A DNA stretch of 32,000 bases from Horticoccus luteus (GTDB lineage Bacteria > Verrucomicrobiota > Verrucomicrobiia > Opitutales > Opitutaceae), in contig NZ_CP080507.1 in the NCBI RefSeq assembly GCF_019464535.1, positions 60,001-92,000 of the forward strand. The letters are read 5' to 3'. Position 1 is the stretch's first letter. Each line of letters begins with the position of its first letter. Both the position numbers and the translations under genes were made by a program. Of the stretch, positions 1 to 32,000 are shown one piece after another. Under the pieces are notes generated by a model. The model was not told the DNA's origin. It worked only from the letters and a program-made list of their open reading frames with translations, and did not search any database.

Positions 1-1096
1 TGTTCGTGCGACCGGCGAGGTCGGTGTGCACGCCGCCGCAGGCGAAGTGCGCGGCGGGAACGACGGGGATGCGTTCGCGCGTGATATCCACGCCGGCGGC
101 GAGGCAGCGGTCATAGATGCTCGGGAAACGTTCGCGCACGAACTCGGGTTTCAGCGCAGAGAGATCGAGGTAGACGCAGGGTTCGCCGGAGGCGGCGAGT
201 TCCTCGCGGATGGCGCGGGCGACGATGTCGCGCGGGGCGAGCGAACCGAGCGGATGTTTGTCATCCATGAAGCGTTGGCCGCGGCCGTTGACGAGCACGG
301 CGCCTTCGCCGCGCAACGCTTCGGTGATGAGGAAACGCTGACCGCCGGCGCCGGCGAAAACGGTCGGGTGGAACTGCACGTATTCGAGGTCGATGAGGCG
401 CGCGCCGACGCGATACGCCATCGCCACGCCGTGGCCGACGCTGCCGGGCTGGTTGGTCGTGTGCAGATAGATTTGGCCGAGGCCGCCGGTCGCGAGAATG
501 GTTTTCTTTGCCACGATCGCGGCGACTTCGCCGGAGTGGGTGTCGAGGACGTAGGCGCCGAAGCAGGTCAGCGGTTCGTATTTGTCGGCGGGGCTGGCGG
601 CGTTGTGCGAGAGGGTGAGCAGGTCGACGGCGACCCAGCCGAGGCGGCGGGTGATGCGAGGTGTGGCATCGACGCGCGCGGCGACGGCGGTGAGGATGGC
701 GTGGCCGGTGGTGTCCTTCGCGTGGATGATGCGGCGGCCGTGGTGGCCGCCTTCGCGGCCGAGATCGAGGTGGCCGGCGGCGTCGCGATCGAAGGGCACG
801 GCGAGTTCATCGAGGAGCAACTCTTTGACGGCGAGCGGGCCCTCGCGGACGAGTTGCTCCACGGCGGCGGGATTCGAGGTGCCGTCGCTGGCGTCGATGA
901 TGTCGCGCGAGAGCTGGGCGGGATCGTGCGCGGTTTCGTAGATGATGCCGCCTTGGGCCCAATCGCTGTTGGCGACGAGCGGGCCGGAGAGCGAGAGGAG
1001 TTCGACGGCGTGGCCGGCGCGCGCGGCGTGCAACGCGTAGGCCGAACCGGCGAGGCCGGCGCCGATGACGAGGCAGTCGGTGGAAAAGGTGCGCAT
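1..1096 (-). CDS. nadB: L-aspartate oxidase, first ~365 codons (3' end runs off the left edge of the window)
   Basis: It is missing from the ORF track only because it has no stop inside the window. My reverse-complement translation from the ATG at 1096-1094 has no stop. It reads MRTFSTDCLVIGAGLAGSAYALHAARAGH...SDWAQGGIIY...LGREGGHHGRRIIHAKDTTGH...ILATGGLGQIYLHTTNQPGSVGHG...YVQFHPT...FLITEALRGEGAVL...PAAHFACGGV. That gives the FAD GxGxxG fold plus NadB/fumarate-reductase flavoprotein landmarks. It is adjacent to nadC. The + ORF 26..1195 is its antisense shadow. Confidence 0.9.
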   Translation of the reverse strand, partial: MRTFSTDCLVIGAGLAGSAYALHAARAGHAVELLSLSGPLVANSDWAQGGIIYETAHDPAQLSRDIIDASDGTSNPAAVEQLVREGPLAVKELLLDELAVPFDRDAAGHLDLGREGGHHGRRIIHAKDTTGHAILTAVAARVDATPRITRRLGWVAVDLLTLSHNAASPADKYEPLTCFGAYVLDTHSGEVAAIVAKKTILATGGLGQIYLHTTNQPGSVGHGVAMAYRVGARLIDLEYVQFHPTVFAGAGGQRFLITEALRGEGAVLVNGRGQRFMDDKHPLGSLAPRDIVARAIREELAASGEPCVYLDLSALKPEFVRERFPSIYDRCLAAGVDITRERIPVVPAAHFACGGVHTDLAGRTN

Positions 1097-1138
1097 GGGA
1101 TTCAGGCGGAAATTGGCGGTGAGGGCGCGTCGCTAAAG

Positions 1139-1162
1139 TTGCGGGGTGAGGGCACCCCGCCT
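1139..1162. repeat. GC-rich palindromic (REP-like) element, copy A
   Basis: Sequence TTGCGGGGTGAGGGCACCCCGCCT. The core GCGGGGTG-AGGG-CACCCCGC (1141-1160) is a perfect 8-bp stem with a 4-nt loop. A near-identical copy lies at 2933-2956. A degenerate half copy GGCGGTGAGGGCG lies at 1115-1127. The element sits in the 82-nt gap between the nadC stop and the nadB start. Confidence 0.5.
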
Positions 1163-1178
1163 ACAGAGGAAGAAGCGA

Positions 1179-2018
1179 TCAGCGGCCGGAGGTGAGCGTC
1201 AGGCTGAGGTCGGCGGCGGGTGCGGAATGCGTCAGTGCGCCGATGCTGATGACGTCGACGCCGGGGAGCGCGTAGTCGCGCAGCGTGGCGAATTTCACGC
1301 CGCCGGAAACTTCCACGCGCGCCGCGCCGGCGATGAGGGCGACGGCGTTGCGCACGAGCGCGGGAGTCATGTTATCGAGCAGGATGACGTCGGCTTTCGC
1401 ACGCAGCGCCTCGCGCACTTCGCCGAGGGATTTGGCTTCGACCTCGATTCGGGCCGTGTGCGGCGCGGCGGCGCGGCAGAGGGCGACGGCTTTCGCGAGC
1501 GAGCCGGCGGCGGCGATGTGGTTGTCTTTGATCAAGACGTGTTCGCCGAGCGAGGAGCGGTGATTGAAGCAGCCGCCGCACCGCACGGCGTATTTTTCGA
1601 GGGCACGCCAGCCGGGGGTGGTTTTACGCGTGTCGACGATGCGGACGCCCGTGCCGTCGACGGCGTCGGCAAACGCGCGCGCCTGCGTGGCGATGCCGGA
1701 GAGACGTTGGAGGAAATTGAGGGCGGTGCGTTCGGCGGTGAGCAGCGCGGCGGTGGGGCCGGCGGTGCGCAGGACGACCGCGCCGGGTTTCAGGCGCTGG
1801 CCGTCGGCGGCGGTGAGTTTGACCTTCAGCGCGGGATCGACGCGGGTGAAGACGGCGGCGGCGACGTCGAGGCCGCAGGCGACGAGCGGTTGCTCGGCGG
1901 AAATGAAGGCGCGTGATTGGTGGCGGCCGGGAAAAATCGCGCGGCTCGTGAGGTCGCCGAGTCCGGCGTCTTCTTCCAAGGCGAGGTCGATGAGGTGCGA
2001 AGTGCGCGGAGTCAGCAT
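1179..2018 (-). CDS. nadC: Nicotinate-nucleotide pyrophosphorylase (quinolinate phosphoribosyltransferase)
   Basis: Track ORF 1179..2066. Family landmarks seen: LALEEDAGLGDLTS, ERTALNFLQRLSGIAT, DTRKTTPGWRALEKYAVRCGG..NHR, VLIKDNH, LLDNM, EVSGG. I place the start at ATG 2018 (MLTPRTSHLIDLALEED). The upstream ATG at 2066 remains possible. Confidence 0.9.
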   Translation of the reverse strand: MLTPRTSHLIDLALEEDAGLGDLTSRAIFPGRHQSRAFISAEQPLVACGLDVAAAVFTRVDPALKVKLTAADGQRLKPGAVVLRTAGPTAALLTAERTALNFLQRLSGIATQARAFADAVDGTGVRIVDTRKTTPGWRALEKYAVRCGGCFNHRSSLGEHVLIKDNHIAAAGSLAKAVALCRAAAPHTARIEVEAKSLGEVREALRAKADVILLDNMTPALVRNAVALIAGAARVEVSGGVKFATLRDYALPGVDVISIGALTHSAPAADLSLTLTSGR

Positions 2019-2132
2019 GGCGAAAGGGAGAACGTGAGCGCATCCGCGCGGCGCGTCAAAGCGCATGACGGGCCGGCGGTCGGGGCGAAACAGATTCTTG
2101 CCGCGAGGTGGCGCGAGGCGTGAGATGGCATC

Positions 2133-2855
2133 ATGACACGTGCCTGCCTGACCTTCGCGTTGAGTGGACTGTTGCTGTTATCCGCGCCTCTCGCCCTCGC
2201 GGGATCGCCGGCGGATGTGGGACTCGCCCGCGAAGATCATCAGCAGGAGCACGAGGCGTTTCTGCAACGCGGGCGCAGCGGGCCGATCGGGGTGTTGTTC
2301 CTCGGCGACTCGATCACGGCGGGTTGGAAAAAGGTGCCGGACATTTGGGAGAAAAACTTCGGGGCGTGGGCCCCGGCGAATTTCGGGATTGGCGGCGACA
2401 AGACGGAAAACGTCATCTGGCGCATCGAGCACGGCGAACTCGACGGCCTCCATCCGCGCGTCGTCGTGCTGCTGATTGGCACGAACAATTCCGCGAAGAA
2501 CACGGCGCCGGAAATTGTGGGAGGGATTCGCAAGATTGTGGACGAGATCAAGGCGCGTCTGCCGGAGACGAAAGTGCTGTTGCTGGCGATTTTCCCGCGC
2601 GGGCCGCGCACGACCAAGACCGGCCAGGCGGAGGATTGGGAGAGCCGCATGGCGGTGATCAAGGCGGTGAACCGCGAGCTGCCGAAGCTCGCCGATGGGA
2701 AACGCGTGCGGTTTCTCGATGTGAATCACGTTTTCCTCGCGCCGGACGGCACGATTCCGAAGGAGCTTATGCCAGAGCAACTGCATCCGGTGCGCGCAGG
2801 TTACGAGCGCTGGACGGCGGCGATGATGCCGACGCTGCGCGAGATGATGCGGTAG
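2133..2855 (+). CDS. Secreted SGNH/GDSL-family hydrolase (PAF-acetylhydrolase-Ib-like esterase)
   Basis: Signal peptide MTRACLTFALSGLLLLSAPLALAG. SGNH blocks are present: FLGDSIT (Ser), GIGGD (Gly), LIGTNN (Asn) and a final EQLH block. In that last block Glu (2775-2777) sits where Asp of the usual DxxH is expected. Confidence 0.85.
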   Translation: MTRACLTFALSGLLLLSAPLALAGSPADVGLAREDHQQEHEAFLQRGRSGPIGVLFLGDSITAGWKKVPDIWEKNFGAWAPANFGIGGDKTENVIWRIEHGELDGLHPRVVVLLIGTNNSAKNTAPEIVGGIRKIVDEIKARLPETKVLLLAIFPRGPRTTKTGQAEDWESRMAVIKAVNRELPKLADGKRVRFLDVNHVFLAPDGTIPKELMPEQLHPVRAGYERWTAAMMPTLREMMR

Positions 2856-2932
2856 AGTTTGCCGCGAATGGCGCGAAGGACGAGAAGGGCGGAGTGAGGG
2901 CGGGGCTAGGGGCGCGTGCGGGCGCGGCGAGA

Positions 2933-2956
2933 TTGCGGGGTGAGGGCACCCGGCCT
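2933..2956. repeat. GC-rich palindromic (REP-like) element, copy B
   Basis: Sequence TTGCGGGGTGAGGGCACCCGGCCT, 23/24 identical to 1139-1162. The single difference removes one stem pair. A degenerate half copy GGCGGAGTGAGGGCG lies at 2888-2902. The element lies in the convergent gap between the SGNH gene and nadA. Confidence 0.5.
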
Positions 2957-3023
2957 GCATTTCCTGCATGGCGGTGGTTGACGCGAACGAGCGCGGACTA
3001 CGGCGGGCGTTCGACCGGGCGGG

Positions 3024-4085
3024 CTACTTCGCGGGAGTGAGTTCGAACATGCGCTCGATACAGCGGGAGGCGCGGAGGCGGATGTCTTCGTCGAGCGTCA
3101 CGATCTGATCGGGCCGCGGGGCGAGGAGGGCGTCGCGGATTTTTTCCAGCGAGTTGAGCTTCATGTAGGGGCACAGGCGGCAGCCGCCGATGAAGTTTTT
3201 CTCCGGCGACTCGACTTCGAGGCGGCCGACGAGGCCGCACTCGGTGAGCATCAGGAAGTAGGGCGCGGCCGTGGTTTTCACGTAGGCCATCATGGCGCCG
3301 GTGCTGCCTACGAAATCAGCCGCGGCGGCGACTTCGCGCGTGCACTCGGGATGGGCGACGACTTTGAGGCCGGGAAATTGCGCGCGGGCCTCGGCGATTT
3401 GCGCCACGGTAAACTCGTCGTGGACCATGCACGTGCCGTCGGAGGAGATGACGTCCTTGTCGACGCCGCGCGCCTTCAATTCGGCGCGGAGGTTTTGCGC
3501 CATCAGGCGGTCAGGCACGAAGAGGATGCGGCGCGCGGGGAGGTTTGCGACGATGTCGTAAACGTTGCCCGAGGTGACGCAGACGTCGGACTCGGCCTTC
3601 ACCTCCGCGGTGCTGTTGATGTAGCAGACGACGGTGGCGTCGGGATAAACCGATTTCAGGCGGCGAAGTTCGTCGCCCGTGATCGAATCGGCGAGGGAGC
3701 AGCCGGAGCCGCGATCGGGAACGATGACGGTGGCTTGGGGCGAGAGAATCTTCGCGGTCTCCGCCATGAAGACGACGCCGGCGAAGAGGATGATGTCGGC
3801 GTGGGCGTTTTTCGCCTGCTGGGCGAGGTAGTAGGAATCGCCTTTGAAATCGCCGACGCCGTAAACGATCTCGGGCTCGACGTAGGAGTGCGTGAGGATG
3901 ACGGCGTTTTTCTCGCGTTTGAGGCGGTTGATTTCGAGCGTGAGGGGCGCGATCTCGCGGCAGGTGTCGAGGTTCCACGTGCGGCCGCGCGGGTCGCATT
4001 CGACGTGCAGGAGGGCGCGCAAGAGCCGGTCGGTCTCGGCTTCGAGTTCGGCGGGAGTGAAAGGAGAGTCAACGCGTGCAACCAT
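3024..4085 (-). CDS. nadA: Quinolinate synthase
   Basis: The track ORF 3024..4535 is over-extended. Its first 150 residues are Arg/Ala-rich and overlap the divergent + gene. From ATG 4085 the product (354 aa) starts MVARVDSPFTPAELEAE. It carries NadA landmarks: ILTHSY, FMAETAKIL, GCSLAD, YINSTAEVKA, GTCMVHDEF, VVAHPEC, TECG, CRLCPYMK. These include the three conserved Cys regions of the 4Fe-4S site. Confidence 0.9.
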   Translation of the reverse strand: MVARVDSPFTPAELEAETDRLLRALLHVECDPRGRTWNLDTCREIAPLTLEINRLKREKNAVILTHSYVEPEIVYGVGDFKGDSYYLAQQAKNAHADIILFAGVVFMAETAKILSPQATVIVPDRGSGCSLADSITGDELRRLKSVYPDATVVCYINSTAEVKAESDVCVTSGNVYDIVANLPARRILFVPDRLMAQNLRAELKARGVDKDVISSDGTCMVHDEFTVAQIAEARAQFPGLKVVAHPECTREVAAAADFVGSTGAMMAYVKTTAAPYFLMLTECGLVGRLEVESPEKNFIGGCRLCPYMKLNSLEKIRDALLAPRPDQIVTLDEDIRLRASRCIERMFELTPAK

Positions 4086-4212
4086 GAGGAGGGTGCAGCG
4101 TAGAGCGGTTTTCGGGTGCGTCAAAGTCTTGCGGCGGACGGTGCGAGCGATGGGGGCGTGAGAATGTGCGGAACAGCGGCGGGGTGGGTTGTCCATCTTT
4201 GACTCCCGTCCC

Positions 4213-4803
4213 ATGAGCCTGATCAGCGACGCCCTGAAAAAGACCGAGCAACTTCGCCTGGAACAGGCGGGCGTGCTCGCGCCGGGAATCCGCGGTCCGG
4301 CGCGCACACGGCGGGCGGTGCAGGCGGGGACTTTCGGCCAGCCGTCGTCGAAGCTGTTGTATTGCAATGTAGCGTTGTTGTTCGTCGCGCTGATTTTGAT
4401 GGCGGTCGTCCTGCATCGGTCGAACGGCGCAGGGTCGCGCGTTGAAGCGTCGGCGGATTCCGCGGTGGCGACTGATCCGGCGATCGCGGCGCCCGCAACA
4501 ACAACGGCGGTGGCGCCACGGGAGGCGGCGGGCACGGCGGCGGTTGCGCCGACGGCGGAAAGCCCGGACGCGACGGCGCCGGGAATGGTTGAGCCGTTCT
4601 ACGATTTGACGGGAGTGACGGTGATGGGGCAGGCTACGCTGGTGGGACTTATCCGCCGCAGCGATGGACGCAGTTTTTGGGTCAATGTGGGCGAGACGCT
4701 CGGCGGCGTGACGGTCGTGAGCTACGATGCGGCCGCGGAGCGCGCGACGCTGCGGGTGGATGGCCGGCAGGAAATCGCTGCGATGCGCAACGCCTCACCG
4801 TGA
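4213..4803 (+). CDS. Single-pass membrane protein with a GspB-like N-terminus and a PilP/GspC-like C-terminal beta domain (hypothetical)
   Basis: Track ORF 4189..4803. I prefer ATG 4213 because the product then begins MSLISDALKKTEQ, the N-terminal signature I associate with GspB/ExeB-type accessory proteins. It has one TM (LLYCNVALLFVALILMAVVL) and an Ala/Thr/Pro-rich linker. It ends in a ~70-aa beta-rich domain (FYDLTGVTVMG...FWVNVGETLGGVTVVSYD...ATLRVDG). The family call is from memory only. Confidence 0.6.
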   Translation: MSLISDALKKTEQLRLEQAGVLAPGIRGPARTRRAVQAGTFGQPSSKLLYCNVALLFVALILMAVVLHRSNGAGSRVEASADSAVATDPAIAAPATTTAVAPREAAGTAAVAPTAESPDATAPGMVEPFYDLTGVTVMGQATLVGLIRRSDGRSFWVNVGETLGGVTVVSYDAAAERATLRVDGRQEIAAMRNASP

Positions 4804-5561
4804 GCCGCTCCGCTCCGCGCAAAGGTCAACGGCGCAGCGCACGCCGTCCCAAACAGAGCGAGCAGCCCGCGACGGGCAAAAGCCCGACGTGGCGGGAGCG
4901 GCTGCGGAACGTGACGAAGCGTCAGTGGATTTCGGCAGCCGTGGTGGTGCTGGCGCTGATCGGCATCGCGTGGCTTTACCATCACATCGACATCGATGCG
5001 GTGCACGACCGGGCGCAACGGCTCAACGGCTGGCTGGTGTTTGTGTTGATCACGGTGCTGCCGCTGCTGGGCTTTCCCATCACGATTGCGCACGCGGTGG
5101 CGGGCGTGAAATTCGGCATGGGGCTGGGCCTGGCGCTCGTGTCCGTCTCGATCCTGCTGCAACTGCTGATCAGCTACGGGCTCGTGCATCTGTTTCGCGA
5201 TGTGTTTGCGCGGCGTTTGAAGAAAGTGCGGCGCCAGCTTCCGAAGGGGGCGAACGGACCGGTGACGCTGTTCACCGTGCTGCTGCCGGGCGTGCCCTAT
5301 TTCGCGAAAAACTACGTGATTCCGGTGATGGGCGTGCCGCTGCGGACGTTTCTGTTGTGGGCGTTTCCGGTGCACGTGGCGCGCTCGAGCATCGCGATTT
5401 TCTTCGGCGACAAGAGCGATGATCTCACGCCGGGGCGGATCACGTTTTTCGTGATCTACGCGATCGTGATCACCGTGGGTTGCGGGTGGGCGTTTCGACG
5501 GCTGCGGTCGCAGCTTCAAGGTCCACAATCAAAGGAAGATGATCCGAAGCGCGGTGCGTGA
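4800..5561 (+). CDS. TVP38/TMEM64 (DedA-superfamily, SNARE-associated) integral membrane protein
   Basis: Track ORF 4677..5561, but its first 41 codons overlap the upstream gene. An in-frame GTG at 4800 overlaps the upstream TGA (GTGA, 4800-4803). The product has a basic N-terminus followed by 5-6 hydrophobic helices. The family core PLLGFPITIAHAVAGVKFGMGLGLALVSVSILLQLLISYGLVHLFR is present. Confidence 0.8.
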   Translation: MSRSAPRKGQRRSARRPKQSEQPATGKSPTWRERLRNVTKRQWISAAVVVLALIGIAWLYHHIDIDAVHDRAQRLNGWLVFVLITVLPLLGFPITIAHAVAGVKFGMGLGLALVSVSILLQLLISYGLVHLFRDVFARRLKKVRRQLPKGANGPVTLFTVLLPGVPYFAKNYVIPVMGVPLRTFLLWAFPVHVARSSIAIFFGDKSDDLTPGRITFFVIYAIVITVGCGWAFRRLRSQLQGPQSKEDDPKRGA

Positions 5562-7938
5562 GGTCGTTGCGTGGCACGAAGACGTGGGTCGGCTGAAAGT
5601 GCGCGGAGACGAAGATGTGATCGATGCGCATAAACGGGCGCAGCGAGGAAAACGTCTTTAACGGCCGGTGTTCGCGGCGGATCGTCTGCACGTCGCGCAG
5701 GCGCCGGAGCGCGAGAGAGTAGGGCGCGCTGCCGGGGCTGAGATTCATGTCGCCGCAAATCATCACCGGCTCGGCGTCGATCACGGGGCCGAGCCATTCG
5801 TCGCTGAGGAGCGCGCGCATTTGCAGCAGGCGTTCCTTGGGGCCGAGGCCGAGGTGGGTCGTGACGATGTTGACGGTGGCTTCGCCGATGCGCACGCGGC
5901 CCCAGATCGCGGAGCGCGGTTCGCGCCACCAGCTCTTGTGATCGGCGGGCAGCAGCGCGCGCCGCACGACCTCGACGGGCCAGCGGCTGAGCAGGGCATG
6001 CCCGTAGTGTTCCTCGCCCCGGGTGATCGTGGGGCAGAACACGACGTGCAACCCGAGCTCTTCGGCGATGATGCGGGCCTGATCCTCGGCGCGGGAGCGT
6101 CGGCGGCCGAGGTCGAGTTCCTGCAGCGCGACAATGTCGGGCTCGTGCGCACCGATGACGCGTGCGATGCGGCGCGGCGAGACGCGGCCATCCATGCCGG
6201 AGCAGCCGTGCGTGTTGTAAGTCATGACGCGCAAGCGTAATTCGGTGCCGCGTGTGACGATGGCGCGGGGGATGGCTTCGCGGCCGAGGTGATGGCGCGC
6301 CGCGGCGCGCAGGGCGGAGGGGCGCACGAAGTCAGTGGATTCCGCCGGCAGGCGCGTGCGCGGCGGCAGGAGGAGAAAGCCGCGGGATTCTTCGGGGCCG
6401 AAGCCGCCGTGCGCGCCATGCTCGGCCGCGAACGACCACGGGATGTCCCACGGCACCCAGCCGAAGGCGATGAGATCGCCGGCGTTGGGGCGGCCGCAAA
6501 AATAGACGAGATCCTTGGTGATTTCCGCGGCGATCGCGGGCGCGTGCGGCAGCAGGGCGGGCAGCTCGTCGGGGATGCGTGTTTCGCCGTGGCCGTGCAC
6601 CCAGATGAGCTGTTCGCCGCGCCGCACGATGACGCCGGGCACGTGAAATTGATCGACGAGCCGCCGCGCAATGGCGTGCCGCTGATCGTCGGTCAACGGC
6701 TCGGCGAAATAGATGTGGCCGACGGGGCCCATGTCGGCGACGACGAGACCGTGCGCGGCGACCGTGCCGGCGATCGCTTGCTCCAGATTCGGTTTCGAGA
6801 CCGGCCGGGCGCGCGAGCCGACGAGGCCGCGCACGGTGCGTTCGGGGATGCGTTTCGTCCACGCCGGGTCTTGTTCGCGGGCGAGTTCGAGGCAGGAGCT
6901 GACGGCCGCGGTGAGGCCGCCGGGATAGACGAGCGGATACGGGCGGGTGTGTTCCTGTCCATGGTCGGAGAAAATCCACACGGCGTAGTCGCGGCGATTG
7001 GAGCGGTGCGCGGCGCGCACGAGGTGCTTGATGGCGCGATCGATGCCGTGCAGCGACCAGTGCGCGAAACGGGAACCGGGGCCGCGGGCGTGGGCCTGTT
7101 CGTCGTAGCCGACGAAGTTGAGATGCACGATCGGGAGCCCGCGCGTGACGTCGATCTGCCCGCTGATCATGAGCAATTCGCGCAGGCCGACGCCGATGAA
7201 GACGCGGGAGGCGAGGAGGGTGAGTTCGAGGCCGACTTTGCGGCCATGCACGATGCCTTTGGCGGCATCCCAGACGGCGACGGCGAACTCGACGATCAGC
7301 AGCCACGCGATGCGGATCGCCGAAGGCAGGTGAAAAATGATGAAGAGGAAAATATTCCGGATTTTGCCGGTGCGCCACATGTCGCCGAAGCCGATGCTGG
7401 CGGCGCAAAAGTGGCTTTCATCCTGGCCGGCGCCACCGGTGTAAATGTTGGACCAACTGCTGCCGCCGGTGAGGAGACCTTCGCCGCCGACCGCGGCGCA
7501 ATCGGCCTCGGCGGACTTGGCCCATTCGGAATCATACATCCGGCCCAATTCGCCGCGCTTGCGGTCGAAAAAACTAAACGCAGGCACGGCGGAGTGAACG
7601 CCGTAGAACAGCTCGGCCTGCACCGCCGGCGTGGTGGAAGGGATGCCGGGATAGAACGTGCGCATCTCGTAACCCTCGCGGCGAATGAGGCGTTGCAGGA
7701 AAGGCATGCGGCGATGCGCGAGCGCGCGCTCCAGTTGCGTGCGCGCGAAGCCATCGATCTGGATGAGAAGGAGGCCGGGCTCCTCGCTGGTGCCTTCGGA
7801 CGGCGTGAGGCCGAGGTGGCGGATGGCCCACTCGCTGCGGCTGAGGCGACGCCGCCAGCGGCGGGCGATGGATTCGATACCGGCGAACATACGGGGCCGA
7901 TCAGGAGGCGGCCGCTTCGCCGTCGCTGCGCATGGCAT
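5470..7938 (-). CDS. Fusion protein: alkaline-phosphatase-superfamily phosphodiesterase (NPP-like, with an internal membrane hairpin) + endonuclease/exonuclease/phosphatase (EEP) domain
   Basis: One uninterrupted 822-aa ORF. Residues ~55-525 carry NPP/AP landmarks: IQIDGF (metal Asp), GIPSTTPAVQ (Thr nucleophile), NFVGYDEQAH, IFSDHGQ, AEHGAHGGFGPEE..GFLLL. A hydrophobic insertion lies at residues ~195-258 (nt 7165-7356: IFLFIIFHLPSAIRIAWLLIVEFAVAVW, LELTLLASRVFIGVGL). Residues ~568-806 (nt 5521-6237) carry EEP landmarks: VMTYNTHG, DIVALQEL, VTTHL, CGDMN, RIDHIF, SDHLPL. An alternative start at ATG 7890 (MFAGIESIARRW) would remove the 38-nt overlap with the GT4 gene. Confidence 0.85.
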   Translation of the reverse strand: MPCAATAKRPPPDRPRMFAGIESIARRWRRRLSRSEWAIRHLGLTPSEGTSEEPGLLLIQIDGFARTQLERALAHRRMPFLQRLIRREGYEMRTFYPGIPSTTPAVQAELFYGVHSAVPAFSFFDRKRGELGRMYDSEWAKSAEADCAAVGGEGLLTGGSSWSNIYTGGAGQDESHFCAASIGFGDMWRTGKIRNIFLFIIFHLPSAIRIAWLLIVEFAVAVWDAAKGIVHGRKVGLELTLLASRVFIGVGLRELLMISGQIDVTRGLPIVHLNFVGYDEQAHARGPGSRFAHWSLHGIDRAIKHLVRAAHRSNRRDYAVWIFSDHGQEHTRPYPLVYPGGLTAAVSSCLELAREQDPAWTKRIPERTVRGLVGSRARPVSKPNLEQAIAGTVAAHGLVVADMGPVGHIYFAEPLTDDQRHAIARRLVDQFHVPGVIVRRGEQLIWVHGHGETRIPDELPALLPHAPAIAAEITKDLVYFCGRPNAGDLIAFGWVPWDIPWSFAAEHGAHGGFGPEESRGFLLLPPRTRLPAESTDFVRPSALRAAARHHLGREAIPRAIVTRGTELRLRVMTYNTHGCSGMDGRVSPRRIARVIGAHEPDIVALQELDLGRRRSRAEDQARIIAEELGLHVVFCPTITRGEEHYGHALLSRWPVEVVRRALLPADHKSWWREPRSAIWGRVRIGEATVNIVTTHLGLGPKERLLQMRALLSDEWLGPVIDAEPVMICGDMNLSPGSAPYSLALRRLRDVQTIRREHRPLKTFSSLRPFMRIDHIFVSAHFQPTHVFVPRNDLTHRASDHLPLIVDLEAATAAVETPTRNPR

Positions 7939-9196
7939 CGATCACGGCGGTGGCGGTCGAGGCGAGGAGGTTCCATTCGACCTGGAGGCGATTGAGGAAG
8001 GAACTCCACGGGCTCTGCTCGTTGACGAGGCGTTCGCGGCGGGTGGCCCGGCGGACTTCGCGATAGAAATCCAACGCGAGCTCGGCGCAGTGTTCGCGGG
8101 AAAATTGTTTCGCGGTCTCGCTGGCGGTGGCGGCGAACCCCGCGCATTCCCGCTTTTGTTCGCGGAGGCGGGCGAGGTGGCGCGCGAAATCGTGGACGGT
8201 GGCGTCGGCGGCGAGGAGGAAGCCGTTGCGCTCATGTTGCACGACTTCGCGCACGCCGTTGGCATCGAGCGCCACCACGGGGAGGCCGGCGGCCATCGCT
8301 TCGGCGAGCACCATGCCCTGCGTCTCGCTGAAAGAGGCGAACGCGAAGACATCCATGGCGCGATAGGCGTCGTGCAGCGGGCGGCCGGTTTGTTTGCCGG
8401 CGAGGATGAGGCGGTCGCCGACGCCGGCTTTCTCGCAGACGGCGCGCACATCGGCTTCCGAAGGCCCGCCGCCGACGAGGAGAAAAACGGCTTCGGGAGC
8501 GCTCCGCAAAAATTGCGCGATGGCTGCGGTGAGGAAGGGCAGATTCTTCTCCGGCGCGAGGCGGCCGACGTGGCCGATGACAAAGGCCGCAGGCGGAATC
8601 TTGAACTTGCGCCGGGCGCGGGCGCCGTCGCCGCGGGCGAACGACGCGAGGTCGATGCCGGTCGGCACGACTTTGATCGGCGTGGTGACGCCGCGGCTGC
8701 GGATGAGTTGCTCGATGCTTTCGCTGGGGGCGATGACGCCGTCGCAGAGGTTGGCAAATTCGGTGGAGAGGGAGATCGCGAATTCCTTCAACGCGGGCGA
8801 ATCGAAGGGCACGTAGTGGGTGTAATCTTCGTAACGCGTGTGATGCGTGAAGATGACCGGCGCGTTTTTATCGGCGGCGATGCGGAGCGCGGTATCGCCG
8901 AGGAGAAACGGATGGTGGGCGTGAATGATGTGGGCGTTGAATGCGGTGAGGCGGTCGGAGAGGCCGGCGGCGAGCGGCAGGCGCACGGAGAAATCGCTGC
9001 CGTTGAAATTCTGGATGGCGGGCACGCGTTCGACGACGGATTCCTGGCGCGCGGGGAGCGGCGGGCCTTCGAATTCGGGGGCGACGACGAGCACGCGGTG
9101 CCGCCGCCGCCGATATTCCTCGGTGAAGGTGCTCACGGAGCGGGCCACCCCGCCGACATGCGGCAGGTAGGTGTTGGTCATCATGCAAATGTTCAT
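7901..9196 (-). CDS. GT4-family (group 1) glycosyltransferase
   Basis: The track ORF 7901..9616 is over-extended; its first 140 residues are Arg/Pro-rich shadow. From ATG 9196 the product starts MNICMMTNTYLPHVGGVARSV. It has GHVGRLAPEKN and the EX7E motif ETQGMVLAEAMAAGLPVV. Its start overlaps the upstream stop (ATGA, 9193-9196). Confidence 0.9.
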   Translation of the reverse strand: MNICMMTNTYLPHVGGVARSVSTFTEEYRRRRHRVLVVAPEFEGPPLPARQESVVERVPAIQNFNGSDFSVRLPLAAGLSDRLTAFNAHIIHAHHPFLLGDTALRIAADKNAPVIFTHHTRYEDYTHYVPFDSPALKEFAISLSTEFANLCDGVIAPSESIEQLIRSRGVTTPIKVVPTGIDLASFARGDGARARRKFKIPPAAFVIGHVGRLAPEKNLPFLTAAIAQFLRSAPEAVFLLVGGGPSEADVRAVCEKAGVGDRLILAGKQTGRPLHDAYRAMDVFAFASFSETQGMVLAEAMAAGLPVVALDANGVREVVQHERNGFLLAADATVHDFARHLARLREQKRECAGFAATASETAKQFSREHCAELALDFYREVRRATRRERLVNEQSPWSSFLNRLQVEWNLLASTATAVIDAMRSDGEAAAS

Positions 9197-11454
9197 GGAG
9201 AAAAGGGGAGGAGGAACGTCGTCTCGCGCGTGCCAGCGGCGATGACGCGCGGCACGCAGCCGGGCACGCGGACCTCGATGATCGGCGCGGCGCCGCGCCA
9301 CAGGGCGTCGAGCGCGAGGGTCACGCCTGCCGTGGTCGCGGTCAGGCGCACGCCGACGCGGCCGAAGGGCGTGAGCGTGCGGCCGAGCGAGACGGGGGCG
9401 CCGGGTTGCAGCCAGGCGCGGCGGAGGCCGGCGCCGAGGACGAGGCGGTCCGGCTCTTCGCGCACGAAGCAGTTGCGGATCATCATGAGCCAGTCGGCCG
9501 CGGCCCAGATGTGCTGGCCATCGCCCATGCAGCCGCCGCCGGTGCGCGGATGAATGGCTTCGGGCCACTGGCCGGTGGGCGAGGTGAGCTGCGCCACGCA
9601 ATCGATCAGCGCCCACGCGGCGTCGAGTTCGCCCGCCCGCAAACGCACCTGCGCGAGATGCAGCGTGAGGTAGGCGTTGATCCCGGAATGGATCATGTTC
9701 TGAAAGAAGCCGCCGTTGAACGTGCTGTGGTCGCGCAGGTAATCGGCGGTTTTCAGGAGGCGCGGATCGCCGGGGGAAAAGAGCTGCAGCGGGTAGTCGG
9801 CGACGAGGTTGCCGACCGCGCCGGAATCCATGCGGCGTTTCGGCGAGGCGGGAATCGCGCCGGGGAAACGGCGTTGCGGGCCGCTGGGGAAAGAGCGCTC
9901 GATCGTGGCGAGAAACTCATCGGCTTCGGCGCTCCATGCGTCGGCGTGGCGCGGGTTGCGTTCGCGCCAGAGTTGCGCGGCGCAGCGCAGCCCGGCGACG
10001 CTCCAGAAGTCGTCCCAATAATAAAAATCGTTGGGGCCGAGATGCTCGGCGCTGAAGCCGGCGGGGAGCAGGCCGGCTTCGGGGCGGCCGGAGTCGCGCG
10101 GGAGGCGTTTCTTGGTGATCCAGCGCGCGCCTTTGGCCACCGCGTCGAGCCACGCGGAGGGGAGCGGCTCGCCGGTGAGCGCGGCGAAGCGGGCGTAACT
10201 CCAGATGGCTTCGCCGTTGGAATCCCATTCGCCTTCCTGCGAAAGAAAGTAGCCGTCGCGGCGCTGGCGCGGCGCAAATTCGCCGAGCGCGCGCCGGGTG
10301 CGCTCGACGCCGCCGAGCGTGAGGAGGGCGTTGAGCAGAAAGGCGGCGTCGCGAAACCAGAAGCGTTTGTAAGTGTAAGGGCCGGGATAGACCTCGCCCG
10401 GCGCGTGGAGCACGAGGTTGGCCGCGGCGGCATCGAAGAGGCGTTGGATGAGCGGATCGGGGACCTCGAGTTTCGCGAGCGGGGCGAGGGCATCGGTCCA
10501 CGATTCGGTTTGGGCGAAGACGGGGCGTTTCTTGGGTTCGAGCTCGTTGTAGATCGGCGCGCGCACGACCAGCGCTTCGTCGCCGAGGGTTTCGAGGGGG
10601 AAGAACGCGGCGGCGGTGGCCATGCCGATGCTGTCGCGCACGTGGCGCGGCGAGGCGGTGTCGCCGAGGCGGTGCGAGACGTCGCCGGCTTGATAATGCG
10701 ACAACACATGGCGCGCGGGGCGGCAGTCGAACTCGATGGGATGGCGGGCGTTGACGAGCCAGCCGCGGTCTTCGTCGGCGACGGCGATTTCTTCGAGGAA
10801 GCTGACGCCTTCGGGATTGTAGGGGCGGAGGGCGACCACGAGGTCGCCGTCGTCGGCGCCTTCGACGCGCGCGGACACGCAGCAGTGCGGTTCGTGCTGA
10901 TCGAGGCAGAGCGTGGTCTCGGTGACGATCGTGACGCCATCGCGAGTGGCGCGGGACTGCACGCGCAGCGCATCGGTGAGCGCGAGGGTTTGCTCGAACG
11001 TGGCGAGTTGCGAGGGGAACAGCGGCGGGCCGGCGCGCGGGACGAACCAGAAGTCGAGGGACCAGCCATCGAAGAGCGGCGTGACGAGGCCGCGGGGATC
11101 GACGATGGGATAATACGGCACATCGGGGACGCCGACGGCGGTCCAGTTGCGATGCGTGAGGTTGATGTGGCTGAACGAAAACGCGCGCGGGATGAAGGAT
11201 TCGTCGGCGGGGTTGAACTGGCGGTCGACCCAATAAGGCCACACCCAGTCGAGGTTGTTCTGAATGGCCTTGGTGTTAACGAGGCCGCGCGCGTGGAAGA
11301 GCATCCCGGCGCGCAGGAGCTCGATCGGCTCGGCGACCTCGGAGGGTTGCGCAAAGCCGCGCAGTTGCGCCAGCAGCGCAATCGGATCCAAAAATCCGTA
11401 GGCGCGCGCGGCACGGGTGATCAGATAGCGGATAGGCCACGATTTGAGCAACAT
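9193..11454 (-). CDS. Six-hairpin (alpha/alpha)6 glycoside-hydrolase-like protein (GH15 / glycogen-debranching-like C-terminal domain) with a ~330-aa unassigned N-terminal region
   Basis: Track ORF 9193..11559. I place the start at ATG 11454 (MLLKSWPIRYL). The C-terminal half has GH15-type barrel landmarks: YKRFWFRDAAFLLNAL, EGEWDSNGEAIW, FYYWDDFW, GDGQHIWAAADWLMM. I cannot place the N-terminal half (NNLDWVWPYWVDRQFNP..FIPRAFSFSHINLTHRNWTAVG) in any family. Confidence 0.75.
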   Translation of the reverse strand: MLLKSWPIRYLITRAARAYGFLDPIALLAQLRGFAQPSEVAEPIELLRAGMLFHARGLVNTKAIQNNLDWVWPYWVDRQFNPADESFIPRAFSFSHINLTHRNWTAVGVPDVPYYPIVDPRGLVTPLFDGWSLDFWFVPRAGPPLFPSQLATFEQTLALTDALRVQSRATRDGVTIVTETTLCLDQHEPHCCVSARVEGADDGDLVVALRPYNPEGVSFLEEIAVADEDRGWLVNARHPIEFDCRPARHVLSHYQAGDVSHRLGDTASPRHVRDSIGMATAAAFFPLETLGDEALVVRAPIYNELEPKKRPVFAQTESWTDALAPLAKLEVPDPLIQRLFDAAAANLVLHAPGEVYPGPYTYKRFWFRDAAFLLNALLTLGGVERTRRALGEFAPRQRRDGYFLSQEGEWDSNGEAIWSYARFAALTGEPLPSAWLDAVAKGARWITKKRLPRDSGRPEAGLLPAGFSAEHLGPNDFYYWDDFWSVAGLRCAAQLWRERNPRHADAWSAEADEFLATIERSFPSGPQRRFPGAIPASPKRRMDSGAVGNLVADYPLQLFSPGDPRLLKTADYLRDHSTFNGGFFQNMIHSGINAYLTLHLAQVRLRAGELDAAWALIDCVAQLTSPTGQWPEAIHPRTGGGCMGDGQHIWAAADWLMMIRNCFVREEPDRLVLGAGLRRAWLQPGAPVSLGRTLTPFGRVGVRLTATTAGVTLALDALWRGAAPIIEVRVPGCVPRVIAAGTRETTFLLPFSP

Positions 11455-11702
11455 GCGGGAGTCTTCCCCTTCATTGTCCGCTTGGAGCGTCCAAGGTGCC
11501 TGCGCGGCGGGTTTTTCCCGGCGTGCGTCGCTGCGCACGGCTGGGGCGCGCACGCGCATCAGGCGCGAGTTTTAACAGGTTTGGCGGCGCGTGCGGCGCT
11601 CGCGCGCGGTCCGCAGCGTGGGGCGTCCCAGCTCGCGTCAAAGAAAGCTGGCCGCGCCGGGGCGCGCAGAGGGGCGCCGGCGCCGCGGGCAACCGATTGC
11701 GT

Positions 11703-12164
11703 TCAGCGCTCCGATGAAGCGGGCTGGGGCGCGTTGGCTGCGAGAGCGGTGGGCGTGAGTTCAGCCAGGACGGGGCGGAGGGTTTCCGGCGTCGGTGGCT
11801 TCACGAGGTAGCGGCGGATGCCGAGAGTCTCGGCGCGGGCGCGATCGCTGTTTTCCGCGGAGGAGGTGAGAATAAAGACCGCGAGGTCGTGCCAAGCGGG
11901 ATGGGCACGAATGGCCGCCAAGACATCGAGGCCGTAGATGTAGGGCAGTTTGAGATCGAGAAACACCGCGGCGGGCGCGACGTGCTCCTTCGCTTGCGCG
12001 GCGCAACCGGCGAGGTAATCGAGCGCCGCCTGGCCGTCGCCGGCGATCCGCACAGGCCGGGTATTCCCGGCGAGGCGGAGCGCGCGTTGCATGAAGAAGA
12101 CGTCGTCTTCGTTGTCTTCGACCAGCAGCAAGGGCGCCAACGGGTTGAGGAGGCCGGCGCTCAT
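11703..12164 (-). CDS. Stand-alone response-regulator receiver (CheY-like, no output domain)
   Basis: 153 aa. Receiver landmarks: LLLVEDNEDDVFF, VFLDLKLP (phospho-acceptor Asp), ILTSS, YLVKP. The start ATG overlaps the stop of the upstream kinase gene (ATGA, 12161-12164). Confidence 0.9.
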   Translation of the reverse strand: MSAGLLNPLAPLLLVEDNEDDVFFMQRALRLAGNTRPVRIAGDGQAALDYLAGCAAQAKEHVAPAAVFLDLKLPYIYGLDVLAAIRAHPAWHDLAVFILTSSAENSDRARAETLGIRRYLVKPPTPETLRPVLAELTPTALAANAPQPASSER

Positions 12165-14863
12165 GAGCGGGAGGCGAGGGACAGCTCGATCCAGAACCGG
12201 CTGCCGGAGACGCCGTCGGAGTGCACGCCCACGGAGCCGTTCATGCGCTCGACGGCTTTGCGCACGATGGCGAGACCGATGCCGGTGCCCTCGTAGGCGT
12301 GTTCGGGGTGCACCCGTTCGAACAGGCCGAAGAGGCGCGACTGATGTTCGGGTTTGATGCCGATGCCGTTGTCTTCGAACCAGAGCCGGCCGCGATCGGG
12401 AGCGGTGCGCTCGAAGGCCACGCGGATGCGCGGACGCGATTCGGGTGGGACGAATTTGACGGCGTTGCTCAAGAGATTCGACACAACCTGGCTGAGCGAC
12501 GGTTCGTGGCCGATCACTTCGGGCAGCGGACCTTCGACGGCGATTTCGGCGCGCTCGGGGCGCATGTCGGGATATTGCTGCACGACCTCGTGGACCAGTT
12601 TCTCCAAGGAAACCGGCTCAAGGGCGAGGTCGCGGCGGTTCAGACGGCTATACGTGAGCAGGTCTTGAATGAGCCGGTCCATGCGGGCGCCGCTGCGCAC
12701 GATGCGGCTCAGCAGCATCCGGCCGTCGGGGCCGAGGCGTTCGCCGTAATCTTCGAGCACGACCTCGGCATAGCCGCGCATCGCGCGGACGGGGGCGCGC
12801 AGATCGTGCGACACGCTGTAGGAAAACTCCTGCATCTGCGTGACGGCTTCCTGCAGCGAGGCGGTGCGTTCGGCGACGAGTTGTTCCATGGCCTCGGCGC
12901 TGCGGTGGCGTTCCACGGCAAAGGCCACTTGCGTGGCGATGGTTTCAACGGGTTGCAATTCCGCGGCGGAGAAGACGTGCGGCGCGTTGTAATACACCAT
13001 GAACTTGCCCAGCAGCCTCTTCTCCAGAGTAAGGGGAATGAAGGCGAGGGCGTGGATGCCTTCCGTGCGCAACGCCTGTTTGAGAGGCGCGGGCAGCTGA
13101 TCGGCGAGGTCGATGTTATCGATGTAGATCGGATGCGCATCGGTCGTGTGATGAGCCCACGGGGAATGGCCTTCCACGGCTTCGCAATAGGCGGCCGAGA
13201 GGCCGCTCGTCGCGACAAATCGCATGACCTTCTGATCGTCGAGCAGGAGGATGGCGGCGCGATCCGAACGCTGGCATTCGTAGATCGCGCGGAGCGCTAC
13301 GGGGTAGATTTCGTTCAGCGCGTCGGCGCGATTGACGTGTGAAACGAGTTCGTAAACGGCGCGTTGCCGCGCTTCGGCGTGGCGGCGGTCGGTGATGTCG
13401 CGGGCGATCTTGGAAGCGCCCACAATCTGGCCGTTGGCATCGCGCAACGGGGAAATGGAAAGCGAGATATCGACGAGAGAACCGTCTTTGCGCTGACGGA
13501 CGGTTTCGAAGGAACTGATGCGTTGGCCGCGGCGGATTTGAGCGATGAGGTGGTCCTCTTCGCGGAGGCGGTCCCGCGGCAGCAGGACCGTGATGCTTTG
13601 GCCGATCATCTCCTCCTCGGTGTAACCGAAGATGCGTTCGGCACCGCGGTTCCACGTCAGGATGCGGCTCTCGAGGGTCTTGCTGATGATCGCGTCCTCC
13701 GACGAGGTGACGATGGCGGCGAGGCGCCGGCTCACCAACTCGGACTCTTTTTGCTTGGCGAGTTCGTCCTGCAACAGATGCGTGAGGCGGACGGTTTCTT
13801 GTTCCCGTTCGCGCAGCCGCGCCGCCGTGGACTGCATCGCCGTGGCGACGAAATCGATCTCCTGCAGGCCGGGCGGCCGTGGCGGAGGAGGCAGGCCCTG
13901 GCCCAGGGCTTCCGTTTCGGCCACCAGCCCGGCAATGCTGGTGGAGACTTTGCGGCCGAGCTGACGCGTGAGGATGAGCGCGACGAGGACCAACAGCCCG
14001 GACAACGCGCCGCCCAACCACAAGACGCGGCGGGCCGACGCGAGGATATCCACCTCGGGAGCGCCAATCGCCACACTCCAACCGCAGACGGGCGAGCGGC
14101 TGTAGGCGGCAACGACATCGATTCCCTCCAGCGTGCGGCTGTGCATGATGCCTTCAGGCGTGGTGGTGGTGGCCTCGACGATGTCGGGCGTGGCCTTCTT
14201 GCCGGCGAATTTCTCCGCGCCGCGATTCCGCGCGGTGATCGTGCCCGTGCGATCCACGACCGTCACGATGGCTCCGGGCAGGAAACGCTCGACGGCGATC
14301 GCGCGCGCAAACGCACTGGGCTGGATCACATAATGAAGACCGTAGAGGAGTTCGCCGTCGCGCAAAACGGGCACGCTCACATTGACGCAAAAACTCTTGG
14401 CAGTCGTGCTCCAGCGGACGTCGGAAAAATACGTCTTCTTCTGGCGCAAGGCGGCCCAGATCTCGGGCGTCGGCGTGAGATTGGGAAGGGGCTGGCCGCG
14501 CGGCAGCCGGGTGTTGACCCATTCGTGGCCTGCGGCGTCGGTGACGACGATCCAGCGGTCCCGGTCGGGCGCGAGGCTTCGGGCCTGGGTGTCGAAGGCG
14601 GCGAAGTCGCCGCGTTGCAAGGTGCCGGAAATGGCGAGGCCTTTAAGCAACGCCTCCGTCTCACCAAGTTGCCGGTCGACCAGTGACGACAACGCACGGG
14701 CGGTGCCGACGAGATGGCGGCCAGCGGCGGTGCGTTGATTGAAATAGGCTTGCGCGGTGAGCACGCCGACGAGGAGGAGCGCCGTCGCAGTGATGCCAGC
14801 GACGAGCCAGCGCAGCCGATTACGCACAGAATCGGAGCGAAGAGTGTTGAGCGACTGGAGCAC
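12161..14863 (-). CDS. Sensor histidine kinase (TM - periplasmic Cache-like domain - TM - PAS - GAF - HisKA - HATPase)
   Basis: 900 aa with a GTG start at 14863. There is an N-terminal TM, a ~250-aa extracytoplasmic domain and a second TM ([18 protein letters not shown]). A PAS domain follows ([23 protein letters not shown]...[14 protein letters not shown]...ASKIARDIT). A GAF-like region is next. Then come the H-box [17 protein letters not shown]-box LLSNAVKF, G1 FEDNGIGI and G2 [18 protein letters not shown]. Confidence 0.9.
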
Positions 14864-15165
14864 AGGGAAAGCGGAGCGGGAGGATGGTCCTCCGGGGGCG
14901 CGATCAAGCGTAAGAACTTGCTGCGGCTATCCGGGAAACCTGTAGGAAAACGAGCCTGCTTCATCGCGGCCGAGGCCAAAAGCTGAAAGATTCCTGAAGG
15001 CAGCATCGGGGATCGCCCGAGGCGCCGCCGCCGTATAGGCAACCGGTGGAGGCAACCCTTCGTTACGCGTGACGGAGGTGGGGGAGGGTAGGCGGCGGGA
15101 GGAGCTGACTGGGGACGAAGGCGCGCGGGGCGTTGCGCTTCGTCGGAGCCGCGGTTAGCTGCGGC

Positions 15166-16062
15166 ATGAAATCTTCCACGTCACTTTCCTCAGTCGATGC
15201 CGCGCGCAGCGGCGAATTTCAACTGGCGCCGGGCTGGGAGGTCCACCGACTCGGTTTCGGTGCGATGCGCATCACCGGGCGCGGCATCTGGGGCGAGCCG
15301 AAGGACCCGGCGGCGATGCGGCGATTGTTGCAGCGGGTGGTCGAGCTGGGCGTCAACTTCATCGATACGGCGGACTCGTATGGGCCGGAAGTGAGCGAAC
15401 GGTTGATTGCGGAGGCGCTGCATCCGTATCCCGCGGGCGTGCTGATCGCGACGAAGGGCGGGTTGACACGGCAGGGGCCGGAACGCTGGGCGCCCGTCGG
15501 TCGGCCGGAATATATTCAACAGTGCGTGGAAATGAGCCTGCGCCGCCTGCGCGTGGACTGTATTGAACTGTATCAATTGCACCGCATCGATCCCAAGGTG
15601 CCGGCGGAGGAGACGCTGGGCGTGTTGAAGAAGATGCAGGACGCGGGCAAAATCCGGCATGTGGGGCTGTCGGAGGTGACGGTGAAGGAAATCGAAGCGG
15701 CGCGGCGGATCCTGCCGATCGTGAGCGTGCAGAATCACTATAATCTCGGAAATCGAAAGAGTGAGGCCGTGCTGGAGTATTGCGAACGGGAGCGGTTGGG
15801 TTTCATCCCGTGGTTTCCGATGGCGGCGGGCGAGCTGGCGAAAGCGGGCGGGCCGCTCGATCGTGCGGCGCAGCGGCATGGGGCGACTGTCGGCCAGCTC
15901 GCGCTGGCGTGGTTGCTGCATCGCTCGCCAGTTATTCTGCCGATTCCGGGCACGTCTTCGGTCGCGCATCTGGAAGAAAACGTGGCCGCGGCGGGCCTAA
16001 AGCTCGCCGACGCCGAGTGGCAGGAGATCGAAAAGGCGGCGCCGGAGACAGATGAAGAGTGA
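15166..16062 (+). CDS. Aldo/keto reductase family oxidoreductase
   Basis: Track ORF 15133..16062 starts at a TTG. I use the in-frame ATG at 15166 (MKSSTS...). AKR landmarks: [42 protein letters not shown]. Confidence 0.9.
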
Positions 16063-16218
16063 AACTTCCGCTGCCTGAAGGGAGGAGCAAGGCGCGGTGC
16101 AAGCGGGCGATGCTCGTGCGCCCGCCGGGACCGTGCGGACGCTGTGTGGGTGGTGAATGCCTCGCGCGAGTTTCGGGCCGCGCCTTCGAGCCGTTGCGCG
16201 GAAGCCGCAAACGAACGG

Positions 16219-17223
16219 TTAGGAAGTGATGGAGTGCGAACGGCGCCGCCGGCGGACCGCCACCAATGTCAGGACGAGAGCGGCCAGCCCGGCGACGATT
16301 CCGGCCGCCGCCGGTTCCGGAATCGCGGTGAAGGAACGGGTGACCTCCGGCGCCCAAGCATATTCGGGCGACGAGCCGTCGTTGAGGTGACCGAATTGGT
16401 CGGCGGCAATCACGATAGCGCCACCGCCGGTGACCGTGAGTGTGTTTCCGGAAACCGTGGCCGGTCCGGACACGACGTGATAAACCACGGGGAGACCGGA
16501 GGAGGCGGTGGCGGCCAGTTCGATGGTGTTCGAGCCGCCGGAGACAAAATCAAAGCCATCGGAAATCGCGGGAAAATCGATCGTTTGCGGCGTGGCCGCC
16601 GCCGTGGCGAGATACGAACCTTTCCCCGTGATGACCGTCGTCCCGCTCCGATAGGCGAATGAAAACGAGTTCGCATCTTGGCCATTGGTGCCGGCACCGA
16701 ACGAAAAAGCGCCGCTGATGTTGAGCGAAGGTCCGTCGGAAGTGCCGATCGTGCCCGTATATTTCAAGCCGCCGGTGACCGGCGTGAGCGTCATGGAAAC
16801 AGGGAGGCCGGCACTCGTGAAGGGAGTCAGCGTCAGCGCGCCGGACTCGGAAAGCCCCGGCATTCCCAGGGTGAAGATCGGATAGGGCTGCAGGCCACCC
16901 GTGGTGCCGTCCGCGGAGGTATAGGTGGTGACGCTGGCGAGCGCGGACGGTGTGTAGTCCGCGGGCAGGGTGAACGAATTGATGACGGCGAAATTTTCCG
17001 TGAAGGTTTGGTACGCCAGATAGACCGGACGCGTGCCGTCACTGGAATCGGTGGAGTTTTCGGTGAAGGCGCCCATGGAGGTGCCATCTATGGACACGGC
17101 GCCGCGGAGGGCAAAATCCAGAGGGCTGGATTGATAAACGGCCTGCGCAAATCCCATGATCGGGGCGAGGAGGGCGAGGCCGAAGCCGACTCGGCAAGGG
17201 AGGCGGAAAGCGACGACGGGCAT
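16219..17223 (-). CDS. Secreted PEP-CTERM-anchored surface protein with an Ig-like repeat domain
   Basis: Track ORF 16219..17259 starts at a TTG. From ATG 17223 the product has a clean signal peptide, MPVVAFRLPCRVGFGLALLAPIMGFAQA|VY. Its body is Thr/Ser/Gly-rich. It contains a QTIDFPAISD...LAATASSGLPVVYHVVSGPATVSGNTLTVTGGGAIVIAADQ module typical of bacterial Ig-like surface domains. A C-terminal PEP-CTERM signal is present. Confidence 0.8.
   Translation of the reverse strand: MPVVAFRLPCRVGFGLALLAPIMGFAQAVYQSSPLDFALRGAVSIDGTSMGAFTENSTDSSDGTRPVYLAYQTFTENFAVINSFTLPADYTPSALASVTTYTSADGTTGGLQPYPIFTLGMPGLSESGALTLTPFTSAGLPVSMTLTPVTGGLKYTGTIGTSDGPSLNISGAFSFGAGTNGQDANSFSFAYRSGTTVITGKGSYLATAAATPQTIDFPAISDGFDFVSGGSNTIELAATASSGLPVVYHVVSGPATVSGNTLTVTGGGAIVIAADQFGHLNDGSSPEYAWAPEVTRSFTAIPEPAAAGIVAGLAALVLTLVAVRRRRRSHSITS
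16222..16323 (-). other. PEP-CTERM sorting signal (exosortase recognition)
   Basis: The C-terminal 34 aa are IPEPAAAGIVAGLAALVLTLVAVRRRRRSHSITS. This is a PEP motif, then a hydrophobic helix, then an Arg cluster, which is the canonical tripartite PEP-CTERM architecture. Confidence 0.8.
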
Positions 17224-17691
17224 GGCCACTTTTGCACCCGCGGCGTGGGGGCTGGTCAATAAAATTTGGTGCCCTTGCGCAGCCTAAAGCCATGTGTTCA
17301 GAAGCGGGCAACGTCTGCGATGGGACTGAGACGCACGACGGAGAGAATGCGAACGCTGACGCGTAGAGGTGCGTCCGGACTCAGGCTCCTGCGTTCGGAC
17401 AAGATGAAATCCCGTAGGAAAATAAAAACGGCAACGCGCGAAATAGAAACGATCTGTGAGCCACGACGCGCCAATCGCGACGCAGCATCGATTCCAAGTA
17501 TCGGCCGGCCGGCAGCTACGGCGGTCTCTGGCGGCAGCGGGCACGGCGTATCCGACGGCGCCAATCTGCTTCGGTCGCGCGAGCACGCACTCTATTCAGC
17601 CGGCTCGCGGACGGACCTATCGCGACCAATCCGGGTGCAACCTGCATCGACAAGGACGATCCGAATTATTTCGTCCCGGCGGCCGGTGCCG

Positions 17692-17724
17692 AAAAAAGCC
17701 CACCGGCGGGAAATTCCGGTGGGC
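17692..17724 (-). terminator. Rho-independent terminator of gnd
   Basis: The minus strand reads GCCCACCGG-AATTTCCCG-CCGGTGGGC followed by TTTTTT. That is a perfect 9-bp GC-rich stem plus a U-tract. It starts 38 nt after the gnd stop codon. Confidence 0.75.
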
Positions 17725-17761
17725 AGTATAGGTCGCGCGGTGCGGCGCAACGGCACGCGGT

Positions 17762-19267
<1,506 letters not shown>

Positions 19268-19408
19268 AACTTCCGTCACCGTAGAGGTGGCCGGAGGGAA
19301 CACCACTTCGATTTTATGGGGGCGCGTGGATATTTGGTCGCGTCGTTGAGTGGGCCGGCGCGGCGCGGGGGACAGGGTGTAGGGGCGGCGAGAGGGAAAT
19401 GTGCCGCG

Positions 19409-19714
19409 CTACGGGTTGTCCGCGGGGGTGGCCTGCTTCTTCGCGAACGTGTTTTTCGAGGGGAAAAACGGGGCGATCTTATTCATGAGCGGCGTGAGGA
19501 AGCGGGGCTCATTGCGATTGTAGATCCAGCTAAAGCCGATGATGACGAGCACCACGAAGACACCGACGCCGAGGACGACTTTGTTGAGGCGGGCGAGCTT
19601 GCGGAGCACGAAAACCGCAGCGACGACGACCGCGACCGCCATCGCGGCTTTGAGCCAGAATTGCGGCGGGATTTTGTGCAGGCGTTCGAGCGCAGTGACG
19701 GCCAGAAGCGGCAT
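19409..19714 (-). CDS. Small hypothetical membrane protein (two predicted TM helices)
   Basis: 101 aa, ATG start. Hydrophobic segments AAMAVAVVVAAVFVL and VVLGVGVFVVLVIIGFSWIY. Its composition (Lys, Phe, Asn present) is unlike the Arg/Ala/Gly/Pro-rich shadow ORFs. It lies between moaE and gnd on the same strand. No family recognised. Confidence 0.55.
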   Translation of the reverse strand: MPLLAVTALERLHKIPPQFWLKAAMAVAVVVAAVFVLRKLARLNKVVLGVGVFVVLVIIGFSWIYNRNEPRFLTPLMNKIAPFFPSKNTFAKKQATPADNP

Positions 19715-19806
19715 GAGGAAAGGGTGGACGAGGGACGCGTTGGCGCGATGAGAAACGCGCCGCGCGAAGCGGAGACCCCGGTGGCGGCGAAATGTTTACG
19801 CAGATT

Positions 19807-20280
19807 TCACGGCGCCGGCGGAGCGGGCGGCGCGGAGGGCGTAGTGGAGGCGCCGTCGGCGGGAGGGCGCGTGGCGCAGTTGATCCAGGCGGAGGCGCCG
19901 GTGGCGTAGTGTTCTTTTTTCCACACGGGCACGCGGGCTTTGGTTTCGTCGATGATATAGCGGCAGGCGGCGAAGGCGGCGTCGCGATGGGCGGCGGCGG
20001 CGCCGATCCAGACGGCCAGGTCGCCGATGGCGAGCGCGCCGATGCGGTGAACGCAGACCGCGTGGAGAATGGCGAATTTCGCGCGAGCCTCCTCGAGGAT
20101 GCGCGTGCCTTCTTTCTCGGCGAGGGCGGCGTAGGCTTCGTAATCGAGCGCGAGGACGGGCTGGCCTTCGTTGTGGTTGCGCACGCGGCCTTCGAAGGTG
20201 GCCAGCGCGCCGGCGCGGGGATCATCGAGTGAGCGCGCGAGCGCGGCCGGATCGAGCGGAGCGGAGGAAAGGCGAAACAT
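19807..20280 (-). CDS. moaE: Molybdopterin synthase catalytic subunit
   Basis: Track ORF 19807..20349 starts at a TTG. I use ATG 20280 (MFRLSSAPLD). MoaE landmarks: GALATFEGRVRNHNEG, VWIGAAAAHRDAAFAACRYIIDETKARVPVWKKE. It has a Pro/Ala-rich C-terminal tail. Confidence 0.9.
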   Translation of the reverse strand: MFRLSSAPLDPAALARSLDDPRAGALATFEGRVRNHNEGQPVLALDYEAYAALAEKEGTRILEEARAKFAILHAVCVHRIGALAIGDLAVWIGAAAAHRDAAFAACRYIIDETKARVPVWKKEHYATGASAWINCATRPPADGASTTPSAPPAPPAP

Positions 20281-20345
20281 GGAGCGGAAGGTCAGAGAGG
20301 GGCGCGCGAACCGTGAGCAGCCGGCGGCGGGGACGAGCGAGGCGC

Positions 20346-20591
20346 TCAACCGCCGGCGACGGGAGGAATAAAGACGATCAAGTCGCCTTCGTGCAGCGGA
20401 GCCGCGGCGGGGACGAATTCGCCGTTCACCGCGGCGCGGACGGCGGCGGCAGGCAGCGTGAAGCCGTGGCGCGCGCGCAACTCCTCGTAGAGCGCGGTGG
20501 GCGTGGCGGCGGCGGTCGCGAGCGATTCGGCGGCGAGGCCGCGTTGCTCGCGCAGGAGGGCGAAATATTCGATGCGCAGCGTGCGGGTCAT
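20346..20591 (-). CDS. moaD: Molybdopterin synthase sulfur-carrier subunit (MoaD/ThiS fold)
   Basis: The track ORF 20346..20813 is over-extended. From ATG 20591 the 81-aa product MTRTLRIEYFALLREQ... ends in the diagnostic C-terminal Gly-Gly (PPVAGG). Its start overlaps the moaC stop (ATGA, 20588-20591). Confidence 0.85.
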   Translation of the reverse strand: MTRTLRIEYFALLREQRGLAAESLATAAATPTALYEELRARHGFTLPAAAVRAAVNGEFVPAAAPLHEGDLIVFIPPVAGG

Positions 20592-21061
20592 AACGCGCGA
20601 TAGTCGCTCTTGCCGCCGGTTTTTTCCACCAGATGCACGTCTTTGATCACGATGCCGTGCGAGACGGCCTTGGCCATGTCGTAGAGGGTGAGCGCGGCGA
20701 CTGTCGCGCCGGTGAGCGCCTCCATCTCGACGCCGGTTTTGCCGTGGGTGCGCACACGGCAGTGGATCGTCACGTCGGCGCGTGCGGCGTCGGCGTCGAT
20801 TTCGATTTTGCAATCGTCGAGCGGGAGTGGGTGGCAGAGCGGGATGAGGTCACTGGTGCGTTTCGCGCCCATGATGCCGGCGAGAATGGCGGTGTGAAAA
20901 AGGGGACCCTTCTTCGTGGCGATTTCGCCGTCGCGGAGGAGTGCGGCGAGTTCGCCAGGGAGCGTGACGGTCGCCACGGCATGGGCGGTGCGCGCGGTGA
21001 CGGCCTTGTCGCCGACGTCGACCATCGCGGGGCGGTTCTGCGCATCGAGGTGGGAAAACAT
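20588..21061 (-). CDS. moaC: Cyclic pyranopterin monophosphate synthase
   Basis: 157 aa. MoaC landmarks: MVDVGDKAVTARTA, KKGPLFHTAILAGIMGAKRTSDLIPLCHPL, GVEMEALTGATVAALTLYDMAKAV. Confidence 0.95.
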   Translation of the reverse strand: MFSHLDAQNRPAMVDVGDKAVTARTAHAVATVTLPGELAALLRDGEIATKKGPLFHTAILAGIMGAKRTSDLIPLCHPLPLDDCKIEIDADAARADVTIHCRVRTHGKTGVEMEALTGATVAALTLYDMAKAVSHGIVIKDVHLVEKTGGKSDYRAL

Positions 21062-21288
21062 GGGGCCATTCCGACGTGGTGGCGCGCGCTTGACGAACGG
21101 AAAAACGCGACGACTCCGCGCGCGGCGGGTTGCCGAGCGGCGCTGAATCCGAGCCGCGCGCGGAGCGCACGGCCCACCCGTGGGTCTGGCAGGGGAGCGG
21201 CGAGAGGAAACGCGCGGTCGGTGCAGCGAATTCGAGCTCGCGCGGCGGGGCGGGGCGCGGGTAGGTGATGTCGTTCCGCTTCAACCCC

Positions 21289-21630
21289 ATGACGACCACG
21301 CCGATCGATCCCTCGCTCATTCTCACCAATCTCGAAACCGTGCCCGGACGCACCATCGTTGAGCATTACGGGCTCGTCGCGGGCAGCACGGTGCGCGCGA
21401 AGCACGTGGGCCGCGATATCGCCGCAAGTCTCAAGAATCTCGTGGGCGGCGAACTGCGCGGTTACACGGAGTTGTTGCAGGAATCGCGCACGGAGGCGAC
21501 GGCCCGCATGGTCGCGCAAGCGAAGGCGCTGGGCGCGAACGCGGTCGTTAACATTCGCTTTTCCACGTCGTCGGTCGCGCAAGGCGCCGCCGAACTTTAC
21601 GCTTACGGCACGGCGGTGCGGGTCGAGTAA
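21289..21630 (+). CDS. YbjQ-family (UPF0145, 'heavy-metal-binding domain') protein
   Basis: Track ORF 21265..21630 (GTG 21265, ATG 21268 and ATG 21289 are all in frame). It is colinear with E. coli YbjQ: TVPGRTIVEHYGLVAGSTV...NLVGGELRGYTELLQESRTEA...AKALGANAVVNIRF...LYAYGTAV. The choice of start is uncertain. Confidence 0.85.
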   Translation: MTTTPIDPSLILTNLETVPGRTIVEHYGLVAGSTVRAKHVGRDIAASLKNLVGGELRGYTELLQESRTEATARMVAQAKALGANAVVNIRFSTSSVAQGAAELYAYGTAVRVE

Positions 21631-21637
21631 CGGAGCG

Positions 21638-22153
21638 ATGCATTCGAATCCGACCTTCCCGTTCCCGGAGTGGGTGGCGCTGGTCATCGCTTACGGAATC
21701 CCGTTCGCGATGCTGGTGATTTTCGGCGCGCTCGGTGCGTGGTCGGAACGGCGGCACTACGCTTCGATCCGCGCGCGCGAAGCGGCGACGGCGCGGTTGC
21801 CGGCGGTGAATTTGAAGTCGTGGGACGGCGGTCGGCCGGTGGCGGACGCGTGGCTGGTCACGGCGTCGGTCGTGATTTCGATCGATTACTTGAAACGTTT
21901 TCTGGCGGGCTGGCGGAAGATTTTCGGCGGGCCGGTGCGCTCGTATGAGACGCTGCTCGATCGCGCGCGGCGCGAGGCGTTGCTGCGGTTGAAAGAGCAG
22001 TGCCCGGAGGCGGACTTGATCGCGAATCTGCGTTTCGACACGGCGAGCATCGCGACGGCGCGCGGCCGGCGGCAGGGTGTGGCGGGCGTGGAGGTGGTCG
22101 CGTCGGGCACGGCGATTCGTTACGCGGCGGCGGGTGCCGCGGCGGGGCGTTGA
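21638..22153 (+). CDS. Membrane-anchored YbjQ-like domain protein
   Basis: The track ORF 21359..22153 is over-extended. ATG 21638 lies 7 nt after the preceding stop. The product has an N-terminal TM (WVALVIAYGIPFAMLVIFGALGAW). A YbjQ-like core follows: VVISIDYLKRFLAGWRKIFGGPVRSYETLLDRARREALLRLKEQ...ADLIANLRF...VVASGTAI. Confidence 0.75.
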   Translation: MHSNPTFPFPEWVALVIAYGIPFAMLVIFGALGAWSERRHYASIRAREAATARLPAVNLKSWDGGRPVADAWLVTASVVISIDYLKRFLAGWRKIFGGPVRSYETLLDRARREALLRLKEQCPEADLIANLRFDTASIATARGRRQGVAGVEVVASGTAIRYAAAGAAAGR

Positions 22154-22157
22154 GCGG

Positions 22158-22958
22158 ATGAAATTTGTGCGCCGCGAGCTCGGCGAGGCGGCGGAGGCGA
22201 GCAATCCCGGGGCGCCGGGCATGCGGCGGGAAATTTTCGTGCTGGCGGGCGCGTTGCTCGTGCTGCTGGTGGCGGGTTACGCGTCGATCGGCGTCGTGGT
22301 CGAACTCGCGCTGCCCCGCATCTCGGTGGCGCGGGAGCGGGCGTGGTTTGGCGGATGGAAAACCTCCGCGACGACGACTGCGCCCGGCGGCGACGCGGCG
22401 GCGTGGGCACGCGCCGAGGCGGCGTTGCAAAAGCTCGCGGCGCAACCGGGTGTGCCCGCGCTTGAGTATCGACTCGTGTTGCTCGACCAGGCGGCGCCGA
22501 ACGCGTTCGCGTTTCCCGGCGGAACGATCGCGATCACGCGCGGGTTGCTGCGGGTGTGCGGCGACGACGAGGTGGCGCTGGCGTTCGTGCTCGGGCACGA
22601 GCTGGGGCATTTCGCGCATCGCGATCATCTGCGCGCGCTCGGGCGGACGGCGGGGCGCACGGTGGCGTGGGCGGTGATCTTCGGCGGGACGGGCGATGCG
22701 GTGTCGGCGCAAACGCTGAACTTGATGGAGCTCGCGCATTCCCGCGCGCAGGAGGAGGCGGCGGACGCGTTTGGCGCGGCGCTCGTGCAACGCGTTTACG
22801 GGCGCACGGCGGGCGCGGAGCGGTTGTTTCGGTGGCTCGAGCAGCGGGAAAATTCGCCCGCGTGGACGGCGTGGTTGCAAACGCATCCGACGAGCGCGTC
22901 GCGGATCGAGCGCTTGCGCGACGCGGTGAACCCCGGCGCTCAGACCCAGGCGAAATAG
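22158..22958 (+). CDS. M48-family zinc metallopeptidase, single N-terminal TM
   Basis: The track ORF 22077..22958 is over-extended. ATG 22158 lies 4 nt after the preceding stop. TM IFVLAGALLVLLVAGYASIGVVV. Also NAFAFPGGTIAITRGLL, the HExxH motif in VLGHELGHFAHRDH, and a downstream SRAQEEAADAFG (third zinc-ligand region). Confidence 0.85.
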   Translation: MKFVRRELGEAAEASNPGAPGMRREIFVLAGALLVLLVAGYASIGVVVELALPRISVARERAWFGGWKTSATTTAPGGDAAAWARAEAALQKLAAQPGVPALEYRLVLLDQAAPNAFAFPGGTIAITRGLLRVCGDDEVALAFVLGHELGHFAHRDHLRALGRTAGRTVAWAVIFGGTGDAVSAQTLNLMELAHSRAQEEAADAFGAALVQRVYGRTAGAERLFRWLEQRENSPAWTAWLQTHPTSASRIERLRDAVNPGAQTQAK

Positions 22959-24145
22959 CGCGCGACGGTGCCGATGGGGAACGCGGTGCGGTCGGCGGGA
23001 AGTTCGACGAAGCCATCGGTGCCGATGAGGCCCGCGAAATCACCGGAGGTGTTGCTCGGATCGGGCGTGGCGAGGAGTTCGGCGTGCGGTCCGCTGCCGA
23101 GGCGCACGGGCAGGAGATACGCGAGCGGCGGCGCGAAGTTGACGGGCGTCGCAAGCGCGACGAGACGTGGCGCAGGGGCGACGATTCCGCTGGCGTGCGC
23201 GAGCGCGGGCAGCACGTAGCGATGCAGGCAGGTGTAGGCGGAGACGGGATTTCCGGGGAGCGCAAACACGGGTTTGTGGTGCGAGGTGACGCCGAACCAA
23301 AACGGTTTACCGGGTCGTTGCGCGACGCCGTGGAAGACCTCGCGCACGCCCTGCGCGGCGAGCGCGGCGGGCATAAAATCGAACTTCCCTTTCGAGACGC
23401 CGCCGGTGAGGAGCACGGCATCGTATTCGGCGAGGATATGCCACAAGCGGTGCTCAATCTCGCTCGGCAAATCGCGCAGGTGAAAGCGCTCCACTCGCGG
23501 AAAACCCGCGGCGATGAGCGCCGCGCGCACCGCGTGATCGTTGCTCCGGCGAATCTGATGCGGGCCGACGGCGTCGTCGACTTCGACCAATTCGTCGCCG
23601 GTCACGACCACGGCGATTTTCGGCTGGGCGGAGACGGTCAGGGTGCTCGCGCCGACGGAGGCGGCGACGGCGATTTCGCGTCCGGAGATCCGGCGGCCGG
23701 CGGGCACGACCACTTCGCCGGCGGCGTGATCGCTGCGGCGGCGGTGGATGGAAAATCCCGCGGGAGGCGCCACGCCGGCGGCGAGCGTCACGACGTCGCC
23801 GTCGCGGGTGGTTTGCTCAAAAGGCACGACGGCATCGGCGCCTTCCGGCAGCACGGCGCCCGTCATCACCTCGACGCAGGCGTGCTCGACCGGGCTGAGT
23901 TTCAGGGCGCGCATGCCCGCGGCCTGTGTGCCCTCGATGCGAAACGTGCGGGTGCCGGCGGCGATCACGGCGGTGCGCACCGCGTAACCGTCCATCGTCA
24001 CGCGGTCAAAGGGCGGGAGGTCGCGGTCGGCGCGGACGTCTGCGCGGAGGACGCGCCCGTGCGCCGCTTCGAGCGGGCAGTCCTCGCGGAGGAACGGCGC
24101 CATGTGGTCGAGGATGGCTTTTTCCGCTTCGTCCGGGGTGAGCAT
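22940..24145 (-). CDS. moeA: Molybdopterin molybdenumtransferase
   Basis: Track ORF 22940..24181 starts at a GTG. I use ATG 24145 (MLTPDEAEKAIL). MoeA landmarks: PPFDRVTMDGYAVR, VMTGAVLPEGADAVVP, VVTGDELV, LLTGGVSKGKFDF, GVAQRPGKPFWFG, FALPGNPVS. Its 3' end overlaps the convergent M48 gene by 19 nt. Confidence 0.9.
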   Translation of the reverse strand: MLTPDEAEKAILDHMAPFLREDCPLEAAHGRVLRADVRADRDLPPFDRVTMDGYAVRTAVIAAGTRTFRIEGTQAAGMRALKLSPVEHACVEVMTGAVLPEGADAVVPFEQTTRDGDVVTLAAGVAPPAGFSIHRRRSDHAAGEVVVPAGRRISGREIAVAASVGASTLTVSAQPKIAVVVTGDELVEVDDAVGPHQIRRSNDHAVRAALIAAGFPRVERFHLRDLPSEIEHRLWHILAEYDAVLLTGGVSKGKFDFMPAALAAQGVREVFHGVAQRPGKPFWFGVTSHHKPVFALPGNPVSAYTCLHRYVLPALAHASGIVAPAPRLVALATPVNFAPPLAYLLPVRLGSGPHAELLATPDPSNTSGDFAGLIGTDGFVELPADRTAFPIGTVARYFAWV

Positions 24146-24202
24146 GCGCGGATTTTTGACGGTGGAGAACGGAGGCGTCACCGAGAATCTTTGGGGGTGG
24201 GG

Positions 24203-24220
24203 CTACGTAAAGACACTTAT
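24203..24220 (+). promoter_or_regulatory. Shared upstream motif, copy 1 (CTACGTA-AAGA-CACTTAT), preceded by a G-run
   Basis: It ends 48 nt upstream of the hybrid kinase ATG. It matches copies at 29047-29074 and 31177-31206 in the CTACGTA box, the 4-nt spacer length and 5/7 positions of the second box. The function is inferred only. Confidence 0.3.
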
Positions 24221-24268
24221 GGAAGCGCGATTGAGGTTCGCGGGGCGGTCGCGTAGGACTCGGGCCGC

Positions 24269-28102
<3,834 letters not shown>

Positions 28103-28116
28103 CGCACTGCTCCGCG

Positions 28117-29064
28117 ATGTCTTCTGCAGCCACCATCCTCGTCGTCGACGACGTGCCGGCGAACTTGAGCGTGCTGCTCGATGCGTTGCATGGCGCGGGT
28201 CACCGCGTGCTGGTGGCGGAGAGCGGCGAAAGTGCGCTCGAACTGCTGCCGAACGTGGTGCCCGATCTCGTGCTGCTCGACGTGCGGCTGCCGGGAATCG
28301 ACGGTTTTGCCACCTGCCATCGGTTGAAATGCGATGCGCGGTGGCGGGATCTGCCGGTGATTTTTCTCACGTCGCTCGACGAGTCGGCGGAGAAGGTGCG
28401 GGCGTTTACGGCGGGCGCGGTGGATTATGTGACGAAGCCGATCGAGCCGACGGAGGTGGTGGCGCGGGTGGATGCGCATTTGCGGCTGCGACGGTTGCAG
28501 GCGGAGTTGGCGGAGAAGAATGAGGCGCTGGCGGCGGAGGTGGCCGAGCGGCGCGAGGCGGAGGACCGGCTGCGGCATTCGCTGGATCGCGCGGTCTTGG
28601 TCGCCGATGCGGCGGGGCGGGTGACGTTTGCGACGACGCTCGCGGAGCATCTCCTGCGCAAATATTTCCCGGACACGCCGACGGGCGTGCTGCCCGAGGG
28701 GTTTCGTCCGCTGCTGGCGACGGCCAACGCGGGCGACCTTCGCTTCGAAGGCGGCGGCGGGGCGCTGGCGGCGCAGGTTTACAAGTCGCCCGTCGCGGGT
28801 TCGCAGTGTTGCCTGGTGTTGGAAGAAACGCGGCCACAGCCGACGCCGGCGACGTTTCTCAAGCTCGGGCTCACGTTGCGCGAAGCGGAGGTTTTTTACT
28901 GGGTCAGCGAGGGCAAGAGCAGTCCGGAGATCGCGCTCTTGCTGGAGTTGAGTGCCCGCACGGTGGAGAAGCACATCAGTAATATCTACGTCAAGCTGGG
29001 GGTCGAAAATCGCGCGAGCGCGATCCGCCTCGCGCTGGATGCGCTCGGGGCGCCCCCTACGTAA
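28117..29064 (+). CDS. Response regulator: receiver + coiled-coil/PAS-like middle region + LuxR-type HTH
   Basis: The track ORF 27583..29064 is over-extended. ATG 28117 lies 14 nt after the kinase stop (MSSAATILVVDDVPANL). Receiver landmarks: LVLLDVRLPGIDGF, IFLTSL, DYVTKP. LuxR/FixJ HTH: LTLREAEVFYWVSEGKSSPEIALLLELSARTVEKHISNIYVKLGVENRASAI. Confidence 0.9.
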   Translation: MSSAATILVVDDVPANLSVLLDALHGAGHRVLVAESGESALELLPNVVPDLVLLDVRLPGIDGFATCHRLKCDARWRDLPVIFLTSLDESAEKVRAFTAGAVDYVTKPIEPTEVVARVDAHLRLRRLQAELAEKNEALAAEVAERREAEDRLRHSLDRAVLVADAAGRVTFATTLAEHLLRKYFPDTPTGVLPEGFRPLLATANAGDLRFEGGGGALAAQVYKSPVAGSQCCLVLEETRPQPTPATFLKLGLTLREAEVFYWVSEGKSSPEIALLLELSARTVEKHISNIYVKLGVENRASAIRLALDALGAPPT

Positions 29065-29074
29065 GGTCACGCAT
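29047..29074 (+). promoter_or_regulatory. Shared upstream motif, copy 2 (GGGGCGCCCC-CTACGTA-AGGT-CACGCAT)
   Basis: It overlaps the last codons and the TAA stop (29062-29064) of the regulator gene. It ends 26 nt before ATG 29101 and 71 nt before the alternative ATG 29146. GGGGCGCCCC is a perfect 10-nt palindrome. It is closely similar to 31177-31206. Confidence 0.4.
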
Positions 29075-29100
29075 ACCGGTCGCCGCCATTCGACGTTAAG

Positions 29101-30999
29101 ATGGCCGCGCCTATGCGATATATTGCTTTTCCTTTCGCCGCCTGGATGGCGCGTTTTCGTGCGCTCGTCGTGGCGGTGGCCGCTTCCTTGTTCGTCTTCG
29201 CGCCGGGTGCGGCAGCAGGTGTGACCAACGCCGACCTCACAGCGGCGGCACTCGTCGGAAAGACGCTCAACTGCACCATTCTCGGAGGAAACGCCCCGTT
29301 TGAATCGAGCGGCGATTTCGCGATCCGGTTGGGTTGGCCCGACACGATCCAATACTCGATCGCCACGAGCAGCGGCAGCGCGGAGGCCCACATCGGTATC
29401 TACAGCCATAACACGACGACCGATGGCGTGGACCTGAAGCTTTCGAGCTATTCCGCGAACGGCGGTGTGAACCTGAATCTGTTCGCGGCGGATTCCCCGG
29501 TGGCGACGGCCGTCGTGGGTCCGGGCAAGGCGTATTTCGAGATGAATGCGCCGGGCGCGAACAAACACGGCACGTTTACGATCAACGGGGGCGTCGCGAG
29601 CTACGCCGGCACTTACACCGGCAAGATCGGTTCGAAGGTGACGTCGGGCGGCACGGTCACCCTCAATCCCGAGCTCACCGATTACACGGTGATCATTTCC
29701 GCCGGCGGCAACGTGACGGCCAACATCGGCGGACTCACGCCGGCGATGATCGGCTTCGTCGATGCCAGCGGCGCCATCACGTTCAACTCGGGGGATGGCA
29801 TCGGCTTTTACCATATTACCAGCGCGACTGTAAGTGGTGGACAGGTGCTCTCCGACTACGGCACGGCCATGGGCGGCGCGCAGTATCGGTTCGAGCCGCC
29901 GGCGGCGGCGCCCGTGCCGCCGACCATCGATGAGCAACCGGTGTCGCAAATCGTGAGCTTGGGCGGCGACGTGACGTTTACCGTCACCGTCACTGGCAGC
30001 GGTTTCAGCTACCAGTGGTATTTCAACGGGCACGCTCTCGTGGGCGAAATCAACGCTTCGTTGATCTTGCACGCGATCACGCTCGCGCAGGCGGGCCACT
30101 ATCGCGTGGAGATGACGAGCTCGGGGGGCGCCGTGGCGAGTGAGGAAGTGACGCTGACCGTCGGCACGCCCTCGAGCGCGGGGCGGCTGACCAACCTTTC
30201 GGTGCGAGGCAAGGCGGGCGTCGGCGACGAGACGTTGATCGTGGGTCTGGTTGTGAGCGCAGGCGGTCCGGGCGCGCCGGGTGGCAAGCCGTTTTTGGTG
30301 CGCGCGGTGGGGCCGTCGCTCACCGGCTTGGGCGTCGCGGGTGCGCTCGTGGATCCGTCGTTGACGGTGTATTCGGGCACCACCGCGATCGATTCGAACG
30401 ACAACTGGGGCGGAGAGGCGGCGCTGGTGTCGACGGCGGCGCGGCTCGGTGCGTTTGCGCTCACGGGGCCTGACAGCAAAGACGCTGCGATTCGCGGCGA
30501 AGCGGAGGCGGGCGCTTACACGCTGCATGCCACGGGACAGGCCGGCGGCATCGTGCTGGCGGAAATTTATGATGCGGCGGAGACGTTCGCGGATGTGAGC
30601 CCGCGGCTCGTCAACGTGTCCGCGCGCGCGGAGGTTGGCACGGGCGACGATGTGTTGATCGCGGGCTTCGTGGTCAGCGGGAGCACGCCGCGCACGGTGT
30701 TGATCCGCGCGCTGGGACCGCAGCTCGCGCAGAGCGGGGTCACGGGTATGCTCGCCGATCCGCAGCTCGCGATTCACGCGGGCAACGCGGTGGTCGCACA
30801 GAATGACAATTGGAGCGACGCGACCAACGCCGCCGTGATCGCGACGACGAGCACGACGGTCGGGGCGGCCGCCATGACCAGCGGCGCGAAGGATGCGGCG
30901 GTGCTCGTGACGCTCGCGCCCGGCGTTTACACGGCAGTCGTCACGGGCGTGGGCCAGACGACGGGCGTGGCACTCGTGGAAATCTTCGACGTGCCGTAA
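29101..30999 (+). CDS. Secreted protein: unassigned N-terminal region + Ig-like (I-set-type) domain + two tandem copies of an unassigned ~130-aa domain
   Basis: 632 aa. The signal peptide is best read from the internal Met at 29146 (MARFRALVVAVAASLFVFAPGAAAG|V). The Ig-like module lies at nt ~29920-30162 (PTIDEQPVSQIVSLGGDVTFTVTVTG..YQWYFNGHALVGEINASLILHAITLAQAGHYRVEMTSSGG...TLTV). Tandem repeats lie at 30184-30573 and 30604-30993. There is no C-terminal sorting signal. Confidence 0.8.
   Translation: MAAPMRYIAFPFAAWMARFRALVVAVAASLFVFAPGAAAGVTNADLTAAALVGKTLNCTILGGNAPFESSGDFAIRLGWPDTIQYSIATSSGSAEAHIGIYSHNTTTDGVDLKLSSYSANGGVNLNLFAADSPVATAVVGPGKAYFEMNAPGANKHGTFTINGGVASYAGTYTGKIGSKVTSGGTVTLNPELTDYTVIISAGGNVTANIGGLTPAMIGFVDASGAITFNSGDGIGFYHITSATVSGGQVLSDYGTAMGGAQYRFEPPAAAPVPPTIDEQPVSQIVSLGGDVTFTVTVTGSGFSYQWYFNGHALVGEINASLILHAITLAQAGHYRVEMTSSGGAVASEEVTLTVGTPSSAGRLTNLSVRGKAGVGDETLIVGLVVSAGGPGAPGGKPFLVRAVGPSLTGLGVAGALVDPSLTVYSGTTAIDSNDNWGGEAALVSTAARLGAFALTGPDSKDAAIRGEAEAGAYTLHATGQAGGIVLAEIYDAAETFADVSPRLVNVSARAEVGTGDDVLIAGFVVSGSTPRTVLIRALGPQLAQSGVTGMLADPQLAIHAGNAVVAQNDNWSDATNAAVIATTSTTVGAAAMTSGAKDAAVLVTLAPGVYTAVVTGVGQTTGVALVEIFDVP
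30184..30573 (+). repeat. Protein-level tandem domain, copy 1 (~130 aa)
   Basis: RLTNLSVRGKAGVGDETLIVGLVVSAGG...KPFLVRAVGPSLTGLGVAGALVDPSLTVYSG..AIDSNDNWGG...GAYTLHATGQAGGIVLAEIYD. It is colinear with copy 2 and with the start of the domain in the next gene. Confidence 0.75.
30604..30993 (+). repeat. Protein-level tandem domain, copy 2 (~130 aa)
   Basis: RLVNVSARAEVGTGDDVLIAGFVVSGSTPRTVLIRALGPQLAQSGVTGMLADPQLAIHAG..VAQNDNWSD...GVYTAVVTGVGQTTGVALVEIFD. Confidence 0.75.
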
Positions 31000-31075
31000 G
31001 ACTCACCGGCTCCGCACCGGCGTGGCGTCGCGATCGCGCGGCGTCCGTTGGAGCCGGGCACCAGCAGACACCACC

Positions 31076-31135
31076 GCTCCTCTTCGGAGGAGCACCCGCC
31101 GCGCGCTTAGACCCGCGCGGCGGGTTTTTGCTTTT
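31076..31135 (+). terminator. Tandem hairpins ending in a strong rho-independent terminator
   Basis: Hairpin 1 is GCTCCTC-TTCG-GAGGAGC (31076-31093). Hairpin 2 is CCCGCCGCGCG-CTTAGACC-CGCGCGGCGGG (31095-31124, an 11-bp stem), followed by TTTTTGCTTTT. It starts 77 nt after the stop at 30999. Confidence 0.8.
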
Positions 31136-31176
31136 CGGCCGCGGCAGATTACAACGCGTTGCCTATTCCAGCTCGT

Positions 31177-31206
31177 GGGGCGCCGCACCTACGTAGGAGC
31201 ACGCAT
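31177..31206 (+). promoter_or_regulatory. Shared upstream motif, copy 3 (GGGGCGCC-GCAC-CTACGTA-GGAG-CACGCAT)
   Basis: It ends 76 nt upstream of ATG 31283. It lies downstream of the terminator, so it sits in the position of an independent promoter/operator. It shares GGGGCGCC, CTACGTA, the 4-nt spacer and CACGCAT with copy 2. Confidence 0.4.
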
Positions 31207-31282
31207 GGCAGCCGCGGCCGCTCCGCGGTATGATCGACGCGAACTCTGCCGCCCAACTTGGCGACGTGGGTTCGCATTTCCT

Positions 31283-32000
31283 ATGGGTTCAAAACTCTTC
31301 CTCTGGGTGCGGTCTGGCCGGGGCGTCGCCGCCCTCGCGCTCGGCGCCACACTCGCTGCCGCCAGCGTGTCGCAGGCGACCATTCATGTTTTTCGGCCGC
31401 GCGCGGATTATGAAGTGTCGACGACGAACATCCCGATCGCGTATTTCGCCACGGAGTCGCAGCAAATTTCGACGGCCTTCTTAGGACCGTTCACCCGGGG
31501 AATTCGCATCGAGGCCCAGTCTGGCACGGTGTGGGTGTCGCCGCAGCAATCGGTGGCGATCGCGAGCACCGCAAAGATTCCGCACTACGACCCGTTGACG
31601 AAGCGATTCGCGGCGGGGGAGTTGGTGGATGGGGCGAGCTTTCAAAATGCGGGCAGCGACTACCTCGCATATACCAGCACCAGCGAGTTCACGATCGGCG
31701 AATCAGCTTATCTGGGTTTCAGCTTCATCGCCGCGGGACCGGGCCGGAATTTCGGCTGGATGGCGGTGGAGCGGGTGGCCAACGGCGTGATCGTGAAGGC
31801 GTGGGCCTATCAGGATCAGCAGGAAACGCCGATCGCCGCGGGGGCGGAAACCGACGTGGCGCCGGCGGCGGAGGGCGGGCACCTCACGAATCTCTCGGTG
31901 CGCACGGGCGCCGGCGTGGACGCGCAGACATTGATCGTGGGCTACGTCGTGGGCGGGGCCGGGACGACCGGCGGAAAATCGCTGCTCGTGCGCGGCGTCG
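31283..32000 (+). CDS. Secreted protein (partial, runs off the right edge) carrying the same unassigned domain as 29101..30999
   Basis: It is not in the ORF track because there is no stop in the window. My translation from ATG 31283 has no stop for 239 codons. It reads MGSKLFLWVRSGRGVAALALGATLAAASVSQA|TIHVF... (signal peptide). It continues ...AYLGFSFIAAGPGRNFGWMAVERV... From nt ~31880 it reads HLTNLSVRTGAGVDAQTLIVGYVVGGAGTTGGKSLLVRGV, which closely matches the start of repeat copy 1 of the upstream gene. Confidence 0.75.
   Translation, partial: MGSKLFLWVRSGRGVAALALGATLAAASVSQATIHVFRPRADYEVSTTNIPIAYFATESQQISTAFLGPFTRGIRIEAQSGTVWVSPQQSVAIASTAKIPHYDPLTKRFAAGELVDGASFQNAGSDYLAYTSTSEFTIGESAYLGFSFIAAGPGRNFGWMAVERVANGVIVKAWAYQDQQETPIAAGAETDVAPAAEGGHLTNLSVRTGAGVDAQTLIVGYVVGGAGTTGGKSLLVRGV

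Follow-up and report, generated by a model that had tools for sequence, protein, structure and literature searches.

Here we describe a cassette of four genes in Horticoccus luteus (Opitutaceae), encoding a GT4 glycosyltransferase, a glycosidase-like protein (GHL), a double phosphodiesterase fusion (NPP::EEP) and a DedA-type membrane protein, that recur linked across five or more bacterial phyla and of which we found no published description. The cassette is a conserved, co-inherited module, predicted to act on the cytoplasmic side of the inner membrane. Our leading, still tentative, reading is that it makes and remodels a glyco(phospho)lipid head group, together with a DedA-type flippase.

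Results

Within the window, the 32,000-nucleotide stretch of H. luteus DNA analysed here, the five genes of the initial annotation are present at the coordinates it gave, and conserved homologues mark them as real. Three lie on the minus strand: GHL (9193..11454, 753 aa), which opens the cassette and is 100% identical to H. luteus K0B96_00285; the retaining glycosyltransferase GT4 (7901..9196, 431 aa); and NPP::EEP (5470..7890, 806 aa; PF01663, PF03372 and PF23226). The plus strand carries a 196-aa bitopic membrane protein with one TM segment (4213..4803) and a polytopic VTT/TVP38-type protein of the DedA superfamily (4800..5561) whose gene converges on that of NPP::EEP. At 9193-9196 (minus strand) the GHL stop overlaps the GT4 start in an ATGA, as annotated; the same 4-nt junction is retained in 46/64 loci, across phyla, and from its sequence would couple GHL translationally with GT4. 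The second stop/start overlap that had been proposed, between GT4 and the fusion, is instead a gap of 10 nt: the GT4 stop TGA occupies 7901-7903, in-frame fusion ATGs lie at 7938 and 7890, and the start at 7890 is preferred because 31 orthologues all keep this Met1 and the gene as called in the nearest relative begins 8 nt past the GT4 stop. The convergence with true CDS overlap stands: the VTT and NPP::EEP genes share 92 nt at their 3' ends (5470..5561), exactly as many as in the nearest relative (L081), with 46-127 nt shared in 19 Opitutaceae loci. Also as annotated, none of the large ORFs in the window was identified as a sugar-nucleotide, Wzx/Wzy or ABC-exporter gene, with several of these ORFs matching nothing. 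A promoter-like bipartite motif, GGCACCTT-N14-GGACAAT (11473..11500, minus strand), ends 18 nt ahead of the start of GHL; it occurs once in the window against 0.07 expected, and is cassette-specific: 11 further Opitutaceae loci carry it at the corresponding site and at no other.

The order GHL, GT4, NPP::EEP is found in 44 of the 66 loci with enough sequence, spanning five phyla. Order and strand are shared by 22/23 Opitutaceae-type loci and by 22/43 others with enough sequence, which belong to the Desulfobacterota, Gamma- and Alphaproteobacteria, Planctomycetota, Nitrospinota and Verrucomicrobiales; outside the Opitutaceae-type loci, protein identity is only 34-57%. In 46 of 47 loci, NPP and EEP form a single ORF. 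Of 80 loci, 44 have a VTT gene no more than 1.5 kb from the cassette; the three layouts and two distant VTT subfamilies involved (homologous by hhalign: 95.7%, E 1e-8) suggest that VTT genes were recruited repeatedly. Co-localisation, on which the initial annotation had staked its proposal, is thus strongly conserved across phyla, the VTT/TVP38 link included. Some genomes hold partial sets (GHL and GT4, GHL and the fusion, or VTT and GHL only, the last as in Marinobacter), which makes the cassette modular, so that its steps need not form one linear pathway. Regulators differ between loci. Lipid-related neighbours appear in one locus each: in L048 a PlsC-type acyltransferase that includes an ACP domain separates GHL from GT4, and DUF374 (L070) and a YegS/DAGK lipid kinase (Marinobacter) occur inside or beside the cassette. 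Likewise confined to one locus each are a trehalose-6-phosphate synthase/phosphatase fusion (OtsA/OtsB-type, GT20 plus trehalose-phosphatase) immediately upstream in L035 and the HSP20 and YfdX genes that flank the pair in L051.

The VTT protein of the window has several hydrophobic segments and scores 31.3 bits against PF09335, slightly under the threshold of 33.9; it is 76% identical to its L081 orthologue, whose precomputed Pfam hits include VTT_dom. In the coupled GspB-like/TVP38 pair of the annotation, the TVP38 assignment holds, while the coupling, a GTGA at 4800-4803, depends on the GTG at 4800, one of two candidate starts (the other being at 4911), and 107 nt separate the two genes in the nearest relative. 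The label GspB-like found no profile support in family searches, which returned no family at E<=0.01 for the 196-aa protein barring a chance-level match to MamS (E 0.004). The protein is 41% identical to the product of the neighbouring L081 gene, with conserved N- and C-termini, whereas the other 80 loci lack a counterpart; judged from these comparisons, the gene is real but genus-level only, and it falls outside the conserved set in which it had been placed.

At the sequence level GHL has no match in Pfam, NCBIfam or the PDB. Its AlphaFold (AF2) model (pLDDT 78.8, pTM 0.84) shows the architecture of GH15, GH94 and GH65 enzymes, with a beta-sandwich (residues ~110-300), an (alpha/alpha)6 barrel (~330-665) and a second, C-terminal beta-sandwich (666-753), all encoded within 9193..11454 (minus strand), and Foldseek matches the model to GH94 (8.8e-15), GH15 (1lf6, 2e-14), GH65 and GH116. 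The annotated six-hairpin fold is therefore borne out by structure prediction and Foldseek, with no sequence-family match. Most of the N-terminal half, previously left unassigned, corresponds to the N-terminal beta-sandwich that bacterial GH15, GH65 and GH94 proteins typically have; only a highly conserved, poorly modelled segment ahead of it (residues 1-105; 11140-11454, minus strand) falls outside this assignment. The GHL family comprises 2752 50%-cluster representatives. D411, D481, D645, R102, R210 and R540 are invariant and E632 nearly so; the conserved W-D-D and W-P-E positions resemble the acid and base regions of GH15. A few members weakly match mannosylglycerate-hydrolase-like and GH15 models, and 2/37 weakly match the GH116 Pfam model. 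The closest known systems, bacterial GH15 glucoamylases/glucodextranases and GH94/GH65 phosphorylases (1lf6, 1ug9, 8hob, 4ktp), share the three-part architecture (Foldseek E 1e-14, TM 0.54-0.60) and, for GH15, a YxxWxRD-like motif that GHL matches below threshold; however, they are no more than 11-14% identical to GHL, Pfam GH families all stay below threshold, and GHL has its extra conserved N-terminal segment of ~100 residues and an invariant Arg/His cluster. GH116/GBA2-type glucosylceramidases share the fold class of beta-sandwich and (alpha/alpha)6 barrel (Foldseek 3e-9 to 1e-8), and GBA2 is a cytosolic, membrane-associated enzyme that takes glucose off a membrane lipid, but GH116 enzymes are retaining and are related to GHL far more weakly than GH15 and GH94 enzymes are. 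On its model, GHL is predicted to be a new kind of sugar-cleaving enzyme.

The glycosyltransferase matches PF13439 (115 bits) and PF00534 (109 bits) and carries the EX7E motif (E291...E299) with both Glu residues invariant. Its top NCBIfam match, covering the model at full length, is alpha-monoglucosyl-DAG synthase (Mgs), at 145 bits against a cut-off of 400; the GpgS model gives 95 bits against a cut-off of 480, so the cassette GT4 is not a GpgS orthologue, and MshA, its closest PDB relative (1e-17), gives 118 bits. Among cross-phylum orthologues, Mgs is matched in 35/35 at <=1e-30, GlcNAc-PG synthase in 29/35 and MshA in 25/35. The top matches of all 35 are lipid-acceptor transferases (monoglucosyl-DAG synthase and GlcNAc-PG synthase), and the Und-PP-glycan transferases WcaL, WbaZ and PglJ match far more poorly. 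Neither GHL nor GT4 is thus close to a characterised enzyme of a known pathway; such closeness is what the annotation had named as fatal to its own proposal.

In NPP::EEP, an NPP-type domain of the alkaline-phosphatase superfamily (6271-7890, minus strand; PF01663, 45 bits) is joined to an EEP domain (5470-6270, minus strand; PF03372, 81 bits), and D46, T87, D263, E264, H267, D309, H310 and H494 are invariant across phyla. The two-metal motifs D...T...DExxH...DH...H align with those of the closest solved relative, Xanthomonas NPP (2gsn), which is nevertheless distant (E ~1e-3) and differs from the cassette NPP with its hairpin, its EEP fusion and no signal peptide. The annotation had pointed to membrane AP-superfamily enzymes that move phospho-head groups; the domain is not of that periplasmic LtaS/EptA/OpgB type but NPP-type and cytoplasmic. 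The catalytic motifs of EEP are invariant, and its nearest solved structures are uncharacterised bacterial proteins; sphingomyelinases, which the annotation had listed among EEP enzymes, are not specifically resembled, since their match (5e-6) is no better than those of Tdp2 or nocturnin (3e-7) or of a mannosyl-6-phosphatase. Inside the NPP domain lies a hydrophobic hairpin (residues ~177-250; 7141..7362, minus strand), helical in the structure model (176-250), with invariant E201 and D208. It peaks at 2.11 on the Kyte-Doolittle scale in the window protein, and no stretch is more hydrophobic than it in any of 25 cross-phylum NPP orthologues (1.5-2.5). We presume it to be a monotopic membrane anchor or a lipid-binding lid, and it could be a lid and not an anchor. 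GHL, GT4 and NPP::EEP have no signal peptide and, the hairpin aside, no TM segment.

Discussion

The initial annotation envisaged a membrane phosphoglycolipid or a periplasmic glycan. The membrane-lipid half of that proposal is strengthened by GT4 orthologues that match DAG- and PG-glycosylating enzymes and by the NPP hairpin; the periplasmic half is disfavoured, since the three enzymes lack signal peptides and, save the hairpin, TM spans.

A less probable account is that the cassette cycles a soluble glycoside, either a compatible solute or a small oligosaccharide: GT4 would add sugar to a small phosphorylated acceptor in the manner of MshA or sucrose-phosphate synthase, NPP::EEP would strip the phosphate, GHL would hydrolyse or phosphorolyse glycoside no longer needed, and VTT would be unrelated or a transport partner. 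The strong MshA match would fit, as would the many marine or halophilic carriers (Marinobacter, Haliea, Thiohalophilus, Desulfosalsimonadaceae), the weak mannosylglycerate-hydrolase-like and GH15 matches of GHL, and its invariant Arg and His, which would suit an anionic substrate or phosphate; the OtsA/OtsB-type, HSP20 and YfdX neighbours point the same way, but from single loci. Against this stand the conserved hydrophobic hairpin of the phosphodiesterase, the recurrent VTT linkage (the sole one in Marinobacter) and the GT4 relatives, the best and most consistent of which take lipid acceptors. Known solute pathways use HAD-type phosphatases and not NPP::EEP.

Salvage of polyprenyl-phosphate-linked sugars is improbable. 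Here the substrate cleaved by NPP::EEP would be Und-PP-sugar or Und-P-sugar, with GHL trimming the glycan and VTT carrying undecaprenyl phosphate back across the membrane in the manner of UptA-type DedA proteins. NPP enzymes do cut pyrophosphate as well as phosphodiester bonds, and every component lies on the cytoplasmic side. UptA, of the DedA superfamily, is reported to flip C55-P (PMC11474028). However, cassette VTT proteins are TVP38-type and distant from each other, GT4 orthologues prefer lipid-head-group enzymes to WcaL, WbaZ and PglJ, and further genes for glycan assembly, such as Wzx/Wzy or initiating transferases, are found neither nearby in the window nor recurrently in the loci.

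Slightly less probable again is phosphate-starvation lipid remodelling, a special case of the lipid head-group reading in which the cassette would work analogously to PlcP-Agt: acting as a phospholipase C, NPP::EEP would free DAG and recover phosphate, and GT4 would make a phosphorus-free glycolipid. PlcP belongs to a different enzyme family from NPP::EEP. The Mgs-like GT4 agrees with such a role, and two phosphodiesterase domains could degrade a head group to free phosphate. PlcP often shares an operon with Agt, maker of MGDG and GADG (PMC4796936), and this pairing of a phospholipid phosphodiesterase with a glycosyl-DAG-making glycosyltransferase is widespread among marine bacteria (PMC4796936; PMC8528852). 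The cassette differs, though, in that no Pho box was found in the 350 nt preceding the VTT-GHL operon in 20 upstream regions, most of them proteobacterial, the Opitutaceae motif is not Pho-box-like, and no pst/pho genes adjoin it in the window or recur across loci; moreover, the PlcP-Agt scheme has no role for GHL or VTT. Mere adjacency of genes without a common function, for which the unrelated flanks (nadA, nadC and a two-component system) and varying regulators might speak, is very unlikely, contradicted as it is by order, strand, 4-nt junction and fusion kept over five phyla at such low identity.

Several observations weigh against the lipid head-group reading itself: its substrate assignment draws on sub-threshold family resemblance, MshA, a soluble-acceptor enzyme, is also a good match, EEP is not sphingomyelinase-specific, nucleotides and nucleotide sugars are NPP substrates too, the cassette is modular with lipid neighbours as single cases, and the hairpin could be a lid.

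The nearest parallels to the lipid head-group reading are gpgSDF of Pseudomonas aeruginosa (glucosaminyl-phosphatidylglycerol) and hexSDF of C. difficile, small synthase-modifier-flippase operons that likewise combine a cytoplasmic lipid-glycosylating GT4, a cytoplasmic head-group modifier and a polytopic proposed flippase (PMC12713373), and GpgS is the second most consistent model among GT4-orthologue matches. The modifier there is a deacetylase, whereas here it is a six-hairpin GH-like protein with NPP::EEP, and the membrane partner is AglD2/YbhN UPF0104 there and VTT/TVP38 here. DedA proteins with a VTT domain are proposed to flip or scramble lipids, PetA being reported to act on PE (PMC10193950) and UptA on C55-P (PMC11474028); the cassette proteins differ in being TVP38/TMEM64-type.

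With NPP metal ligands and Thr nucleophile, EEP motifs, GT4 EX7E and the GH15-like acidic residues of GHL all conserved, we infer the following division of labour. The Mgs/GpgS-like GT4 would transfer sugar from a nucleotide sugar onto DAG or PG. The hairpin-anchored NPP::EEP would cut lipid head-group phosphodiester bonds, either yielding DAG from phospholipid, as a phospholipase C does, or trimming the phospho-linked part of the product. GHL, translationally coupled to GT4, may form a complex with it and would cleave or transfer lipid-bound sugar as an inverting hydrolase or phosphorylase, and the VTT/TVP38 protein would shuttle the lipid between leaflets. The lipid itself is probably a glycosylated glycerolipid, a glycosyl-diacylglycerol or glycosyl-phosphatidylglycerol.

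Comparative genomics of the cassette

Gene-neighbourhood analysis, which the initial annotation had proposed as a check, found co-localisation conserved across phyla. This uncharacterised cassette is real, widely distributed and tightly conserved; it centres on a new six-hairpin family and is associated with TVP38/DedA proteins, a finding broader than the author of that annotation could know. It comprises a 753-aa six-hairpin glycosidase-like protein (GHL), a 431-aa GT4 glycosyltransferase and an 806-aa fusion of an NPP-type phosphatase-superfamily domain with an EEP domain (NPP::EEP), with a VTT/TVP38 gene nearby. We counted co-occurrence in the 80 best loci, using as denominators the loci with enough sequence to tell. 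Among Opitutaceae-type loci, GT4 directly follows GHL in 22/23, NPP::EEP is present in 23/23 and all three genes occur in 22. The corresponding counts in other phyla are 38/50, 24/43 and 22, the complete sets belonging to Desulfobacterota, Gamma- and Alphaproteobacteria, Planctomycetota, Nitrospinota and Verrucomicrobiales. The arrangement persists in fine detail: GHL and GT4 meet at a 4-nt ATGA junction in 46 of 64 loci, and the NPP and EEP domains are encoded as a single ORF in 46 of 47. Sub-forms consist of GHL with GT4, GHL with the fusion, or GHL alone.

A VTT-domain gene lies within 1.5 kb of the cassette in 44 of the 80 loci, and does so in three layouts: directly upstream on the same strand (20 loci, all six from Marinobacter among them), downstream on the same strand (5 loci), or downstream, convergent and overlapping (19 Opitutaceae-type loci). 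In Marinobacter (L034, L037, L049, L055, L059 and L063), VTT is the sole partner of GHL; EamA-family transporter genes directly follow the VTT-GHL pair and a gene for a YegS/DAGK-type lipid kinase sits 1-3 kb downstream of GHL, the neighbour domains being Pfam-confirmed for L059 only. Further neighbours, single cases each, include lipid enzymes as well as stress or solute genes. For example, a 502-aa protein combining an ACP (phosphopantetheine-binding) domain with a PlsC-type acyltransferase is encoded between GHL and GT4 in an Omnitrophota locus (L048, 5968-7476), and DUF374 neighbours the cassette in L070. In a Desulfobacteraceae locus (L035, 7117-9504), the gene next upstream of GHL-GT4 encodes a trehalose-6-phosphate synthase/phosphatase fusion, and YfdX and HSP20 genes (9027-9959 and 13604-14242) flank the GHL-GT4 pair in another locus from Omnitrophota (L051); these last two loci hint at a stress or osmotic context.

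Gene junctions and surroundings

In H. luteus the minus strand carries GHL (9193-11454; its product matches hypothetical protein K0B96_00285 of Horticoccus luteus, Opitutaceae, Verrucomicrobiota, at 100% identity), GT4 (7901-9196) and NPP::EEP (5470-7890), while the plus strand carries a 196-aa gene (4213-4803) and the VTT-domain gene (4800 or 4911 to 5561, its start being uncertain). We compared junctions with those of the nearest relative (82% identical; L081). The ATGA overlap of GHL and GT4 at 9193-9196, proposed initially, is real by reading of the sequence. The second start/stop overlap proposed for this strand gives way to a 10-nt gap: the GT4 stop is at 7901-7903 and the fusion has in-frame ATGs at 7938 and 7890, of which we favour the latter because all fusion orthologues start at the residue encoded at 7890 and the gene call in the nearest relative begins 8 nt past the GT4 stop. 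The convergent coding overlap of the fusion and VTT genes also held up, at 92 nt here and in the nearest relative and at 46-127 nt across the 19 Opitutaceae loci. The plus-strand pair, described as coupled, shares a GTGA overlap only if the putative GTG start is right, and the nearest relative has 107 nt between these genes.

The cassette is flanked in the window by nadC, a GDSL lipase gene and nadA on one side and by a response regulator and a Cache/PAS/GAF histidine kinase on the other; this upstream pair of kinase and regulator is not conserved between loci. The lipase gene (2133-2855, plus strand), which lies between nadC and nadA, is missing at the matching site in L081, where 113 nt separate nadA from nadC, and it looks like a recent insertion. 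As the initial annotation had stated, no sugar-nucleotide, Wzx/Wzy or exporter genes were found among the large ORFs of the window, and Rfam and tRNA scans of the window gave no matches. Very long plus-strand ORFs of 568-801 aa (9406-11811, 6289-7995 and 7685-9553) run antisense to real genes; these are the usual high-GC artefact and not additional genes. A 1277-aa hybrid histidine kinase (24269-28102, plus strand) combines Reg_prop/Y_Y_Y propeller repeats with a receiver domain, the architecture of polysaccharide-sensing hybrid two-component systems; it is not related to the cassette. The window (1-32000) has a GC content of 62-72% and a GC skew of unusually high magnitude, uniformly and strongly positive (+0.1 to +0.2 in nearly all 1-kb bins) irrespective of gene strand; such a skew is consistent with a leading-strand position close to the origin, as is the low locus tag number.

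GHL as a candidate new enzyme family

GHL has no sequence match in Pfam, NCBIfam or PDB searches, and the GH15 model PF00723 fails to match it even at E<=10, with weak matches in only 4 of 37 family members (best 5e-4). Leads on GHL came solely from profile and fold searches. The AlphaFold2 model (pLDDT 78.8, pTM 0.84) comprises a poorly modelled helical N-terminus (residues 1-100), a beta-sandwich (~110-300), an (alpha/alpha)6 barrel (~330-665) and a C-terminal beta-sandwich; a barrel preceded by a beta-sandwich N-domain is the arrangement of bacterial GH15 enzymes. Foldseek matched the model to GH94 cellobiose phosphorylase (8.8e-15) and to bacterial GH15 glucoamylase 1lf6 (E 2e-14, TM 0.55/0.60, 703 columns), and also to glucodextranase and GH65 phosphorylases and, lower down, GH116 and GH95, all at 11-14% identity. 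A cross-phylum GHL profile gave sub-threshold PDB matches only, on the YxxWxRD motif of GH15 enzymes, and scattered family members make weak contact with GH78, GH15, GH95, GH63-like and GH116 Pfam models. Thus the original label of a GH15-like six-hairpin protein is right at the level of the fold and does not extend to membership of GH15, for which a sequence match is lacking. The N-terminal half that had been left unassigned is mostly a standard N-domain, which leaves only the first ~100 residues without an assignment.

Those residues are among the most conserved stretches in Opitutaceae homologues: residues 1-105 (11140-11454) hold many invariant positions and the motif DWVWPYWxERQxxP...NLTHRNWT, and they are the worst-modelled part of the protein (pLDDT 35-57). 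One inference is that this segment completes the active site across a dimer or docks a partner, and it may need such a partner or dimer to fold. Elsewhere D411, D481, D645, R102, R210 and R540 are invariant and E632, H589 and H648 nearly so, a pattern that appears compatible with an active glycosidase and would also suit an anionic substrate or a phosphate co-substrate. The family is large (2752 clusters at 50% identity, with carriers in at least 591 species genomes) and has no Pfam, NCBIfam or solved relative; in seven long GHL relatives no fused Pfam domain was found. GHL probably represents a new CAZy-type family.

Predicted activities of GT4 and the NPP::EEP fusion

The GT4 protein carries both GT-B domains above threshold (PF13439 and PF00534, 115 and 109 bits) and an EX7E motif whose E291 and E299 do not vary among 35 orthologues; from these features it is classed as a canonical GT4 retaining glycosyltransferase. 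Its top curated relative is Mgs, the alpha-monoglucosyl-DAG synthase (NF049988), matched over its full length at 145 bits against a cut-off of 400; GpgS, the GlcNAc-PG synthase (NF053787), scores 95 bits against a cut-off of 480. Being below both curated cut-offs, GT4 was rejected as an equivalog of either. In a comparison of 35 orthologues from other phyla with NCBIfam models (<=1e-30), the Mgs model was matched by 35/35, being the best match for each with none near the 400-bit cut-off, the GlcNAc-phosphatidylglycerol synthase model by 29/35 and the MshA model by 25/35. Close similarity to enzymes of a characterised pathway, which the initial annotation had named as a refutation, is not seen in GHL, which has no family, nor in the Mgs and GpgS scores of GT4.

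The N-terminal domain of the fusion belongs to the NPP-type alkaline-phosphatase superfamily (PF01663, 45 bits against a 23-bit threshold). Its metal ligands and Thr87 nucleophile (D46, T87, D263, H267, D309, H310 and H494) are invariant across phyla, and its motifs align with those of its nearest solved relative, Xanthomonas NPP. Inserted in this domain is a helical hairpin (residues ~177-250) with invariant E201 and D208, which is the most hydrophobic segment in 25/25 orthologues examined. The initial annotation had placed the domain with enzymes that move phospho-head groups from lipids. Instead of that LtaS/EptA/OpgB type of membrane transferase the fusion is of NPP type: it lacks a PF00884 match, a signal peptide and an N-terminal TM bundle, and has just the internal hairpin. 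The EEP domain (PF03372, 81 bits) retains invariant catalytic motifs (N19, E51, D174, N176, D217, D243 and H244 in domain numbering). Its nearest relatives are uncharacterised bacterial EEPs (1e-16), followed by Tdp2 and nocturnin (3e-7), beta-hemolysin (5e-6) and SMase C (1e-4), and the Foldseek top 50 contained no SMase. With SMase C no closer than other EEP subgroups, we rejected the sphingomyelinase or lipid phosphodiesterase subgroup, to which the EEP domain had originally been compared. Hydropathy and N-terminus reading found no signal peptide or TM segment in GHL, GT4 or the fusion besides the hairpin, which suggests that the three enzymes should work on the cytoplasmic side.

The VTT partner, the 196-aa gene and regulation

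The VTT protein in the window is polytopic and scores just short of PF09335 (31.3 against a gathering score of 33.9 bits); a 76%-identical orthologue has VTT_dom among its precomputed Pfam hits, and a proteobacterial VTT partner reaches 80 bits. The upstream-type and downstream-type VTT proteins fall into two subfamilies that are distant yet homologous (hhalign 95.7%, E 1e-8), which suggests that linkage to the cassette arose on more than one occasion. The 196-aa protein, initially taken as a GspB-like partner, has one TM segment, no family match and no match to GspB/T2SSB models at E<=10, and the window ORFs that were scanned include no T2SS genes. In 80 related loci no relative was found, including by searches for its MSLISDALKK N-terminus. 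Identification as T2SS protein B was rejected on these grounds. The sole counterpart is in the closest relative (L081 12340-12975, 41% identity), where the N-terminus MSL[IV]SDALKK.EQ.RLE and the C-terminal ~60 residues are kept and the Ala/Thr-rich middle varies; present in just these two genomes, the gene lies outside the module.

Upstream of GHL, a bipartite motif (GGCACYTT-N13-14-GGACAAT; minus strand, 11473-11500) lies 18-30 nt from the start codon in H. luteus and recurs at the equivalent position in 11 other Opitutaceae loci (L003, L004, L006, L008, L010, L011, L014, L015, L020, L023 and L081). It matches once in the window against 0.07 expected, and has no other copy in those 11 loci. 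By this distribution the cassette has its own promoter-like element, in appearance one read by an alternative (ECF-like) sigma factor; its first half resembles sigma-E/ECF -35 boxes, and the motif is not a sigma-54 site. A promoter and terminator consensus scan gave nothing above chance and no sigma-70-like site, and outside Opitutaceae upstream sequences had genus-level similarity only, with no common motif.

Discussion

We tentatively read the cassette as a cytoplasmic-face module for a membrane-lipid head group, a proposal with close to an even chance of being correct. The anatomy, folds, conserved catalytic residues, lack of export signals and gene linkage on which it builds are established here, and every catalytic role in it is one that we infer. 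GT4 would glycosylate DAG or PG; the hairpin-anchored fusion would cut phosphodiester bonds in lipids, so as to supply DAG or to trim a phospho-linked product; GHL, synthesised in constant proportion to GT4, would cleave, phosphorolyse or transfer the sugar; and the VTT protein would redistribute the lipid between leaflets. As VTT and GHL occur by themselves in Marinobacter, the substrate of GHL is probably a lipid that other enzymes can make too. The build-and-trim system for a membrane phosphoglycolipid suggested by the initial annotation survives here as the best-supported, if provisional, reading, fitting the synteny, the hairpin and the lipid-type GT4 matches; its periplasmic-glycan variant and the GspB-like partner are dropped.

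A cycle of soluble glycosides or compatible solutes is an unlikely alternative: the MshA resemblance of GT4, halophile carriers and the trehalose-synthesis and HSP20 neighbours speak for it, whereas the hydrophobic hairpin, the VTT linkage and the lipid-type GT4 matches speak against. Salvage of polyprenyl-phosphate sugars would agree with UptA-type DedA biology (PMC11474028), but it finds no support from glycan-assembly genes or GT4 similarities and is distinctly improbable. Remodelling under phosphate starvation, as in PlcP-Agt, a system also close to the cassette (PMC4796936), would be a special case of the lipid-head-group module. Upstream of 20 VTT-GHL operons, mostly proteobacterial, no credible Pho box was found with up to 4 substitutions allowed, so we rejected PlcP-Agt-type Pho regulation and demote this reading to a still slimmer likelihood. 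Chance adjacency is contradicted by the synteny and scarcely credible.

In logic, the proposed lipid-head-group module comes closest to gpgSDF of P. aeruginosa and hexSDF of C. difficile, each of which combines a cytoplasmic GT4, a head-group modifier that is also cytoplasmic, and a predicted flippase (PMC12713373); the cassette shares this GT4-plus-flippase logic but has other modifiers and another flippase family. Assignment of the cassette to an LtaS/EptA-type system, or of GHL to GH15 by sequence, was rejected. So was a role in defence: a PADLOC anti-phage scan of all five proteins gave no match, and a PF20706 GT4-conflict match (31 bits) lies beneath much stronger generic GT4 matches. Full-text literature searches, of incomplete coverage, found no published description of this gene combination.

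A bolder claim, possible if on the doubtful side, is that GHL is a new glycoside hydrolase or phosphorylase family acting on lipid-bound sugars, which with the coupled GT4 and NPP::EEP makes an undescribed class of glyco(phospho)lipid in at least ~590 bacterial species, with the TVP38-type DedA protein as its dedicated flippase. On this claim, a bacterial TVP38 protein would for the first time have a defined substrate. What bacterial DedA/TVP38 proteins carry is a question of current interest, and the repeated linkage of a TVP38-type gene, in three independent layouts, to a fixed three-enzyme set makes it possible to approach one such substrate by experiment. A product that turned out to be a new glycolipid or phosphoglycolipid would be a widespread membrane component of Verrucomicrobiota, Desulfobacterota, Planctomycetota and marine Proteobacteria, with possible consequences for envelope charge, stress tolerance and the use of lipids as biomarkers.
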